Position numbers and translations under genes: made by a program
From: an uncultured Actinomycetes bacterium
GTDB lineage: Bacteria; Actinomycetota; Acidimicrobiia; Spongiisociales; ZC4RG35
DNA length: 64,000 nucleotides
Direction: 5' to 3'
Assembly (NCBI GenBank): GCA_937989945.1
Contig: CALKIG010000106.1
Location: 2,925-66,924 of the forward strand
Notes under the pieces: model-generated
Seen by the model: the letters and a program-made list of their open reading frames with translations, nothing else
Told to the model about the DNA's origin: nothing
Databases searched by the model: none
Shown: positions 1-64,000 of the stretch, in pieces
Layout of the letters: the number at the start of each line of letters is the position of its first letter
How positions within the stretch are numbered: the first letter of the stretch is position 1

Positions 1-50
1 TTGCGCTTGGCAATCACCGAACCGTCGGCAAAGGTTTGCAGAACGCTCAT
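1..50 (-). CDS. N-terminal 16 codons of a gene continuing past the left window edge; by context the ABC-2 permease partner of the adjacent ATPase
   Basis: ATG (50..48) overlaps the TGA (49..47) of the upstream ATPase gene as ATGA. It reads MSVLQTFADGSVIAKR off the edge. The product is contextual inference only. Confidence 0.4.
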   Translation of the reverse strand, partial: MSVLQTFADGSVIAKR

Positions 51-1042
51 TTGGCCGCTCCTTCCAACTCGTCGTCGTCCTCACTCGTCTCTGCAGCTTC
101 GTACTCGGCCACATGCCCGGTGAGGGACAGAAACACGTCATCGAGTGTGGGGCGCCTCAATCCCACGTCTTGGACCTCGATCCCTGCCTGATCCAGCTCA
201 CGAAGTGCCATCGTCAGTGTGCGGGCACCGCCCGTGATCGGAATGACCAGGGTGCGGTTCCGCTCGTCCACGTGAGGATCGTCGACAGCAATCGGACGCA
301 GCTTCTCGACAGCTGCCGAAACTTTCTCGGCCGACTCAACGGTGACCTCGATTCGCTCGCCGCCCATTCTCTCTTTCAGTTCATCGGCGGTGCCCTCCGC
401 TATCGAACGACCGTGATCGATGACCATGATCTGGTCGGCGAGCTGGTCGGCTTCCTCGAGGTACTGGGTGGTGAGCAAGAGGGTTGTCCCCCGTTCCACG
501 AGCTGCTTGATGACACCCCAGAGATCGGTGCGACTCTTTGGATCGAGGCCTGTGGTGGGCTCGTCCAGGAACAGCACCGGCGACTCTGCCACGAGGGCAC
601 CGGCGAGGTCGAGTCGGCGACGCATACCGCCGGAGTAGGTCTTCACGGGCCGAGCTCCAGCATCGGAAAGCCCAAACTGCTCCAGCAGCTCGCGGGCACG
701 CGCCCGAGAGCGATCGCGGCCGAGCTGGTACAGGCGGCCAATCATGTCGAGGTTCTCGAACCCCGTCAGATGCTCATCGAGCGCAGCATTCTGTCCGGAT
801 AGGCCGATGACTGTCCTCGTCTCGTCAGGGTTGTTGATCACGTCCACCCCTGCCACGACCGCCGATCCGGCGTCCGGTTGCAGCAGCGTCGTCAGGATCG
901 ACACAGCGGTCGTCTTCCCTGCACCATTCGGGCCCAACAGCCCAAACACGGTGCCCTCCTCGACGTTCAGGTCAAGACCGTCCAGAGCGACAACATCGCC
1001 ATAATGCTTGACCAGGCCGCGGGCCTCGATGATCGAGCTCAA
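47..1042 (-). CDS. ABC transporter ATP-binding protein (DrrA / ABC-2 exporter type)
   Basis: 331 aa. Walker A GPNGAGKTT, signature YSGGMRRR, Walker B VLFLDEPTTGLD. TTG start preceded by AGGTGG. Confidence 0.9.
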   Translation of the reverse strand: MSSIIEARGLVKHYGDVVALDGLDLNVEEGTVFGLLGPNGAGKTTAVSILTTLLQPDAGSAVVAGVDVINNPDETRTVIGLSGQNAALDEHLTGFENLDMIGRLYQLGRDRSRARARELLEQFGLSDAGARPVKTYSGGMRRRLDLAGALVAESPVLFLDEPTTGLDPKSRTDLWGVIKQLVERGTTLLLTTQYLEEADQLADQIMVIDHGRSIAEGTADELKERMGGERIEVTVESAEKVSAAVEKLRPIAVDDPHVDERNRTLVIPITGGARTLTMALRELDQAGIEVQDVGLRRPTLDDVFLSLTGHVAEYEAAETSEDDDELEGAAK

Positions 1043-1103
1043 TTAGCCACCTTCTTTCATGCTTGCGCCAGGGTACGGGGAGTGAGTGACAATTCTCTTG
1101 CGA

Positions 1104-1430
1104 TCAGCTCAACGTGAGATAACCGGCGACGATGAGCCTGTCTTCCCTCATTCGTCGTGAGCGTGGGCCGTCTCCGACCAGCTCCAAGGCGCGATCCAAC
1201 TCGTCCAACTCTCGGGAGACGATTCTCCGCATGTCCTCGTCGGACACCGCCCTCCGAGGCGCCTCTCCGGAGTAGAGCCCCTTCGTCCCAACGCTCCGGC
1301 GATCATCCGTAGGGACAGCAGCCGTGTTCTCCATCTCAGCCAGAAGGCCGCGAATGACACGGGCTCTATCGCGGTCCCTGGCTCCTAGGGCGGACCGGAG
1401 GTCGGAGCGAAGTGTCGAGGCGAGCTTCAC
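1104..1430 (-). CDS. small helical protein, GatB/YqeY-domain-like
   Basis: 108 aa. The N-terminal pattern (LRSDLRSALGARDRDRARVIRGLLAEMEN) resembles the YqeY family. This is a weak assignment from memory. Confidence 0.5.
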   Translation of the reverse strand: MKLASTLRSDLRSALGARDRDRARVIRGLLAEMENTAAVPTDDRRSVGTKGLYSGEAPRRAVSDEDMRRIVSRELDELDRALELVGDGPRSRRMREDRLIVAGYLTLS

Positions 1431-1486
1431 AGCAGATTAAGGCTAGACCCTTGCCCCGGCTGATCCCCTACGATTTTCCGCTGTGG

Positions 1487-2194
1487 CTAGACGCGGGCCG
1501 GTGCCAGCCAATCGGTCCGGGATGCGATCCTCGCAAAGATGGCCATGGTCATGTTCAAAGCCGCGTGAACGGCAAACGGAGCCCAGATCGAACCCGTCTC
1601 CACCCGGAGCCACACCAGCCCCGCCCCGGCCACTGTCGTGGCCACCACAGTGAGTGCGACCTTGAGGCTTCGCGCTGGACCGCCAGTCTGTGATTCCGTC
1701 TCATCGATGGCAGGCCCAATGTGCCACAGGCCGAAGAGGACCGCTCCGAGCGCCATCGCAACAGATGGTGGGTAGACGGCCATGAGGGTCGCGTGCAGCA
1801 CTCCTCTGAAGAACGCCTCTTCGATCAGCGCCGTCATCAGGGGGATGCGGAAGAGGATGTGGGACACGGCACCGCGGTTGGTCCAAGCGGCCACTCTCGG
1901 ATCCGAGAGCCTCTCCCGAAGTGGTGAGCTCTTCAGCATCACGATCCCCACGGATGCCACGGCGAGCAATGTGCCACCTGCCCACAGAAATGCCGGGCCC
2001 GGGTCAGCGAGCCGCAGGCCGATTCGATCGAAGCCGAACACCAGTGCAGCGCCGAGAGTCACCATGGCACCCACTGTCCCGATGGTCATCGGCGCCCAGA
2101 TCGAGCGGAGGCGCGAGGGAAGTACGAGGAATACGAGAGTCTGAAAGGCTGCTGCGAAAGCAACCAGCGGTCCGACAACGGCGGCAAAAGTCAT
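1487..2194 (-). CDS. CPBP (CAAX-type) intramembrane metalloprotease family protein
   Basis: Motifs EEAFFRGVLH and LFGLWH in a polytopic membrane protein. Start moved to ATG 2194 (MTFAAVVG) because the longer ORF (to 2464) runs into the TetR gene. Confidence 0.8.
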   Translation of the reverse strand: MTFAAVVGPLVAFAAAFQTLVFLVLPSRLRSIWAPMTIGTVGAMVTLGAALVFGFDRIGLRLADPGPAFLWAGGTLLAVASVGIVMLKSSPLRERLSDPRVAAWTNRGAVSHILFRIPLMTALIEEAFFRGVLHATLMAVYPPSVAMALGAVLFGLWHIGPAIDETESQTGGPARSLKVALTVVATTVAGAGLVWLRVETGSIWAPFAVHAALNMTMAIFARIASRTDWLAPARV

Positions 2195-2282
2195 AAATGT
2201 GCGGGATCCAAGTCCCGTGCGATTGAGTTGGTTCCCCAACCCGGCCCCGTGTAAACGTACTCGCTTGCCGGAGCTGTGAGAA

Positions 2283-2873
2283 TCAGCCCGACTCGAGATA
2301 GCTCGCGATACGTGGTGTGACCATCGCCACAAGCTCGTCCACAGAGACACTCGCCAGGGGTTCCATGCCCACGACATAGCGAAGCATCGCCACGCCGAGG
2401 AGGTGAGCAGCAGCCATCTCGATGCGAAGCTCGGCTTGGGGTCCGGTGACGTGTTCGGCCACACGGCTCACGATCAGATCGAACACGAACTCTCCCATGG
2501 GCGGTGGTTGACCGGTGGAGAAAGCGACCCGCAGCTGCCCCAGGAGGGGTCTTCTCGACGCAGGCCTTTCCCAAACTTCGAAGAAGACACGTACAAGGCG
2601 CTCGGCCATCGCCGCGCCGCCTGGGTCACCGTCGAAGATGCGCCCGATGAAGAGTTCAGGCGACATCGGCAACTCGACGGACTCGGCGAAGAGGTTCTCC
2701 TTGCTTCCGAAGTAATGGATGACGAGAGAGGGGTCGACGTCTGCGTCACGGGCGACACCTCGGATCGTGGTCCGGTCGTAGCCACTCTCGGCAAAGCTCC
2801 GACGTGCCGATTCGAGAATCTGACTTCGAGCGTCCGGGGCCCCCGACGATCTGGGGCCACGCCGCTTGCTCAC
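2283..2873 (-). CDS. TetR/AcrR family transcriptional regulator
   Basis: 196 aa. N-terminal HTH ARRSFAESGYDRTTIRGVARDADVDPSLVIHYFGSKENLF. GTG start overlaps the stop of the upstream ATPase gene (GTGA 2870..2873). Confidence 0.9.
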   Translation of the reverse strand: MSKRRGPRSSGAPDARSQILESARRSFAESGYDRTTIRGVARDADVDPSLVIHYFGSKENLFAESVELPMSPELFIGRIFDGDPGGAAMAERLVRVFFEVWERPASRRPLLGQLRVAFSTGQPPPMGEFVFDLIVSRVAEHVTGPQAELRIEMAAAHLLGVAMLRYVVGMEPLASVSVDELVAMVTPRIASYLESG

Positions 2874-3727
2874 GACTTCACCAGGTCGACGAACGCCTCC
2901 TCGAGTGTCGCGGGCCGACGATCGATGTCGTCTGCTGTCGTCTCCCCAGCAAGCGCCGCCCTGACATCCTCGAGTCGAGCCCCGGGAATCCGGAGGCCAC
3001 CTGCATCAAAGACGACCCCGAAGCCGGCAGACACGAGACGATCGAACACAGCCGGCGCATCGGGCGAGCTGATCACCACAGTGCTCCTCCCATCGATCAC
3101 GTCCTCAACACCTCCCTCTGCGACAACCCGGCCCGAAGCAAGCATGATGAGCCGATCACACTGTTCCGCCTCTTCGAGATGGTGAGTGGTGACGAGGACG
3201 CCTGACCCTCTCTCGGCGGCGTCGCGAATCGTGTCCCACAACCGGGCGCGACCGAGCACTCCCACACCGGAGGTGGGCTCGTCCAAGACGAGGATGTCCG
3301 GATCGTGGTCGAGCGCCGCTGCGAAGGCGGCCTGACGCTGGTAGCCCAGGGGAAGGGTCCCCACGGGATGATTCATGGGCACATCGACGAGGGAACGCTG
3401 CTCTCGCTCGACCCCTTTCCCATAGACACCGTGCTGAAACGCGAGGTTCTCCGCGACTGTCAGATCGGTGTACAAGCCGAGACTCTGCGGGACGTAACCC
3501 ACCCGACGCAGGACATCGCGGTTCGGCGCCTCGCCAAGGAGCACGACCCGACCGCTCGTGGGCGCAACCAGCCCGAGGAGGCACCTGATCAAAGTCGTCT
3601 TGCCCGCTCCATTGGCTCCCAGCAGACCGACCACCTCACCAGCGGAGACAGACAACGACACATCACGAACGGCCTCGACGTCGCCAAAGGCCTTTCGCAA
3701 GTTCTCGACCCTGGCCAGCGCGGTCAT
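2870..3727 (-). CDS. ABC transporter ATP-binding protein, second ATPase subunit with degenerate signature motif
   Basis: 285 aa from ATG 3727. Walker A GANGAGKTT, Walker B ILVLDEPTSG, H-loop TTHH. The signature position reads LPLGYQRQ instead of LSGGQ. The long 579-aa ORF extension is rejected. Confidence 0.85.
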   Translation of the reverse strand: MTALARVENLRKAFGDVEAVRDVSLSVSAGEVVGLLGANGAGKTTLIRCLLGLVAPTSGRVVLLGEAPNRDVLRRVGYVPQSLGLYTDLTVAENLAFQHGVYGKGVEREQRSLVDVPMNHPVGTLPLGYQRQAAFAAALDHDPDILVLDEPTSGVGVLGRARLWDTIRDAAERGSGVLVTTHHLEEAEQCDRLIMLASGRVVAEGGVEDVIDGRSTVVISSPDAPAVFDRLVSAGFGVVFDAGGLRIPGARLEDVRAALAGETTADDIDRRPATLEEAFVDLVKS

Positions 3728-4539
3728 CTTCGGCCTCCTGCAGCAAACGTCGCCGCAGTGAGCAGATCGGTGAGATCCGGCTCGAGATGTGACGCGTCCG
3801 CGGGTCGTTCGCCGGTCTCCGACCAAACACGCCACTCCGGGCCTCGCCTCCATCGCTCCGCCGCGTTCGGCTCCTTCATCGATCTGTAGATCTGGCCAGG
3901 GACTCCACGGCGAATCTCCTCGAGACCACCCTTCGCCACCGCCCTGCCCGATTCCAGAGCGAGGATGCTCCCTGCGCGTGCCGCCTCGTCGAGGTAGGTC
4001 GTGGTCATCACGATCGCAGTGCCCTCGGCCGCCTGCTGGGAGACGAGCCGCCAAAGCTCGGACCTGCTGACGGGGTCGACACCAGTCGTGGGCTCGTCGA
4101 GCACGAGCATCTCGGGGCGCGCAACCAGGGCCATCGCAACTCCGAGCTTTTGCCTCATGCCACCGGAGAGGTTCGCCGCCAACCGATCGGTCGCACCATC
4201 GAGCCCTGTGGCGGCAATCAACTCGTCCAAACGCGACCTTGCCTGGGCGGTGGGCATTCTGTGTGAGTCCGCAACGAACTTGAGGTTTTCCACGACCGTG
4301 AGGTCGGGCCAGGACCCGGAGGAAGCCGGTTGATACCCGACCGATGGGCGCGGCGGCAGTCGAAGTCTCCCGGCCAGTGGTCGCACCAATCGTCCGAGAA
4401 CACGGGCGAGCGTTGTCTTGCCCGCACCGTCTCCGCCAACCACCGCAGCGATTTGTCCCAGGCCAACTTCGAGATCGACGTCCGCGAGGGCGGGTTCGCC
4501 CCCGATTTCGACATGCAGGCCGAGGACTCCCCAGCTCAT
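3724..4539 (-). CDS. ABC transporter ATP-binding protein, first ATPase subunit
   Basis: 271 aa from ATG 4539. Walker A GGDGAGKTT, signature LSGGMRQK, Walker B MLVLDEPTTG. ATGA overlaps at both ends (3724..3727 and 4536..4539). Confidence 0.85.
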   Translation of the reverse strand: MSWGVLGLHVEIGGEPALADVDLEVGLGQIAAVVGGDGAGKTTLARVLGRLVRPLAGRLRLPPRPSVGYQPASSGSWPDLTVVENLKFVADSHRMPTAQARSRLDELIAATGLDGATDRLAANLSGGMRQKLGVAMALVARPEMLVLDEPTTGVDPVSRSELWRLVSQQAAEGTAIVMTTTYLDEAARAGSILALESGRAVAKGGLEEIRRGVPGQIYRSMKEPNAAERWRRGPEWRVWSETGERPADASHLEPDLTDLLTAATFAAGGRR

Positions 4540-5585
4540 GCTGCCACCCCGGCTGGCTCGGTATCCGGAGTCGCGGCGGCGAGATCGCTCCGGAACCTGA
4601 GCACGGCAAGCCCGAAGATCACCACTCCGAGAGCAAAGAGAAGGCCGAGTGGGAACAACAGCTCGGTGAAATGCGCACCTCTGAGCATGACACCCTGTGC
4701 GACCAGGTTGAAGTAGGTGAGGGGAAGCAGATAGCCGATCCAGCGGACTCCGGCGGCCATGGAAGCGAGCGGGAATATCAGTCCGGACAAGAGCACCTGG
4801 GGCAGCAGCGTCATCAGCGCCAACTGGATCGACTGGCCCTGATTCTGGGAGACACTCGAAATCAGCACTCCGAGCCCAAGCGTGACGAAGAGGAAGAGGA
4901 GCGACCCGAGAGCCATGATCCAAACCGACCCATTGAAGGGAACGTCAAAGAGGAATGTCCCGACCACGAGGACGACCACGAGATCGACCGCAGCGACCAA
5001 GAAATACGGGGCGATCTTGCCTATGAACACATCGGCCGGGCGCAGAGGCATCACCGCCAGTTGCTCCAGCGTCCCCGCCTGTCGCTCTTTGACCACACCG
5101 AGACTTGTGATGACCGTCCCAACGAACAAGAGGATCAGGCCCGCCAGACCGGGGACCAAGACCGCAGATGTCTCCAGCTCGGGATTGAAGAGAATCTCTG
5201 TCTCGAGCCCCGGTATCGAAGCCCCGGCCATGGCCACGGCCTGGGTAGCGCTCCTGGCGGCGAAGAGTTGGGATCCGTCGATGAGCACCAGGGGAGCACC
5301 CGGGTCGGCGATCAAGGCAACCACAGACTCACCGCGCCGCAGCCGGCCCTCAGCTTCCTCGACGCCCGCTTCGACGTCCGTCTCTTCCACGTTGAAGATG
5401 TCCGGGAGCATCTCCGTTGCCTGCTCGGCGCCCGGGCCGTACACGACGGTTTCTATCTCGGAGACGTCGAACGATGCGGCGTACCCAAAGACGACCAGCA
5501 GGAGGACCGGCATCACGATCATCATCGCCAGGGTCCTGTGGTCCCGGCGGACCTGGCGGAACTCTTTGACAATCATCGCCCACAT
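4536..5585 (-). CDS. ABC-2 type transporter permease
   Basis: 349 aa. N-terminal MIVKEFRQVRRDHRTL followed by a large extracytoplasmic loop and C-terminal TM bundle, typical of YbhS/YhhJ-like ABC-2 permeases. GGAGG lies 8 nt upstream of the ATG. Confidence 0.85.
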   Translation of the reverse strand: MWAMIVKEFRQVRRDHRTLAMMIVMPVLLLVVFGYAASFDVSEIETVVYGPGAEQATEMLPDIFNVEETDVEAGVEEAEGRLRRGESVVALIADPGAPLVLIDGSQLFAARSATQAVAMAGASIPGLETEILFNPELETSAVLVPGLAGLILLFVGTVITSLGVVKERQAGTLEQLAVMPLRPADVFIGKIAPYFLVAAVDLVVVLVVGTFLFDVPFNGSVWIMALGSLLFLFVTLGLGVLISSVSQNQGQSIQLALMTLLPQVLLSGLIFPLASMAAGVRWIGYLLPLTYFNLVAQGVMLRGAHFTELLFPLGLLFALGVVIFGLAVLRFRSDLAAATPDTEPAGVAA

Positions 5586-5598
5586 GAGGCGTGCCTCC

Positions 5599-5645
5599 TA
5601 TTTCAACACTTGTTGAAATATATCAGAGGCCAAATAGGATGGCAA
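5599..5645 (-). promoter_or_regulatory. promoter (TTGCCA-17-TATATT) overlapped by a perfect 10-2-10 palindromic operator, presumably the TetR site of the ABC operon
   Basis: Minus strand reads TTGCCA (5645..5640), a 17-nt spacer, then TATATT (5622..5617). The palindrome TATTTCAACA-CT-TGTTGAAATA spans 5599..5620, overlaps the -10 and sits just upstream of GGAGG and the permease ATG. Confidence 0.6.
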
Positions 5646-5650
5646 CGAGC

Positions 5651-6040
5651 TCAGCCGCGATAGTCCTCGTCCGACACCTTGTCTTCGGACCAGATGGTTG
5701 CTCCCCCGTACGTGATCGAGAGGTGGAGCATTGGAGAATCCTCGCGAGCCCCATGCCAGTGCAGCTCGTTTGGAGGCGTGTTGACGGTATCCCCAGCCGA
5801 CATCTCGATCCTCTCCCCCGAATCATTGGCCACAATCCCGCTACCGGACACGACGTGCAGCGCCTGCCCTGAAGGATGGGAATGCCAGTCGGTTCGCGCC
5901 CCGGGCTCGAACTGAACGCCGAGCACGTTCAAGTCTTGCTCGGTCTCGGGCTCGGCCATCGCCCCGAACCAGACTCTTCCAGTGAAGTGCTCAGGGGGCG
6001 CGGCGACCCACTCCATGTTCTCTGCTGCTTTCTTCTCCAT
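5651..6040 (-). CDS. cupin domain-containing protein
   Basis: 129 aa. Pattern GARTDWHSHPSGQALHVVSGSG...GDTVNTPPNELHWHGA is a typical two-motif cupin metal site. Confidence 0.8.
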   Translation of the reverse strand: MEKKAAENMEWVAAPPEHFTGRVWFGAMAEPETEQDLNVLGVQFEPGARTDWHSHPSGQALHVVSGSGIVANDSGERIEMSAGDTVNTPPNELHWHGAREDSPMLHLSITYGGATIWSEDKVSDEDYRG

Positions 6041-6070
6041 GCGGTGATCGTAACCAGGGGCTGGCGGGGC

Positions 6071-7513
6071 TCACCGATCGATCATCTGGTCCACAGGGGC
6101 GAAGTCGTCCCGAAGCACGAGGCCTCCTGTCGTGAAGGATTCGAGATCGGCGCCAGTCAGGACGGCCTCGCTTCCACCGCGTTCCGCGATGGCCCGTATC
6201 AACGCCGGGGTATCCAATGCGGCTTGCGATCCGACGATGACGAAGTTTCCTCCCGCCTCGCCGCTCAGGTACGACGGCGGAGCGATCACGGCGACGTGAT
6301 CAAATACCGCTTCGAAAGTCTTGACTGTGGACATTGCGAAGTCGAGGTCGCCGTAATCGATGACATTGATCAAGTAGAGGCCCGTGGGCGCCATCCGGCT
6401 GTCGACAATCGAAACGAACTCCGCTGTCGTCAGGTGCCAGGGGACGGTCAGCCCGCTGAAGGCATCACCGATGACCAGGTCGATCGAGGCCGGCGGCACA
6501 TCCTGGATTGACTGCCGTGCGTCTGCGATGACGACTTCGGCCTCGTCTTCGAATCCGAGCTCCGACCGACCGATGTCGACGAGCAGACGATCTATCTCGA
6601 GCACGACATGGTCGGTGCCGGGCCTCGTCGCCTCCAAGTACTGGGGAAACGTGAAACCACCCCCGCCGATCGAGAGCACACTCAGAGGGCCGGAGGCGAA
6701 GTTGGCATCGATCACGTCCGCCATTACCCGGGCGTATCTGAAGTCCAGATAGGTCGGGTCTTCCAGGTCGACATAGCTGTTGTGGCCGCGGTCGAGGATG
6801 AGCAGGCGTCCCGTGGGCCTGTCCGGGTCCACCACCACATCGGCGCAGTGATAGGTGGTCTCGTATTGGCACGGCCCGTCGGAAGAGGCCAGGGCCGTGG
6901 CGGAGCCGACGGCGACAAGTAGCACCGCCAGCGGGACCCATCGGCCCCGTCCGATCATCAGCGATGCGCCGCCAAGAGAGAGAAGCAGCCCGAGTCCGGC
7001 AACTATGGGACGGGTTGGAAACGCGGCGATCAGGACGAAGCCGGTGACGAATGTACCGAAAATGGCACCGGCCGTGCCTATCGCCGAGTAGGAGCCAACC
7101 ACCGATCCGGTGTTGTCCAACGAGGCGAGGCGAATCTTGACGACTATCGGGGAGACGGCAGACAACAAAGCCGCGGGAACGACGAAGCCCACCGTTGCCA
7201 GAAAGACAATCGACAGCGGGTTGATGCCGACACCGGGTCCGAAGAAGTCGATTATCACGGGGCTGAGAATGGCGGATAGCCCTCCAGCCACCATCAGAGG
7301 CCCGGGCAGGCGGGTCGGATCGAGTCGGTCTGCGGCTCGTCCCCCTAGCCAGGCACCAATCGAAATGCCCGCCAGGATCACCCCAATGATCCCGGTGAAC
7401 ACTTCGAGGCTGACGCCGAGATAGGGCGCGAGCAAACGGCCCGCGAGTATCTCGATGATCAGCACGGATGCCGAAGTGGTGAAGACCACCACTCGAGCCA
7501 TTGCCTGGCTCAA
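6071..7513 (-). CDS. fused membrane (MFS-like) / spermidine synthase-like methyltransferase-fold protein
   Basis: 480 aa. About 200 aa of N-terminal TM helices, then a SAM-MTase/spermidine-synthase-like domain (VLSIGGGGFTFPQYL, DLVIGDAF). Confidence 0.8.
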   Translation of the reverse strand: MSQAMARVVVFTTSASVLIIEILAGRLLAPYLGVSLEVFTGIIGVILAGISIGAWLGGRAADRLDPTRLPGPLMVAGGLSAILSPVIIDFFGPGVGINPLSIVFLATVGFVVPAALLSAVSPIVVKIRLASLDNTGSVVGSYSAIGTAGAIFGTFVTGFVLIAAFPTRPIVAGLGLLLSLGGASLMIGRGRWVPLAVLLVAVGSATALASSDGPCQYETTYHCADVVVDPDRPTGRLLILDRGHNSYVDLEDPTYLDFRYARVMADVIDANFASGPLSVLSIGGGGFTFPQYLEATRPGTDHVVLEIDRLLVDIGRSELGFEDEAEVVIADARQSIQDVPPASIDLVIGDAFSGLTVPWHLTTAEFVSIVDSRMAPTGLYLINVIDYGDLDFAMSTVKTFEAVFDHVAVIAPPSYLSGEAGGNFVIVGSQAALDTPALIRAIAERGGSEAVLTGADLESFTTGGLVLRDDFAPVDQMIDR

Positions 7514-7517
7514 GACT

Positions 7518-9278
7518 TCACCACCCGCGGAACCCGACAGCGTCGGCCAGGCGCGCCTCTTCTGAGTACGGGAACACCTCGATCATCTCCCCGGCTCTGA
7601 TTCGATTCTGAATCTTCAGCCATGGCTCGACCTCGAACAGGTCTCCATGGGTCTCCTCAAAGAGCTTTCGGAGACGTGGCCCCAACCCGAGGAAGTTGCT
7701 GTGCTCCTCGGGAAACACATCACGATCGCCGACTGCGTAGAACGGCTGATCCGACAGCGCGTCGAAGTCGTCCCGTGGCTCGGGGATCCTCCGGAACTTG
7801 ACCTCGGTCAGTGGTGACAGCTCGTCGTAGTCATAGAAGACGACCCGACCGTGCCTGGTGACCCCGAAGTTCTTCATGAGCAGGTCCCCAGGAAAGATGT
7901 TCGTCGAGGCGAGGTCTTTGATTGCTTGCCCGTAGTCGACCACGGCGTTTGCGGCTGCCGACGGGACAGCCTCTCTCACGTACAGGTCGAGCGGAACGAT
8001 TCTGCGCTCTACGTAGACATGCTTCACGATCACGTGATCCCCTTCGAGGGTCACTGTGCTGCCGGCCTCATCGAGGAGTTCCTCGAGCAACTCATCGCTG
8101 AAGCGCGACTTGTTGAACTTGAGGTGCTGGAAGTCCTGAACGTCCATGAGGCGGCCTGCCCGGTCGTGCTGGAACACCATGCGGTATTTGGCCATGACGG
8201 CCCGCCTCGTCGTCCGCTTCGGAGGGGGGAAACGGTCACGTATCACCTTGAACACGTCGTTGTAGCCAGGCATCGTGAAGACGATCATCACCAGCCCTCG
8301 CGTGCCGCGGGCGTGCTCAAACCTCTCGTCGGTCGACTGGAGGTGGCGCAGGAGGTCGCGATATAGCTCGGTCTTCCCGTGTTTGTTGTGACCGATGGAG
8401 ATGTACAACTCGGCCACTCGCTTCCGGGGCATGAGCCGACGGAGGAACCTGACGAGGTCATAGGGCCGCGCCAGATCGACATGGAAGTAGGAGCGGGTGA
8501 AGCTGAAGAGAATCGACACTTCGTTCTCGGTGAGAAGCACCGCATCGACGGCCGCCCCTCCATCTCCATTGCGGAGAGCGACCACCAACGGCACCTGGAT
8601 CGAACCCGAGTAGAGAAGCCCGACGATGTACGCAGCCTGCCCCCGGTAGAAGAGAGTGCGAACGATCTCTGCCCGGTCGACCACAGGCAGCCCGCCCGCC
8701 GCACTCAACCTCGACTCGATCCGGCTTGCCACCTCCCTTGCGTTGCTATCGAGGTCAGCAAACTCGATGCCTCCACTCGCGCCCTCGAGGATGCCGGCCA
8801 CCAGTTCGTTCAGAGACTCTCTCTTCTGGAACGTGACGTACACCGGCTCGCGGGAAGGACTTGGAGGGCTGTCGAAATCGGTGTCGACGAATTCCACGGC
8901 CGAGTCGACGCCAACAGTCGTGAACACCTTGCGCGTTATGGAGTTGAAGAAGGTCTCGGCAAGCTCCCAATCCTGACGATCGGAGATCAGAGACGAAAAG
9001 ACCGCCTTGATGGCAACCCACAGGGTGCGGTCGTCGCTCCGTTCCCCAAGCAGCGACTCGATGGAGCGAATGACGTCAGCGACCGTTCCGGCGTAGAGAT
9101 CGAGGCGTTCAACGGCATCTGCTTGCATGCCCACCCAGTCCATCTCCGCGAACCTGATCGGAGCCCTTTGATTGATGGCGCGGAAACTCACCATGTAGTC
9201 GGAGAACCCATCGAGTATCCGCCCAGCCGCCAGGCTCGACAGTCGGCTGTCCGAGAGTTGCGTGATCGCACCGCTCAA
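7518..9278 (-). CDS. aceK: isocitrate dehydrogenase kinase/phosphatase
   Basis: Colinear with E. coli AceK from memory, e.g. NIFPGDLLMKNFGVTRHGRVVFYDYDE, FTRSYFHVD, LYISIGHNKHGKTELYRD. The ORF is open to 9356. I prefer the TTG at 9278, which overlaps the TGA of the upstream gene (TTGA) and gives 586 aa. Confidence 0.88.
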   Translation of the reverse strand: MSGAITQLSDSRLSSLAAGRILDGFSDYMVSFRAINQRAPIRFAEMDWVGMQADAVERLDLYAGTVADVIRSIESLLGERSDDRTLWVAIKAVFSSLISDRQDWELAETFFNSITRKVFTTVGVDSAVEFVDTDFDSPPSPSREPVYVTFQKRESLNELVAGILEGASGGIEFADLDSNAREVASRIESRLSAAGGLPVVDRAEIVRTLFYRGQAAYIVGLLYSGSIQVPLVVALRNGDGGAAVDAVLLTENEVSILFSFTRSYFHVDLARPYDLVRFLRRLMPRKRVAELYISIGHNKHGKTELYRDLLRHLQSTDERFEHARGTRGLVMIVFTMPGYNDVFKVIRDRFPPPKRTTRRAVMAKYRMVFQHDRAGRLMDVQDFQHLKFNKSRFSDELLEELLDEAGSTVTLEGDHVIVKHVYVERRIVPLDLYVREAVPSAAANAVVDYGQAIKDLASTNIFPGDLLMKNFGVTRHGRVVFYDYDELSPLTEVKFRRIPEPRDDFDALSDQPFYAVGDRDVFPEEHSNFLGLGPRLRKLFEETHGDLFEVEPWLKIQNRIRAGEMIEVFPYSEEARLADAVGFRGW

Positions 9279-9730
9279 ACGCCGACCTCTTCTATGGGTC
9301 CCGTGGCGAGAAACAAGCCTGACGCCTCGGCGATGACATCCGTAGCCGTCGAGCACGCTGCTTCGACAAGTAGCCGACGGCCTCGTCGCTCGACCAAGGT
9401 TCCCTTCAGCTCATAGGTAGCGGTTGGAGGTGCCGGCTTTCGATACTTGATATCCAGTGTTGCGGTCACCGCCATCTGCCCGGCAACCAAAATGGTCGTC
9501 CAACCGAGGATCTCATCCATCGCCGTGGCGAGAATCCCACCGTGGAGAATCCCATGGAATCCGCCGTACTCAGGACGTGGTGTGAAGCTCGCAAGGACTG
9601 TGTTTCCATCTCGTTCAAACCCGTCGACTTTCAGTCCCATCGGGTTGTCACGGCCGCAGCCGAAGCAATGCCCGTACTCGGACCGGACTCGCTCGATCCA
9701 CGCCGGGTCGACCCTGTTGCTCGTGGTCAT
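9275..9730 (-). CDS. PaaI-family hotdog-fold thioesterase
   Basis: 151 aa from ATG 9730. Patterns GHCFGCGRDNPMGL and GILHGGILATAMDE, typical of PaaI/DUF4442-like thioesterases. The upstream 160-aa ORF extension is rejected. Confidence 0.8.
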   Translation of the reverse strand: MTTSNRVDPAWIERVRSEYGHCFGCGRDNPMGLKVDGFERDGNTVLASFTPRPEYGGFHGILHGGILATAMDEILGWTTILVAGQMAVTATLDIKYRKPAPPTATYELKGTLVERRGRRLLVEAACSTATDVIAEASGLFLATGPIEEVGV

Positions 9731-9786
9731 GCCTGCATCTTGGCCATTCTGCAGCTCATTCCAAGTCGGCGATGAGGCGACGCTGG

Positions 9787-10452
9787 TCAGTGAGCGAGAA
9801 TCGACGAGGCAATCCCGGTGAGATCTCTCGCCACGATGTCCGGTTTCTCCGAGAGTGGCCCGAGGCGGGCTCTCCCCCGCTCGACAAAGGCGGCCAGGGC
9901 GCCAGCCCGAATTGCTCCGGTGACGTCCCAGGCGTGAGCGGCGACGAGGCGGATCTCGGAGATGCCTACCGCCAGGGATGACGCAGCATGGCGATATGCC
10001 GCCGGCGAAGGCTTGAATTCCCCGACCGATTCGACCGACAGCAGCTTCTCGAAGTAGCGGGCCAGGCCTGCGTTGCCCATCTGGTCCCTCACCATGGACC
10101 TCGAGCTGTTCGTGAGAGTGGCCATCCGGATGCCTTCGTCCTGGAGGGCCTCCAGGGCCGGCTCGACGTCTGGGTGCGGTGGAAGGTCTCGCATGCCGTC
10201 CACCACCCATCTCGCCTCTTCTTCTGAGATCTCGATCCCTGCGCCCAATCCGGTTGTGACTAGAGCGTCGATGCCCTGCTGGTCAAACGGCTGGTAGACC
10301 CCCGACATCGTCGCTACAGCAGAGTTGAAGAGCATGCGGGAGAACCAAAGGGCCATCATGCCGGCCGGCAGTAGCTCGGAAAAGCGCGGCTCGAGCCCGG
10401 CGAGGTCGAGAAGCGTCTCATTGACATCGAAGACGATCACCTGTTTGGCCAT
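9787..10452 (-). CDS. haloacid dehalogenase type II (HAD superfamily hydrolase)
   Basis: 221 aa. N-terminal VFDVNETLLDL nucleophile motif and C-terminal HAWDVTGA, matching the L-2-haloacid dehalogenase pattern. Confidence 0.8.
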   Translation of the reverse strand: MAKQVIVFDVNETLLDLAGLEPRFSELLPAGMMALWFSRMLFNSAVATMSGVYQPFDQQGIDALVTTGLGAGIEISEEEARWVVDGMRDLPPHPDVEPALEALQDEGIRMATLTNSSRSMVRDQMGNAGLARYFEKLLSVESVGEFKPSPAAYRHAASSLAVGISEIRLVAAHAWDVTGAIRAGALAAFVERGRARLGPLSEKPDIVARDLTGIASSILAH

Positions 10453-10510
10453 GTCTGTTCCTTGGTCCTGTCGGCGACGCTAGCGAAGGCGGCCGGTAGG
10501 TTTGACACCG

Positions 10511-11158
10511 ATGGCGAGGCGATTCGCGGACAGACAGGAAGCCGGAGCGCAATTGGGTGCTGCTCTGGAAGAAAGGGGATTCAGCAAAGACGTCGTGGTG
10601 CTCGGTCTCCCTCGTGGCGGTGTTCCTGTCGCATATCAGGTCGCGGATCGGCTGGAGGCACCTCTTGACATCCTGGTGGTGAGGAAGATCGGCGTACCTG
10701 GCCACCGCGAGCTGGCGATGGGGGCAGTCGCCTCGGGAGGGACCGTCATCAGGAATAGAGAAGTGGCCGACTGGATCGGCATCAGTGACGTCGCCTTCGA
10801 CGACGGAGTCACAAAGGCAACCGAGGAGCTGCGAGCCAGAGAAGCGTCGCTCCGAGGCTCGAGGTCCCGAGTCGATGTCCGAGACAAGACCGTGATCGTC
10901 GTGGACGACGGCATGGCGACAGGCTCGACCATGAAGGCTGCAGTAGAGGCATTGCGGACCGAGCATCCCGAACAGATCATCGTCGCCGTGCCGGTAGCCG
11001 CACCGGAAACCGTGCGTGAGATGATCAAACTCGCCGACTCCGTCGTGTGCCTCCTGACGCCGAGGTTCCTCCGCGCTGTCGGCGCCTGGTACCACGACTT
11101 CGGCCAGACCACCGATGAGGAGGTCCGTCGTCTGCTGGAGACTGCCGGGCGTACCTGA
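10511..11158 (+). CDS. phosphoribosyltransferase family protein
   Basis: RFADRQEAG N-terminus, LGLPRGGVPVA, and PRPP-binding loop VIVVDDGMATGSTM. ATG 10511 is preferred over TTG 10502. Confidence 0.8.
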   Translation: MARRFADRQEAGAQLGAALEERGFSKDVVVLGLPRGGVPVAYQVADRLEAPLDILVVRKIGVPGHRELAMGAVASGGTVIRNREVADWIGISDVAFDDGVTKATEELRAREASLRGSRSRVDVRDKTVIVVDDGMATGSTMKAAVEALRTEHPEQIIVAVPVAAPETVREMIKLADSVVCLLTPRFLRAVGAWYHDFGQTTDEEVRRLLETAGRT

Positions 11159-11215
11159 ACCAGGGACTCAAAGGGGCCCGCGTTCAACCTCCGAGGCGGC
11201 CGCTAGGTTCATCCC

Positions 11216-12199
11216 ATGAGATTTGGAGCATTTGTACCGCAAGGCTGGCGCCACGACCTGGTCGATATCCCCACAGAGAAGCACTGGGAAACCATGACCG
11301 GTGTCGCCGGGAAGATAGAGGAGCTCGGATTCGAGTCACTGTGGGTGTATGACCACTTCCACACCGTTCCCGCTCCAACGCAGAACGTGACTTACGAGGC
11401 GTGGACTCTCATGGCCGCCCTGGCGGTTGCGACCGACACGGTGCGAATCGGGCAGATGTGCACGTGCAACACATACCGCCCGCCGTCATATCTTGCCAAG
11501 GTCGCGGCATCGATCGATGTGATATCTGGCGGTCGTCTCGAGATGGGTATCGGAGCAGGTTGGTACGAGCACGAGCACGACGGCTACGGATACCCCTTCC
11601 TCAAGCCATCGAAGCGAATAGGGATGCTGCGGGAAGGCGTCGAGATCATGAGAGCAATGTGGACCGAAGACGTGGTCCGCTACGACGGCGACTACTACAC
11701 GCTGGATGGCGCCATATGCCAGCCAAAGCCCTTGCAGCAGCCCCACATCCCGATGTGGATTGCTGGGGGCGGCGAGCAGTTGACACTCAACATCGCCGCC
11801 CGACACGCCAACTACACGAACTTCGGGGTGAACCTCGACGAGTTCGTCCACAAGTCCGAGGTCCTGGCCAAGCACTGCGCCGATGTGGGTACCGACTTCG
11901 ATTCAATCGTCCGGACTTCGAACTTCAATGTGTTTTGCACCGAGACCGACGCCGACCTATCAGAGAAGTTCGACTGGTACACGGCCAAACTGGGCGCCCA
12001 CCTGCCCGCTGACAAAGTGCAGACTCAGGCTTCCTACTACGAGGACACTTCGGGCACTCCTGAGAAGCTCGTCTCCATTCTCAGAGAATGGAAGGATGCC
12101 GGACTCGAGTACGCCATCGTCAACTTCGCCGATGCCGCCTATGACACGTCGGGCATGGAGCTCTTCGCCAAAGAGGTGATTCCCGCCCTTTCGGACTGA
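11216..12199 (+). CDS. LLM-class (luciferase-like) oxidoreductase, probably F420-dependent
   Basis: 327 aa. Begins MRFGAFVPQGW, with ...FESLWVYDHF...GRLEMGIGAGW, as in the Rv1855c-type LLM family (memory-based). Confidence 0.8.
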   Translation: MRFGAFVPQGWRHDLVDIPTEKHWETMTGVAGKIEELGFESLWVYDHFHTVPAPTQNVTYEAWTLMAALAVATDTVRIGQMCTCNTYRPPSYLAKVAASIDVISGGRLEMGIGAGWYEHEHDGYGYPFLKPSKRIGMLREGVEIMRAMWTEDVVRYDGDYYTLDGAICQPKPLQQPHIPMWIAGGGEQLTLNIAARHANYTNFGVNLDEFVHKSEVLAKHCADVGTDFDSIVRTSNFNVFCTETDADLSEKFDWYTAKLGAHLPADKVQTQASYYEDTSGTPEKLVSILREWKDAGLEYAIVNFADAAYDTSGMELFAKEVIPALSD

Positions 12200-12203
12200 A
12201 GCC

Positions 12204-12716
12204 TCAGACGAATATCGTCTGGGCACCCTCCGAGAGCTCCATGAAGTCAGCAGCGGAGATGATCCCCTCGACTCGGTCGTAGAGATCGTCCTCGTCGAGA
12301 TGCTGCATGTCGGCAGACATCCGGCAGCCCCAGAGGTGCCCACCTGCGTCGGTGATCATCTCGAGGAACTCCGGCACATCTGGGATGTCGAGACCCTCCA
12401 TCTGCTTCTTCATCATGTGGGTCGCGAAGGCCGTCATGCCCGGCAGCCCCATCAGAGACGGTGGCATGTGCGTGGCCGGATTGCCGAGTGGCGTGAACTG
12501 CAGATGGTCCATCGTCTCCTTGTTGATGATGTCGAAGCCCCAGAAGGTGAAGAAGAGATGAGTCTCGATGCCTTCACCCAGAGCTGCGTTCGCCAGAACG
12601 AGGCCCGGGTAGGCCATGTCCAACGACCCTTTGGAGCAAATGATGGCCAGCTTCCTACCTTCGGCGTCTGAGTCGAGATCCGGGGTCGGGAGCGTGTCCG
12701 ACATTGTTGCGGTCAT
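12204..12716 (-). CDS. DsrE/DsrF-like family sulfur-relay protein
   Basis: 170 aa. KLAIICSKGSLDMAYPGLVLANAALGEGIETHLFFTFWG is the pattern of DsrE2-like proteins. Confidence 0.75.
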   Translation of the reverse strand: MTATMSDTLPTPDLDSDAEGRKLAIICSKGSLDMAYPGLVLANAALGEGIETHLFFTFWGFDIINKETMDHLQFTPLGNPATHMPPSLMGLPGMTAFATHMMKKQMEGLDIPDVPEFLEMITDAGGHLWGCRMSADMQHLDEDDLYDRVEGIISAADFMELSEGAQTIFV

Positions 12717-12745
12717 TTCATGTTCTCCTTGCTCGAGTTTGAAGT

Positions 12746-13060
12746 TCAGACGCAGCCGACCGGCTTGGGGAGTCCGGCCACGTAGGCCATCTTCTTCGCC
12801 GGCTTCTTGGGGAAGAGACGGAACATCTCCTTGGTAGAGACGCCACCGGCCTGAGCCATGCGCCGAAGAGTCGGCGTCTCGCCGTTCTCCTCGAAGTCGG
12901 TCCGGGCGAAATTGATCGCAGCCCAGTGCTCATCCGATAGCTCGAGGCCGATGTTGGCCGCGAGCTCGCTAGCGACATCCGGGGACCACTCAGACGGATC
13001 GGTCAGGAATCCTTCGTCGTCCAACGTGATCTGTGTTCCGGCGACCAATACATCGCTCAT
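12746..13060 (-). CDS. TusE/DsrC/DsvC family sulfur relay protein (single C-terminal Cys)
   Basis: 104 aa. Diagnostic C-terminus AGLPKPVGCV. The second Cys found 10 residues upstream in true DsrC is Met here. The ATG overlaps the stop of the upstream gene (ATGA 13057..13060). Confidence 0.85.
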   Translation of the reverse strand: MSDVLVAGTQITLDDEGFLTDPSEWSPDVASELAANIGLELSDEHWAAINFARTDFEENGETPTLRRMAQAGGVSTKEMFRLFPKKPAKKMAYVAGLPKPVGCV

Positions 13061-14301
13061 AGTTCATCTCCTATCTGATCGGCGGGGATCTTCCCCGCCA
13101 TTGACATTTCACTGGCCACGGGCATCGGTCTGCCCGGTAGCAGAACGTTCCAATAGATCTTCTCGAAGGCGAGCTTCCCGAGGTGATTCGCTCTGGTCTC
13201 CTTGAGGAGAGAGAGCGGGCCAATGCTGGCAAGCGGATACTTACCCGGGAGCGGCTCGGTGTCGTAGTTGAAATCGATCAGCAACGCCTTGCCGCCGCCT
13301 GCCTCGACGAAGCAGTTGGCATGGCCGTCGAACCGTCGGGTCATCGGCAGGCCTGCGATGTGCTCGAGGAAGTTCTCCACGAAGACGTCCGCAGCAAAGT
13401 GAGCGACTGAACCAGCCTTCGAGGTTGGGAGCGCTGCCGCATCCCCTATTGCGAAGATGTTCTCGTATCCCTCGGCGAGGAAAGTGCCCTGGTCGACTTT
13501 GACGAAATCGAGCTCGTCTCCGAGCCCCGACTCACCGACGAACTTGGCTCCCATGTTGACCGGTACGGTGACGAGGAGGTCGAATGGGACCTCTCTCTCG
13601 TCATATGACCACAGGGCTCCGTCCTCGATTCGCTCGACGTAGAAGTCCGTCTCCAGTTCGATGCGTCGACGAGAGAGCATGTCTCCGAGCCTCCGGGATG
13701 CCACTGGCTTGGTGAATGCACCCGACAAGGGGGTGACATAGACAACGTCCACGTCATCCCGGATGCCCAATTCCCTGAAGTGGTCGTCGGCGAGAAATGC
13801 AAACTCGAGAGGAGCGACGGGGCACTTGATCGGCATCTCGCTCACGTGTACGACGAGCCGCCCTCCCTCGAAGTTCCGCAATGCTTCCCACAGTGCCAAA
13901 GCACCTTCGTAGGTGTAGAAGTCGTGGATCGTCTCCCGCCATCCCGGGCCGGTCATACCCGGCGTCTGGTCCGGTCTGGGTGTGGTCCCTGTGGCAATGA
14001 CCAGTTGGTCGTACTCGATGACGGTCCCGTCCTCCAGCTCGACCTTGTCCCCATCGGGAACCACCCGTTGCACGGTCCCCGTCCACCGCGTCACCCCCTT
14101 GGGTAGGAACGCCTCCGTTTCGCGGTGGAGGTTCCTGGGATCGATCCTGCCAAACGGGAGGAAGAGCAGCCCGGGTTGATATAGGTGCTCGCGGGATGGC
14201 TCGACGACATGTATCTCCCAATCTTCAGGGAGACGACGGTGAAGCTTGTTCACGATGATGGTTCCGGCCGTGCCGGAACCCAGTATCAGAAGCCTTTTCA
14301 T
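13057..14301 (-). CDS. NAD(P)/FAD-dependent oxidoreductase, sulfide:quinone oxidoreductase-like
   Basis: 414 aa. N-terminal LILGSGTAGT dinucleotide fold, plus MPIKCPVAPLEF and GDAA motifs of the SQR/FCSD family. Confidence 0.8.
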   Translation of the reverse strand: MKRLLILGSGTAGTIIVNKLHRRLPEDWEIHVVEPSREHLYQPGLLFLPFGRIDPRNLHRETEAFLPKGVTRWTGTVQRVVPDGDKVELEDGTVIEYDQLVIATGTTPRPDQTPGMTGPGWRETIHDFYTYEGALALWEALRNFEGGRLVVHVSEMPIKCPVAPLEFAFLADDHFRELGIRDDVDVVYVTPLSGAFTKPVASRRLGDMLSRRRIELETDFYVERIEDGALWSYDEREVPFDLLVTVPVNMGAKFVGESGLGDELDFVKVDQGTFLAEGYENIFAIGDAAALPTSKAGSVAHFAADVFVENFLEHIAGLPMTRRFDGHANCFVEAGGGKALLIDFNYDTEPLPGKYPLASIGPLSLLKETRANHLGKLAFEKIYWNVLLPGRPMPVASEMSMAGKIPADQIGDEL

Positions 14302-14445
14302 TCAATCCTCTTGTTGGTTCGAATGTCTTCAGCTTCCCGCGTGACCTCACATAGGTGAAGGGTCGAATGACCCTATCCCATGGGCACAAGAACACTGTCC
14401 CGGCAGTCGCGTATCCAGGAGGATCAAGGCTGAAAGGAGGCTCGA

Positions 14446-14850
14446 ATGATCGTTGTAGCTGCAGTCGACGGATCGCAGCACACCCACAAGGTCGTCGATG
14501 CCGCGAGGAAGTACGCACGAGACGGGAAGATCCACTTCGTATACGTCTCTGGCACGTACATCTACCCATACATGGCAGCCTCGGGAGCGATGGTCGACTT
14601 CGAGGCGATCCGCAAGAGCCAGACGGATGATGTCTGGAAGATGGTTGGCCGTCTTCCCGACAACGCCACGGCGACGACACTGGAGGGTGGGGCGCCGGCG
14701 GCGATGATCGTGGATTACGCCAAGAACATGGACGCCGACCTGATCGTTGTCGGATCCCGGGGCCGTGGAGCACTCTCCACGCTGCTGCTCGGATCGGTCA
14801 GCCACGGGGTCGCCCACGCTTCCGACCGCGACGTCCTGATCGTCAAGTAG
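14446..14850 (+). CDS. universal stress protein
   Basis: 134 aa. DLIVVGSRGRGALSTLLLGSVSHGV ATP-binding motif. AAAGGAGG lies upstream of the ATG. Confidence 0.85.
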   Translation: MIVVAAVDGSQHTHKVVDAARKYARDGKIHFVYVSGTYIYPYMAASGAMVDFEAIRKSQTDDVWKMVGRLPDNATATTLEGGAPAAMIVDYAKNMDADLIVVGSRGRGALSTLLLGSVSHGVAHASDRDVLIVK

Positions 14851-14917
14851 AAGTCAGGGCCACACCCCTTCCGGGCGGTTCGGGGGTAGGTTCGGTGTCT
14901 CGCGGAAAGGAGACCCG

Positions 14918-15385
14918 ATGCCCTCCCCCGGAGTGCCCGCACACCTGAACACCGTCACGCCCTCGTTGACGGTGACGCCTTGTGCCGAAGCTATTGAGTT
15001 CTACAAGAAGGCATTCGGCGCCGAAGAGATCGAGCCGAGGATGACAGGCCCCGACGGCGTCGTGGCTCATGCCGAGATCAGGATTGGGGACTCAGTCATC
15101 ATGCTCGGCGATGAGTGGCCCGACGGGCCGACGGCATCGCCGCGCACGCTCGGCGGTTCCTCGTCAGCAATCTTCATCTACACCGACGACGTCGACTCGC
15201 TGTGGAAACGAGCGATCGAAGCAGGCTGTGAAGAGGTCTATCCGCTCGAGATGCAGTTCTATGGCGACAAGGGAGGTCGGGTGAGGGATCCCTTCGGTCA
15301 TACCTGGGGTCTCGGCGAGCACGTCGAGGACGTGAGCCCTGAGGAGATGGAACGTCGGATGCAGGAGTTCTACGAGAGCCAGTGA
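14918..15385 (+). CDS. VOC (glyoxalase/PhnB-like) family protein
   Basis: 155 aa. AIEFYKKAFGAEE...HAEIRIGDSVIMLGDE...FGHTWGL is a typical PhnB-like VOC pattern. GAAAGGAGA lies upstream. Confidence 0.8.
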   Translation: MPSPGVPAHLNTVTPSLTVTPCAEAIEFYKKAFGAEEIEPRMTGPDGVVAHAEIRIGDSVIMLGDEWPDGPTASPRTLGGSSSAIFIYTDDVDSLWKRAIEAGCEEVYPLEMQFYGDKGGRVRDPFGHTWGLGEHVEDVSPEEMERRMQEFYESQ

Positions 15386-15436
15386 TCGACACTCCCCCAC
15401 AAGGGTCTTGACCATTTCGTAACGGTCAAAACTCTC

Positions 15437-15465
15437 TTGACATATTACAAGTTCTCTCGTATTGT
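15437..15465 (+). promoter_or_regulatory. near-consensus sigma70/SigA-type promoter TTGACA-17-TATTGT
   Basis: TTGACA at 15437..15442, an exact 17-nt spacer, TATTGT at 15460..15465, in a locally AT-rich patch about 40 nt upstream of the ATG at 15508. Confidence 0.6.
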
Positions 15466-15507
15466 AAGGAACATAGATAGTTTCGCTCATTACCTCGGGA
15501 GACCATC

Positions 15508-15699
15508 ATGTCGAGCAAGAGAACAAACCCCAACTTCGAAAGCCTGTACTCCAATCTCGCCAACACCTGGTGGCAGCACCAAGTTCTTCGTGATCGCCGG
15601 CCCGAGTACCGGGCATTGGTTGAATCCTGGGAGTCAGTGGAGAGGGCGCGGGACGCGATGCATGGCTGGTGGACCGGACGCAGCTCGGAGATTCGCTGA
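15508..15699 (+). CDS. hypothetical small Trp-rich protein (63 aa)
   Basis: ATG preceded by GGGAGA. Third-position G/C enrichment by eye. Stop overlaps the next start (TGATG). I recognise no family. Confidence 0.5.
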   Translation: MSSKRTNPNFESLYSNLANTWWQHQVLRDRRPEYRALVESWESVERARDAMHGWWTGRSSEIR

Positions 15700-15863
15700 T
15701 GTTCGCCCCCTACTGCCCTGACCACGGCTCACGTGTGCTCCTGTTCGTAGAGAACATAGAAGCCATCGAGCGGACACCAAAGGGGATCCGAATCCGCTAC
15801 AGATGCAACTGTGGGCACCGGGGTCTATGGAGCGCCGGCACGGAATCCGAGTTGGCTGCCTGA
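15699..15863 (+). CDS. hypothetical small protein (54 aa) with CxxH...CxC zinc-ribbon-like spacing
   Basis: MFAPYCPDHGSRVLLF...IRYRCNCGHRG. The ATG shares one base with the upstream stop. I recognise no family with confidence. Confidence 0.5.
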   Translation: MFAPYCPDHGSRVLLFVENIEAIERTPKGIRIRYRCNCGHRGLWSAGTESELAA

Positions 15864-15985
15864 CGACCCTCGCCCGCACCCGAGACGGAGAGCCATCTGA
15901 GCTTGCCGCTCCAATGCCAAGAGGCGCCTAACTCAGAAACGCTACGTTGCAACCGGGCCCCTAGAGATGCGGCGCCACACGTCAG

Positions 15986-16927
15986 TCACGCACGTTGGTG
16001 AACGCGGACCACGGTTCCGTCATCGCCAGAACGAATCTGAACGAGATCACACACCTGATTCGAGATCCAGGTTCCGTAGCCGCGGCCTACTCCCGCTGGC
16101 GGTCTTCGACCGATGAGGGGATCGACTATCCGACCCGAGTCACGAATCTCGCAGACGACTTCGGCCACGCCCTGCCAGATGTGCGCCGCCCCCGATCCAC
16201 TCCCGTATTGAAGGCTGTTGGTTGCGATTTCGCTCACGGCCAGCACGAAGTCTTCGACTCGCCGACCGCTGACTCCAGCCTCCACTGCCTGTTTGGCCGC
16301 GAGTTCACGCAGGTCATGTAACCCTTCGATCGAGAAGTCGACTTTCAAGCCCTCGCCCGGGGCCTTGGGCAGTGTCCCGGAAAGTGTCTCAGCGGCCATC
16401 GCGGCCACGTCCAGTTGGATGTGGTGTTCGCCATCACCGTCGATCAACGACATATGTGTGGTCCTGGCACGCTCGAGATCGGCCTCGTTGAGTGTCGAGG
16501 CGTCGTATGGGCATCTGAGCCAGAAGTCCGTCACGTCCGAGAAGGCGAGGTTCAGAAGCGCCTCGTGGTTGTGAGATTCCACCATCTCTTCGCTGGTGCG
16601 CTCTGCCCAGATCGGCTCGCCAACCCCGATCAACGGACTCCCCTCGCTGGATGCCTCGTCGAGCCAACGCCGCCACTCGGGAATGATGCGAGCCGGGTTC
16701 TCTCCGAGCTCGAGGATGTCGCCGAACTCAACCGAATCGGCCGCCGGGCCCAGTCGACTCTTCAGGAGGTCCGCTTTGTGCCGTGTGACAAGCGCCAGGG
16801 CGCGGGCGCCCCGGCCTACTCCCGACTCCAGGAACGAGCCGATCGCCTCAACGAACTCAGCCTCCCCCGAGTAGAAAACGGCGTCGTGTCGGTATGCCGC
16901 TTCGATCGCCGTGTCGTCTCCGGACAT
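15986..16927 (-). CDS. RsbA-type regulatory protein: MEDS-like sensory domain fused to an RsbW/SpoIIAB-like anti-sigma serine kinase domain
   Basis: 313 aa. The N-terminal half (HDAVFYSGEAEFVEAIGSFL...) is MEDS-like. The C-terminal half has HATPase_c-like motifs EIATNSLQYG, EIRDSGRI and GRGYGTWI. Confidence 0.75.
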   Translation of the reverse strand: MSGDDTAIEAAYRHDAVFYSGEAEFVEAIGSFLESGVGRGARALALVTRHKADLLKSRLGPAADSVEFGDILELGENPARIIPEWRRWLDEASSEGSPLIGVGEPIWAERTSEEMVESHNHEALLNLAFSDVTDFWLRCPYDASTLNEADLERARTTHMSLIDGDGEHHIQLDVAAMAAETLSGTLPKAPGEGLKVDFSIEGLHDLRELAAKQAVEAGVSGRRVEDFVLAVSEIATNSLQYGSGSGAAHIWQGVAEVVCEIRDSGRIVDPLIGRRPPAGVGRGYGTWISNQVCDLVQIRSGDDGTVVRVHQRA

Positions 16928-16983
16928 CCGATCAGTTTACTGAGCGACCGTAAATGTCTATACGTCTTCGACCACGCTTTGAT

Positions 16984-17012
16984 TTGACACAAAGGGATTG
17001 ACTCAATATTTT
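16984..17012 (+). promoter_or_regulatory. ars operon promoter TTGACA-17-TATTTT with TTGACTCAA / TCAA-N7-TGAA operator-like symmetry; transcript probably leaderless
   Basis: TTGACA at 16984..16989, a 17-nt spacer, TATTTT at 17007..17012. The ATG at 17021 lies only 8 nt after the -10, with no SD. Confidence 0.55.
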
Positions 17013-17020
17013 TTGAATTA

Positions 17021-17689
17021 ATGACCCTCTCCGATCGTGCCAGGACCCACGCCGCGCTTGGAGATGAGAGACGTCTTCTCATCGTCGATGAATTGACACT
17101 CAGCGATCGCACGGTGGCGGAGCTAGCGCGGATCTCAGGAATGGAAGGGAACCTCCTGGCGCACCATCTCGACATTCTGGAGGGCGCCGGCCTGATAGAG
17201 CGTCGGGTCTCGGAAGGTGATCGCCGGAGAAGATATGTCTCCTTGACGCCGGGCCGGCAGCCGGTGGAGGTCGGCCCGGGCCTCAGACCATTCGAAGAGA
17301 TCGCATTCGTCTGCACGCACAACTCGGCCCGGTCTCAATTCGCCGCCGCATATTGGACCCGAGAGACGGGGCGGCGGGCGACGAGCGCAGGGAGCCGGCC
17401 GTCCGCCACGGTTCATCCAAAGGCAGTTCGTGTGGCCCTCGAGCGGGGCATCGATCTGTCGCGTGCCACTCCCGGTGGCTATGAGCGCATCCCGGCTGAG
17501 CCCGACCTGTTGATCAGCGTTTGCGACCGGGCGCGCGAGTCCGGTCTCCCCAAAGCGAAGATAGACCTCCACTGGTCGGTGCCGGACCCGGTCGCCGACG
17601 GGACCGATCGCGCATTTCGCTCGGCATTCGACGAGATTGCCGAACGCGTCGGCAAACTGACCACCGCCACATTGGCGGGCCCGGAATGA
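17021..17689 (+). CDS. ArsR-family HTH fused to LMW-PTP-type arsenate reductase domain
   Basis: 222 aa. N-terminal HTH_20 (RLLIVDELTLSDRTVAELARISGMEGNLLAHHLDILEGAGLI). The C-terminal domain carries the CX5R P-loop FVCTHNSARS. Confidence 0.85.
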   Translation: MTLSDRARTHAALGDERRLLIVDELTLSDRTVAELARISGMEGNLLAHHLDILEGAGLIERRVSEGDRRRRYVSLTPGRQPVEVGPGLRPFEEIAFVCTHNSARSQFAAAYWTRETGRRATSAGSRPSATVHPKAVRVALERGIDLSRATPGGYERIPAEPDLLISVCDRARESGLPKAKIDLHWSVPDPVADGTDRAFRSAFDEIAERVGKLTTATLAGPE

Positions 17690-18369
17690 GCCGGCGAGCC
17701 AGCGCCGAGGGGCTCGGCACGAGTCTTCTGCTGTACGTGATCGTGGGGAGCGGTATCGCTGCAGAGACACTTGGCCGGGACCAAGCCGGACAGCTGATTG
17801 CGCACGCTCTGACAGTCGGCCTGGCCCTGGGAGTTCTCATCCTCCTCTTCCAAACCGTGTCCGGCTCCCACTTCAACCCCGCGGTGACCCTCGGCTTCTG
17901 GCGCACCGGGACCCTGACAGGCCGGGAGGCCGTTGGTTACGCGATCGCACAAGTTGTCGGAGCGTTGGCTGGCGTGGCGGCGGCCAACATCTCCTTTCAA
18001 CAGGCGCCTCTCGAGGTGTCGACAACGGCTCGTACTGGAGTCGGGCTGGTGTTTGCCGAAGCCATCGGCACTTTTGTCCTGGTCTTCGTGATCCTTGCCC
18101 TGGTCAGGCTGGGGAAAGAATCAACCATTCCGGCTGCTGTCGGTGCCTGGGTCGCAGCCATCGTGTTTGCCACCTCGTCGACAGGATTCGCCAATCCTGC
18201 GGTGACGCTCTCGAGAGTGTTCACAGATACCTACGCGGGCATCGACCCGGCGTCGGTCCCGGCGTTTCTGGTGGCTCAGGTCCTAGCGGGGTTCCTGGCT
18301 GCATATGCGACCCGATTCTTCTTCCCTGATCCAGCAAACCTCAACACAACCGACCTCAGGGGGTCATAG
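17686..18369 (+). CDS. MIP-family channel (aquaglyceroporin, AqpS-like candidate arsenite channel)
   Basis: 227 aa from ATG 17686 (ATGA overlap with the upstream stop). Two NPA boxes: HFNPAVTLGFW and FANPAVTLSRV. Confidence 0.85.
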   Translation: MSRRASAEGLGTSLLLYVIVGSGIAAETLGRDQAGQLIAHALTVGLALGVLILLFQTVSGSHFNPAVTLGFWRTGTLTGREAVGYAIAQVVGALAGVAAANISFQQAPLEVSTTARTGVGLVFAEAIGTFVLVFVILALVRLGKESTIPAAVGAWVAAIVFATSSTGFANPAVTLSRVFTDTYAGIDPASVPAFLVAQVLAGFLAAYATRFFFPDPANLNTTDLRGS

Positions 18370-18372
18370 ACA

Positions 18373-19014
18373 ATGCCCGTATCACTCTCCACCGCCGAGA
18401 TGCTGCAGATTCGTCAGGCAGCCGAGCGCCTCCAGCGACAATTCGATGGGCAGCTCAACGCCGAGACCATCGAGCGGTTCATGAACGATTCGCTGGGTGT
18501 GCTCCTCGAGCGGTCCAAGACGTCTCAATGGGTCCCTCTACTTGCCGAGCGCTTTGCCAGAGATCGCCTACGCGCACTGGTGCGTCTCGAAGCCGACACT
18601 TCGACTATGAATCCAAGCGTTTTGTTTCTATGCGTTCACAATGCAGGTCGATCGCAAATGGCCGCCGGGTGGATGCGTCATCTCGCCGGTGGGGAGGTAG
18701 ATGTCTTCTCAGGCGGATCGGAGCCTGCTGAGACGGTCAACGCAGTAGCGGTCGCGGCTATGGCCGAGAAGGGGATCGATATCACGTCCGAGATTCCGCA
18801 GCCTTGGTCTGATGAGATTGTCCGCGCTGCGGATGTAGTCGTGACGATGGGATGTGGCGATGCCTGCCCCGTGTTCCCGGGGAACAGATACGTCGACTGG
18901 GAGCTCGAGGACCCCTCGGGCAAGGACCTCGATCAGGTGCGACCGATCAGGGACGAGATAGAAGAGCGAGTGCGAGGCCTACTTGCCGACATCAAGACGT
19001 CTGCACGAGCCTGA
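18373..19014 (+). CDS. arsC: arsenate reductase, LMW-PTP family, with about 80-aa N-terminal helical extension
   Basis: 213 aa. P-loop LCVHNAGRSQMAAG and TMGCGDACP. Starts 3 nt after the channel gene stop. Confidence 0.85.
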   Translation: MPVSLSTAEMLQIRQAAERLQRQFDGQLNAETIERFMNDSLGVLLERSKTSQWVPLLAERFARDRLRALVRLEADTSTMNPSVLFLCVHNAGRSQMAAGWMRHLAGGEVDVFSGGSEPAETVNAVAVAAMAEKGIDITSEIPQPWSDEIVRAADVVVTMGCGDACPVFPGNRYVDWELEDPSGKDLDQVRPIRDEIEERVRGLLADIKTSARA

Positions 19015-19016
19015 GC

Positions 19017-19484
19017 TCAGGAGGCCATCGAGCGAAGCATCCAGGCCACCTTCTCGTGGACGTCGATCCGTTGAGTAGCGAGATCGGCGGTGGCGACATC
19101 CCCGTGTTTCTCGGCTGAGACAACAACGCCCCGTGCCGTTCGCACCACCGCCTCGTTGCCCCGAACCAGCCCCTTTACCATCTCGATCGCCTCAGGGGCG
19201 CCTTCCTCGTCGTCCACAGAGGCAAGACTGGCGAACTCCTTGTAGCTACCAGGAGCGATGTGCCCGAGAGACCTGATTCGCTCGGCAATCACGTCGACGG
19301 CGTCACGTAGTTCCATGTACTCCTCCTCGAACATGAGATGGAGCGATCGAAACATCGGGCCGGTCACATTCCAGTGATAGCCATGGGTCTTGACATAGAG
19401 CGTGTACGTGTCTGCCAGGAGCCTTTCCAGGCCCTCGGCGACCTCCTCACGCGCTTCCTCGGAAAGACCAGTGTCGAGTTTCAT
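19017..19484 (-). CDS. dps: Dps family DNA-binding ferritin-like protein
   Basis: 155 aa. LLADTYTLYVKTHGYHWNVTGPMFRSLHLMFEEEY is the canonical Dps ferroxidase region. Confidence 0.9.
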   Translation of the reverse strand: MKLDTGLSEEAREEVAEGLERLLADTYTLYVKTHGYHWNVTGPMFRSLHLMFEEEYMELRDAVDVIAERIRSLGHIAPGSYKEFASLASVDDEEGAPEAIEMVKGLVRGNEAVVRTARGVVVSAEKHGDVATADLATQRIDVHEKVAWMLRSMAS

Positions 19485-19596
19485 TGTGTTCTCCTTTCTC
19501 CGTAACCATCGAGGCGACAGGTTCGGGTGGCTAGAGACAATGGTTGTGTCCGGATGGGTCGTTAGTCACTGGCCCATGGTTACCCCCTGGTGTTAG

Positions 19597-20244
19597 ATGG
19601 GAGAGAACGAGCCTGGAGGCGACTTCACCGTGCCAACTAGATACCTGCTGTATCTCGCTGCATTGTGGGCATTGATTGGCCTGATAGTGGCTTTCGTCAT
19701 GCGTCGGCGAGGCCACAACCTGGGCCTTTGGATGCTCCTCGGCGTCGTCCTCGGGCCATTCTCCATTCCTTTGGCGATAGAACGCGTGCGTTTCCACAGC
19801 GAGGAGAGGAAGCAGAGCTCTCCTACCTCGATGCCGCCCCGCACCGGCTTCGACCTGCTGGTCGGCATCGATGGATCGGATGAGTCTCAGGCGGCATTGA
19901 GCAGGGCCCTCGACCTCTTTGGGTGGCAGCTATCGGGCATAACCCTGGCCACAGTCCTCGACTACGACCTCGAGCATCCGCCGGAAGCCGAAGTGGAGCG
20001 ATCCGAAGCGCTAGACATGCTCGAGAAGATCGCAGCCAATCTGGACTTCGAGCCGGTTGACGCGAGGCTGTTATATGGGAGAGCGGATGTGGCGCTCATT
20101 GACCATGCCCGCGCCGCCGGGATGGAGCTCATCGTCGTTGGTGCCAAAGGACGTGGCGCCACCGAAGCGCTGTTCGGCAGTGTGACCAGCAGGCTTGTCG
20201 GTGGGAGCGAAGTCCCGGTCTTCGTCGGACCCAAGACCGGCTGA
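19597..20244 (+). CDS. membrane-anchored universal stress protein
   Basis: 215 aa. Two N-terminal TM helices, then a USP domain ending LIVVGAKGRGATEALFGSVTSRLV. Confidence 0.75.
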   Translation: MGENEPGGDFTVPTRYLLYLAALWALIGLIVAFVMRRRGHNLGLWMLLGVVLGPFSIPLAIERVRFHSEERKQSSPTSMPPRTGFDLLVGIDGSDESQAALSRALDLFGWQLSGITLATVLDYDLEHPPEAEVERSEALDMLEKIAANLDFEPVDARLLYGRADVALIDHARAAGMELIVVGAKGRGATEALFGSVTSRLVGGSEVPVFVGPKTG

Positions 20245-20265
20245 CCGAGGGCGCCGAAGCTTTCA

Positions 20266-20853
20266 TCAAAACGTGAGCCGCACGATCGGGCGGCTGTCGT
20301 TGCGCCTAAGGACTTCGACGAAGCCCTGATCCTCGAACATCCTCATGGTTCCCGTGAACAGGTCTACGGCCGACGAGCGGTACCCATCGACCGGGTAGGC
20401 CTCCAAGGTCATTGCCCCGGAGGCCCTGGCATACGCGATGGCGGCGTCGAGCAGGCCTGCTCCGATCCCTTTCCGCCGGTTCCCTGCCTTCACTACAAAG
20501 CAGTTGATCGACCACACTTCCTCATCATCGACCCGCTTGAGAAGCCTTGATCGGTCGAGAGTGGGAAAGACAGCGCGTGGGCCGACCTGGACCCATCCCA
20601 GCGGCTCATCGTCGACATAACCGAGGAGCCCGGGGGGTGGACCGTCGGCGACGACATCGAAATACCGATCTCGATTGTCTCTCTCCTCGGGATAGCCGCC
20701 GTCGGGCCTCCTCCAATGCATGCAGAAGCAGCGTCGCGCCACGCCTCTCTCCCCAAAGACGGCCTCCATGTCGCCGAACCGTTCGGGGACAAGAGGACGG
20801 GACACCATTGGGCCTGCCTCCGTCTCCGCGATGTGGGACCACTCCATCGTCAT
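20266..20853 (-). CDS. GNAT family N-acetyltransferase (CxCMxWR subgroup)
   Basis: Acetyl-CoA loop NRRKGIGAGLLDAAIAYA; unusual ARRCFCMHWRR motif. The ATG at 20853 overlaps the stop of the small upstream ORF (ATGA). An alternative ATG at 20877 would overlap it by 28 nt. Confidence 0.75.
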   Translation of the reverse strand: MTMEWSHIAETEAGPMVSRPLVPERFGDMEAVFGERGVARRCFCMHWRRPDGGYPEERDNRDRYFDVVADGPPPGLLGYVDDEPLGWVQVGPRAVFPTLDRSRLLKRVDDEEVWSINCFVVKAGNRRKGIGAGLLDAAIAYARASGAMTLEAYPVDGYRSSAVDLFTGTMRMFEDQGFVEVLRRNDSRPIVRLTF

Positions 20854-21032
20854 GCAGTCAACTCGTCGTAGGGGCATCCGGACGGGAAAACGACCTCGAC
20901 GACCACGGCCTCAGGCTGAGATGAAACCGACGGCTCGTCGGTGGTGTGGCGGATCGCGAAACGTCGCAGGGACCGCTCGAGGCGGTCCTGGTTGACCTTG
21001 CGGACGTATTCGTAACTCTGCATGTGGAACAT
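20850..21032 (-). CDS. hypothetical 60-aa protein translationally coupled to the GNAT gene
   Basis: ATG 21032 (or 21023) preceded by AGAGGA. High third-position G/C by eye. The TGA overlaps the GNAT ATG. No family recognised. It is the only part of the 247-aa antisense ORF that does not overlap the WYL gene. Confidence 0.4.
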   Translation of the reverse strand: MFHMQSYEYVRKVNQDRLERSLRRFAIRHTTDEPSVSSQPEAVVVEVVFPSGCPYDELTA

Positions 21033-21074
21033 GTCTTTTTTTCCTCTTTCTACGTCCTCTGACGCTACAAATAA

Positions 21075-21097
21075 ATGCGGACGGATACAGTCCGCAT
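21075..21097. promoter_or_regulatory. perfect inverted repeat ATGCGGAC-N7-GTCCGCAT in the divergent intergenic region (candidate WYL-regulator operator)
   Basis: 8-bp arms and a 7-nt spacer, in an AT-rich 86-nt gap between the small ORF (21032) and the WYL regulator start (21119). Confidence 0.5.
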
Positions 21098-21118
21098 AAT
21101 CGAGAAGGATCCTGTTGA

Positions 21119-22090
21119 ATGGACAGCGCTGAACGACTGTTGAAGCTCCTTGGGCTCCTCGAAGGACGGATCGACTGGACCTCTCAGGAGCTGGCCCGAA
21201 GACTCGACGTGACCCCCCGGACCGTCCGGCGGGACGTGACCCGACTGCGCAATCTCGGGTATCCGGTCGAGGCCGTCGCCGGACCCGGCGGTGGGTACCG
21301 GCTGGGAGCAGGAGGAAAGCTCCCACCCCTCCTCCTCGACGATGATGAGGCACTGGCCGTGGCCCTCGGGCTCCGTGTCGCAACCAGCACCGCGGTGGGT
21401 GGGCTGGAGGATGCGTCGCTCTCAGCGCTGTCGAAGTTGGAGCAGGTGCTGCCGCCTCGGTTGCGCCGCCGCCTGGAGGACATCTCTGAGTCGACGGTCT
21501 CCACTCTCCCGCTACCAGCCAACCGTGTCGACCACGGGGCCCTAGCTTCGACCGCGGGAGCAATCCACTCCCGACAACGGCTCCGGTTTGCATACACAGA
21601 CGGTGAAGGTCGCCGCTCAGAGCGCCACATGGAGCCTCATCGCCTCGTTCACACCGGCCGCAGGTGGTATCTGGTGGGCTTCGACCTCGACCGCGACGAC
21701 TGGCGAACCTTCCGATTGGACCGGGTCACTGAGCCCCGGGCAACCGGGTTCAAGATCGCCAACCGAAAGGCACCCGATCCTGTTGCACTCGTTCAGAAGG
21801 GAATCGCCATCGACGCATGGAGTCACCGGGCCGAAGTACGGCTGGGTGTGACGGCTGAGGTTGCGAGCAAGTATGTGCCGGCCACCATTGGATTGGTTGA
21901 GGCCGAAGGCAACCACTCACGCTTGACGATCGGGGCCGACGACCTCGGCTGGCTGGCACGCTACCTGCTGAATCTCCCCTTCGAGTTCGATGTGCAAAGC
22001 CCGGAGGCCCTGCGCGAAGAGCTCATGACCCTCGGCGAAAAGCTCCTAGAGCGCTACAGAGGCGGCCCGGCTGGTGCAGAGGCCCGCTAG
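21119..22090 (+). CDS. YafY-family transcriptional regulator (HTH + WYL domain)
   Basis: 323 aa. N-terminal ERLLKLLGLLEGRIDWTSQELARRLDVTPRTVRRDVTRLRNLGYPV. The WYL core reads HRLVHTGRRWYLVGFDLDRDDWRTFRLDRV. Confidence 0.85.
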   Translation: MDSAERLLKLLGLLEGRIDWTSQELARRLDVTPRTVRRDVTRLRNLGYPVEAVAGPGGGYRLGAGGKLPPLLLDDDEALAVALGLRVATSTAVGGLEDASLSALSKLEQVLPPRLRRRLEDISESTVSTLPLPANRVDHGALASTAGAIHSRQRLRFAYTDGEGRRSERHMEPHRLVHTGRRWYLVGFDLDRDDWRTFRLDRVTEPRATGFKIANRKAPDPVALVQKGIAIDAWSHRAEVRLGVTAEVASKYVPATIGLVEAEGNHSRLTIGADDLGWLARYLLNLPFEFDVQSPEALREELMTLGEKLLERYRGGPAGAEAR

Positions 22091-22159
22091 GCCGGCACCC
22101 GAATCGGTTGGGCACAAAGACCCTAGACACCAGCGACTCGTCTCGGGCACAGTTGAACC

Positions 22160-22645
22160 ATGAGCACAGAGCAACGAACGGCTGCCACGACCGTCGAGCC
22201 GGCAGTCCCCAACGAGCCAAGTCTCACAGGGGCGCGCGCCCGGCGAATCGAGCTTCGTGAGGCCATGGCCGACCTCGAGGTTGCCGCAGCGCGGGCCACC
22301 GCTTCTCCCGACTGGGTGGCCCGAGTCGAGGTCGCCCTCCTCGGCCTGAGTGCCGCCGTTGACGCCCATGCCGTCGAAGTCGAAGCAGAGAGCGGGATCC
22401 TTGCGGATGTCCTGGAGAAGGCGCCGAGGCTGGAGTATCAGGTGGGCACGATGCGATCGGACCACGACGAGCTCCGTGAGTCATGCCAGAATCTGCTCGC
22501 AAGGCTGCATCAGGAGCCTGCGCCCGACGCAAAGGTGATCCGACGCAAGGTGATCTCTCTCCTGGGGAGGTTGACGCTGCATCGGCAGCAGGGCTCCGAG
22601 CTGGTTTTCGACGCATACAACGTGGACATCGGATCAGGTGACTGA
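22160..22645 (+). CDS. hypothetical helical protein (161 aa), conserved-actinobacterial look
   Basis: Coding-like composition. The C-terminus LLGRLTLHRQQGSELVFDAYNVDIG recalls a family I cannot name. Confidence 0.6.
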   Translation: MSTEQRTAATTVEPAVPNEPSLTGARARRIELREAMADLEVAAARATASPDWVARVEVALLGLSAAVDAHAVEVEAESGILADVLEKAPRLEYQVGTMRSDHDELRESCQNLLARLHQEPAPDAKVIRRKVISLLGRLTLHRQQGSELVFDAYNVDIGSGD

Positions 22646-22696
22646 TTTCCGGCGATGCCGGTGTGAACTGACCTCACTGGCCGACAAGGATGCGAG

Positions 22697-22936
22697 GTGA
22701 GCATGGACCCGAATAGAGACGATCCTTCATTGGAGAGAGCACGGGAAGAGGCCGAGGGAACCGAGCTCCAGGAGGACCCAGCGCGGTCCCGAGCACTCGA
22801 ACGAGAGCGCGAGGAGGCGCAAGGTGTCGAGCTGTTCGAAGACCCGGACGCCACCGTCCCCCGCTCCCGGTTCAGCGAAGGCGAGCCACCTGAAGAAGAC
22901 GACGACTTCGAGGATGAGCACAGAGACGAGAGCTGA
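22697..22936 (+). CDS. hypothetical highly acidic small protein with an internal duplicated LERxREEAxGxELxEDP unit
   Basis: 79 aa (GTG 22697, or ATG 22703). About 40 % D/E. Repeat units SLERAREEAEGTELQEDP and ALEREREEAQGVELFEDP. Confidence 0.5.
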   Translation: MSMDPNRDDPSLERAREEAEGTELQEDPARSRALEREREEAQGVELFEDPDATVPRSRFSEGEPPEEDDDFEDEHRDES

Positions 22937-22969
22937 GCCTCAGGAGTCCTGAACTGTGGCTGTGACCTA

Positions 22970-23281
22970 TCAGTCGCGTATGCGCCGGATGTTCAACCAC
23001 GCGCCGACGATGGGTCCTGCCGCAAGAATCGCCGCTACCACGACGCCCACGACGAAATTGTGGTCGAACAGCTCTTCGAGGGTCGCTTCGTAGCCCTGGT
23101 CGATTCCTGAGAAAATGACCACATTCACGGCTACCACGGCGGCCAAGACCGATCCGGCCAGCCCCCCTACCAGGCCATGGAGGGCTGTCCTCGGCCAGGA
23201 TGGAGAATCGTCATCCGACGATTCTCGACGCTCATCACGGCCGTACCTGTGGTCCATTCTCATCATGGCCGTCTCCTCCAA
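22970..23281 (-). CDS. hypothetical membrane protein (2 TM)
   Basis: 103 aa. Charged N-terminus followed by two hydrophobic helices (LVGGLAGSVLAAVVAVNVVIF and VVGVVVAAILAAGPIVGAWL). Confidence 0.55.
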   Translation of the reverse strand: MEETAMMRMDHRYGRDERRESSDDDSPSWPRTALHGLVGGLAGSVLAAVVAVNVVIFSGIDQGYEATLEELFDHNFVVGVVVAAILAAGPIVGAWLNIRRIRD

Positions 23282-23375
23282 CGTCGCGATCTCATCTGCC
23301 TCATGATCGAATGGCGCCGAGGGTCTTGGTAGAGGAACAAGTCCCGACAGGCGGTGAGAATCGTCACCCCTCTCG

Positions 23376-24371
23376 TCAGATGATGCCCGCCCAGAGGTAG
23401 AAGGCGCCGTAGGTCAGCACCAGAAGAGCACCGCTCTTCCAGTCATGACGCTGTCTGATCATGAGGACGACAACGGCCACGAGAACGGCGCCGGCGGCCA
23501 CTAGTGCACCTCGCATTGCGAGGCTCGCCGTCACAGCGACCGGTGCAATGAGCGGTCCGGCCGCAAGTGAGAGCGTGGAGTCGAGAAAACTGCTGCCCAC
23601 GATGTCGCCGATGGCGAGCTCCGACTGCCCGCTCCGCACAGCCCCGATCGTCACGAACAACTCAGGCAGAGAGGTGCCTATCGAAGCCAGGAAGAAGGCG
23701 ATGATGAACTCTGGTATCGAAAGAGCTTCGGCAAGCACCGTCATGCCCCAGACGGCTGCGAGCGCGGCTCCAGCCACGACGACGAGCGCCAGCAGGACGA
23801 CCACCGCCTTTCGCGCCTTGTTGCTCGCCTCGAGGGGAAGGTCGAGTTGGGTGCCTTCTGGCGAACGGCCCCACACGATGGAGCTGCCCAATGCCCACGC
23901 CGCAAGCAGGACAACCGCATCGATCCGGGAGATGAAACCATCCGCCATCAAAGCGAGACCGAAGAGCAGAGCCGCGATCGTGGTCGCCCCGAAGCGGGAG
24001 AGACGGGCACGCGAGACTGCAAAACCGGTGCCCACGATGATGGGTAGCAGCCCGAGAACCAAGGTGACCTGAGTCGCAGCGGACCCGATCGAATCGCCTA
24101 CGTTCAAGTCACCGTGATCGGTCAATGACGCGACGATCGAGTTGGCTATCTCCGGCAAATCGGTTCCCAACGCCAAGAGGGTGAAACCGATCACGAACCT
24201 CGGGATCCGTGTTCCGGCAGCGAGCTCGGTCGCGTTGGTGACCGCCCGATTCGACGCGAGTACTGCCACGACGAAGCCCGCTGCCACGACAAGTGACGCA
24301 AGAGCGATATCGAGTGCCGGATTGGAGGTCAGGCCCACTCGTTCACGATCGGGCCCCGGCTTCGCAACCAC
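23376..24371 (-). CDS. CaCA-family cation:cation antiporter (YrbG-like sodium/calcium exchanger)
   Basis: 331 aa. Duplicated alpha-repeat motifs GTDLPEIANSIVAS and GTSLPELFVTIGAV. GTG start. Confidence 0.85.
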   Translation of the reverse strand: MVAKPGPDRERVGLTSNPALDIALASLVVAAGFVVAVLASNRAVTNATELAAGTRIPRFVIGFTLLALGTDLPEIANSIVASLTDHGDLNVGDSIGSAATQVTLVLGLLPIIVGTGFAVSRARLSRFGATTIAALLFGLALMADGFISRIDAVVLLAAWALGSSIVWGRSPEGTQLDLPLEASNKARKAVVVLLALVVVAGAALAAVWGMTVLAEALSIPEFIIAFFLASIGTSLPELFVTIGAVRSGQSELAIGDIVGSSFLDSTLSLAAGPLIAPVAVTASLAMRGALVAAGAVLVAVVVLMIRQRHDWKSGALLVLTYGAFYLWAGII

Positions 24372-24431
24372 AAGGGCAAGAATGCCCTCGCGGTTACGCG
24401 AACGTCATGTGTTCAGCCGACTCCGGCTGGG

Positions 24432-25088
24432 TCAGTGCTTGACTTCGAGGGCACCAAACAAGACGGTGGCCCCGATCGTCAGGTGAGGTGCGTCCGCAGG
24501 CACAGAGTCCTTTGCCGTCGCGTTCTCAAATCCCCCGAAGATCGGGAAGCCATTGATGTCAACTCGCCAACCCTGTGGCACTCTGACCTCGACCCCTCCG
24601 AAGGCCGCAAACACATCGAGCGTGGCTCCCGGAGCGAGCCCCGCATCGCGCAGATCGAGCTCTGCGCCCCCAAAGACGGCTCCCACTCTGCCACCCTGGA
24701 ATCCCTTGGAGTGGGATGCCATCTCGCTCCCCGCGAACAGGCTGAAGCTGGCAACCGAATCCCCCGCCTCTGTCCTGCCTGAGAGCGAGTCCCGCCCGAA
24801 GAGCAGGAACAACCCAACGAGAATCACCACGACCGGGATGACGAATCCGAGGCTGTCGATCACGCCGGTCGTGCGCAGGAGCACCCCACCCCCGCCAAGT
24901 ATCAGGATCGCAGGGACCACCCAATGCCGTGGGTTGGCCGCAAGCCCTATGACACCCGCTGCCACAAGCACAATCGGCCACCACGTGCCGATGACCTCAC
25001 CCGCGTCGAGCACGTCCAGGTTGTCGAGCAGCAGCAGTGTGCCTACGGCGATCACGAGTATCCCGAAAAAGGCCCGTGCCCAGTTCAT
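24432..25088 (-). CDS. LiaF-like / DUF2154-type cell-envelope stress membrane protein
   Basis: 218 aa. Four N-terminal TM helices plus a C-terminal beta-rich domain (FGGVEVRVPQGWRV...LFGALEVK), typical of the LiaF C-terminal domain. Confidence 0.7.
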   Translation of the reverse strand: MNWARAFFGILVIAVGTLLLLDNLDVLDAGEVIGTWWPIVLVAAGVIGLAANPRHWVVPAILILGGGGVLLRTTGVIDSLGFVIPVVVILVGLFLLFGRDSLSGRTEAGDSVASFSLFAGSEMASHSKGFQGGRVGAVFGGAELDLRDAGLAPGATLDVFAAFGGVEVRVPQGWRVDINGFPIFGGFENATAKDSVPADAPHLTIGATVLFGALEVKH

Positions 25089-25296
25089 GGTTCTCCTTAT
25101 CGGTGACGACTCACATGTTCAGCGAGTGATCGCTCCACTCTATTGGATGCGAGCAGACCCTCACTCAGTCTTGATCCCGAGTCGATCTGTCACCGGCGAC
25201 CGGGAACAGAAGAGACTCGAGAGGAGGACAGCACACACATCTTGCCAATTGGCATCGAATTCTCCCTGTCCGCCCTGACCAATACCATTCCCGTCA

Positions 25297-26298
25297 ATGG
25301 AACTAGCAGTCTTCAGCGCGAAGCCATACGACGAGGATTACCTCACGTCCGCCAACGAGGCTCATGGTCACGAGCTGGTCTTCTTGGAGGCTCGCCTCGA
25401 TCCCGACACGGCAACCCTGGCCTCAGGCAAAGAGGCGGTGAGCATCTTCGTCAACGACATAGCGAGCCGGCCGGTGCTCGAGACGCTGGCACACCACGGA
25501 ACCCGGCTACTCGCACTGCGATCCGCGGGATTCAATCACGTCGACCTCGAGGCGGCCGCCGATTCGGGGTTGACCGTCGTTCGCGTACCTGAGTACTCGC
25601 CCTACGCCGTCGCAGAGTTCACCGTCGGCATGATGCTTGCGCTAGGTCGCAAGTATCACCGGGCCCAGAACCGGGTGCGTGAGGGGAACTTCTCGCTCGA
25701 AGGGCTGATGGGCTTCGATCTGCACAGCCGGACAGTTGGGATCGTCGGCACCGGAAAGATCGGTCTCGTGCTAGCCGCCATCCTGAGAGGCTTCGGCTGC
25801 CGGGTCGTTGCATACGATCCATACCCGAGTGACGAGGCGGTTGCCCTAGGCGTCACGTACATGAGCCTCGACGACCTTCTGGGGGCATCCGACATCGTCA
25901 CGCTTCACTGTCCCCTGACCCCAGAGACGCATCACTTGGTCAACGAGGAAACACTGCAGCGAATGAAACCAGGTGTGGTGCTGATCAACACGAGCAGGGG
26001 GGCCTTGATCGACACCGAGGCAGTCATCGATGCCCTGAAGGAAGGCCGGATTGGCCATCTCGGGCTCGATGTCTACGAAGAGGAGAGCGACCTCTTCTTT
26101 GAAGACCGCTCTGACACGATCATCCAGGATGATGTCTTCTCGCGCCTCCTCACCTTTCCCAACGCTCTCGTTACGGGGCATCAGGCCTTCTTCACGCACA
26201 ACGCGATGGTCGAGATCGCGGAGACGACGATGGCAAACATCTCAGCATTCGCAGCCGGGCGGCTTTCCGGAAACGAGATATCGCTCGAGTCGACGTAG
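25297..26298 (+). CDS. ldhA: D-lactate dehydrogenase / D-isomer-specific 2-hydroxyacid dehydrogenase
   Basis: 333 aa. Begins [19 protein letters not shown] site [12 protein letters not shown]. Catalytic region [11 protein letters not shown]...HQAFFT. Confidence 0.88.
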
Positions 26299-26383
26299 AT
26301 GCTGCGGCTCATGGTCTCTGCACTGCCCCGAGCGATGAGGTGCGGTGGCATCGTATGCTTGTTGTGATGCGCCAGATTCCACA

Positions 26384-27934
26384 ATGACCGCCATCGAAAA
26401 CGACTTACTCGGCGGGGTTCTGGCAACAGACCAATACCAGCTGACTATGGCGCAGGCGTATTGGAAAGACGGTCTGGCCGAGCGGCGGGCCCAGTTCGAC
26501 TACTTCTTCCGCAGCTATCCGGACTACGGGACCCATCAGGCCGGATACTGTGTTACGGCAGGGTTGGGGTGGCTACTCGAGTGGATGGAGACGGCACGTT
26601 TCGGCGAAGGCGAGCTGGAACAACTTCGATCGCAGAGGACCCCAGAGGGGCGGCGCCGGTTCGAGGACGGCTTCATCGATTGGCTCTCCGCTCACGGCGA
26701 CTTCTCCGGGATCACCGTCGACGCCATACCCGAAGGCAGGGTTGTTCACGCCAACGTGCCAATCGCCACGGTCACCGGCCCACTCGCCATGGCGCAAATC
26801 CTGGAGACGCCTTTCCTGAATCGCTCGAACTACCCGACCCTCGTCGCCACAAAGGCATCTCGGGCCAAGGAAGCAGCGCGGGGCCGCCCGGTCCTCGAAT
26901 TCGGTATGAGGCGAGGACCCGAATCAGGCTCCGACGCAGGATCACGCGCTGCCTTGATTGGTGGCTGTGACTTTTCCTCAAACACAGCTCTCTCACTGAG
27001 TCTCGGAATCGACCCGAAGGGAACACACGCCCACTCACTCGTCCAGGTCTATCTAGCGTTGGGTATGGGCGAGAAGGAAGCATTTCGACGCTTCGCCGCC
27101 GTCTACCCCGACGAGTGCACTCTCCTCGTCGACACCGTGGACACACTCACGTCAGGCGTACCAAACGCGATCGAGGTGTTTCGAGAGCTGGAAGCAGAGG
27201 GCCACGAACCAGCCGGTATCAGAATCGATTCCGGAGACCTCGCCTATCTCGCGATCCAGGCCGCCGCGCAGCTGGACTCCGCCGGATTCGAGCAGGTGAG
27301 CATCGTCCTCTCGTCGGATCTGGATGAGCTGGTCATCTGGCAGATCCTCTCCCAGATCGAAGCTGAAGCACCCAGGTACGGAGTCGATGCAAGCTCGCTG
27401 ATCTCGCGTCTCGTTTTCGGAGTCGGCACCCGCTTGGTCACTTCAGAAGGGGATCCATCCCTCGGAGGGGTTTACAAGCTGGTAGCCGTCGACGATGGGC
27501 ACGGCGACTGGGTGCCGGCGATCAAGGTCTCTGAAGACGCCGAGAAGATCCCGATCCCTGGCGATAAGAAGGTCTACCGCCTGTACGACGAACGCGGTCT
27601 CGCCACCGCCGATGTCGCCGCTCTGGTCGACGAAGATCTGCCGTCGTTCGACCACATCGACCTGTTCCACCCTCATCGGGAATTGCATCGTCGGATAGAC
27701 ATGTCGGAGATCTCCCGAGTGGAGGAGTTGCATCGCCGCGTGTTCGATGCCGGCCAAGCAACGAACGGCGAAGCCGACCTGGACGTGATGAGAAAGCGTC
27801 GGATTGCGGATCTCGAGCTACTCGACCCCGGAGTCCGCCGTCTGGTGAATCCACACGTCTATCACGTGTCCTTGACCAACCGGATGAAACAGCTGCAGAG
27901 AGATTTGGTCGCCCGGGCGCTCAACGGTGATTGA
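26384..27934 (+). CDS. pncB: nicotinate phosphoribosyltransferase
   Basis: About 516 aa from ATG 26384. LATDQYQLTMAQAYW N-terminus and HSLVQ, IRIDSGDL motifs of the NAPRTase family. Confidence 0.85.
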   Translation: MTAIENDLLGGVLATDQYQLTMAQAYWKDGLAERRAQFDYFFRSYPDYGTHQAGYCVTAGLGWLLEWMETARFGEGELEQLRSQRTPEGRRRFEDGFIDWLSAHGDFSGITVDAIPEGRVVHANVPIATVTGPLAMAQILETPFLNRSNYPTLVATKASRAKEAARGRPVLEFGMRRGPESGSDAGSRAALIGGCDFSSNTALSLSLGIDPKGTHAHSLVQVYLALGMGEKEAFRRFAAVYPDECTLLVDTVDTLTSGVPNAIEVFRELEAEGHEPAGIRIDSGDLAYLAIQAAAQLDSAGFEQVSIVLSSDLDELVIWQILSQIEAEAPRYGVDASSLISRLVFGVGTRLVTSEGDPSLGGVYKLVAVDDGHGDWVPAIKVSEDAEKIPIPGDKKVYRLYDERGLATADVAALVDEDLPSFDHIDLFHPHRELHRRIDMSEISRVEELHRRVFDAGQATNGEADLDVMRKRRIADLELLDPGVRRLVNPHVYHVSLTNRMKQLQRDLVARALNGD

Positions 27935-28522
27935 TCACTCGATGGTGACGCCGGCGTCGCTCATCGAGGCGACGGCTCTCGCTCCGTCGCCGGCCGAGAG
28001 ATTGACCGCGCTCGTCCCATCTGCGAGAAGCGTTGTCTCGAAGCCTTCTGACGACGAGTCGACAGCTGTTTCCTTGACGCAGTAGTCGAGAGCGAGCCCC
28101 AAAACGACGACGGTCTCCACGCCCTTCTCGCGAAGCCGATCGGAGAGCCCTGTCGACGAGACCTCTCCGGTCTCGGGATCGCGAATGTGGAATCCAGAGT
28201 ATCCGTCCTCTCCACCAACTCCCTTCTTGATCCTGAGCGAATCGTCTATCACTCGCAGATCGGGATGAAACTCCGCGCCTTCGGTCCCGGCCACACAGTG
28301 GACCGGCCATATCCCACCGTCCTTCTCGAAATGCGGAGTCGAGTCGGGGTGCCAGTCCTGGGTGTAAACCACGTGAGCACCGCTGCGCCGGGCTCTGTCG
28401 ATCTCGGCGTTGATGAAGGGAATCACCTCGTCGCCTCCTGGCACGTAGAGGCTCCCGCGTGGGCTGGCGAAGTCGTTCTGCACGTCGACGACGATCAGGG
28501 CAGTCGCATCGTTGTATTCCAT
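27935..28522 (-). CDS. pncA: nicotinamidase / pyrazinamidase (isochorismatase family)
   Basis: ALIVVDVQNDF, TQDWHP, GLALDYCV (Asp/Lys/Cys triad context). ATG 28522 is preferred; the ORF is open to 28567. Its stop codon abuts the pncB stop codon. Confidence 0.85.
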   Translation of the reverse strand: MEYNDATALIVVDVQNDFASPRGSLYVPGGDEVIPFINAEIDRARRSGAHVVYTQDWHPDSTPHFEKDGGIWPVHCVAGTEGAEFHPDLRVIDDSLRIKKGVGGEDGYSGFHIRDPETGEVSSTGLSDRLREKGVETVVVLGLALDYCVKETAVDSSSEGFETTLLADGTSAVNLSAGDGARAVASMSDAGVTIE

Positions 28523-28638
28523 GACACTGAGGCTATCCGGCCTCGGGGCTATCCGGGCCTCGGGCATCCGGCCTCAGGGCTAGCCGGCAGGGAGCCGTAG
28601 TGGCCGACGAGGCATCGCCCAGTTTCCCACCCATCAAG

Positions 28639-29148
28639 TCATGCGTCGCTGGTCAACCACTCTTTCTGCAAGGCGGCCGCGATCTCATCTGTCCAAGCCT
28701 CGATCACGTTCCATTCGCGATAGTCGCCGACCGGTGCTCTCAACGCCTTGATGATTGCCTTCTCGGCGAAACCGACCTTCGCAGGATCGATCTTGCCAGC
28801 AAAAACCCGGTGTTCGACCGGGTCGGCAAGCTCGATCATCTCTACTGCGTCAACAGGGTCCTCTTCGGGCTTGGGAGGCTCTCCCACAGGTCCGCTCGAA
28901 AACAGCCAGACCGGGACCTCGAGAAGACGGCTCGAGTGGGTGCGGACCATCTCCTTGGCAACGGGCATCCAGTGGCCTGCATAAACCGCACTGCCGATGA
29001 CGGCCGCCTCAAAGTCGCCTGCACCGTCGATCTCACCCGGCTCCACCACATCGGCCGTGAAGCCGGCCTCCCGGAGCCTGTTTGCTATCGCAGCAGCGAT
29101 CTCAGCCGTTGAGCCGTGCTTCGAAGCCGCGCTGACAACCACTCTCAT
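28639..29148 (-). CDS. flavodoxin-domain protein (HemG-like family)
   Basis: 169 aa. MRVVVSAASKHGSTAEIAAAIANRL FMN-binding N-terminus; IGSAVYAGHW. Confidence 0.75.
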   Translation of the reverse strand: MRVVVSAASKHGSTAEIAAAIANRLREAGFTADVVEPGEIDGAGDFEAAVIGSAVYAGHWMPVAKEMVRTHSSRLLEVPVWLFSSGPVGEPPKPEEDPVDAVEMIELADPVEHRVFAGKIDPAKVGFAEKAIIKALRAPVGDYREWNVIEAWTDEIAAALQKEWLTSDA

Positions 29149-29267
29149 TCGCGCATCCTTTCGACAATGGCCTGCAGTGTGGATTCTGCGGGGCAGGCTG
29201 ATGTGCCACTAGGGCCATGAGGCCCGGTTCTCAGGACGTTTTGCCCTGACTCATAGCGTTCGCGTTA

Positions 29268-29293
29268 GGGGGTGCCGGCTGACCGGCACCCCC
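29268..29293 (-). terminator. GC-rich hairpin downstream of csbD (11-bp perfect stem, 4-nt loop, no U-tract)
   Basis: GGGGGTGCCGG-CTGA-CCGGCACCCCC, ending 23 nt beyond the csbD stop. Confidence 0.5.
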
Positions 29294-29315
29294 AAGTGCT
29301 GAGCGTGACCTGTCC

Positions 29316-29501
29316 TCAGCGGTCGAGTCGATCCTCGATGTCCTCGCGCGCCTCGCCGGTTCGCTCTTTGATACGCCCGACGAGCTCGTCGTAGTTGCCC
29401 TCGGCGACATCGAGATCGTCGTCGGTCAGCTCGCCCCAGTTCTGCTTCGCTTTGCCCTTGAGTTGGTCCCAACGACCTTCCCATTTGAGTTTGTTGGCCA
29501 T
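29316..29501 (-). CDS. CsbD family general-stress protein
   Basis: 61 aa from ATG 29501: MANKLKWEGRWDQLKGKAKQNWGELTDDDLDVAEGNYDELVGRIKERTG is the canonical CsbD pattern. Confidence 0.8.
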   Translation of the reverse strand: MANKLKWEGRWDQLKGKAKQNWGELTDDDLDVAEGNYDELVGRIKERTGEAREDIEDRLDR

Positions 29502-29564
29502 GACTGCTCCTTTCGTGGCCCGATTGCGGCCGTCGAGTTCCCCGAGCACCAGGCCTGGAAACAT

Positions 29565-29613
29565 TAAAAAAGCGAATCTCCGGCCCATGGGCATGGGTGC
29601 CGGAGATTCGCTT
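29565..29613 (-). terminator. rho-independent terminator (15-bp stem followed by T-run on the minus strand)
   Basis: AAGCGAATCTCCGGC ... GCCGGAGATTCGCTT (29570..29613), with the A-run 29566..29571 giving a T-tract on the minus strand. Lies 45 nt downstream of the small membrane-protein gene. Confidence 0.8.
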
Positions 29614-29657
29614 CATCCGCCCGCGTCAGCAGGCGGAGACTCGAAGTCCAGTGATGG

Positions 29658-29813
29658 CTACCAGTAGTGGGCTCTCGGACCAACCGCCCGACCGGCGGCT
29701 CCAAGGATCCAGAGAACTGCACCGATAACGACGAGGATCCCGCCAATCGTGTACAGAATCCCGATGTCGAGCAGTGCCGCAAGTAGCAGCAGGATGACAC
29801 CTGTGATGATCAT
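29658..29813 (-). CDS. small hydrophobic protein (51 aa, 2 TM)
   Basis: MIITGVILLLLAALLDIGILYTIGGILVVIGAVLWILGAAG. AAAGGAAAA lies upstream of ATG 29813. Followed by a strong terminator. Confidence 0.5.
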   Translation of the reverse strand: MIITGVILLLLAALLDIGILYTIGGILVVIGAVLWILGAAGRAVGPRAHYW

Positions 29814-29905
29814 GATTTTCCTTTCGAGGCTTGACTGGCCTGCAATTGCCCAGAAACTCGAGAGGTCAAACGTCGAATCGGCCCGCACTCACTGCGTATA
29901 GGCGC

Positions 29906-30439
29906 TCACCGGAGACGAAGCTCGTAGAAAGCCACGTCGAGCCACCGATCGAACTTCCGTCCCACCTCATGAAACGTTCCAACGTGGCGAAATCCGAGAC
30001 GCTCATGAAGAGCGACGCTCGGCGGATTTGGGACGGTTATGCCTGCGACGACCGTGTGGCATCCGCTTCCTCGTAGCTGGGCGATCAGAGCGGCCATGAG
30101 CTCATGACCAACACCGCTGCCCCGATGGTCACCTCGTACATAGACCGTGGTCTCCCTCGTCGTGTCATAGGCCGGCCTGGCTCGAAAGGCAGTTGCGTAT
30201 GCATAGCCAACGATCTCACCTTCGATTTCGAGCACGAGCCACGGGCCCGACTTCATCACTTGCGCGATGCGTTCGGCCATCTCAGTCTCGTCTGGAGGCG
30301 AGAGCTCGAAGGAGACCGTCGTATCCGTGACGATTGGCGCGTAAATCGCTGCGATCGCACGTGCATCTTCGGGGACGACCGGGCGCACGATGCGCGCCCT
30401 GTCGGCCAAGTCCGGCGACCTATTCGTCCGATCGCCCAT
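29906..30439 (-). CDS. GNAT acetyltransferase, phosphinothricin N-acetyltransferase (PAT/ArsN1)-like
   Basis: 177 aa. IRPVVPEDARAIAAIYAPIV...TVSFE...YAYATAFRARPAY...TVYV...RGSGVGHELM matches the PAT family pattern. Confidence 0.8.
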   Translation of the reverse strand: MGDRTNRSPDLADRARIVRPVVPEDARAIAAIYAPIVTDTTVSFELSPPDETEMAERIAQVMKSGPWLVLEIEGEIVGYAYATAFRARPAYDTTRETTVYVRGDHRGSGVGHELMAALIAQLRGSGCHTVVAGITVPNPPSVALHERLGFRHVGTFHEVGRKFDRWLDVAFYELRLR

Positions 30440-31173
30440 CAGAGGATCTCCTCATAAACAGCCTGAAGCCGATCTGACGGCTCGACCCCGAGCTCGGAGG
30501 CAAGGACTTCTCTCGCCCGGGCGAACACACGTAGAGCGGCTGCTCGATTCCCCTGGTCTGCGCAGGCCCGCATGAGCTTGATATATCCCGTTTCCCGATA
30601 AGGGTCGATCGCGATGAGCTGCTCGGCCGCCGCTCCTGACTGGACCGGATCATCCAACAGAGACCAAGCGTCGGCGACCACTTCGAATGCGCGGACGAGG
30701 CGGTTGTGGAAAGCCCGCCGCTGCTCATCGATCCACAGCCCGGAAACACCCGGGAGAAACGGACGGCGAAAAACGGCCGAGGCAACGGCTGCGCCAACCC
30801 AGGCCCGACGAGCGTCATCGCGGCGCAGGGCTCCCTCCGCGGCATCGAGCTCTCGGGTCGCGTCAAGGGCATCGACCCAGATGCTCGGATCACGGCGCAT
30901 TTCGACCGATCCGGCGGATGACACCAACCTCGATCCGTCGTCGCCGGCCTTTTCGAGTGCGCGGCGAACCTTGGACAGTATTGGCGACAGGCTCCGCTCC
31001 CAGCCCTCGGGAGGTTCGGCCCACATGATCGATGCCAGCCGATCGCGCGCCATCGCATGGGGAGTCAGTGCGAGCGCCGCCACGGCAATGCGGCCCTGCA
31101 AGCCAGGCAGGTCGGCTTCGTCTACGACCCTCTCGGCTTCGAGGGTGACCCTTCCCGTCACATAGATCCGCAC
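30439..31173 (-). CDS. SARP (AfsR/DnrI) family regulator: winged-helix DNA-binding domain + BTAD
   Basis: VRIYVTGRVTLEAE...RDRLASIMWAE (OmpR-type wHTH), then BTAD-like LIAIDPYRETGYIKLMRACADQGNRAAALRVFARAREVLASELGVEPS. GTG 31173 is preferred; the ORF is open to 31248. Its stop shares one base with the GNAT ATG. Confidence 0.8.
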   Translation of the reverse strand: MRIYVTGRVTLEAERVVDEADLPGLQGRIAVAALALTPHAMARDRLASIMWAEPPEGWERSLSPILSKVRRALEKAGDDGSRLVSSAGSVEMRRDPSIWVDALDATRELDAAEGALRRDDARRAWVGAAVASAVFRRPFLPGVSGLWIDEQRRAFHNRLVRAFEVVADAWSLLDDPVQSGAAAEQLIAIDPYRETGYIKLMRACADQGNRAAALRVFARAREVLASELGVEPSDRLQAVYEEIL

Positions 31174-31235
31174 CAAGGCATCGCCAACCGTTTGACAACA
31201 TCGATAACGTAGCGTCGCCTTCGATTGGAGGAAGC

Positions 31236-31394
31236 GTGGTCGATACAAGCAAGGTCATCGAGTGCCCATGCGGTGTGATCCTGGAGGGCAAAGGCGACGA
31301 CGCCGTCGTCGTAAAGGCCCAGGAGCATGCTCGTGAGGTTCACGAGATGGAGCTCACCAGTGAGCAGGCACTTGCCATGGCTCGACCCGCATGA
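31236..31394 (+). CDS. DUF1059-like small protein (52 aa), not in the supplied ORF track
   Basis: Own translation from GTG 31236 after GGAGGA: VVDTSKVIECPCGVILEGKGDDAVVVKAQEHAREVHEMELTSEQALAMARPA. The KVIECPCG...H...LT.EQAL pattern is typical of DUF1059. Confidence 0.6.
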   Translation: MVDTSKVIECPCGVILEGKGDDAVVVKAQEHAREVHEMELTSEQALAMARPA

Positions 31395-31408
31395 TCGAAG
31401 GAGACGAC

Positions 31409-31582
31409 ATGTACAAGCTCGAGTGCGCCCAACTGTTCGATGGATGTCCCGGAGTGGTCGAGGGCGAGACCACTGACGACGTGCTCACCAAAGCCGCAGC
31501 ACATGCAGCCGATGCGCACGGTCTTTCCGAGCTTGACTCAGAGACAGCCGAGGCGGTTAGGAACGCAATCATCGCCGCCTGA
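31409..31582 (+). CDS. DUF1059 family small protein (57 aa)
   Basis: MYKLECAQLFDGCPGVVEGETTDDVLTKAAAHAADAHGL. AGGAGA lies 6 nt upstream of ATG 31409. Confidence 0.7.
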   Translation: MYKLECAQLFDGCPGVVEGETTDDVLTKAAAHAADAHGLSELDSETAEAVRNAIIAA

Positions 31583-31720
31583 CGAAGGCAAGTGATCCTC
31601 GCCAACTAGCGCCGAGCCTCCCAACTCCCATCGGTCTCAGACCTGTCTAAGGGCGGGCTTGAGTATGGCGCTCGCCAGTAATCACATCCTGCTGAGCCAG
31701 GCCGGGTACGGTCAATCGTC

Positions 31721-32344
31721 ATGGACGAGTTGACCATCGTTGCAGCACAGCTCGAGCGGATGCGCGGGATGACCCGCTACTACCACGAGCAGTTCTTCTC
31801 CGACACCCGCAACGTTGTCATCGGTGTCCTCGCCCTATTCGTGGCCGGCTGGGCAATCGCACCACAAGCGTTCCTGCTCATCCCGGTACTCGCGCTGATT
31901 GGCGCCAATCAGACTGCCTTCGATGCCTCATACCTCTACTTCGCACGTCACTACGCGAGTGCGCTTGAACGGAGCATCAACGAGAAGTTGGGCGCGAGAT
32001 GGCTGGTTGGCGCCGAGTTGGAGGACCGCTATCTGTTTCCGCTCTCGGAGCCGAAGATCGTGACCATTCGGGTTGGCTCTGAATTCAGCTGGTTTGGGTG
32101 GATGACCGTCCTGTTCACGCTGGCTGGAGCGGTTGCATTCGTCGCGGGATTGGCACTGGGCTGGAGCGTCCTCGAAAACGCGGGTACTGAGTGGACAATC
32201 TTCTATTTGGCCAGCCTCGGCTCGCTGACAATCGCGTCACTCGCGACCGGGTACTGGTGGTTCGCCGCTGGCGAGGGCGAGCGTCGTCTGAGAGAGGTCC
32301 TCGAGGGACTCGGTCATCCCAACGAGCCTGGCGGAAACGAATGA
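31721..32344 (+). CDS. hypothetical membrane protein (4 TM)
   Basis: 207 aa. Hydrophobic helices at about 35-75 and 125-185. Stop overlaps the next ATG (ATGA). Confidence 0.6.
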   Translation: MDELTIVAAQLERMRGMTRYYHEQFFSDTRNVVIGVLALFVAGWAIAPQAFLLIPVLALIGANQTAFDASYLYFARHYASALERSINEKLGARWLVGAELEDRYLFPLSEPKIVTIRVGSEFSWFGWMTVLFTLAGAVAFVAGLALGWSVLENAGTEWTIFYLASLGSLTIASLATGYWWFAAGEGERRLREVLEGLGHPNEPGGNE

Positions 32345-33063
32345 CAGATCTGGTGATCATCACAGGGGCTTCAGGGGGACTGGGCCTCGCCTTGTCTCGA
32401 TCCGTTCCATTCCCGGCCCGAATCATCGATATCTCCAGGTCAGGACCGCCCGAGAGCTCGGGCATCGAGCACCTCCAAGCCGATCTCACAAACGTGGCTG
32501 GATGGGACGATCTCATCGAGGAGATCGTCAGCATCGTCGGCAAGGAAAAGCCGGACCGGGCGGTTTTCATACACAACGCCGGCACCCTCCGACCCATTGG
32601 ATTTTCCGGAGAGGTTGCACGTGTCGAGTACGAGAAAAACGTGATCCTGAACAGTGCGGCGGGCCAGGTTCTCGGCAACGGTTTCCTCGAGGCGGTCCAC
32701 GGCTTGGAGGGCACATTCGACGTGGTGATGATCACGTCAGGGGCAGCGAGCAAGGCATACCCGGGATGGTCGGCCTACGGGGCAGGAAAGGCAGCGCTCG
32801 AGCATTGGGTTCGAAATGTCGGTGCCGAGCAGCAGATTCGTGGCGGCGTCCGCCTTGCGGCAATAGCCCCTGGGGTCCTCGACACCGCGATGCAGGCCCA
32901 GATCAGAGAGCAGTCGGAGGAGGACTTTCCCGATGTGGGCCGATTCCGCGACTTGCATCAGGATGATCGACTGACATCACCCGAAGTGGCGGCGAGCAAG
33001 CTGTGGAAGGTGCTGGAATCCGGGTTCGAGTCAGGGACGATCCTCGACCTGCGCAGTATCTGA
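32341..33063 (+). CDS. SDR family oxidoreductase (sepiapterin-reductase-like)
   Basis: 240 aa from ATG 32341. ITGASGGLGLAL cofactor motif; catalytic YGAGKAAL. Confidence 0.85.
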   Translation: MTDLVIITGASGGLGLALSRSVPFPARIIDISRSGPPESSGIEHLQADLTNVAGWDDLIEEIVSIVGKEKPDRAVFIHNAGTLRPIGFSGEVARVEYEKNVILNSAAGQVLGNGFLEAVHGLEGTFDVVMITSGAASKAYPGWSAYGAGKAALEHWVRNVGAEQQIRGGVRLAAIAPGVLDTAMQAQIREQSEEDFPDVGRFRDLHQDDRLTSPEVAASKLWKVLESGFESGTILDLRSI

Positions 33064-35529
33064 GCGCGCCGGGTGGTCTTGGAGCCCGAACGGGCCCGAA
33101 CCCGAGATGCCGTTCCCGTTGCTTTCGAAGCGGGCCGATGGGGGACCCGCCGCTTCCGATGTCATCGTCTTGGGCTCAACTTCCTCCTGTTGGGACCCAG
33201 GTTCGGTGGGCAAGCTCAACTCGAATACGCTCCCCGTGGAGTCGGCTCGATAGACCAGGTCGCCTCTCATGAGTCTGGCGAGTTGACGGGAGACCGTCAG
33301 CCCGAGCCCGATGGAAGCAGGCTGGGTCGGCGTGTCGTGGGCGCGCACATATGGCTCGAATATGGACTCCCACTGCGACTCATCGAGACCTGCACCGTCG
33401 TCTCGCACCGTGAGTCTTGTGACTGTCTCACCATCGATCGTTTCACCCTCGAATGCCTCGATCGTGACAGTTGGACCGCCATAGCGGATTGCGTTCGTGA
33501 TCAGGTTGCGAAGGATCTGGCGGGTACGAGTCGGGTCGGCCCACACTTTGCCGCGTCCGCCTTCGATCCGGACGTTGTTTTCCGTCATAGCGCCGAGTGC
33601 GGCTAGCTCCGCTTCAGCCTGCGACCGCAGGTAGACATCCTGGGGTCTGATCGTGATCGTGCCAATCTCGGCTCTCGCCGACACAAGAAGATCTTCGACC
33701 ATGTCGGCCATCTCCTGACTCTGATCAGCGATCAGCTCGAGCATCTCGGTGATCTCGCGCACCTGGAAACCCGACACGTTGTCACGCAACTCCTCGGCGA
33801 AGCCCAAGACGGCGGCAAGCGGCGTTCGCAGCTCATGGGAAACGCTGGCTATGAACTTGTCCTTGGAGCGGACCAGGTCCTCGAGCCGCCGACGCGCCAC
33901 GTCGCGCTCCCAGAAGGTCCCCAACATCGGGGCGGCAACCTCCAACATGCGGACTGCGTCTCTCGTCCACTCGGTCTGCCTGTCGACATCGACGAATCCA
34001 ACGGTCCCCACCCACTCGCCCCCGGAGAAGACGGGAACTCCGAGCACCGAGCGAGCTTCTTCATCGGCTCCCTCGACCACGGCTTCGTCATCATCTGCAA
34101 CGCGCTGATACGGCCGACCCCTGCTGAGGAGTGCACGTGCCTCCTCGTAGTCGGACCATGACCACTTCTGCCCTTCCCAACCTTCGAAGTCGAATCCGGG
34201 GACATTTGCCGATGACACGATCCGGAAGGCCGGCCCGATGTCAGGGTCTTCGAAGTTGATCGAGAGATAGGCCCGGTCTGCCCCGATCGTCTCCCTCAGG
34301 GTCTCGAGGGCGGCGGTGAGTCCATCCATTCCGCTGGTCAGCACGAGCGCCCGTGAGCATGAAGCCAAGGCGTGCTCATAGTCCAGCAGCCGGCGGTTGG
34401 ATTCGAGCGCTCGTGCAAGCCTTTGCTCCACCTCGATCCTGGGAGCTATGTCCGAGAATGTGACTATCACACGGCTCAGATCGGGGTTGCCCATGCGATC
34501 GGGGACGGCCCAGTGCATCACGGCCTCGAGAGAGTCTCCACCGAGCGTTCGCCCGGCCAGGTCCAATGCCACGCTTCTGCGGCCCTCCCAGATCGCGACG
34601 AACTGTTGAATGAAGGGAGCCAATTCGCCCTCGACGCGGTCGGCCTTCTCAAAGTCGGCGATGAGCTGCTCCTCGGAGGCCGCTCCGATCATCTCGACTG
34701 CCGCCGGGTTCGCCCTTCGGATCTTCACTTTCGAGATGAGCCGTCTCGCCTCTTCGGGTCGATCACGGAGATACAACGTCAGATCGGTCACTCCCCTGGA
34801 TCGCAATTCATCCAAAGCCTTGCCCACCTCGCTGAAGTCCTCTTCCATGATTGCGACCGGGGACGTGTGAAGCATGAGCTCGTTGTTCTCCTCCTCGCTG
34901 GCCATCGCGTCGGCGGCGACACGCATCAGGCGCCAGGCGGCAACGCCGAGAGACCCGAGGAGGACCATTGCCAGGGCCATTTCGGCGACTTCCACGTCTG
35001 GCAATAGAACCGGGAGCACCGCCATCGAGAGCAGTGCACACCAGCTCACGAACCATGCGGCCCGACGTCTTTCTAGAGAGAAGATGCCGACGAACGCGAA
35101 GAACGTCATCGCAGGGATCGTGACCAGATGCGCCGTGCGATCGACGAATGGGACGACCAGGGCCGTACCGGTTGCTATCACCAGCAACGCATGGAATGTG
35201 TTGAAACGAGGCAGCTGACGCTGCAAGACGCCCGTCACAGAGATGACCAGACAGAGCGTTGCGAGCACGAGGAGATCTGCTCGTCCAAATACGGTTGCGC
35301 CCGCCAGGACGATCAACCCGCATGCCCCAGCGACCCAGATCGAGACTCCGATCAGGATGTTGCCGATGAGCTGCTGAGACGCAGAGCCATGTACACCGGG
35401 AGCCGTCGCGTCAAAGTGACCTTTCTCGGTGTTCCCGTCAACGACAGGGCCCACCGGCGTTTCGATCACCTTGCTTTGGGTCATCGTGCCCAGTGCTTGC
35501 CGGGGATGTGTTGGTTGATGGGCCCCCAT
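33031..35529 (-). CDS. multi-TM PAS-GAF sensor histidine kinase
   Basis: 832 aa. About 200 aa with 5-6 TM helices, PAS-like and GAF-like regions, H-box FIASVSHELRTPL, N-box NLITNAIRYG, G-boxes DDGAGL and GLGLTV. Low-complexity C-terminal tail. An alternative start is at 35484. Confidence 0.85.
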   Translation of the reverse strand: MGAHQPTHPRQALGTMTQSKVIETPVGPVVDGNTEKGHFDATAPGVHGSASQQLIGNILIGVSIWVAGACGLIVLAGATVFGRADLLVLATLCLVISVTGVLQRQLPRFNTFHALLVIATGTALVVPFVDRTAHLVTIPAMTFFAFVGIFSLERRRAAWFVSWCALLSMAVLPVLLPDVEVAEMALAMVLLGSLGVAAWRLMRVAADAMASEEENNELMLHTSPVAIMEEDFSEVGKALDELRSRGVTDLTLYLRDRPEEARRLISKVKIRRANPAAVEMIGAASEEQLIADFEKADRVEGELAPFIQQFVAIWEGRRSVALDLAGRTLGGDSLEAVMHWAVPDRMGNPDLSRVIVTFSDIAPRIEVEQRLARALESNRRLLDYEHALASCSRALVLTSGMDGLTAALETLRETIGADRAYLSINFEDPDIGPAFRIVSSANVPGFDFEGWEGQKWSWSDYEEARALLSRGRPYQRVADDDEAVVEGADEEARSVLGVPVFSGGEWVGTVGFVDVDRQTEWTRDAVRMLEVAAPMLGTFWERDVARRRLEDLVRSKDKFIASVSHELRTPLAAVLGFAEELRDNVSGFQVREITEMLELIADQSQEMADMVEDLLVSARAEIGTITIRPQDVYLRSQAEAELAALGAMTENNVRIEGGRGKVWADPTRTRQILRNLITNAIRYGGPTVTIEAFEGETIDGETVTRLTVRDDGAGLDESQWESIFEPYVRAHDTPTQPASIGLGLTVSRQLARLMRGDLVYRADSTGSVFELSLPTEPGSQQEEVEPKTMTSEAAGPPSARFESNGNGISGSGPFGLQDHPARSDTAQVEDRP

Positions 35530-35631
35530 CCGATTCGGGGGAGGCGCGCTGCTACGAAGGAGGCCTTCATAGCTTGACTATCGGCGGGAAACCCCCCTAT
35601 CTGAAGATTCCCCAAGGCCTGGCAATCGAGA

Positions 35632-36069
35632 TCAGATCGTCTCTCTGAGGACTCCCGTGCTGAGACCCTTGTCGCGGTCCTTCCAGATACCCATCGCCGT
35701 GTTCATTGGAAGGAAGCCGAGCTTCAGATAGAAGCCCTCTTTTCCGGGGTTGGCATAGAGAATGATCTTGCTGTGATCACCTGCCAAATCGGTGAGCCTG
35801 CCAATGATCGCCCGGCCCAGTCCGCGACCCTGGTGCTCGGGATGCACCGCGACATCTGCGATGTAGGCACAGTCGAGGCCGTCTGCGATCGCCCTCCCGG
35901 CACCGACGAGAACTTCGTTCTCGTACACGAGACAGGTGAACATGCTGTTGCCGAAAACCTTCTCCAGGGACTCGGGGGGCTTCTCCCCGAGTGGGGCGAT
36001 TCGATAGAGATTCGACAGGTCCTCCCAATCGACGTCGTCGATATCGAGAACCCACCTGTAACCACTCAT
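35632..36069 (-). CDS. GNAT family N-acetyltransferase
   Basis: 145 aa from ATG 36069 (GAGGAG 5 nt upstream). Acetyl-CoA loop HQGRGLGRAIIGRL. Confidence 0.75.
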   Translation of the reverse strand: MSGYRWVLDIDDVDWEDLSNLYRIAPLGEKPPESLEKVFGNSMFTCLVYENEVLVGAGRAIADGLDCAYIADVAVHPEHQGRGLGRAIIGRLTDLAGDHSKIILYANPGKEGFYLKLGFLPMNTAMGIWKDRDKGLSTGVLRETI

Positions 36070-36123
36070 GAAGACTCCTCGAAGGCTTCGGCGCCGGCCG
36101 ACGAGACGATAGCCCTGCACAAA

Positions 36124-37755
36124 TCAGACGGATGAGTAAACCTGGCGGCCATCGATGTATGTGCCGCTCACTTTGGCACCCCGCAGCGGTCCTTCCACCA
36201 GAGGATCACGGTCGAAAACTACGAAATCGGCTGCTTTCCCGACTTCCAGTGAGCCTCTCTCCCCCTCGGAGTGGTTGATCATTGCGGATCCCATGGTGAA
36301 GGCGGTTAAGGCGGCGGCGGCCGAAATCGCCTCGTTGGGCCCCAGGGGGCTACCGCCCTCACTGCCGGTGCGGGTGACCGCAACATCGATCTCCTCCATC
36401 ACATTCGCGGTGGACACGTTCCAGTCGCTGCCCATCCCGATCTTCGCCCCGGACCGAAGCAGCGATCCAAATGGGTATTGCCACCCGTATCGCTCCGCCG
36501 TGATGAAAGGCTTGGTCAATTCGATCTGATATTCGTCGTTGCATGCCCAGAGTGGTTGTGCGTTGGCGTACGCCCCCAGGTGAGCGAAGCGGGGGACGTC
36601 GTCGGGATGCACGAATTGAATGTGGGCGAGGTGGTGCCTGAGGTCGTTCGGGCCATTGGCTTTCAGTGCGACCTCGAGTGCATCTAGTGCGTTTCTCACC
36701 GCTCGATCACCAAGGGCATGGAAGTGGCACTGGAATCCGAGCCGATCCAACCTGGTCACAACCTCTTTGAGTAGATCCGGATCGATGAAGTCGACACCCA
36801 AGTTCCCGGTTGGTTGTCTTTGGTCGTCCAGGTAGGAGTCGAGAACCGACGCAGTGAAGTTCTCGGCCACTCCGTCGAGCATCAACTTGACAGATGTCGG
36901 TCTGAAGCCGGGCGCAGACCGTTCGCGCCGTCGGGCGAGGTCGTCGATCTGGTCGAGCCCTCGTTCTCGGTCCCACCACAAGGCGCCCACTACGTCACCC
37001 GCCAAACGTCCGGAGCCGGCTACTCGGAGATATGCCTCTTGGACCGTCGGGGTGACGGCCGCCTCTTGCCAAGACGTGATTCCGAAACGGAGCATCTCTT
37101 CCTGTCCGCGCATGAGGCCCATCACGAAGTCCTCGACCGTGTCGTCAGGTGCGAATCGCCTGACGAGGTTGATGGCGCCCTCGTGAAGGGTGCCCTGAGG
37201 GGACCCATCGCGGTTCCTTTCGATGCGACCGTCCGCCGGATCAGGTGTCTCCGACTCTATGCCTGCCATCTCGAGTGCGCGCGAGCTCGCCCACGCTCCA
37301 TGCCCGTCGGCATTCATGAGCAGCGCGGGGCGATCACCAACGATCCGATCCAGCGACGCGGCGTCCGGGCAACCCCGTTCGAACCAGGCTTGCGACCAGC
37401 CGCCGCCGATGATCCACCCCTCTTCGTGCCCTTCCACATAGCCAGCGATAGCCTCGTACGCCTCTTCTGCGTTCAGGCAGTCGTCGAAGTTCAGGCGCAG
37501 CTGCTCCAAGCCGCTCGTGGCGGTATGCACATGAGCATCTGTGAAACCAGGCGTGACGAGCACACCCTGGAGCCGAATCAACTCAGTCGTGGGCCCTACC
37601 GAGGCCTCGAGCTCGTCGCCACCCACGGCGGAGATGCGGCCATCGGTGACGGCGAGGGCCGAGACGAAAGGCTCCGCCTCGTTTGCGGTGAAGACCCTTC
37701 CCCCCAACAGGACGAGGTCGGCATCACCTGGCTCCGGATTCGGGGTTCCTGGCAT
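36124..37755 (-). CDS. amidohydrolase family protein (YtcJ-like metal-dependent hydrolase)
   Basis: 543 aa. PGFTDAHVHT metal-binding motif, HFHALGDRAV, and C-terminal GSLEVGKAADFVVFD. Confidence 0.85.
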   Translation of the reverse strand: MPGTPNPEPGDADLVLLGGRVFTANEAEPFVSALAVTDGRISAVGGDELEASVGPTTELIRLQGVLVTPGFTDAHVHTATSGLEQLRLNFDDCLNAEEAYEAIAGYVEGHEEGWIIGGGWSQAWFERGCPDAASLDRIVGDRPALLMNADGHGAWASSRALEMAGIESETPDPADGRIERNRDGSPQGTLHEGAINLVRRFAPDDTVEDFVMGLMRGQEEMLRFGITSWQEAAVTPTVQEAYLRVAGSGRLAGDVVGALWWDRERGLDQIDDLARRRERSAPGFRPTSVKLMLDGVAENFTASVLDSYLDDQRQPTGNLGVDFIDPDLLKEVVTRLDRLGFQCHFHALGDRAVRNALDALEVALKANGPNDLRHHLAHIQFVHPDDVPRFAHLGAYANAQPLWACNDEYQIELTKPFITAERYGWQYPFGSLLRSGAKIGMGSDWNVSTANVMEEIDVAVTRTGSEGGSPLGPNEAISAAAALTAFTMGSAMINHSEGERGSLEVGKAADFVVFDRDPLVEGPLRGAKVSGTYIDGRQVYSSV

Positions 37756-37889
37756 GGCCGGGGAAGCGTACCCAGAATCGAATCAGTGAGAACCCGGGGA
37801 ACCGGGGGTTCAACCCCGGCCCCGTGCAGTAGCGCCGTTTCGACTGGTCGAGACTCATGGAACGAGTGGCGCGTGCTGCCCAACGACGA

Positions 37890-37920
37890 GACCCCCGAGC
37901 GGAGAGCCCGCTCGGGGGTC
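37890..37920 (-). terminator. 13-bp perfect GC-rich hairpin downstream of the CHRD gene (no U-tract)
   Basis: GACCCCCGAGCGG-AGAGC-CCGCTCGGGGGTC, ending 19 nt beyond the CHRD stop codon. Confidence 0.55.
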
Positions 37921-37938
37921 CCGGTCGACCTGGCGGTG

Positions 37939-38445
37939 TCAGCGGATCTGGCCGCGGATCTCACCCGGCGGATTCGCCACTGTGTGCACGTTGACGTACG
38001 CGTTCCCCGATTGGATCGCCTCGATCAGTGCCGACAAGGGCTCACCCTCGAGAGGCCCGATCAGGTCGTCAGCCGTAATGGTTCCCGTGGCCAGTAGCCC
38101 GTCCACGGTCACTCCCCCATCGACGAAGCCAAACAGGAACGCCACAACGGGACCGTTCTCATCGGCGCTGCCGAGATGAATGTGGGCCTGTGTCACGTTT
38201 TCGATGTTGTGAACAAAGAGGCGGTACTCAATGCTCTCCTCGGAGAGGTTGAACCTCGCTTGGCCGGTGGCACCGGTCTGAACCGGCGGCACTTCGTTCC
38301 TCCCGCTCAGCTCTGCACGCGCAATGCGCTCGCCGGCTTCGACCGCTCCAGCGGGAGCGGCGGCGAAGAGGACGAGTGCCAGCACTGTCATCAGTACGGT
38401 TGTTCGTCTCAATTGGGCTTCCTTTCGTCGACGCAAAGTGCCCAT
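37939..38445 (-). CDS. secreted CHRD domain-containing protein
   Basis: 168 aa. Signal-like MTVLALVLFAAAPAGA. CHRD pattern LSGRNEVPPV...AHIHLG...GPVV...NAYVNVHT...PGEIRGQI. Confidence 0.8.
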   Translation of the reverse strand: MGTLRRRKEAQLRRTTVLMTVLALVLFAAAPAGAVEAGERIARAELSGRNEVPPVQTGATGQARFNLSEESIEYRLFVHNIENVTQAHIHLGSADENGPVVAFLFGFVDGGVTVDGLLATGTITADDLIGPLEGEPLSALIEAIQSGNAYVNVHTVANPPGEIRGQIR

Positions 38446-38579
38446 ACCTCTCCCTACGCTCGTGAAGCTGGATTGGTTCGCGCCGAATGCTGATGCGTAT
38501 CAGCCGATCGAGGCCAACTTCGGGCCTCACGGGGGAGCACTCCACCTCGCTACCGAAGATGGGTCACCCGCGGCGGTGG

Positions 38580-39239
38580 CTATCTGAGGCTGAACGGCGG
38601 GTAGCGATCTGTGAGCAGCAAGGTGGCGTAAGCCTGGACCCGAAGCGCCCATCTGCCAACCCCGACCACATAGTCGAAGAGGCCTCGGGGGTACCTGCCG
38701 GTGAAGAGGATGGCGAACCAGGCAACGACGATCGCCAGGACAACCCCGATCAACAGGAAGAAGAGGACTATGAAGTGAGGGATCGCCAAGAGCCACTTCA
38801 CGAGGGGCAGCCAACGGTTGAGATCGCGCTCGACTTCGGGGTATTCGAGTTCCAAGTGCACGGCCTGTTCCTCGACCGTCGACGGGTAAAGGTCTGTCAG
38901 AAGCGCTATGTACGCCCAGACCCGAGCACCAAACCGGGTGAGCTCACGTGCGAAGTCGAACCACCATCGCGGATACCGTTGACGGAACACGATCATGAGC
39001 ATCGTGGCAATGAAGAGCCCGCCCAGGATCCCACCTCCCGACCTCGACCACTCAGAAATTGTCTCACCGGTGTCGGTGACAACCCTCGTCGTAGTCGTCC
39101 CCGTGGCCGAGAGCAGCGAGTAGATCAAGATGATCGGTATCGCCCAGAGGATACGGACAAAAGTAGTGAAGCGATCCAGCTGTTCGGGGTAGTCGACCTC
39201 GAGGCGTGCTGGGTACGCTGCTTGTGTTGACGTGGACAA
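38580..39239 (-). CDS. DUF4389 domain-containing membrane protein
   Basis: 219 aa. Duplicated pattern R..W.IPH.I.L with FTGRYPRGLFDY. TTG start with AAGGAGA 6 nt upstream. Confidence 0.75.
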   Translation of the reverse strand: MSTSTQAAYPARLEVDYPEQLDRFTTFVRILWAIPIILIYSLLSATGTTTTRVVTDTGETISEWSRSGGGILGGLFIATMLMIVFRQRYPRWWFDFARELTRFGARVWAYIALLTDLYPSTVEEQAVHLELEYPEVERDLNRWLPLVKWLLAIPHFIVLFFLLIGVVLAIVVAWFAILFTGRYPRGLFDYVVGVGRWALRVQAYATLLLTDRYPPFSLR

Positions 39240-39319
39240 GTGACTTCTCCTTTCGGACTGCAGTCATTGTCCCAAGCCTGGCGCTGCCTATTTAGGGTCC
39301 AAATACCCTTTGGCTGGAC

Positions 39320-39706
39320 TCACTCTGGCGGGTACTCCTCGAAACCTTCGAGACGTTGCTGTTCCCGGACAAATGCGACGATGGCCTCCACATCCTCGGC
39401 ACTGAGGCCCGGAACCGGTGGCATGGGCCCGAAGTTCCAGTGGTGCTGCGGCGAACCACGGGATACTGCGGCGAGGAATGCACCGTCGCCATGGTGAGCC
39501 GGTTCGTAGACTTCCGATAGGTGGGACGGCCCTTGCTCCGTGCCGCGGAGATCCTGTCCGTGGCAACCAGCACAGTTGGATGAGTACAGCTCGGCACCGA
39601 GCTCGACCAACACTGGATCCTGTGGTTCGATGCCCGAGACTTCCACCTCCGTCGTGCAGGCTGCGACAATCAGACAAATAGCGAGAAGCACGGCGGGCAA
39701 CCTCAT
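39320..39706 (-). CDS. lipoprotein c-type cytochrome (mono-haem)
   Basis: 128 aa. Lipobox LIVAAC, haem motif CAGCH, distal GPMPP. The ATG overlaps the copB stop (ATGA 39703..39706). Confidence 0.8.
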
Positions 39707-41787
39707 GCCACCGGCCTCAGTTCCAATCGTCTCAGGAACTGAGCGTTGATTGCAACGATCACGGTCGATGCGCTCATGAGGACCGCAGCCGCCGCTGGAG
39801 GCAGGACGAACCCGGCCCAGGCGAAAGCGCCGGCCGCGGCGGGTATCGCCAAAACGTTGTAGCCGGCAGCCCAGGCGAGGTTCTGCAGCATCTTGCGGTA
39901 TCCCGCCTCGGACAGTTTGCGAATCCCGACAGCTCCCCTGGGATCATCGGATGCCAACACGATCCCCGCCGACTCGATGGCAACGTCTGTCCCAGCTCCG
40001 ATAGCGATGCCGACATCGGCCTGGGCGAGTGCCGGTGCGTCGTTGACCCCGTCACCCACCATCGCCACCTTCATACCCTGCTTCTGCAGTTCCTCCACCT
40101 TGGAGTGCTTGTCCTCCGGAAGAACCTCGGCGAGAACCTGATCGATGCCCAATTCCGAACCGACCGCTTCTGCCACCTGGCGGGCGTCACCGGTGATCAT
40201 TGCCACGTCGACGCCGAGCCGATGTAGCTGCTCGACCGCCTCGCGCGATTCTGGCCGAATCTCGTCTTCGAGTGACAAAGCGCCTGTTATGAGCCCGCCT
40301 TCGATCACATAAAGCACGGCCGCGCCCCGCTTCTTCCACTCCTCAACGCTGGATGTGAATTGATCGGGCACTGAAAGATCCCGTTCCCTGATCAGAGCCG
40401 GCCCACCGACCGCGATCCGCTCTCCTTCGATCAGGGCCTCGACACCACGGCCGCTCATCGACTTGAACTCGGTGGCGGTCCGCATTTTGCCGTTCTCTCG
40501 AGCTGCAGCGACGATGGCCCTGGCCAATGGGTGCTCGGAGTCAGACTCCACGGCAGCCGCCATGTCGAGAACCCGAGCATCGTCCCCGTCGAGTGACGCT
40601 ATGCCACTCACCCGATGGCTTCCCTTCGTCAACGTGCCTGTCTTGTCGAAAAGGACGACATCCACGTTGCGCATGCGCTCCAAAGCAAGGCGATCTTTGA
40701 CGAGGATCCCGTTCCGTGCGGCCATGCCGGTTGAGATCGAGATGACTAGTGGTATGGCGAGACCTAGTGCATGGGGGCAGGCGATGACGAGCACCGCCAC
40801 CGTCCGCACCACTGCCTCATCAGCGCGACCAACGAATAGCCACACCACAACGGTCACGGCTGCCGATGCCACCGCGATGTAGAAGAGCCAAGCAGCTGCC
40901 CGGTCGGCGAGGACTTGAGCTCGCGATCTCGACTCCTGGGCCTGAGCGACCAGCCTCTGAATGCCGGCGAGGGCGGTGTTCTCTCCTACCGCTTCCACCC
41001 GAACTCTGACCGAGTTGTCCGTCGCGACGGTGCCGGCGACCACCCGATCACCAGGTGCCTTGCTCACGGGCTGGGACTCGCCGGTCACCATTGACTCGTC
41101 GACTTCAACGTCTCCTGACAAGATCTCGCCGTCGGCAGGGATGCGGCCACCGGGTCGAACCAGAACGGTGTCACCAACTTCGAGTTGCCCGACAGGGATC
41201 GTCTCAACCCCGTCACCCACGACTCTCTCCGCATCATCGGGCAGCAGATCCGCCAACGCCGACAACGCCCCGCGCGCCTGACCGATTGCTCTCATCTCCA
41301 TCCAGTGGCCCAAGAGCATGATCGTGATCAAAGCGGCCAGTTCCCACCAGAATTCGAGGTCGAACCAACCGAGTGTGGTTGTTGCAGATGCGACGAAGGC
41401 GACGGTGATTGCCATCCCTATGAGCAGCATCATCCCGGGCTGACGCGATCGGATCTCCTGGGCGGCGCCCTTGAGGAACGGTGAGCCCCCATAGACGAAG
41501 ATCACCGAGCCCAGAATCGGCGCCACCCACTCCGAACCAGGAAAGGTCGGAGCCGTGTAACCGAACCACTCTTGGATCATCTTGGAGAAGTAGACGACTG
41601 GGAGAGTCAGCAGGAGCGACAGCCAGAAACGATCACGAAACATCCCAGGGCTGTGGCCTTCATGCTTGTCGTGAACGTCGTGGGCACCGGACGCATCATG
41701 GTCCCGGCCGTGGTGGCCATGAGCATGGCCCGGCAAGGTAGAGGTTGCAGCATCGCGTGGCTCGCGATGCTCTTTCACTTGGTTCAT
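39703..41787 (-). CDS. copB: heavy-metal (copper) translocating P1B-type ATPase, CPH (CopB / P1B-3) subtype with His-rich N-terminus
   Basis: 694 aa from ATG 41787 (GGAGG upstream). [25 protein letters not shown] tail; TM6 motif [11 protein letters not shown]; DKTGTLT; GDGVNDAP. Confidence 0.9.
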
Positions 41788-41816
41788 CTCAATTGACCTC
41801 CATTTGGTTCTGACAC

Positions 41817-42104
41817 TCAGCGAACCAGGCGCTCTATGGCCTTGGTCGCCTCCGTCACCATTCGATCGGTGTTCGCTGCGTCTCCGGCCTCGGTGGCTTC
41901 TCGCACACAATGGCGGACGTGCTCATCGAGTAAGCCGAGCGCCACGCCTTTTAGGGCTGCGTTGACCGCATTCACCTGAGTGAGGACGTCTATGCAGTAG
42001 GTGTCTTCGTCGATCATGCGCTGCAGACCACGAACCTGCCCTTCGATCCTCGCCAGACGTCTCAAGTACTGGTCCTTGTTCATCACGTAGCCGTGCATTG
42101 CCAT
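41817..42104 (-). CDS. csoR: CsoR family copper-sensing transcriptional repressor
   Basis: [32 protein letters not shown]...HVRHCV (Cys-His-Cys ligand pattern). The true start may be the third codon (ATG 42098), which has better spacing to AGGAG. Confidence 0.9.
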
Positions 42105-42111
42105 CTCCTAA

Positions 42112-42155
42112 ATACCTTAGGGGGGTATAGTATACGAGCAAGGAGACACCGTCAA
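42112..42155 (-). promoter_or_regulatory. csoR-copB promoter (TTGACG-17-TACTAT) with a CsoR-type operator ATACC-TTAGGGG-GGTAT
   Basis: G-tract-centred inverted repeat at 42112..42128, resembling the B. subtilis copZA operator (TACCC-N-GGGGGTA) from memory. -10 at 42132..42127, -35 at 42155..42150 on the minus strand. Confidence 0.65.
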
Positions 42156-42174
42156 GGGAAGGGGATGGCTTCTT

Positions 42175-42795
42175 TCAGCCGCCTGCGCAGGTGCGAATGC
42201 TTCCAGCCGAGAACTCGGGCACGGGACGAGCCTCTGCCTCCGTGGTCGAGTCGGCCACACCGTTCTCCTCGATGTCGTCGATCAGCCACTTCATCTCGGC
42301 GATCTCCCGGTTCTGTGCCTCGATGATCTCCACCGCGAGACGACACACTCGAACATCCTCGATGTTGGAGCGCTCACTGGTGAGGATCGCGATCGAGTGA
42401 TGAGGGATCATGGAGCTCATGTAAGCCTCTTCCTCGATCGGCGCCTGGCTCCTCACGATCCAAAGAGCTCCGAGAAAGACGATCAGACTGCCGGCGAAGA
42501 TCGCTATGTTTCGTCGGCGGTTGCTGTACATCGGCAGCATGAAGCTGAGCATGATGACGGACATGGACGCTCCCATTATCAGGACCATGTACAGCCGCTC
42601 TTCGCTCCACATGACATGGCTGAGCTCGAAGGTGTTGAGATACGTCAGCGCATACATCACCGCGACGGACGTAGCGATCATTGCTCCGAATCGCCAATAG
42701 CTCATTCCCGACGGTTGTGTCTGCTCGTTGGGCTCTGTTTCGTTGTGCTCTGTTTCGTTGGGCTCTGTTTCACTGCCGGACTGCCTGGACATCAT
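42175..42795 (-). CDS. membrane-anchored DUF305 domain protein
   Basis: 206 aa. Repetitive acidic N-terminus, three TM helices, then DUF305 pattern MIPHHSIAI...AVEIIEAQNREIAEMK. Confidence 0.75.
   Translation of the reverse strand: MMSRQSGSETEPNETEHNETEPNEQTQPSGMSYWRFGAMIATSVAVMYALTYLNTFELSHVMWSEERLYMVLIMGASMSVIMLSFMLPMYSNRRRNIAIFAGSLIVFLGALWIVRSQAPIEEEAYMSSMIPHHSIAILTSERSNIEDVRVCRLAVEIIEAQNREIAEMKWLIDDIEENGVADSTTEAEARPVPEFSAGSIRTCAGG
42726..42770. repeat. three tandem 15-nt units inside the DUF305 gene 5' end
   Basis: CGTTGGGCTCTGTTT / CGTTGTGCTCTGTTT / CGTTGGGCTCTGTTT, encoding ETEPN-ETEHN-ETEPN on the minus strand. Confidence 0.85.
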
Positions 42796-42920
42796 GCGAG
42801 TCTCCCGTTTGCGACGTCAAAGCTTGCCCTACCCCGCCGACCCCGGGATGAAACCGAGACCCGCTCGGGGCGGATAAAGGAGTAGAAAGCGCGCCTGTCG
42901 GGTAGGGCCAACACACATCC

Positions 42921-43976
42921 TTGATGCTTCCACTGGCCGAGAACCCGCTCTGGCTGAACATCAGCCTGTTTCTGGGCGCCGGCGTTGTCGTCTGGCTCGC
43001 CGGCACCCGCCTGACCAGGTATGCCGACGCGATCGGCTCTCGCACGGGCCTCGGCCAGGCTCTCGTCGGTGCTCTCGTTCTAGGAGGAATCACCTCTCTC
43101 CCTGAGCTGGCGACGATTACAACCGCTGCGGTCAGCGGCGATCCCGCTCTGGCCGTCAACAATGTCCTCGGAGGAGTGGCGATGCAGATAGCCATCCTCG
43201 CTCTCGCCGACGCCCTAATTGGCGAGCGCGGACTTTCAACCCTGGCCGGCACGGCCTCGCTCCTCCTGCAAGGAAATGGACTCATGATCGTGCTGGCATT
43301 GGCCGCTGCTGGGATCACGGCGGGCTCGATCGTGGCCTTGGGAATTGATCTGTGGACCACTGCGCTATTCGTCGTGGTTATCGTCGTGCTGGCCGCCATC
43401 CACCGCTACGAGGAGCATCCTTACTGGGAGCACACCCAAGACAGCCCTGACTCGCCGGCTGAGGGCTCAGACATCGAGCCCGCAGCAAAGGGCACGTCTG
43501 AATGGACCACGACTCGACTGGTTGCACTGACAGCCTTGACCGGCTTGGTGGTCGTAATTGCGGGCTTCACGGTGACCCGATTGGCCGATGCGATAGCGAC
43601 GCAGAGCGCGCTGGGAGCGAGCTTCGTCGGGGCCATCCTTCTGGCAGCCGTCACCTCCCTGCCGGAGCTGAGCACCACAATGGAGGCCGTGAGGCTGGGG
43701 CGACACAAACTGGCCTTCTCAAACATCTTCGGCACAAACCTCCTAGATGCCGGATTCCTGTTCATTGCAGACGTCTTCTATACCGAGGGAGCAATACTCG
43801 GACAGGTGGGGAGCTTTTCTTCCTTTGCCGCGCTCCTCGGCATCCTTCTGACAGGAACCTATGTCGCCGGGATCCTGCAGCGGCCGAAACGTGTCGTGTT
43901 CAGGATGGGTGTGGACTCGGCGCTAGTAATTCTTCTATACCTCGTCGGTACCACCGTCATGTACGGGCTCCGATGA
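42921..43976 (+). CDS. CaCA-family cation antiporter (second paralogue)
   Basis: 351 aa. Alpha-repeat motifs GGITSLPELATITTA and AAVTSLPELSTTMEA. Start is TTG 42921 or ATG 42924. Confidence 0.8.
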   Translation: MMLPLAENPLWLNISLFLGAGVVVWLAGTRLTRYADAIGSRTGLGQALVGALVLGGITSLPELATITTAAVSGDPALAVNNVLGGVAMQIAILALADALIGERGLSTLAGTASLLLQGNGLMIVLALAAAGITAGSIVALGIDLWTTALFVVVIVVLAAIHRYEEHPYWEHTQDSPDSPAEGSDIEPAAKGTSEWTTTRLVALTALTGLVVVIAGFTVTRLADAIATQSALGASFVGAILLAAVTSLPELSTTMEAVRLGRHKLAFSNIFGTNLLDAGFLFIADVFYTEGAILGQVGSFSSFAALLGILLTGTYVAGILQRPKRVVFRMGVDSALVILLYLVGTTVMYGLR

Positions 43977-43993
43977 CCATCACCCGGAGGTGC

Positions 43994-45133
43994 TCAGGAT
44001 GCGGGCGACTCCGTGAGGCCTAACTCCTGAGTCCTCTGCATCCAACGGCTCAAGTCCCGCGGTGTGATGACTCCCGAGACTTCGCCATCGGTGGCAACCA
44101 CCACCCGACGAAGGTCGCCGCCCATCAGCTTGCCCACTACCTCATCGAGATGGTCGGAGGGAGCGACGATGAGTGAATCGCTCAATGGCTCCGCAATCTC
44201 GCTCACCCTCGTGGTCGACCATTGCTCCCGGGGCGTCTCTCGAACGGCGTTGAGGGTAAGAAGGGCCACCGTCTGGTCACCATCCCTAACCGGGAACGCA
44301 TTGTGATCATGTTTCATGAAGTACTCGTCCACTGCCCGCTGGATCGTGACGTCGCCGGCTATCTCGACTACACCGTTGCTCATCACTCTGGAGGCGGGCA
44401 CCTCGGCGAGAATCTGTCGAAACTGCAGCTGGAGGAAAGACGCTTGTGCGGCCTGAGCAAGGAACCAACCTATCGCCACCATCCATAGGCCGCCGATGAG
44501 GGCACCCAACAAGAGGATTTCGAGCGCGCCGAGGGCGATGATGGAGAAGCCAACCACTTGGCCGGCTCGAGCTGCGATCCGGGTAGCCCGTGCGATGTTT
44601 CCGGTCTGTTTCCAGATGATCGAGCGAAGGACACGTCCACCATCGAGAGGGAATCCAGGTACCAGGTTGAAGACGGCAAGGATGAGATTGATCCATCCGA
44701 GTCGACCTGAGACGAAACCGCCGACGGTGCCCGAGCCGAAACCGACGGCGCCCAGCCAGAACAGGCCTGCCAAGACAAGACTCGTCACCGGGCCCACAAT
44801 GGCGATGGTCAGCTCATCGTTGGGCTCCTCTGTTTCAAGGTCCGCCTTGGTTGCGCCTCCAAACAAGAAGAGCGTGATGCTCTCGACTTCGACGTCGCGC
44901 GTCTGGGCAACCCAGGCATGCGCGAGCTCGTGGAGCAGCACACAGAAGAAGAATGCAAGGGCCATCAGACCCGCCAGACCGATCAAAACACCCGTCCCAA
45001 TCGCATCGAACCGGAAGTCGAGCACGACAAAGAACGAGTAGCCGATCAGGAAGGCGATGAAGCTCCAGGAAGGATCGATCTTGAGTTCGACCCCGCCAAG
45101 CCTGCCGATACTCCATGCGTTGCGGCCGAACAA
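43994..45133 (-). CDS. site-2 protease (M50) family metalloprotease with CBS-pair domain
   Basis: 379 aa. HELAHAW zinc motif, [15 protein letters not shown]-terminal tandem CBS-like segments. TTG start. Confidence 0.85.
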
Positions 45134-45215
45134 GGTTTCCTTTCAGGGTCGCTGAAGATCCCATACCCAACCATTGCGACCGACAAACGGCAGCACCGCG
45201 CGGCCCGGCTGTCTC

Positions 45216-46865
45216 TCAGCCTCTCAGGTCACGACGCTCGAACAGCGGGACGGCAACTGCGACGAGCAGGACGAAGAGCGCGGCCAACACACCGACATGA
45301 CCCCAATCGATGGCCATTTCGAGCGGGCTTCCGCCCAAGTAGTAGTGGAACGGAGATAGCTCCGACCAACCCTGCAGACCGCCGATCAGCGGAAAGAAGG
45401 AGAAAACGAAGTAGCTGAGTAGCGCCACGAGAGACGCGCCATAGGCCGCAACGCTGGTGCGACCAAAGGCCGCGCTGAGCACGAGGGCGACACCACCCAT
45501 GACGAGACCAAGCAGGGTCAGGAGAAGAGACGTTGCAGCGAATCTGATCGGGGCGATGCCGGCGTCGCCGATCAGTCCACCAGACCATGAGCCGAGGAAC
45601 GTAGCCACCCCCACTAGGGCTGCCAGGCCAACCATGGCGACCACCTTCTGAATGAGGATTCGGCGCCTCGAGATCGGACTGGCGACGAGTAGCCCCATCG
45701 TGTGCTTTTGTTCCTCCCCGGCAAGAGCTCGAGTGCCGACGAGAATCGTGAGGACGAACAGCGCTATCGGCGCGGTCAGCGAGAACATCTCTCCCTGGAA
45801 CCAGCCCTCCGCAGTTCCCATGTCTGCTCCTCCGATCGCCGCAATCAGCGCCTCAGGTAGATCTTGGAACACTTGAAGCACGTTCTCCGGTATGAGACGC
45901 CAGAAGACGCCATAGAGCAGACCGAGATAGAACAGGATGCTCGCAACGATGGCCGTCAAAGCCTGATGGTCCGATGCGGTCTTGGCCACGATCCCGGAAA
46001 CCCTCGCCGATCCGGCGAATCGCTCCACCAAGCGAGCGGTGCGCGGGTTATCCCTCAAGCGGTCGATCACCCCGCGCTTCGTGCCACCGTTCTTCAGGTC
46101 CCGCCGACCCACGCCCACATATGCGACGGCCACAAATCCCAAGGACGCACCGGCGAGGAGGGCGAGATGACCCCAATGAATACCGTTGGCCAGGGGCTGG
46201 GAGCCTGCGTAGTAGTACCAAGGGAAGTACTCCGTCAGGAAGTCGAGTTCGGAGATGAGCGGAAAGATCCCCACGGCCAGCCATCCAATAACCATCAATC
46301 CCGCCGATATTCCGGAGGCAAGCGAGGTGCTTCCCGCCCAGGCACCGATTGCCATGGCGAGGAAGCCATAGAAGACGGTGTTCACGAAGAGATGGACGAG
46401 CAACGACCCCACCATCATCCCCGTCATGTCGACACTCAGCATTCCCGGAGTGATGGCAGCCGCGCCCCACAGGAGGAGCACTGCCAACAGTGAGAGACCC
46501 ATGATTGCCGCCGCCTTGGAGAGCAGCACCCTGGTCCGTGACACTGGGTTGGCCAGGAGCAAACCCAGTGTTCCGTTGGCCTCCTCACCTGCGATCGATG
46601 AGGAACCGAGCGATATCGCCAGTCCGCCCAACGTGAGGGCGCCGATGGTGTTCAGGATTGCGCCGAAGCCGAGGCCGGCCACGCCGGCGCCTTCAGGAAG
46701 GCTGAGCAGCTGCAGGTAGAACTCCGGAAGCTGGTTAATGAAAGAGGCGTCGATCTCCCTGTAGATGGCAAGGCCAGCCAGGAGAAGCAGCGCCACGGAC
46801 ACGCCACCGATGAAGACGCCCAGGATTCGGTCTCGACCAGTCTTGAGGAATACGTTGGCGAGCAT
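45216..46865 (-). CDS. ABC transporter permease, duplicated (about 12 TM) ABC-2 type
   Basis: 549 aa. Two homologous halves, each beginning with a helix, a loop and a TM bundle. The ATG shares one base with the ATPase stop. Confidence 0.8.
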   Translation of the reverse strand: MLANVFLKTGRDRILGVFIGGVSVALLLLAGLAIYREIDASFINQLPEFYLQLLSLPEGAGVAGLGFGAILNTIGALTLGGLAISLGSSSIAGEEANGTLGLLLANPVSRTRVLLSKAAAIMGLSLLAVLLLWGAAAITPGMLSVDMTGMMVGSLLVHLFVNTVFYGFLAMAIGAWAGSTSLASGISAGLMVIGWLAVGIFPLISELDFLTEYFPWYYYAGSQPLANGIHWGHLALLAGASLGFVAVAYVGVGRRDLKNGGTKRGVIDRLRDNPRTARLVERFAGSARVSGIVAKTASDHQALTAIVASILFYLGLLYGVFWRLIPENVLQVFQDLPEALIAAIGGADMGTAEGWFQGEMFSLTAPIALFVLTILVGTRALAGEEQKHTMGLLVASPISRRRILIQKVVAMVGLAALVGVATFLGSWSGGLIGDAGIAPIRFAATSLLLTLLGLVMGGVALVLSAAFGRTSVAAYGASLVALLSYFVFSFFPLIGGLQGWSELSPFHYYLGGSPLEMAIDWGHVGVLAALFVLLVAVAVPLFERRDLRG

Positions 46866-47785
46866 CAGGCCTTCACCGGAGTGTCGCGCTCGGCATCGCG
46901 GTAGTACGTGAGGAAGATCTCCTCGAGGTCGGCCTCCTCGATGATCAAGTCGACAACGTTGTGGTGGCGGGTTGCTGCCTGAAGCAACGCGTCTATCTTC
47001 CCGTCATAGGAGATGACAGCGCGATTCTCATGAAGCTCGATGCCGCGCACACCGGGCAACGTTTCGAACTCGCTCGAGTTCGGCGAGCCGTCGAACTCAA
47101 ACTCCACCCGGCGGATGGCCTTGGAGCGCAAGCTCTGCACCGACTCGACCTCGACGAGTACGCCTGACCGGATTATCCCGACCCGGTCAGCGACTCTCTG
47201 CACCTCGGAAAGGGTGTGTGACGACAAGAACACAGAACGCCCCTCCTCCGCCACCTCTCGCATCATCGCCTGGAACTCCTTTTGGACCAGTGGATCGAGG
47301 CCGGTGCTCGGCTCATCCATGATCAGCAACCGGGGCTTGTTCATGAAAGCCTGGATGAGTCCGACCTTTTGCCGATTGCCCGAGGACAGATCCCCGATCT
47401 TCCGTGACAGGTCGGAGTCGAGCCTCTCCGCAAGCTGATCGACGTAAGACCAGTCGACCCCGCCCCTGAGATTGGAGAAGTAGGTCAGGGTGTCCCGCCC
47501 GGTGAGGTTCGGGTACATGCTCAGGTCATCAGGCACGTACCCGATGTGATTGCGTATCTCGACGGATTTCTGGTGGCTATCCATCCCGAGTATCGACGCA
47601 GTCCCAGAGGTTGGCCGGATCAGATCGAGGATCGTTCTGATGGTCGTGGTCTTTCCTGCGCCATTCGGCCCGAGGAACCCGAAGACCTCTCCCATCCGAA
47701 CCTGCAGGTCGAGATTGGTGAGGGCTTCGACGTCGCCGTAGTGCTTGGTCAGAGATTTCGTCTCGATGGCGAGGTTGCCGTTCAT
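46865..47785 (-). CDS. ABC transporter ATP-binding protein
   Basis: 306 aa from ATG 47785. Walker A GPNGAGKTT, signature LSSGNRQK, Walker B LLIMDEPSTGLD. ATGA overlap with the regulator gene. Confidence 0.9.
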   Translation of the reverse strand: MNGNLAIETKSLTKHYGDVEALTNLDLQVRMGEVFGFLGPNGAGKTTTIRTILDLIRPTSGTASILGMDSHQKSVEIRNHIGYVPDDLSMYPNLTGRDTLTYFSNLRGGVDWSYVDQLAERLDSDLSRKIGDLSSGNRQKVGLIQAFMNKPRLLIMDEPSTGLDPLVQKEFQAMMREVAEEGRSVFLSSHTLSEVQRVADRVGIIRSGVLVEVESVQSLRSKAIRRVEFEFDGSPNSSEFETLPGVRGIELHENRAVISYDGKIDALLQAATRHHNVVDLIIEEADLEEIFLTYYRDAERDTPVKA

Positions 47786-48246
47786 GTTCTTTCCTTTGTA
47801 AGTCGATCCCGCAGCCGTCCCATCAGCGCAGGCCACTCATCAGCGAAGAAATCGACGATGAGACCAAGCTCGGTGACCCGCTCCGGCCTCGAGTCAGGCA
47901 GCACCTGGGTGCCCGATTCGGCGAGCTTCCGCATTTCGGCGATCCGTTGCAACTCCCCTTCCATCAGCTTCGACCAGGCCCGATCGGGCAGCCGGTAGTA
48001 GCTCGCCCGGTCACCGCGAAAAGTCAGCCTCTCCACCAGGCCAATCTGCTCCAAATGGCGGACCTGGGTGGACACAGACCCTGCGCTGACGTCAAGCGCC
48101 TCGACTATGTCCGCAGACGATTGGTGGTCGGGCTCACAGATCATCAATAGGCCCAGGATGCGACCGGCGTTCCGACTGCCGGTAGTCGACTCCCAGAAAC
48201 GACCGGTCTGTTCCACGAACTGCGATTGCTCCGCCGTCAGTTTCAT
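47782..48246 (-). CDS. GbsR/MarR-like winged-helix transcriptional regulator
   Basis: 154 aa from ATG 48246. FVEQTGRFWESTTGSRNAGRILGLLMICEP...SADIVEALDVSAGSVSTQVRHLEQIGLVER is GbsR-like. Confidence 0.75.
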   Translation of the reverse strand: MKLTAEQSQFVEQTGRFWESTTGSRNAGRILGLLMICEPDHQSSADIVEALDVSAGSVSTQVRHLEQIGLVERLTFRGDRASYYRLPDRAWSKLMEGELQRIAEMRKLAESGTQVLPDSRPERVTELGLIVDFFADEWPALMGRLRDRLTKERT

Positions 48247-48250
48247 ACAA

Positions 48251-48275
48251 TTCAGTATATTCTGAAACTTCAGTT
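48251..48275. promoter_or_regulatory. AT-rich operator-like element TTCAG-N6-CTGAA-N2-TTCAG immediately upstream of the GbsR-like gene
   Basis: TTCAGTATATTCTGAAACTTCAG, with three 5-bp half-sites in alternating orientation. Begins 5 nt from the regulator start codon. Confidence 0.45.
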
Positions 48276-48306
48276 GAATGCGAAGCAGGAGGTTCCCGAG
48301 CTTACT

Positions 48307-48333
48307 TGTCACAGCAGACACTCCCATCTCGTC
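48307..48333 (+). promoter_or_regulatory. ECF41-type sigma factor promoter TGTCACA-N16-CGTC
   Basis: TGTCACA at 48307..48313, an exact 16-nt spacer, CGTC at 48330..48333. Lies 51 nt upstream of the epimerase ATG. It matches the published group-ECF41 signature as I recall it. Confidence 0.7.
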
Positions 48334-48383
48334 AATGCCTCTGAAAAGGCAACAGCCACACTCGATGAGAGAAGGAGAAGCTC

Positions 48384-49316
48384 ATGAAGGTTCTTTTCAC
48401 CGGTGCCACAGGTGTCCTCGGCCGAGTATCGGTCCCCTTGCTCGTTTCCGACGGGCACGACGTCACCGCCGTTTCCCGGTCGGAGGGCGATGCAGCATGG
48501 CTCGAGGCGATAGGGGCTCGTCCCGCCCATGTCGACCTCTTCGACCAGGACTCGATCCGATCCGCGATCGGAGGCATAGACACAGTGATCCACTTCGCCA
48601 CTTCCATACCGCCCCAGGCCGCGATGACGAAGAGAGAGTCGTGGACGATGAACGACCGCCTCCGTCGCGACACCACGAGGCTGCTGGTCGACGCGGCACT
48701 CGCAGGAAACGTAGAGAGATTCATACAGCAGTCGGTCACGCTGATCTACGCCGATGGAGGCGAGGGGTGGCTCGACGAGCACGCCAGGGTGGAGCCCGTG
48801 TGGAACGTGCTCGACTCCGCCATCGAAGCCGAAGCACAGGTAGCTCGCTTTCAGGAGCACGGAGGCACAGGCATAGTGCTGCGCCTGTCGCGCCTGTACG
48901 GTCCAGACAAGGCGTCCGCTGAGTTCATCTCAGCGGCGAAAGCCAGACAGCTACCAGTAGTTGGTAAAGGAGACAACTACGTCTCGAGCATTCACTCGCA
49001 GGACGCGGCGAACGCGTTGCGGGCATCTCTGAGTGTGCCTGGCGGCACGTACAACGTAACCGATGACGAGCCAGTCACGGCTGCCGCATATGCGCAGATC
49101 CTTGCCGAGGCGGTTGGTGCCACCAATCCGCGCCGGGTCCCAACTGTTTTCGCCAAACTCGCAATGCGTGAGTCGGCCGGTCTGGTGACAATCTCCCACC
49201 GTGTGACCAACAGGAAGTTCAAAGACGTTGCGGGTTGGGAGCCGAGGTTCACGAGTGTCCGCCAGGGGTGGGCAGACATCGTCGGCGAAAGCAGATCAGA
49301 ATCTGCATATGAGTGA
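48384..49316 (+). CDS. NAD-dependent epimerase/dehydratase family protein (the COE partner of the ECF41 sigma factor)
   Basis: 310 aa. MKVLFTGATGVLG Rossmann motif. AAGGAGAAG lies upstream. Confidence 0.85.
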   Translation: MKVLFTGATGVLGRVSVPLLVSDGHDVTAVSRSEGDAAWLEAIGARPAHVDLFDQDSIRSAIGGIDTVIHFATSIPPQAAMTKRESWTMNDRLRRDTTRLLVDAALAGNVERFIQQSVTLIYADGGEGWLDEHARVEPVWNVLDSAIEAEAQVARFQEHGGTGIVLRLSRLYGPDKASAEFISAAKARQLPVVGKGDNYVSSIHSQDAANALRASLSVPGGTYNVTDDEPVTAAAYAQILAEAVGATNPRRVPTVFAKLAMRESAGLVTISHRVTNRKFKDVAGWEPRFTSVRQGWADIVGESRSESAYE

Positions 49317-50172
49317 CATCGAGGCCTTCGAGCGAAACCGGTCTCGTCTGGCCGGAATCGCTTACGGGATGCTCGGGAGTGTCATGGAGGCCGAAGATGT
49401 CGTCCAGGACGCATATCTGAGGTGGCGGGGTGTCGACACCGGCAAAATCGACTCTCCCGACGCCTACCTCACGACGATCACCACCAGGCTCGCCATCGAT
49501 CGACTCAAGTCGGCTCGGGCTAGGAGGGAACGGTACGTCGGGCCGTGGCTCCCCGAGCCGATGGTCACCTCCCAGGCCGAGGATCCAGCCGCCATCGTGC
49601 TCGAAGCGGAATCATTGTCGATGGCACTACTGGCGGCTCTCGAGAGGTTGAACCCGGTCGAGCGTGCGGTGCTGCTCCTGCGCGAGGTCTTTGACATGGA
49701 TTACGCCGAAATCTCACCCATCGTCGACAAATCTCCAGCCAACTGCCGTCAGATCGCGAGCCGCGCCCGTGACAAGGCCGGCGACCAGGGTCGGCGGACG
49801 ACCGCCGCACCGAGCGACTTCGAGATCATCATGAGATACGTCGACAGGGTCAGCCAAGGCGATGTCGAAGGGGTCGCGGCAGTCTTCGCCGAAGACGTCG
49901 TCTTGTGGTCGGACGGCGGAGGAGTGGCCCGTGCTGCCCGGCATCCGCTCTTTGGAGCGACTCGCGTGGCGCGTCACATGGTGGGCGTCGCACCACAAAC
50001 CCCGGAGGGGACGAAGATCGTGTTCGCATTGGTGAACGGAGACCCCGGCCTCCTCGGTGTGCTCGATGGCCGGGTGATTGCAGCGCTTGCCTTTGAGATC
50101 GAAGAAGGATTGGTCGTCGCGCTACGAGCCGTGCTCAACCCGGACAAGCTCGCCCACATACCCCCGCTCTGA
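49309..50172 (+). CDS. ECF sigma factor, SigJ/ECF41-like, with C-terminal SnoaL-like extension
   Basis: 287 aa from ATG 49309 (8-nt overlap with the epimerase). Region 2 EDVVQDAYLRW; region 4 ERAVLLLREVFDMDYAEISPIVDKSPANCRQIASRARDK; about 100 extra C-terminal residues. Confidence 0.85.
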   Translation: MSDIEAFERNRSRLAGIAYGMLGSVMEAEDVVQDAYLRWRGVDTGKIDSPDAYLTTITTRLAIDRLKSARARRERYVGPWLPEPMVTSQAEDPAAIVLEAESLSMALLAALERLNPVERAVLLLREVFDMDYAEISPIVDKSPANCRQIASRARDKAGDQGRRTTAAPSDFEIIMRYVDRVSQGDVEGVAAVFAEDVVLWSDGGGVARAARHPLFGATRVARHMVGVAPQTPEGTKIVFALVNGDPGLLGVLDGRVIAALAFEIEEGLVVALRAVLNPDKLAHIPPL

Positions 50173-50183
50173 CACAGCTCCGG

Positions 50184-50330
50184 TCAAGAGTTCAGGTTCG
50201 CCATGACGTGCTTGATGCGGGTGTAGTCCTCGAGCGCGTAAGCGGAGAGGTCCTTGCCGTACCCGGACTGCTTGTACCCGCAAAGCCTGCCCTGCGGTAA
50301 AAATCGGCCCGCAACATGAACCGGCGCGAG
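50184..50330 (-). pseudogene. 3'-terminal remnant (about 45 codons) of an aldehyde dehydrogenase gene (PatD/aminobutyraldehyde DH-like)
   Basis: Reads ...GYKQSGYGKDLSAYALEDYTRIKHVMANLNS-stop, the conserved ALDH C-terminus. There is no upstream ALDH coding sequence because the serine hydrolase gene ends at 50341. The left boundary is approximate. Confidence 0.6.
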
Positions 50331-50340
50331 TGGCCCTTCT

Positions 50341-51462
50341 TCAGCCGAGGCCCGAGGCGATCTCTTGCATGATCGTTGCCCAGGAATACTCGCCCTGGCT
50401 CTCACCGAGGCGCACGATCACGACATCTCTCGTCGGGTCGACGAACAGGTACTGACCCGCCTTCCCCAATGCCAGGTGCGAGCCATCGTCGAGCACCCAC
50501 CACTGGTAGCCATAGTTGGCGAGGACCGAGCCCGAGTACTCAGCCGGCCACCTGTCGGGGGAGAATCCGGGCGCAACCGATGCCTCGATCCAATCTTCTG
50601 AGATGAGCCGCTCGCCGTCCCACGTCCCGCCGTTCGAGACCATTTGCCCGAACCGGGCGAGATCCCTGGCAGTCATCGCAAGACAACACCATGTCCGCTC
50701 GAGGCCGCCATCGGCGTCCACGTTCCATGAGCCTGCGTTCCCTGCACCGAGTGGGTGCCAGAGCCTCCGCTCGAGGTATTCGGTGAGGGATGTGTCACCG
50801 AGGGCTCGAACCAGGACCAACCCGAGTAGCGCGTTGTCACCCGACTTGTACCGGAATACGGGGTCGCTCGCCTCGCGAACCTCCAGGTCGAGAATCTCGT
50901 CGGCCAGGCTTTGGGTGTAGTTGAACCTGATGTGGATGCCAATCGGGTTGTCGTCCTCCACATAGTCCATGCTCGAATCCATCCGCAGGAGGTCTTCGAT
51001 CGTGACGCGATCGAAGCCACCCTCTGAGAGCTCGGGGATGTATTCGGTCACCACGTCATCGACCGAGCCAATGAGGCCATCGTCTATTGCGGCGCCTATC
51101 AGGAGCGAGACAATCGACTTCGATGCGGAGAACAGCATCGATGGCGTGTCCGGGCCGTGATCGTCGCGGTACCACTCCCACACGATCACTCCCCCGTCGA
51201 CGACCACGAACGCCAGGCTCTGGCTGGCTTCGAGAGAGTCGAGGAGGCTGTCGTCGACGAACCCGGCCGTCGCCTCGCTCTCCTGCCACGGGACCGGTTC
51301 CGGGCTGGGACTCAGGCTGCGGGTCGGGTATTCGAGATGATCCCAAACAGTCGTCGGCCCATGAGTGAGCAACTGCCAGCTGATGTCCGGCCCGATGAGG
51401 AAGAACATCACCACTGAGACCGCCGCAATGCCTCCGATCAACCATCCAACGAATCGCCTCAC
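50341..51462 (-). CDS. membrane-anchored serine hydrolase (beta-lactamase / PBP4* family)
   Basis: SxxK motif FSASKS; N-terminal TM FVGWLIGGIAAVSVVMFFLIG. Start is uncertain: GTG 51462 is chosen, and the ORF open to 51870 would overlap the divergent gene. Confidence 0.7.
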   Translation of the reverse strand: MRRFVGWLIGGIAAVSVVMFFLIGPDISWQLLTHGPTTVWDHLEYPTRSLSPSPEPVPWQESEATAGFVDDSLLDSLEASQSLAFVVVDGGVIVWEWYRDDHGPDTPSMLFSASKSIVSLLIGAAIDDGLIGSVDDVVTEYIPELSEGGFDRVTIEDLLRMDSSMDYVEDDNPIGIHIRFNYTQSLADEILDLEVREASDPVFRYKSGDNALLGLVLVRALGDTSLTEYLERRLWHPLGAGNAGSWNVDADGGLERTWCCLAMTARDLARFGQMVSNGGTWDGERLISEDWIEASVAPGFSPDRWPAEYSGSVLANYGYQWWVLDDGSHLALGKAGQYLFVDPTRDVVIVRLGESQGEYSWATIMQEIASGLG

Positions 51463-51546
51463 GAGGCCCGATGATGGCCGACTGGAGGCGAAGCTTGGAA
51501 ATCGGCTTGATCGGCCGCGCCTTCGTTCGAGCGTCGCGGCCGCCAC

Positions 51547-52653
51547 ATGCCCCTCTGGCGCCCCACGTCCGATAGTCTGCCGCCCGTGTCGAACGACGAC
51601 GAGACCCGCCGCCTGATCGAGTCTCAGGACGGGGCTTCGCCCATCACTACTGACGATGGCTTCGTCTTCTTCTTCGAAGGCGACGCCGATGATGTCGAGC
51701 TCGTCATCATGGAAGACCGGTTTCCGCCCGTCGAAGGCATGTCGAAGCTCGCAGGGTCCAACATCTGGCAGGTTCCTGTGGTGGCCCCCAGTGACTCCTT
51801 GATCGAGTACAAGTTCGCCGTCACCAGAGGCGGGAGAAAGCGCACCATCCTCGACCCCACTAACCCTCAAAGGGCGAAGGACCCCTTTGGCTCCAATTCA
51901 GTGGCAACGGGCCGGCATTACGAAGCTCCGGCCTGGGTGCGCGCAGATCCGCCTCGAGCGACCATCTCAGAGCTAACCGTGGAGTCCGAGGTGTGGGAGG
52001 AGCCACGGGCGCATTGGGTTCTCGAACCGCCCGGCTACACGAACGGTGCGGCTGGCGCGTTACTGGTGCTTCACGATGGGAGCGACTACCTCGATTACGC
52101 CTCGTTCGAGCAGTGTCTGAGTGCCCTTTGCCAGGCGGGACGGATCGACCCACCACTCGTTCTCCTTCATCAGCCCGCGCACCGCAACAGCGAATACCCG
52201 GACAACGAGCGTCACATCAGCCATGTGCTGGACGAGCTGCTCCCCGCACTCGCGTCCGAGCACTCCTTTGCTCAGGTCGTTGCTGGTGGAGCGAGCCTTG
52301 GCGGCGTGGCGTCGATTTCCCTCGCCTACCGTCGTCCCGGCGCCATCGACTCGCTGATGCTCCAATCCGCTTCGCTGGTGCAAGCACTGGGCGGGCCGTT
52401 TCGGCGAGGCAGGGTTCTCGCACCTGCGACGCGCCTGACGAGCGAGATTCTCGCTGACCCCGGCGCCCTGCCCGAGCGAATTGCGATCTCGTGTGGGACT
52501 TTCGACGGCCTGGTCGAGGATCACAGAGTCGTCGTCCCCCAGCTCGCGCAGCAGGTTCCGAAGCTCTCCTATACGGAGGTCAACGCAGGTCACCATTGGC
52601 TCTGCTGGCGGGACAGGCTCGAAGCAGACCTGCTCTCGGTGCTGGCCGGTTGA
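51547..52653 (+). CDS. esterase-family alpha/beta hydrolase with N-terminal Ig-like (E-set / enterochelin-esterase-N-like) domain
   Basis: 368 aa. N-terminal beta-rich domain (VFFFEGDADDVELV...WQVPVV...IEYKFAV), then a PF00756-like core with GGASLGG nucleophile elbow. Confidence 0.7.
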   Translation: MPLWRPTSDSLPPVSNDDETRRLIESQDGASPITTDDGFVFFFEGDADDVELVIMEDRFPPVEGMSKLAGSNIWQVPVVAPSDSLIEYKFAVTRGGRKRTILDPTNPQRAKDPFGSNSVATGRHYEAPAWVRADPPRATISELTVESEVWEEPRAHWVLEPPGYTNGAAGALLVLHDGSDYLDYASFEQCLSALCQAGRIDPPLVLLHQPAHRNSEYPDNERHISHVLDELLPALASEHSFAQVVAGGASLGGVASISLAYRRPGAIDSLMLQSASLVQALGGPFRRGRVLAPATRLTSEILADPGALPERIAISCGTFDGLVEDHRVVVPQLAQQVPKLSYTEVNAGHHWLCWRDRLEADLLSVLAG

Positions 52654-52673
52654 GCCCGGGTAGCCTCACAGAC

Positions 52674-53918
52674 ATGAGCACGACACGAAGGATCGGCCTT
52701 TCCCTGGGTGCCGACATCTGCTGGCCGGCCTTCTACGAAGACATCATCGCCCGGATCGGCCCGGTGACCGTAGGAGGTGAAGAGATCCGCTTCGAGGTGG
52801 AGCGGGTGACCATCGAGCCGTTCGACCTCCGACAGCCCACTCGCTATGACCTGGTGATAGATCGCCTGACGCCCTGGTATCACACATCACGCGAGTGGCT
52901 CAAGAAGGCGATCCTCATGGATGACGTTTATGTGCTCAACAGCCCGTTCACGCTCCAGTCGATGCAGAAGCACACGTCCTATGCGGCGATGCTCCGGCTC
53001 GGCCTACCCATCCCGAAGACGATGCTCCTGCCGCCGCGCGAGTACGAGCCCAGCCCCGACCTCGAGTTCACACTCGATCGATACGCCCAGATGTTCGACC
53101 TTGCCGAGCTCGGGGAAAGGATCGGATATCCGGCCTATCTGAAGCCTTACGACGGTGGGGCTTGGGAGGGTGTGTCTCGCGTGGAGGATGCCGGAGACCT
53201 GATGGAGGCCTACAACTCGAGTGGGTCGCGCATCATGCATCTCCAGGCCGCAGTCGACCCCCACGACCTCTTCGTGCGTGCCCTCGGCGTCGGGCCCCAG
53301 GTCAACATCATGAAGTATGACCCCGGGGCACCGCTCCACGATCGCTACAAGGTTGAGTTCGACTTCGTCGACTCCGAAGAGACCCAGCTGCTGACCGACA
53401 TGGTCATGACGATCAACAGCTTCTTCGGTTGGGACTTCAACTCATGTGAAGCACTCCGCCAGGACGGCGAGTTCTATCCGATCGACTTCGCCAACGCCAA
53501 CCCGGATTCCCAGGTGACCTCGCTGCATTATCACCTCCCATGGCTTGCCAAAGCCCTGCTTCGCTGGTCGCTCTTCTGCGCTGCGACGAACAAGCAGATG
53601 GACTTCGACCTGAGATGGAAGGAGTACTTGACGATCGCCGACTCGGACCGCACGTATCGCGAGAAGCTGGGAGCGTATGCATCACTAGCGCGGCAGCGGT
53701 TCGAGACCGAGCGGTTCGAGGAGTTCTGTGATACCCAATTGGCGAACCTCGACGAGATCACGCTCGAGTACATGTCGTCAGATCGGGCCCGGGACGCAGT
53801 GACGGCGAAAGTGGCGGCGATGTTCCCCGCTCACGAAGTGGATGGATTCACAGACCATTTCTGGGGCCTGCTCCAGTTTTGGGTGCACACAGAATCGGAC
53901 CGGCTGTCCCGAGTGTGA
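52674..53918 (+). CDS. ATP-grasp-like protein of unknown specificity
   Basis: 414 aa from ATG 52674. IGYPAYLKPYDGGAWEGVSRVEDAGDLMEAY and EFYPIDFANANPD resemble ATP-grasp central and C-terminal motifs. Assignment by eye only. Confidence 0.6.
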   Translation: MSTTRRIGLSLGADICWPAFYEDIIARIGPVTVGGEEIRFEVERVTIEPFDLRQPTRYDLVIDRLTPWYHTSREWLKKAILMDDVYVLNSPFTLQSMQKHTSYAAMLRLGLPIPKTMLLPPREYEPSPDLEFTLDRYAQMFDLAELGERIGYPAYLKPYDGGAWEGVSRVEDAGDLMEAYNSSGSRIMHLQAAVDPHDLFVRALGVGPQVNIMKYDPGAPLHDRYKVEFDFVDSEETQLLTDMVMTINSFFGWDFNSCEALRQDGEFYPIDFANANPDSQVTSLHYHLPWLAKALLRWSLFCAATNKQMDFDLRWKEYLTIADSDRTYREKLGAYASLARQRFETERFEEFCDTQLANLDEITLEYMSSDRARDAVTAKVAAMFPAHEVDGFTDHFWGLLQFWVHTESDRLSRV

Positions 53919-54637
53919 AGTCGGTCGAGCGCTGGCACTCCGACCGTATCGATGGCACGGTCACGTTGGTCAGATGGGGTGAGATCGGCAGCCCGGTGCT
54001 CATCTTCCCCACGGCCGGCGGCGACGCCGAGGAGATAGAGCGTTTCGGTCTCGTCTCTGCGCTCGGTGGGCTCCTGGGGGCGGGCCGCATCAAGGTCTAC
54101 TCGATCGACAGCGTCGCCGGTCGCAGTCTTCTCGAGCGCCGGGACCCGAACCACACAGCCTGGCTCTTCAACAGCTACTCCTCTGTGATCAGGGACGAGG
54201 TAGTCCCCGCGATTCGCTCCGACTGTCGAGACGAGCAAATCGAGATCACAACCGCCGGCGCATCCATTGGAGCCTTCAACGCGGTCGCTGCACTGTGCCG
54301 GCACCCCGATGTGTTCAGGGTTGCGGTCGGCATGAGCGGGACCTACGACCTCTCCCCTCAGCTCGGCGGCTCGTTCTCAGACGACTTCTATTTCTCGTCG
54401 CCGCTTCACTACCTGCCCGGGTTGTCGGGCGAGCAGCTCGACCATATCCGGGCCCGATTCATCGTGCTGGCAACCGGGTCAGGAGACTGGGAGAATCCAG
54501 GTGAGACCTGGGCGATGGGTCATGTGCTGGGCGCAAAGGCAATACCCAACAGGGTTGATGTCTGGTCCGAGGAGCATCACCACGATTGGCCAACCTGGTG
54601 CGAGATGCTCCCCCTCTACCTCGACGACCTGACATGA
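53915..54637 (+). CDS. esterase-like alpha/beta hydrolase (second copy, no N-terminal domain)
   Basis: 240 aa from GTG 53915 (GTGA overlap with the upstream stop). AGASIGAFNA nucleophile-elbow-like motif; ends HHHDWPTW. Confidence 0.65.
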   Translation: MKSVERWHSDRIDGTVTLVRWGEIGSPVLIFPTAGGDAEEIERFGLVSALGGLLGAGRIKVYSIDSVAGRSLLERRDPNHTAWLFNSYSSVIRDEVVPAIRSDCRDEQIEITTAGASIGAFNAVAALCRHPDVFRVAVGMSGTYDLSPQLGGSFSDDFYFSSPLHYLPGLSGEQLDHIRARFIVLATGSGDWENPGETWAMGHVLGAKAIPNRVDVWSEEHHHDWPTWCEMLPLYLDDLT

Positions 54638-56004
54638 AAGTCCTCTTTGCCACCGCCGAGTTCGCGCCGAAGGTCAAGGTCGGCGGGCTCGGCGACGCCG
54701 CCTCTGGCCTCGTCCGCGCTCTCCGCGATCTGGGGATTCAGATGGAGGTGGTCTTGCCCGACTACGAAGGCGAGGGCGCCGGTGGGATCGATCTGGACGT
54801 ACCGGGCTGGGTTGGAGGGGCTCGCGCCGGCACACTCGACACACCGGCGGGCCAGGTCACCCTGGTGTCGAGCGAGACACTGACGCGGCCACACCCCTAC
54901 ACAGACCAATCGGGTGAGGGCTGGCCTGACAACGACTTCAGGTTCATGGCGTTTTCGGCAGCCATCGCTGCCCTGGTGGAGGAACGTCGCCCAGATGTCC
55001 TTCACCTGAACGACTGGCACACCGGTGCCACCCTCGGGTTCCTGCAAGATCCCCCTCCAACGGTCCTCACGATGCACAACCCGGCCTATCAGGGGACGAC
55101 ATCGGGGCTGTGGCTGTCTGTGCTCGAGCGGCGGCCGGAAGCCTACGAGTGGTATGGCGGAACCAACCCGCTGACCGGGGCCATTGCGCTCGCCGACCGG
55201 GTTGTGACGGTCAGCCCCACCTTTGCAACGGAGCTTTTGCGGCCTGAGACAAGCTTCGGCCTAGACGGGCCACTTGCGGCGAGGGGCAGCCGGTTCAGCG
55301 GGATCCTCAACGGCATCGAAACCGACATCTGGGACCCCTCAGCCGACCCGCACCTGCCGGTCCATTACGACACCGAAAACCCGTCCCGCAAACGCGAGCT
55401 GGGCCGCCGCCTCTCTGAAGAGTTGAGTTGGAGCGCTTCGAGAGACCCAATCATCGGAATGGTCACCAGGCTCACTGGCCAAAAGGGAGTCGACATCGCC
55501 TTGGAGGTAGCCAAAATCGTCGACGAACTGGGAGCGCGAATGGTGTTGCTCGGATCCGGCGAGGCTCCACTTGCCGAGTCGGCCGAAAGGGTCGCCGGCT
55601 TGATGCCCGACCTCTTCAGGTTCCGACATGGTTACGACGAGCAACTCGCCCACCTGATCTTCGGCGGATCCGACATCTACCTCGTTCCGAGCCGATTCGA
55701 GCCTTGCGGGCTCACCCAGATGCAGGCAATGCGGTACGGGGCCATCCCGGTGGTGACCAACGTTGGGGGGCTCGCCGACACGGTCGTGGACGCAGACGCC
55801 AACCCAACCACCGGAACGGGATTCGTCGCGGTCAAGCCAACCGCTGAGAACTTCACCAACGCCGTGTCGAGGGCGATAAGGGCCTGGAGATCGACCAAGC
55901 GGAGAGGTCAGATTCGTCGTCTCGGCATGTCTCAGGATTGGTCCTGGATGCGGCCCTCACGCCAATACCTCGAGCTCTATCGAGGCCTCACCTCGGCTCG
56001 CTGA
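54634..56004 (+). CDS. glgA: glycogen synthase (ADP-glucose type, GT5)
   Basis: 456 aa from ATG 54634 (ATGA overlap). MKVLFATAEFAPKVKVGGLGDA N-terminus; SRFEPCGLTQMQAMRYG C-terminal motif. Confidence 0.9.
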   Translation: MKVLFATAEFAPKVKVGGLGDAASGLVRALRDLGIQMEVVLPDYEGEGAGGIDLDVPGWVGGARAGTLDTPAGQVTLVSSETLTRPHPYTDQSGEGWPDNDFRFMAFSAAIAALVEERRPDVLHLNDWHTGATLGFLQDPPPTVLTMHNPAYQGTTSGLWLSVLERRPEAYEWYGGTNPLTGAIALADRVVTVSPTFATELLRPETSFGLDGPLAARGSRFSGILNGIETDIWDPSADPHLPVHYDTENPSRKRELGRRLSEELSWSASRDPIIGMVTRLTGQKGVDIALEVAKIVDELGARMVLLGSGEAPLAESAERVAGLMPDLFRFRHGYDEQLAHLIFGGSDIYLVPSRFEPCGLTQMQAMRYGAIPVVTNVGGLADTVVDADANPTTGTGFVAVKPTAENFTNAVSRAIRAWRSTKRRGQIRRLGMSQDWSWMRPSRQYLELYRGLTSAR

Positions 56005-57229
56005 TCACATCGCCCTTGCCAATGACCACGACTCCACTCTCGGAGACATGGAACCGGGCGGCGTCGCGTTCGGGATCCACTCCGACCTCGGCGCCTTCCG
56101 GGATCATCACGTTCTTGTCCACGATCGCCCTTCGCACGGTCGCACCAGGGCCCACCTTGACACCGTGGAGCACTATCGACTCCTCGACCGTCGCCCCGCC
56201 GTCCACACGCACTCCCGGGGACACAATCGAACGCTTCACCGACCCCCCGGAGACGATGACTCCATTGCTGAGGATGGAGTTGACGATCTCGCCCGAGATG
56301 CCTTTGTCTGCAACCACCTTCGCCGGTGGAGCGGTGACGCTCGCCGTGTAGATCGGCCATGCAGAGTTGTAGAGGTTGAAGACCGGCTCTGGCTCGACGA
56401 GATCGAGGTGAGCATCGTGATAGGCATCCACCGAGCCGACGTCCCGCCAGTAGGCGCGATCTCGCTCCAAAGAGCCGGGCACGTCGTTGTCGGCGAAGTC
56501 ATACACGTGCGCCTGTCCCATCGACACAGCTCTTGGGATGAGGTCGCCTCCGATGTCGTGCTTCGAGCCATCCGCCTCGGCGTCGGCACTGACGATGTCG
56601 TAGAGGAACTCGGTCTCAAAGACGTAGTTGCCCATTGAAGCGAACACCATCGAGGGATCATCGGGAAGCGGTTTGGCCGTCTTCGGCTTCTCCAGGAAGG
56701 CTGAGATCTCCGTGCCATCCCCGCGTTCGATCACGCCGAGCTCAGGTGCCTCTTCGATCGGTCGCCTTATGGCTGCGACGGTGACTCCCGCGCCGGTCTC
56801 GATGTGCTGGGCAAGCATCTGGCTCGGGTCCATCCTGTAGATGTGGTCTGCGCCGAAGACGAAGACGTGCTCCGGTCTCTCGTCGTGCAGGATGTTGAGG
56901 TTCTGGAGGATCGCATCTGCGGATCCGAGAAACCATCGCTCCCCCATGCGCATCTGGGCGGGCACAGAGGTCACATAGTTGCCGAGCAAAGTGGACATCC
57001 GCCATGTGAGCGCCAGGTGGCGATTGAGGCTGTCGCTCAGATACTGGGTCAGGACCACGATCTTGCGGTAGCCACCGTTCACGAGGTTGGACAGAGCGAA
57101 GTCAATGAGTCGGTAGTGCCCGCCGAAGGGAACGGCCGGCTTGGCGCGATCCCTGGTAAGCGGGAGGAGGCGCTTGCCCATCCCGCCGGCGAGCACCATC
57201 GACACGATCTCAGGCCGGGCAGGTCTCAC
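55988..57229 (-). CDS. glgC: glucose-1-phosphate adenylyltransferase
   Basis: VLAGGMGKRLLPLTRDRAKPAVPFGGHYRLIDFALSNLVN is colinear with mycobacterial GlgC from memory. GTG 57229 is chosen by N-terminal alignment; the ORF is open to TTG 57283. Its 3' end overlaps glgA by 17 nt. Confidence 0.88.
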   Translation of the reverse strand: MRPARPEIVSMVLAGGMGKRLLPLTRDRAKPAVPFGGHYRLIDFALSNLVNGGYRKIVVLTQYLSDSLNRHLALTWRMSTLLGNYVTSVPAQMRMGERWFLGSADAILQNLNILHDERPEHVFVFGADHIYRMDPSQMLAQHIETGAGVTVAAIRRPIEEAPELGVIERGDGTEISAFLEKPKTAKPLPDDPSMVFASMGNYVFETEFLYDIVSADAEADGSKHDIGGDLIPRAVSMGQAHVYDFADNDVPGSLERDRAYWRDVGSVDAYHDAHLDLVEPEPVFNLYNSAWPIYTASVTAPPAKVVADKGISGEIVNSILSNGVIVSGGSVKRSIVSPGVRVDGGATVEESIVLHGVKVGPGATVRRAIVDKNVMIPEGAEVGVDPERDAARFHVSESGVVVIGKGDVISEPR

Positions 57230-57317
57230 AGATGAGAAGCTAGCCACCAACCGGCCATTCGGGTAGACGAGACCTCGAACCAACCTCCCCTTTCGACTGG
57301 AGGCAACGTATGCTTAC

Positions 57318-58121
57318 TTGATCCCCCCTTCAAGCGTCCTACTCCGTAACAACGTCACCGTCGCCGGCGTCCCACACGGTCAGCCCATGCTGTTCGCCCA
57401 CGGCTATGGGTGTGACCAGAACATGTGGCGGCACGTCGTGCCCGCCTTCGAGGACACGCACCGCATCATCCTCTTCGACCACGTCGGTGCCGGTGGCTCC
57501 GACCTCGACGCGTACGACTTCGAGAAGTACGACAGCCTTCACGGCTATGCGAGCGACATCTCGGAAATATGCCGGGAGCTCGAACTCTCCGAGGTGATAT
57601 TCATCGGCCACAGCGTTGCGTCGATGATGGGCGTCCTGGCTGCAAGACAAAGCCCTGAAACCTTCTCGAAACTGATCCTGGTCGGCCCCTCACCCCGCTA
57701 CATCGACGACGATGGGTATCGCGGCGGCTTCACCGAAGATCAAATCGACGATCTGCTCGTCTCGCTCGAAAGCAACTTCCTCGGTTGGTCGGCTCAGATG
57801 GCTCCACTGATCATGGGAAACGACGACAGGCCGCAGCTCGGCCAAGAGCTCACCAATAGCTTTTGTCGAACCGACCCGGACATCGCCGCCCACTTCGCAA
57901 AGGTTACGTTCAAATCCGACAATCGAGACGACCTCCCTGAAGTCGAGATCCCGACGCTCGTGCTGCAGTGCTCTGACGACGTGATAGCCCCCGAGTTCGT
58001 GGGCGAGTACGTGCATCGACGGCTCCCCAACGCCCTCTACAGGAAGATGAGGGCCACCGGTCACTGCCCCAACCTGAGCGCTCCCGAGGAGACGGTCCAA
58101 GCCATCAGAGAGTTCTTGTGA
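57318..58121 (+). CDS. rsbQ: RsbQ-like alpha/beta hydrolase (RsbQ / KAI2 / D14 family)
   Basis: 267 aa. Colinear with B. subtilis RsbQ from memory (MLFAHGYGCDQNMW, IGHSVASM, LQCSDDVIAP, TGHCPNLS, giving a Ser-Asp-His triad). Confidence 0.85.
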   Translation: MIPPSSVLLRNNVTVAGVPHGQPMLFAHGYGCDQNMWRHVVPAFEDTHRIILFDHVGAGGSDLDAYDFEKYDSLHGYASDISEICRELELSEVIFIGHSVASMMGVLAARQSPETFSKLILVGPSPRYIDDDGYRGGFTEDQIDDLLVSLESNFLGWSAQMAPLIMGNDDRPQLGQELTNSFCRTDPDIAAHFAKVTFKSDNRDDLPEVEIPTLVLQCSDDVIAPEFVGEYVHRRLPNALYRKMRATGHCPNLSAPEETVQAIREFL

Positions 58122-59269
58122 GGACAGAGCCCCGGCTGGCTGAACAGTCTGACGGGTCCCGAGCATATGACCGTGCTCCGTGCGGTCTGCTCACGATGAC
58201 CAGGACCGGCACCATTCTGGAGGCAAACGGGACATTCCGTAAGTGGCTGGAAATCGGCTCGGGTGAAGACCTGCCCATATTTCTCGATCTCCTCCGCGCG
58301 GGTGATCGCATTTTCTGGGACACCCATCTCGGGCCCCTGCTCGACATGCAGGGTCAGGTCAACGAAGTGGCGGTGGAGATAGCAACGCCCAGCGGTCCTG
58401 TCCCTGCGCTCCTCAACGCCTCGACATCGACCCCGGGTGATCCAGACGGCGTCATCGACATCGCCATCTTCAGGGCCGTGGACCGAAGGAGCTACGAGCG
58501 TGAGTTGCTCGCCGAGAGAAAGCTGGCGGAAGAAGCCGAGTCTCGGGCCCGGGACCTCGCCCAGACGCTGCAGAGAAGCCTGATCCCGCCCACAGTCCCT
58601 TCGATTCCAGGCCTCGACGTCTCGGCTGCGTATCGGCCGGCCGGCGACGGGTCTGAAGTCGGGGGAGATTGGTACGACGTGTTCCAGCTAGGTGCAACCT
58701 CTTGGATGGTCACGATCGGAGACGTCTGCGGGAAGGGTGCGGGTGCTGCCGCAATGACGGCCTTCATCCGCTACGCGATCAGGGGTGCCTCCATGGAGAC
58801 GTCGAATCTCAAGAAGATCCTGCGCGACGTGAACGAAGCTCTCCTCCTCGAGCGGATGGATACGACCGCCACGGTCGCCATGATCCGCCTGGACCTGGCA
58901 GAAGAGAAGCCACGGGTCGCAGTGAGCTCGGCAGGCCACCCGCTGCCCTGGAAGATCGACGAAGCTGGCCGAACACACAAACTGGGCAGTCCCGGGACCC
59001 TCCTCGGCGGTTTCTCAGAGATCAACCAGGAGGTAGAGCGGTTCGAGCTCGAGGTCGGGGAGACACTGGTGCTGATAACCGATGGAGTTACTGAAGGGAG
59101 ATCCGGCGACGAGTTCTTTGGAGAGGACAGACTCACCACCTACCTGAGTCGAACGCCTTCACTCGAGGTCTCAGAAATTCCCGAGAGGCTCGCCCAAGAC
59201 TGCGTCGCGTTCCAGGATGGCCATCCTCGCGACGACATCGCAGTGGTGGCACTGCGGCGCTCGGGCTGA
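58118..59269 (+). CDS. rsbP: PAS domain - coiled coil - PP2C (SpoIIE-type) serine phosphatase, RsbP-like
   Basis: 383 aa. GTG start overlaps the rsbQ stop (GTGA). PAS-like APCGLLTMTRTGTILEANGTF. PP2C motifs GGDWYDVF, IGDVCGKG and LITDGVTE. Confidence 0.85.
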   Translation: MRTEPRLAEQSDGSRAYDRAPCGLLTMTRTGTILEANGTFRKWLEIGSGEDLPIFLDLLRAGDRIFWDTHLGPLLDMQGQVNEVAVEIATPSGPVPALLNASTSTPGDPDGVIDIAIFRAVDRRSYERELLAERKLAEEAESRARDLAQTLQRSLIPPTVPSIPGLDVSAAYRPAGDGSEVGGDWYDVFQLGATSWMVTIGDVCGKGAGAAAMTAFIRYAIRGASMETSNLKKILRDVNEALLLERMDTTATVAMIRLDLAEEKPRVAVSSAGHPLPWKIDEAGRTHKLGSPGTLLGGFSEINQEVERFELEVGETLVLITDGVTEGRSGDEFFGEDRLTTYLSRTPSLEVSEIPERLAQDCVAFQDGHPRDDIAVVALRRSG

Positions 59270-59327
59270 CTCGCTGCGCGAACACGACACACCGACCACT
59301 ACCTCTGCACTCTGGCAAGATCGCTAG

Positions 59328-60809
59328 ATGAAGACGCTCTGGATCCTCGGTGACCAACTCAACCGCCGGATAGGTGCACTCGCGCAGTCGGAGCCGGAGA
59401 CGCATCGGATACTGATGATCGAGAGTGCGGCGACGATGGAAGCCCGCACATTTCACCGCCAGCGACTTCACCTGGTCATCACGGCAATGAGGCGTTTCGC
59501 GGAGGAACTGCGTGGTAGCGGCTTCGACGTCGACTACCGCCAGGCAGAGTCGTTTCGGCAGGGTCTCTTCGACCACATAGAGGAGCACGACCCTTCGCAA
59601 CTCGAGGCCACGGAGCCGAACTCGCGCGAGTTGCGAGCACTGCTTACACGCCTCGGGGTCGAACAGAGACGATCCAATCAATTCCTGTGCCACCCCGATG
59701 ACTTCGCCGAATGGGCCGACGATCGGGATTCGCTCCGAATGGAGGACTTCTACCGTTGGCAACGGAAGCGTCTTGGCTACCTGATGGACGGCGACGAGCC
59801 GCTCGGGGGAAAGTGGAACTACGACCACGAGAACCGGGAGCCTCCGCCAGAAGACCATGACTGGCCCGAGCCGGCCCGTTCCCAACTCGATGACCTCGAT
59901 CATGAAGTTCTCGATGGGTTGCCGCCGGGTGCTCCAGGAGCTGAACCTGTTGGCTGGTGGGCGACGTCTCGCCGTGCCGCCCTCTACCGGCTCAATCACT
60001 TCGTCGAGGATGTGCTTCCCGAGTTCGGGCCCTACGAAGACGCCATGACGGAGCAGAACTGGCACTTGGCACACTCCTTGCTCAGCCCCTACCTGAATCT
60101 GGGGCTCATCCTCCCGGGAGAGATCTGCGACCGTGTCGAGGAAGCCTTCGAAGCGGGGGACATACCGATCAACTCCGCAGAGGGAATGATCCGCCAAGTC
60201 ATCGGGTGGCGGGAGTTCGTATGGGGCGTCTATTGGCTATGGCCGGAGCAGTCGGAGTCAAACGAGCTCGGTCATGAACGCCCTCTTCCACCGGCCCTGA
60301 CCGGAGAGGCCGAGACACGCATGCGATGCGTTTCATTGGCCGTAGAGGGTCTCCGTGAGCGGGGTTGGGTGCATCACATCCAGCGGCTGATGGTGCTGTC
60401 CAACTTCGCCAACCTTCACGGGGTGGAGCCACGCCAGGTCCATGACTGGATGCGCGAGACCTACATCGATGGCGCCGATTGGGTGATGGGACCCAATGTC
60501 TATGGGATGGGGCTCTGGGCCGACGGGGGGAGGATGTCGACCAAGCCATATGTTTCGGGTGGGGCCTACATCAACCGCATGAGCGACTACTGCTCGGAAT
60601 GCAGGTTCAACCCTTCCAAGCGAACTGGTGAAGACGCGTGCCCCTTCACCACGCTGTATTGGGATTTCCTAGCCCGTCATCGAGAGTCTCTAGAGGCGAA
60701 CGCCCGGATGGCACGCCAGTTTCACACCCTCGATCGGCTCAGCGACATCGACCAGGTCCGTGAGAGAGCCGCGCGAGTGAACGAAAGGATCGCGGCAGGA
60801 GAGCTGTAG
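59328..60809 (+). CDS. cryptochrome/photolyase family protein of the FeS-BCP type (PhrB/CryB-like (6-4) photolyase)
   Basis: 493 aa. MKTLWILGDQLN N-terminus. Four Cys with spacing C-x87-C-x2-C-x12-C (RMRCVS ... DYCSECRF ... DACPF), as in the [4Fe-4S] site of PhrB. Confidence 0.85.
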   Translation: MKTLWILGDQLNRRIGALAQSEPETHRILMIESAATMEARTFHRQRLHLVITAMRRFAEELRGSGFDVDYRQAESFRQGLFDHIEEHDPSQLEATEPNSRELRALLTRLGVEQRRSNQFLCHPDDFAEWADDRDSLRMEDFYRWQRKRLGYLMDGDEPLGGKWNYDHENREPPPEDHDWPEPARSQLDDLDHEVLDGLPPGAPGAEPVGWWATSRRAALYRLNHFVEDVLPEFGPYEDAMTEQNWHLAHSLLSPYLNLGLILPGEICDRVEEAFEAGDIPINSAEGMIRQVIGWREFVWGVYWLWPEQSESNELGHERPLPPALTGEAETRMRCVSLAVEGLRERGWVHHIQRLMVLSNFANLHGVEPRQVHDWMRETYIDGADWVMGPNVYGMGLWADGGRMSTKPYVSGGAYINRMSDYCSECRFNPSKRTGEDACPFTTLYWDFLARHRESLEANARMARQFHTLDRLSDIDQVRERAARVNERIAAGEL

Positions 60810-60815
60810 GCCGGA

Positions 60816-61190
60816 TCAGCCTCGACGGAGCACCCGCCAGACCCCGACGGCCGCCAACAGGAAAGTCACCCCGATCTTGGTGAAGTCGATCACGGGCCTC
60901 ACCTCGACCCCTGTCGGCGAGACAGTGATGACAGCGACTGGCCTGCCCTGAGATGTCCCTCCGCCGCCACCACCGCCACCACCGCCTTCGTCACCGGTGG
61001 AAGCCTCGGATCCGCTGCCCCCGCCGAAGCCGAAGCCTCCGACGCGTTCCCATGCCGACGCCGTGACGATCATCGAGTCTCCGATGACCTCCGGGGCCGA
61101 AAAGACAGTCGCGGGTGAAGCGTCACCGAAAATCACCCCTAGGGGCTCGGCTATCTGGGTACCTAGCTTCGCTAGTCGCTCGTCTTCCAT
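60816..61190 (-). CDS. GerW/YtfJ family protein
   Basis: 124 aa. VIGDSMIVTASAWERVGGFGFGGGSG...GGGGGGGGG...PVAVITVSPTGVEVRPV matches the YtfJ/GerW pattern. Confidence 0.7.
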   Translation of the reverse strand: MEDERLAKLGTQIAEPLGVIFGDASPATVFSAPEVIGDSMIVTASAWERVGGFGFGGGSGSEASTGDEGGGGGGGGGGTSQGRPVAVITVSPTGVEVRPVIDFTKIGVTFLLAAVGVWRVLRRG

Positions 61191-61444
61191 ATGCTCAACC
61201 TCCTGGCTGCGGCGAAGACGGCAAGCACGACGCCTACCACCCTCACGATCATCACGTAGTCGTGAACCGACATCGGAGCGGCACCTCGGTCGGTTTCGAT
61301 CCGTGCCGGTCTCCGGTAGGAGACGCCCAAGCCGAAATGCTGCGATCCGACGGTCAGAGACGTGGTGGCTGCGACGAGCCCGATAGAGCGGTCGCCCACC
61401 TCGATCTCGCCGACGACCCCCGTCGCGTTTCTCACCCGAATCAC
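61172..61444 (-). CDS. hypothetical protein with C-terminal TM helix
   Basis: 90 aa. Overlaps the downstream GerW-like gene by 19 nt. No family recognised. Confidence 0.45.
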   Translation of the reverse strand: MIRVRNATGVVGEIEVGDRSIGLVAATTSLTVGSQHFGLGVSYRRPARIETDRGAAPMSVHDYVMIVRVVGVVLAVFAAARRLSIWKTSD

Positions 61445-61494
61445 GCCGCGATCCTATGCGCTGCCCGCCGAGCGGCCAACATGCCTAAGGATGG

Positions 61495-62085
61495 TCAGCG
61501 ACTCTGCAAAGCGTCGAGAGCCACGGCTACAGATGCCGCCACCCTGAAGTCGAGTGTCTCGTCGGGAACCGAGATCGTGTAACGATCCCTTATCGACTTC
61601 TTGCGCTCACTGGTGAGAACCGCGTTGCCCGCTTGATCCAAGAAGTCGAAGTGGAAGACGAATGGGATCCAGACTTCGCCCAGGAAAGGGATGAAATCCC
61701 AGATCCTCCGCAGGATGGCAATCGTCATGTTGCGTTCCTGGCCTACGGCGGTCTTCGACCCGTAGCTCAGTGTCCACGTGGACCGAATCAGACTTGCGGC
61801 AAACTCCTTCTTGAAATAGCCGATTGGCCGACCGGCCGAATCGAGAACGTCATGTTCGGCGCGCACGTCTAATCCCTGCCTGGCCTTGAAGGAGAAGAGC
61901 TCCTCGGTCTTCGCCTCGTCCCGGTAGAAGATGACGTGCTCTTTGAACTTGAGCCGCTTCTGCTGTGCGAAGGCGAGCATCTCGCCTTCGCTGCCGTCTT
62001 CGCGCGCGCCAAGGATCTCGTATCGGTTGACCATGAGGGTGATCTTCTGGCGTACGAAGAATCTCGGCAGGTGTTGAGGGAGCAT
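61495..62085 (-). CDS. LURP-one-related / scramblase-like (tubby C-terminal fold) family protein
   Basis: 196 aa. FFVRQKITLMVNRYEI start and repeated beta-hairpin pattern, typical of the YxjI/LURP1 family (memory-based). Confidence 0.6.
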   Translation of the reverse strand: MLPQHLPRFFVRQKITLMVNRYEILGAREDGSEGEMLAFAQQKRLKFKEHVIFYRDEAKTEELFSFKARQGLDVRAEHDVLDSAGRPIGYFKKEFAASLIRSTWTLSYGSKTAVGQERNMTIAILRRIWDFIPFLGEVWIPFVFHFDFLDQAGNAVLTSERKKSIRDRYTISVPDETLDFRVAASVAVALDALQSR

Positions 62086-62149
62086 CGTCGGAGTGTATCG
62101 ACGAATTCCTACCCAACAGCTGCTTCCCTACTCTGTCAGTGAAGGAGAG

Positions 62150-63679
62150 ATGCAGAAGGACGCTCCCGAAATACCAGCTATCGAGTTCGCCCCGGCTCGG
62201 GGGGCACGTCTCGCGTGGCAGAGATGGGGCAATGGGACCGAAGAGATCGTGGCCATCCCGCCTCTCGCCCAAAATATCGAGGTTGCCTGGGAAGCCCCCC
62301 TCATTCGAGCGATGCTGGAGCGATTCGGCACCTTCTCCCGCTACCTCCACTTCGACAAGCGCGGCACCGGCGCCTCAGATCGGCGAAGCCGTGTGGCTGG
62401 AATCGACGAGAGAGTCGACGACATCCGAGCGGTGCTGGATCACGCCGAGATCGAAGCAGCGCACTTCTTCGTTCAGTCAGACGGCGGGCCGATGGCTCTC
62501 ATGTTCGCCGCCACTTACCCGGATCGGGTCAAGAGCCTGACGATGTTTGGCAGTGGTGCCCATCTCGCACCACCATGGTCGGAGGAGGAGCGCATCGAGC
62601 GACGGGAGCGGATGGTAAAGGAATGGGGAACTCCGCAATCTCGGATCGTCGATGCCTTCGCCCCCTCGCTGGCGGCGAATCAGGTCTTCCGCACATGGCA
62701 TCAACGCTACGAGAGGCTCGCCGCGACCACAGACTCCCTGAGGGAGCTAATCGACATATCGGCGGAGATGGACGCGCGCGAGGTGCTTCCCACTCTCGAT
62801 GTTCCGACCCTGGTTCTCCATCGTGTTGGCGACCGCGCTATCCCACTCTCCCTGGGGCGCGACCTGGCGGAGTCCATCAACGGAGCTCGTCTGGTGGAGC
62901 TCGAGGGCGACGATCACTACGCCTACGCCGGCGACGTCGCATCATGGATGAGAGAGTTCGAGCAATTCGTCACAGGTCGCTTGTCGCCACAACCCGGCAG
63001 CCGAAGATCCAACGCCAGGCCACGCATCCAAACGCTCGGTGGCTTTTCCGTGGAGCTGGATGGGAGAGACATCCCGACGTCAGACTGGGGATCTCGACTT
63101 GCTAGGCAACTCACCAAGCGTCTCGTGGCGGCGCGCGGGTGGCCGGTGACGAGAGACGAGCTGATCGAGATGCTGTGGCCGGGAGAGTCCGATATGAGAC
63201 GACTCGGCGCTCGACTCTCAGTCCTTTTGTCCACTGTCCGCCGCGTTTTGCGTGGAGGAGTGGTGGCAGACAGGGAAACGGTGCGGCTCGATCTCGACCA
63301 GGTGTCCACCGACATAGAAGACCTATACGCGGCGAGAGATGATCGAGCCGTCCTAGCGGCCTATGTGGGTGAGTTTCTGCCCGAGGACCGGTACGAAGAC
63401 TGGACCCGTGGCATCAGAGACGAGATACGAAGCCGCTTTGTCGGGGCGGCCAAGGCTGTGGCTGAGGAGGAGATCGCTGCCAAGAACCCTTCAGGCGCGG
63501 CAACTCTGTATCGCAAGATCATTGCCGTGGACCCCTATGACGACGCAACTCACCGCGCTCTCATCAACGCCCTGTTGGCATCTGGGGACCCTGGCGGCGC
63601 CCGCCGAGCGCATGCTGCTTGGACTAAGTCGATGAGTGAGATCGACGCATCGGTTCCGTCGTTCGAGACACTTTCGTAA
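62150..63679 (+). CDS. alpha/beta-fold hydrolase fused to SARP-type winged helix and BTAD domains
   Basis: 509 aa from ATG 62150 (the ORF is open to GTG 62093, only 7 nt from the divergent gene). Hydrolase motifs HFDKRGTGASD, VQSDGG, VGDRAIP, DDHY. wHTH IQTLGGFSVELDG...RDELIEMLWP. BTAD VAVDPYDDATHRALINALLASGDPGGA-like repeats. Confidence 0.8.
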   Translation: MQKDAPEIPAIEFAPARGARLAWQRWGNGTEEIVAIPPLAQNIEVAWEAPLIRAMLERFGTFSRYLHFDKRGTGASDRRSRVAGIDERVDDIRAVLDHAEIEAAHFFVQSDGGPMALMFAATYPDRVKSLTMFGSGAHLAPPWSEEERIERRERMVKEWGTPQSRIVDAFAPSLAANQVFRTWHQRYERLAATTDSLRELIDISAEMDAREVLPTLDVPTLVLHRVGDRAIPLSLGRDLAESINGARLVELEGDDHYAYAGDVASWMREFEQFVTGRLSPQPGSRRSNARPRIQTLGGFSVELDGRDIPTSDWGSRLARQLTKRLVAARGWPVTRDELIEMLWPGESDMRRLGARLSVLLSTVRRVLRGGVVADRETVRLDLDQVSTDIEDLYAARDDRAVLAAYVGEFLPEDRYEDWTRGIRDEIRSRFVGAAKAVAEEEIAAKNPSGAATLYRKIIAVDPYDDATHRALINALLASGDPGGARRAHAAWTKSMSEIDASVPSFETLS

Positions 63680-63713
63680 GGATTTCTGAAGGTTGTGGAG
63701 CACCATCGGCCTC

Positions 63714-64000
63714 ATGAGTATCGAACACGCCCTGGCACACCCTCAGACGACCGTCCTCGGGCCCGATGACGGAAGCCACTTCGAGTTTCTGAACAATCGA
63801 GCAACAGTGAAGCTCGCAGGCGCTGCGTCGAAAACGATGAGCGTCGTCGAATTCCTGGCACCCCGCGGCTTTGGCCCTCCGCAGCACCGCCACAACAGCG
63901 AAGATGAGCTCTTCTTCGTTCTCGAGGGATCACTCCGTTTCTTCACCGGGGACGAAGAGATAGATGGCCCGGAGGGCTCCTTTGCATTCCTGCCTCACTC
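63714..64000 (+). CDS. cupin domain protein, 3' end beyond the window
   Basis: Own translation from ATG 63714: MSIEHALAHPQTTVLGPDDGSHFEFLNNRATVKLAGAASKTMSVVEFLAPRGFGPPQHRHNSEDELFFVLEGSLRFFTGDEEIDGPEGSFAFLPH. The HRH..EDE..F.LEG cupin motif is present. No stop before the window end. Confidence 0.65.
   Translation, partial: MSIEHALAHPQTTVLGPDDGSHFEFLNNRATVKLAGAASKTMSVVEFLAPRGFGPPQHRHNSEDELFFVLEGSLRFFTGDEEIDGPEGSFAFLPH

Follow-up and report, generated by a model that had tools for sequence, protein, structure and literature searches.

A hydrolase-SARP fusion conserved in Acidimicrobiia and Nitriliruptoria, with a candidate operator at a linked cupin gene

SARP activators (AfsR, ActII-ORF4, DnrI and RedD of Streptomyces, and EmbR of Mycobacterium) have the same winged helix-turn-helix (wHTH) plus BTAD fold as H-SARP, the protein described here, which is encoded in the window (the whole stretch of 64,000 nucleotides that was analysed). 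The initial annotation had held that SARPs normally start with their DNA-binding domain, and the available text of the published classifications agrees: this domain comes first in all the classes given there (small, medium NB-ARC, large TPR and SARP-LAL), and no hydrolase class is listed. Known SARP sites are direct repeats placed 8 nt upstream of the -10 element, overlapping the -35 region and occupying one DNA face (available text of PMC11301090). The candidate box of H-SARP shares with the SARP sites of the same source the 11-bp phase of the direct repeats, an end that lies 8-9 bp upstream from the -10 element and the replacement of the -35 element. H-SARP differs from the described SARPs in carrying the module at the C-terminus (residues ~310-528, behind a 275-residue hydrolase) and not at the N-terminus, where the family definition places it. 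Its hosts are uncultured Acidimicrobiia and Nitriliruptoria instead of Streptomyces, and its conserved candidate target is a single, probably leaderless cupin gene instead of a biosynthetic cluster.

The hydrolase half compares best with that of LipJ (Rv1900c), which belongs to the same subtype, shares the motifs PPxAQN[IL]E..W, SEGG, HRxGD and G.DH, and likewise has its hydrolase N-terminal to an output domain. Unlike in LipJ, this output is a SARP DNA-binding module and not a class III cyclase, and unlike in the LipJ-type relatives the elbow Gly is mostly Val or Ala. To our knowledge, the role of the hydrolase half in the hydrolase-cyclase proteins is still unclear. With RsbQ (which acts with the RsbP phosphatase) and D14/KAI2 only the concept is common, namely a hydrolase with an intact triad as signal input; there, receptor and output are separate proteins, whereas in H-SARP both are parts of a single polypeptide and an intramolecular interface is predicted between them. 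In the 'closed' OmpR/PhoB regulators MtrA, PrrA and DrrB the N-terminal domain packs on the wHTH, so that the recognition helix is sterically hindered (available text of PMC3960148). H-SARP is predicted to do alike, the difference being that the regulatory domain is a phospho-receiver in those proteins and a hydrolase in H-SARP, and that the closed state of H-SARP is a prediction and not a structure. For the neighbouring cupin, the best solved sequence relatives are YxaG/QdoI of B. subtilis and QueD of Streptomyces sp. FLA, with aligned metal ligands; this likeness is known from sequence, and the cupin differs from these quercetinases by a C-terminal extension of ~55 residues. QdoI is under the control of TetR-type repressors. 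The regulator of QueD is reported as unknown in the available text of PMC4416304.

A hydrolase and a SARP module in one reading frame

The longest open reading frame (62093..63679, + strand, GTG start, 528 aa) runs without interruption, and residues are numbered on this 528-aa version throughout. The real start is probably the ATG at 62150 (residue 20), giving 509 aa: orthologue proteins are mostly ~500-516 aa long with their first residue at the equivalent of this codon, GAAGGAGAG lies immediately 5' of it (62141-62149), and residues 1-22 are disordered in the full-length model (pLDDT <50 there; pLDDT 91.3 and pTM 0.88 for the whole). The genome carries a single copy of the gene. A 589-aa open frame on C21 with a weak hydrolase match was dropped, as that strand has no start-codon ORF of at least 300 aa. 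The features of the gene are as follows.

62150..63679, + strand: H-SARP regulator gene, 509 aa from ATG 62150 (ORF listing, orthologue lengths)
62165..62983, + strand: LipJ-type alpha/beta-hydrolase domain, residues 25-297 (Pfam, NCBIfam, Foldseek)
62477-62479, 62831-62833 and 62915-62917, + strand: codons of the triad Ser129, Asp247 and His275 in the hydrolase domain
63020..63292, + strand: OmpR-type winged helix-turn-helix, residues ~310-400 (model secondary structure, fold matches)
63194-63250, + strand: recognition helix, residues 368-386, with the wing hairpin next, 390-399 (models)
63305..63676, + strand: short BTAD helical domain, residues ~405-528 (Pfam, fold match)

The architecture first read from the letters alone (a single ORF with an alpha/beta hydrolase ahead of a wHTH+BTAD SARP module) was borne out by the ORF listing, Pfam and fold searches. 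In the N-terminal half Pfam recognises Abhydrolase_1 (E 3.3e-13) and Hydrolase_4 (E 9e-9), and the full model aligns with the enol-lactonase 2xua and the aryl esterase 1va4 at a target-normalised TM of 0.83-0.85 (Foldseek). The best NCBIfam model is LipJ (E 1.5e-38, residues 25-297), and we assign the half as LipJ-type from sequence; the score of 132.7 bits against the cut-off of 800 places it outside the LipJ equivalog NF058673, only profile positions 5-286 of 449 being aligned and no cyclase domain being present in H-SARP. A kinship with RsbQ, D14 and KAI2, which the initial annotation had cited as known hydrolase receptors, did not hold up, the lineage being LipJ-like by NCBIfam and PDB sequence search: RsbQ is absent among the 52 PDB sequence matches of the protein at E <= 0.001, and a KAI2-like chain is one of many equal fold matches (15% identity, Foldseek).

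The three motifs originally picked out as possible catalytic residues correspond to Ser129, Asp247 and His275, all at the canonical positions of the fold as judged from the secondary structure of the model: Ser129 at the strand-helix elbow after E123-128 (the strand-5/helix-C elbow), Asp247 in the loop after E239-244 (the acid after strand 7) and His275 in the loop after E266-270 (the His after strand 8). In HMMER alignments Ser129 falls where 3om8 and the EstX S102A mutant have their nucleophile position. Their conservation, which could have spoken against a hydrolase, is complete or nearly so among orthologues (Ser 120/120, His 120/120, position 247 Asp in 107 and Glu in 13 of the 120) and high in the wider family, where 126 of 135 aligned proteins have the Ser, 121 of 128 the His and 131 of 132 an Asp or Glu; the lid residues are also strongly conserved. 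The elbow motif reads V-Q-S-D-G-G, compared with G-x-S-x-G for the alpha/beta-hydrolase fold, with the +2 and +3 Gly invariant in the 120 orthologues. Two residues before the nucleophile these proteins have Val (69), Ala (38) or Gly (13), a position held by Gly in 117 of the 135 aligned related fusions, and such a non-Gly residue may lower or alter catalysis. In the strand-3 loop H-SARP has PP, the related LipJ-type fusions mostly PG; HG is the usual motif at this loop in alpha/beta hydrolases generally.

As for the C-terminal half, residues 413-509 match Pfam BTAD (PF03704) with E 8.4e-7 and 29.9 bits (cut-off 22.1). As in the SARP family, this domain comes directly behind the DNA-binding domain, and it is short (profile positions 25-121 of 146). 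Pfam Trans_reg_C gave no match at E <= 0.01 in H-SARP itself and was found in the family representative P0125 (E 5.1e-7). The sequence-only PDB search of this half returned nothing beyond one OmpR-family response regulator (7lz9) at E 0.031, so a fold search was required. In that weak alignment the RLGARLSVLLSTVRRVL stretch lies on the equivalent stretch of the 7lz9 DNA-binding domain; from the order of helices in the model and the topology of the OmpR fold we take it to be the recognition helix. A separate model of residues 300-528 (229 residues, pLDDT 96.5) had six PDB matches at E <= 0.001, all of them EmbR (2ff4/2fez) or the AfsR SARP domain (8hvr/8k60), with TMq 0.67-0.73 over ~240-250 alignment columns that span both subdomains, including the OmpR-type winged helix that typifies SARPs.

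In MAGs of Acidimicrobiia and Nitriliruptoria the fusion forms a conserved family, with relatives encoded by 137 species-representative genomes and grouped in at least 120 protein clusters. Besides that of H-SARP itself, at least 119 of these 90%-identity clusters carry the fusion (query coverage of 86% or more in each), with 55-70% identity over 86-97% of the length, which settles in favour of one gene the frameshift or two-gene question raised at the outset. The search for further such architectures that had been proposed with the initial annotation thus found the fusion recurring; it is also already known to databases, as JGI pipelines automatically give it the label 'pimeloyl-ACP methyl ester carboxylesterase/DNA-binding SARP family transcriptional activator'. 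No hydrolase-SARP fusion is described in the openly available main texts of the literature searched.

Among 103 representatives of the same hydrolase subtype, the hydrolase follows SARP/BTAD in 17 (i.e., the canonical SARP-then-hydrolase order is also present, in 17/103) and Trans_reg_C alone in 7; it is joined to GerE in 6, to a cyclase in 13-14, to Pkinase in 2, and once each to TIR, HTH_31 and AAA_16. These fusion architectures have many core and lid residues in common. That one subtype is joined to so many signalling outputs is expected of an input domain.

The cupin neighbour and a candidate operator

Downstream of the regulator lie the following features.

63675..63692, + strand: candidate SARP operator CGTAAGGATTTCTGAAGG, two direct CNRAAGG repeats in 11-bp phase
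63701..63706, + strand: -10-like hexamer CACCAT, separated from the second repeat by 8 nt and from the cupin ATG by 7 nt
63714..64000, + strand: 5' part of the cupin gene (Cupin_2), linked to H-SARP

The full cupin gene encodes 170 aa and ends 226 nt past the window (6639-7151 of L086); an identical 170-aa protein is present in the sequence collection that was searched. It matches Pfam Cupin_2 (E 2.4e-11) and, among PDB sequences, YxaG (2h0v, E 1.5e-14) and QueD (5fli, E 1.2e-9), and its HxHx4E and His ligands align with theirs; across 120/120 family members H58, H60, E65 and H99 never vary, and the C-terminal extension is conserved. We accordingly class the neighbour, on sequence grounds, as a quercetinase-like 3His-1Glu monocupin, noting that 'Quercetin dioxygenase-like' is a generic pipeline name and that no NCBIfam model reaches its cut-off for this protein.

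The cupin gene accompanies H-SARP in 68 of 80 loci: it lies downstream within ~300 bp in 53, farther downstream in 4, on the same strand but upstream in 3, and is divergent in 8; of the 12 loci without it, 8 end within 700 bp of the H-SARP gene and 4 have ample flanks. Out of 17 neighbour genes tested, it is the only conserved one. Each of the others (glgA, glgC, the RsbQ-like, SpoIIE, photolyase-related and YtfJ-like genes, the thiolases, RPE65, TetR and the rest) occurs in at most 3 of the 80 loci, which places them outside the H-SARP unit.

At the 3' end of the regulator gene AAGG occurs at 63678-63681 and again at 63689-63692, the first repeat overlapping the TAA stop codon (63677-63679). 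The cupin promoter has no separate -35 element, and the spacing of the candidate box (11-bp phase, 8-nt spacer to CACCAT) is the textbook geometry of a SARP target promoter. The cupin is probably translated from a leaderless mRNA. Across the family, the strict pattern AAGG-N7-AAGG was found 74 times in 81 loci (16.4 +/- 4.3 in shuffles), and positions independent of the pattern are conserved as well (C in 69, T in 68 and C in 67 of 71 boxes). An ATG follows 20-24 nt after the box in 60 of these 71, and in 59 of the 60 a NANNNT hexamer stands in between, 8-9 nt behind the box and 6-9 (mostly 6-7) nt ahead of the ATG; the first base of these -10 hexamers is mostly C or G, not T. The box goes with the cupin on whichever side of the regulator the cupin sits, remaining between the two genes across four arrangements.

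Within the genome, the box at 63675-63692 is the highest match to the position weight matrix (PWM), at 27.0 bits. Seven other sites of 12-16 bits were set aside as chance level, there being 9 sites of at least 12 bits against 10.5 in shuffles. The interval 62086..62150, initially put forward as a target promoter, holds no box of at least 12 bits, and the conserved candidate operator lies at the gene's 3' end instead.

Co-occurrence was assessed in 301 genomes of the class. The gene is present in 13 of them, at full length in 12 and as two pieces in the other. In 12 of the 13 a strict box lies within ~200 bp of the gene, and the thirteenth has a one-base variant directly after it. The strict pattern is matched in 11 of the 288 genomes without the gene, which, given 10 matches in 9 genomes for a reversed-pattern control, amounts to background. 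Three genomes in which the search did not find the gene (G063, G191 and G227) have consensus-like boxes; that of G063 was discarded as a likely chance match, having neither a cupin nearby nor a start codon at the conserved distance. The genome also encodes 7 other BTAD-matching proteins, so the assignment of the box to H-SARP rests on adjacency and on co-occurrence among related, non-independent genomes.

Predicted packing and a proposed mechanism

When the hydrolase (24-298) and the SARP part (308-528) were submitted to complex prediction, the pair scored an ipSAE of 0.77 (0.00 for the best of 3 controls), a value that is the predictor's own confidence for two halves of one chain in one state with a custom alignment. 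Of 157 solved complexes, 116 reach the pass mark used; of 215 mismatched pairs, 2 do. Repeated runs concur in at least 97% of contacts, with partner pLDDT of at least 91, and the predicted contacts bring residues 369-397 (recognition helix and wing) against 100-112, 137-143 and 225-231 of the hydrolase. This placement of the recognition helix suggests a closed, autoinhibited state, and such predicted docking offers a possible gating mechanism.

We reason, with a probability of roughly 55% for the whole account, that H-SARP is a one-component, ligand-gated SARP activator of the adjoining cupin gene. One gene would encode the entire transcription activator, its LipJ-type hydrolase with the Ser129-Asp247-His275 triad serving as input module. 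At rest, the hydrolase helices after strands 4 and 5 and the lid end would hold the wHTH by its DNA-reading helix and wing; the binding or hydrolysis of a small ester or lactone, perhaps chemically related to the substrate of the cupin or to its ester product, would free the helix. The C-terminal SARP module would then bind as two protomers on the 11-bp-phased CNRAAGG repeats at 63675-63692, which, 8 bp upstream of a weak -10, would stand in for the -35 element, and its binding would turn on the leaderless mRNA of the 170-aa cupin. The computations themselves show the intact gene, the two folds, the conserved triad, the gene linkage and the box with its conservation, geometry and co-occurrence; box binding by H-SARP, activation of transcription, ligand gating and the nature of the ligand are what we infer.

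Other explanations account for part of these data. The hydrolase could be a pathway esterase fused to an ungated activator, with a constitutive SARP half, regulation by protein amount and a fusion that serves co-inheritance or stoichiometry; an example substrate would be a quercetinase-made ester (depside). The fully conserved triad, like that of a working enzyme, and the tight cupin linkage fit this idea, as does LipJ, the nearest named family, being given as a characterised esterase in the available text of a review (PMC10865251); quercetinase products are esters (available text of PMC4416304), so a dioxygenase and an esterase would make a sensible metabolic pair. Yet the same subtype is fused to cyclases, LuxR/OmpR HTH domains, kinases and TIR, none of them cupin pathway partners, and neither cupin nor box occurs at any of 12 other LipJ-type fusion loci. 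Moreover, the predicted interface buries the recognition helix, which would make little sense without gating, and at most loci the regulator itself lacks a box, unlike a member of an induced operon. We therefore hold an ungated activator to be possible and rather doubtful. That the hydrolase is a pseudoenzyme scaffold, binding no small molecule and serving oligomerisation, stability or protein docking, appears unlikely: the normally small Gly two before the nucleophile is Val in 69/120 orthologues and the strand-3 loop has PP for PG, but Ser, His and acid are retained in all 120 and in most of the wider family, and such conservation of triad and lid is not expected of a dead pocket.

The box might also be read by another regulator (e.g., another SARP-like protein), the fusion controlling other genes and the cupin adjacency being incidental. 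The 7 further BTAD-matching ORFs and the consensus-like boxes of G063, G191 and G227 leave some room for this; we judge it very unlikely in view of the adjoining box in 13/13 gene-bearing genomes (11/288, background level, in the others), its retention between regulator and cupin through four arrangements, and the G063 site lacking both a cupin and a start codon at the conserved distance. An artefact, i.e., two genes joined by a sequencing or assembly frameshift, is next to impossible. Nothing was found in its favour, the one oddity being a longest ORF that begins 57 nt upstream of the probable initiation codon. Against it stand an uninterrupted frame and two halves confidently predicted to pack together; it is refuted by the full-length fusion recurring in 137 genomes, assembled independently, and in at least 119 further clusters.

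A wider interpretation, which we put forward tentatively and at low odds, is that LipJ-type hydrolases might form a broad, so far overlooked class of hydrolytic receptor domains for cyclase, LuxR, OmpR, SARP, kinase and TIR outputs in Actinomycetota, with H-SARP as a single-chain bacterial counterpart of D14/KAI2 signalling. Ester cleavage or covalent capture at Ser129 would here move the lid and free the DNA-reading helix, and the ester sensed would be the depside-type product of the controlled dioxygenase (the cupin), so that the regulator would read flux.

To return to the ligand-gated activator of the cupin gene that we prefer, what is new in this locus is the cupin linkage, the SARP-type geometry and co-occurrence of the box, the LipJ type of the hydrolase with its varied fusions elsewhere, and the predicted closed interface (JGI already had the esterase/SARP name). 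SARP regulators would reach beyond Streptomyces antibiotic clusters, with a serine-hydrolase input domain and a sensor-first order that are unlisted in current SARP classifications. The system is compact (one regulator, one conserved 18-bp candidate operator, one conserved, probably leaderless candidate target gene and a predicted autoinhibitory interface) and offers quercetinase-like cupins a first candidate class of regulator. Should the hydrolase be a ligand-gated input, this reasoning would extend to the many Actinomycetota LipJ-type fusions, hydrolase-cyclases included. H-SARP could also provide parts for ester- or lactone-responsive biosensors.

Two further genes in the vicinity deserve mention. 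The divergent 196-aa gene belongs to no Pfam family and is conserved with the regulator in 0/80 loci. The RsbQ homologue that the initial annotation had placed some 4 kb upstream is genuine (57318..58121, E 2.9e-90 against B. subtilis RsbQ, 1wom), and a SpoIIE/PP2C gene overlaps its stop codon.

Architecture and distribution of the hydrolase-SARP fusion

The regulator gene (62093..63679, plus strand) is open throughout and, in the ORF listing of the window, encodes 528 residues from a GTG (62093), the frame to which all residue numbers refer. The true start is probably the ATG at 62150 (residue 20), since the orthologues are mostly ~500-516 residues long with alignments that begin at this position, GAAGGAGAG lies immediately 5' of it, and residues 1-22 are disordered in the structure model. 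In many orthologues (L006-L085, inspected over the 20-30 nt 5' of the start codon) a TANNNT-like hexamer precedes the start codon by 6-12 nt (e.g., GGTAGCCTC...GTG), which suggests that their regulator mRNA, too, may often be leaderless; the window differs from them in carrying GAAGGAGAG instead.

Pfam recovered Abhydrolase_1 (E = 3.3e-13), Hydrolase_4 and, with a score that passes its cut-off, BTAD (E = 8.4e-7), and no Trans_reg_C at E <= 0.01. The N-terminal half of the AlphaFold2 model (48 orthologues as input; pLDDT 91.3, pTM 0.88) superposed on the 3-oxoadipate enol-lactonase 2xua and the aryl esterase 1va4 (target-normalised TM 0.83-0.85), while residues 300-528, modelled separately (pLDDT 96.5), retrieved six PDB matches at E <= 0.001, exclusively EmbR (2ff4, 2fez) and the AfsR SARP domain (8hvr, 8k60), over ~240-250 alignment columns. 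The initial annotation had described one chain running from hydrolase through winged helix to BTAD, and this is correct, because the ORF is intact and both the Pfam hits and the fold matches of the two halves agree with it. We also looked for a frameshift or two-gene artefact, which is ruled against by full-length recurrence in at least 119 further 90%-identity clusters (word-indexed search; 55-70% identity, 86-97% query coverage) and by the 137 stretches (one genome per species) encoding a relative.

The 80 stretches (of 137) retained for comparison derive from Acidimicrobiia (Ilumatobacteraceae and Acidimicrobiaceae among them) and Nitriliruptoraceae/Egibacteraceae MAGs. The full-length form comprises only about eight representatives at 50% clustering. 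In an evenly drawn sample of 301 genomes of the class it was present in 12 genomes and, in two pieces, in one more (G028); it was missing from the three other genomes of its own genus. In the window's own genome it is single-copy. The 301-genome tallies of gene and box, and no other claim, include G212 and G275 (flagged unpublished; both without gene and box). The G028 pieces (C18:61523-62532; residues 7-122 and 287-498), next to which the box described below is still present, are possibly a decaying copy.

Both halves are already recognised by automatic annotation: database entries read 'alpha/beta fold hydrolase [Acidimicrobiia bacterium]', and JGI names the fusion 'pimeloyl-ACP methyl ester carboxylesterase/DNA-binding SARP family transcriptional activator'. 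Full-text searches of the literature outside subscription journals returned no paper on a hydrolase-SARP fusion. Two SARP surveys (PMC10972967, PMC12224297) divide the family into small, medium (NB-ARC), large (TPR) and SARP-LAL classes, in each of which the SARP domain is N-terminal (in agreement with the earlier statement that SARPs normally start with the DNA-binding domain), and no hydrolase class is among those they list; in contrast, the SARP module is here C-terminal, behind the hydrolase. What we add for this fusion is a candidate operator, a candidate target and a testable gating model. Related genomes encode ~1000-1100-aa proteins with SARP modules 41-53% identical to that of the regulator (G018:C1:1930624-1931346, G038:C47:100653-101378, G162:C4:42433-43152; protein P0167). 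C-terminal SARP modules are not limited to the hydrolase fusion, since P0167 (999 aa) bears its module at residues 782-988 and a GerE HTH at its N-terminus.

The cupin partner and its candidate operator

Among the 17 genes around the regulator searched against the 80 loci, the cupin gene directly downstream was the sole conserved neighbour (68/80), every other one being present in at most three. It lies downstream on the same strand within ~300 bp in 53 loci, further downstream (0.8-2.2 kb) in 4, upstream on the same strand in 3 and divergently in 8 (gaps are approximate, as measured from tblastn alignment ends); of the 12 loci without it, 8 stop <700 bp from the regulator gene and 4 have ample flanks. 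The 170-aa product (an identical protein exists in the protein collection) matches Cupin_2 (E = 2.4e-11) and has as top solved relatives by sequence the quercetin 2,3-dioxygenase YxaG (E = 1.5e-14) and the monocupin quercetinase QueD (E = 1.2e-9), with which its HxHx4E motif and distal His align; H58, H60, E65 and H99 are invariant in 120/120 family members. No NCBIfam model reached its cut-off, and the JGI name 'quercetin dioxygenase-like' is a generic label.

The short regulator-cupin spacer contains a conserved direct repeat (the box).

Elements between regulator and cupin (window positions, plus strand)
63675-63692: candidate operator CGTAAGGATTTCTGAAGG, two AAGG cores 11 bp apart, the first repeat overlapping the regulator TAA stop
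63693-63700: spacer, 8 nt
63701-63706: CACCAT, -10-like hexamer
63707-63713: spacer, 7 nt
63714: cupin ATG

AAGG-N7-AAGG was counted 74 times in the 81 loci (834 kb, both strands); block shuffles gave 16.4 +/- 4.3. Outside the search pattern (n = 71), the conserved bases were C at -3 (69 instances), T at +5 (68), C at +8 (67) and G at +15 (58), resulting in an 11-bp unit CNRAAGG[T/G]T. An ATG follows 20-24 nt 3' of the box in 60/71 (most often 21), and 59 of these 60 instances have a NANNNT hexamer 8-9 nt 3' of the box that ends 6-7 nt (57) or 8-9 nt (2) before the ATG. This spacing points to a leaderless cupin mRNA, whose start we infer from promoter geometry alone. The arrangement matches that described for SARP sites in PMC11301090, where direct repeats read on a single DNA face replace the -35 and lie 8 nt before the -10, and the box accompanies the cupin in all gene arrangements, including divergent cupins and those upstream of the regulator.

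The strict pattern CNNAAGGWTNYCNRAAGG, searched in the same 301 genomes, matched in 23 of them: 12 of the 13 bearing the regulator (each time ~200 bp or less from the gene) and 11 of the 288 without it (counts from related, non-independent genomes, given without a P-value). The reversed-pattern control gave 10 matches in 9 genomes. The thirteenth regulator genome (G090) has a variant with one base changed, directly after the gene.

A proposed gated activator and its alternatives

The top named model for the hydrolase was NCBIfam LipJ (E = 1.5e-38, residues 25-297; far under the equivalog cut-off), the model of the hydrolase-cyclase Rv1900c. In the regulator model, Ser129 (VQSDGG), Asp247 and His275 lie in the elbow and loops canonical for the fold, and in the HMMER alignment Ser129 falls where solved hydrolases have their nucleophile. 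A review (PMC10865251) counts LipJ among characterised esterases.

Complex prediction with controls, pairing the hydrolase (24-298) with the SARP part (308-528) on our own alignment (A1), yielded an ipSAE of 0.77 (runs 0.69, 0.81, 0.77; best of three controls 0.00), with at least 97% contact agreement and partner pLDDT of at least 91; the pass mark of the tool is reached by 116/157 solved complexes and 2/215 mismatched pairs. The score supports binding of the two halves without demonstrating it. The SARP-side interface (369-370, 372-374, 376-377, 379-380, 383-384, 388, 391-394, 397) is formed by the recognition helix (H368-386) and wing hairpin, and the hydrolase side by 100-112, 137-143 (the distal end of the helix starting at Ser129) and 225-231 (lid end). 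The (near-)invariant D105, E106, V108, R112, T141, Y142, P143, D227 and E230 face R374, S376, V377, S380, R383 and R384. We read this predicted interface as a closed, autoinhibited state, in which the acidic hydrolase residues may mimic DNA phosphates. The recognition helix is likewise sterically hindered in the 'closed' OmpR/PhoB regulators MtrA, PrrA and DrrB (PMC3960148), its blockage in our regulator being a prediction.

We reason that the hydrolase pocket would bind or cleave a small ester or lactone, upon which the protein would open; two protomers of the opened regulator could then occupy the pair of CNRAAGG repeats and bring RNA polymerase to a promoter with only a weak -10, thus starting the leaderless cupin mRNA. 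Quercetinases release a diphenolic ester (depside) and CO, and the regulator of Streptomyces queD was reported as unknown (PMC4416304). The depside gives rise to the attractive but unproven idea that the hydrolase senses, or in addition breaks down, an ester related to the reaction of the cupin.

An enzyme-activator fusion without gating is an unlikely alternative to this gated activator, and we regard as distinctly improbable that the hydrolase half is a pseudoenzyme scaffold. The latter draws on the normally small residue two positions before the nucleophile; of the 120 orthologues 69 have Val there, 38 Ala and 13 Gly, whereas related fusions have Gly in 117/135 aligned; however, Ser and His are invariant in all 120 and the acid is always Asp (107) or Glu (13), so that the candidate triad proposed in the initial annotation is indeed retained.

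Slightly less probable still is that the box is read by another factor. Seven further ORFs of the genome match BTAD, and the box-to-regulator assignment therefore rests on adjacency and co-occurrence, yet the box adjoins the regulator gene in 13/13 bearing genomes (12 strict, one variant). One of the seven is a ~271-aa frame in the window (30442-30876, minus strand); the remainder lie on contigs C34, C25, C158, C54, C122 and C32 of the same genome (G000), several being 1029-1488 aa long.

Related architectures, further sites and neighbouring genes

The exhaustive HMMER search with the hydrolase returned 28,050 proteins at E <= 0.001 (943 at E <= 1e-30), and Pfam architectures were read for 103 of the best 150 representatives (P0121-P0223; the other 47 fell outside the scan).

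Architectures with the hydrolase (representatives of 103)
SARP/BTAD then hydrolase (canonical SARP order): 17
Trans_reg_C alone then hydrolase: 7
Hydrolase then GerE: 5
GerE then hydrolase: 1
Hydrolase then class III cyclase: 13, plus 1 also with SARP
Protein kinase then hydrolase: 2
TIR then hydrolase: 1
HTH_31 then hydrolase: 1
AAA_16 then hydrolase: 1

Core and lid residues recur across these combinations, among them Q43, W66, D88-K-R-G, S129-x-G-G and W178-G179, as well as R208, D227, H243-R244 and D274-H275. Given the many output combinations and these shared residues, the LipJ-type hydrolase is, judged by sequence, a promiscuous signalling module that behaves as an input domain. At 12 loci of other LipJ-type fusions (8 with a cyclase Pfam hit, one SARP-hydrolase-cyclase, 3 hydrolase only) neither a cupin nor a box of >=12 bits was found.

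The cupin site is the highest PWM hit in the window's genome (27.0 bits), followed by one of 22.5 bits at C148:33541 (outside the window) that combines a TAGGGT -10 with a leaderless ATG; shuffled genomes contain 0.05 sites >=22 bits and 0.3 sites >=20 bits per genome. The gene after it (G000:C148:33541-34727, reading MKVLFSIIPGHGH... and running to the contig end) looks by eye like a GT1-type glycosyltransferase and is a possible second regulon member. Secondary targets appear to differ between genomes. In Nitriliruptoraceae (L032-L035, L045, L059, L077, L079) a second CNRAAGG box ~0.7 kb upstream of the regulator gene precedes a conserved secreted ~185-aa protein (signal peptide, motifs AMGYHYVN and LHVWLWQANP; no match among the families checked), which would place the regulator in an autoregulated operon there. 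Two Ilumatobacteraceae loci carry a divergent box and leaderless ATG before a ~180-aa lipoprotein (L051 near 5948 and L067 near 5933, both minus strand; motif TAIDY..VP..V.AG ... EVHE.VA.RL), a lineage-specific candidate target, and in G014 a second site precedes a 175-aa protein.

Past the window end, the opposite strand 3' of the cupin (7347-12264 of the window's own locus, L086) encodes a 209-aa ORF, two thiolase-like genes, an RPE65-type carotenoid oxygenase (E = 5e-141) and a TetR regulator. None of these is a conserved companion of the regulator-cupin pair. The 196-aa ORF divergent from the regulator (61495-62085, minus strand; no Pfam family) recurred in 0/80 orthologous loci. The RsbQ homologue noted earlier near the regulator was confirmed (PDB 1wom, E = 2.9e-90; KAI2/D14 are the next matches); the start of the next gene, for a 383-aa SpoIIE/PP2C protein (E = 1.2e-40), overlaps its stop codon, and by homology the pair (57318-59269, plus strand) forms an RsbQ-RsbP-like module for energy stress, here in an actinobacterial MAG.
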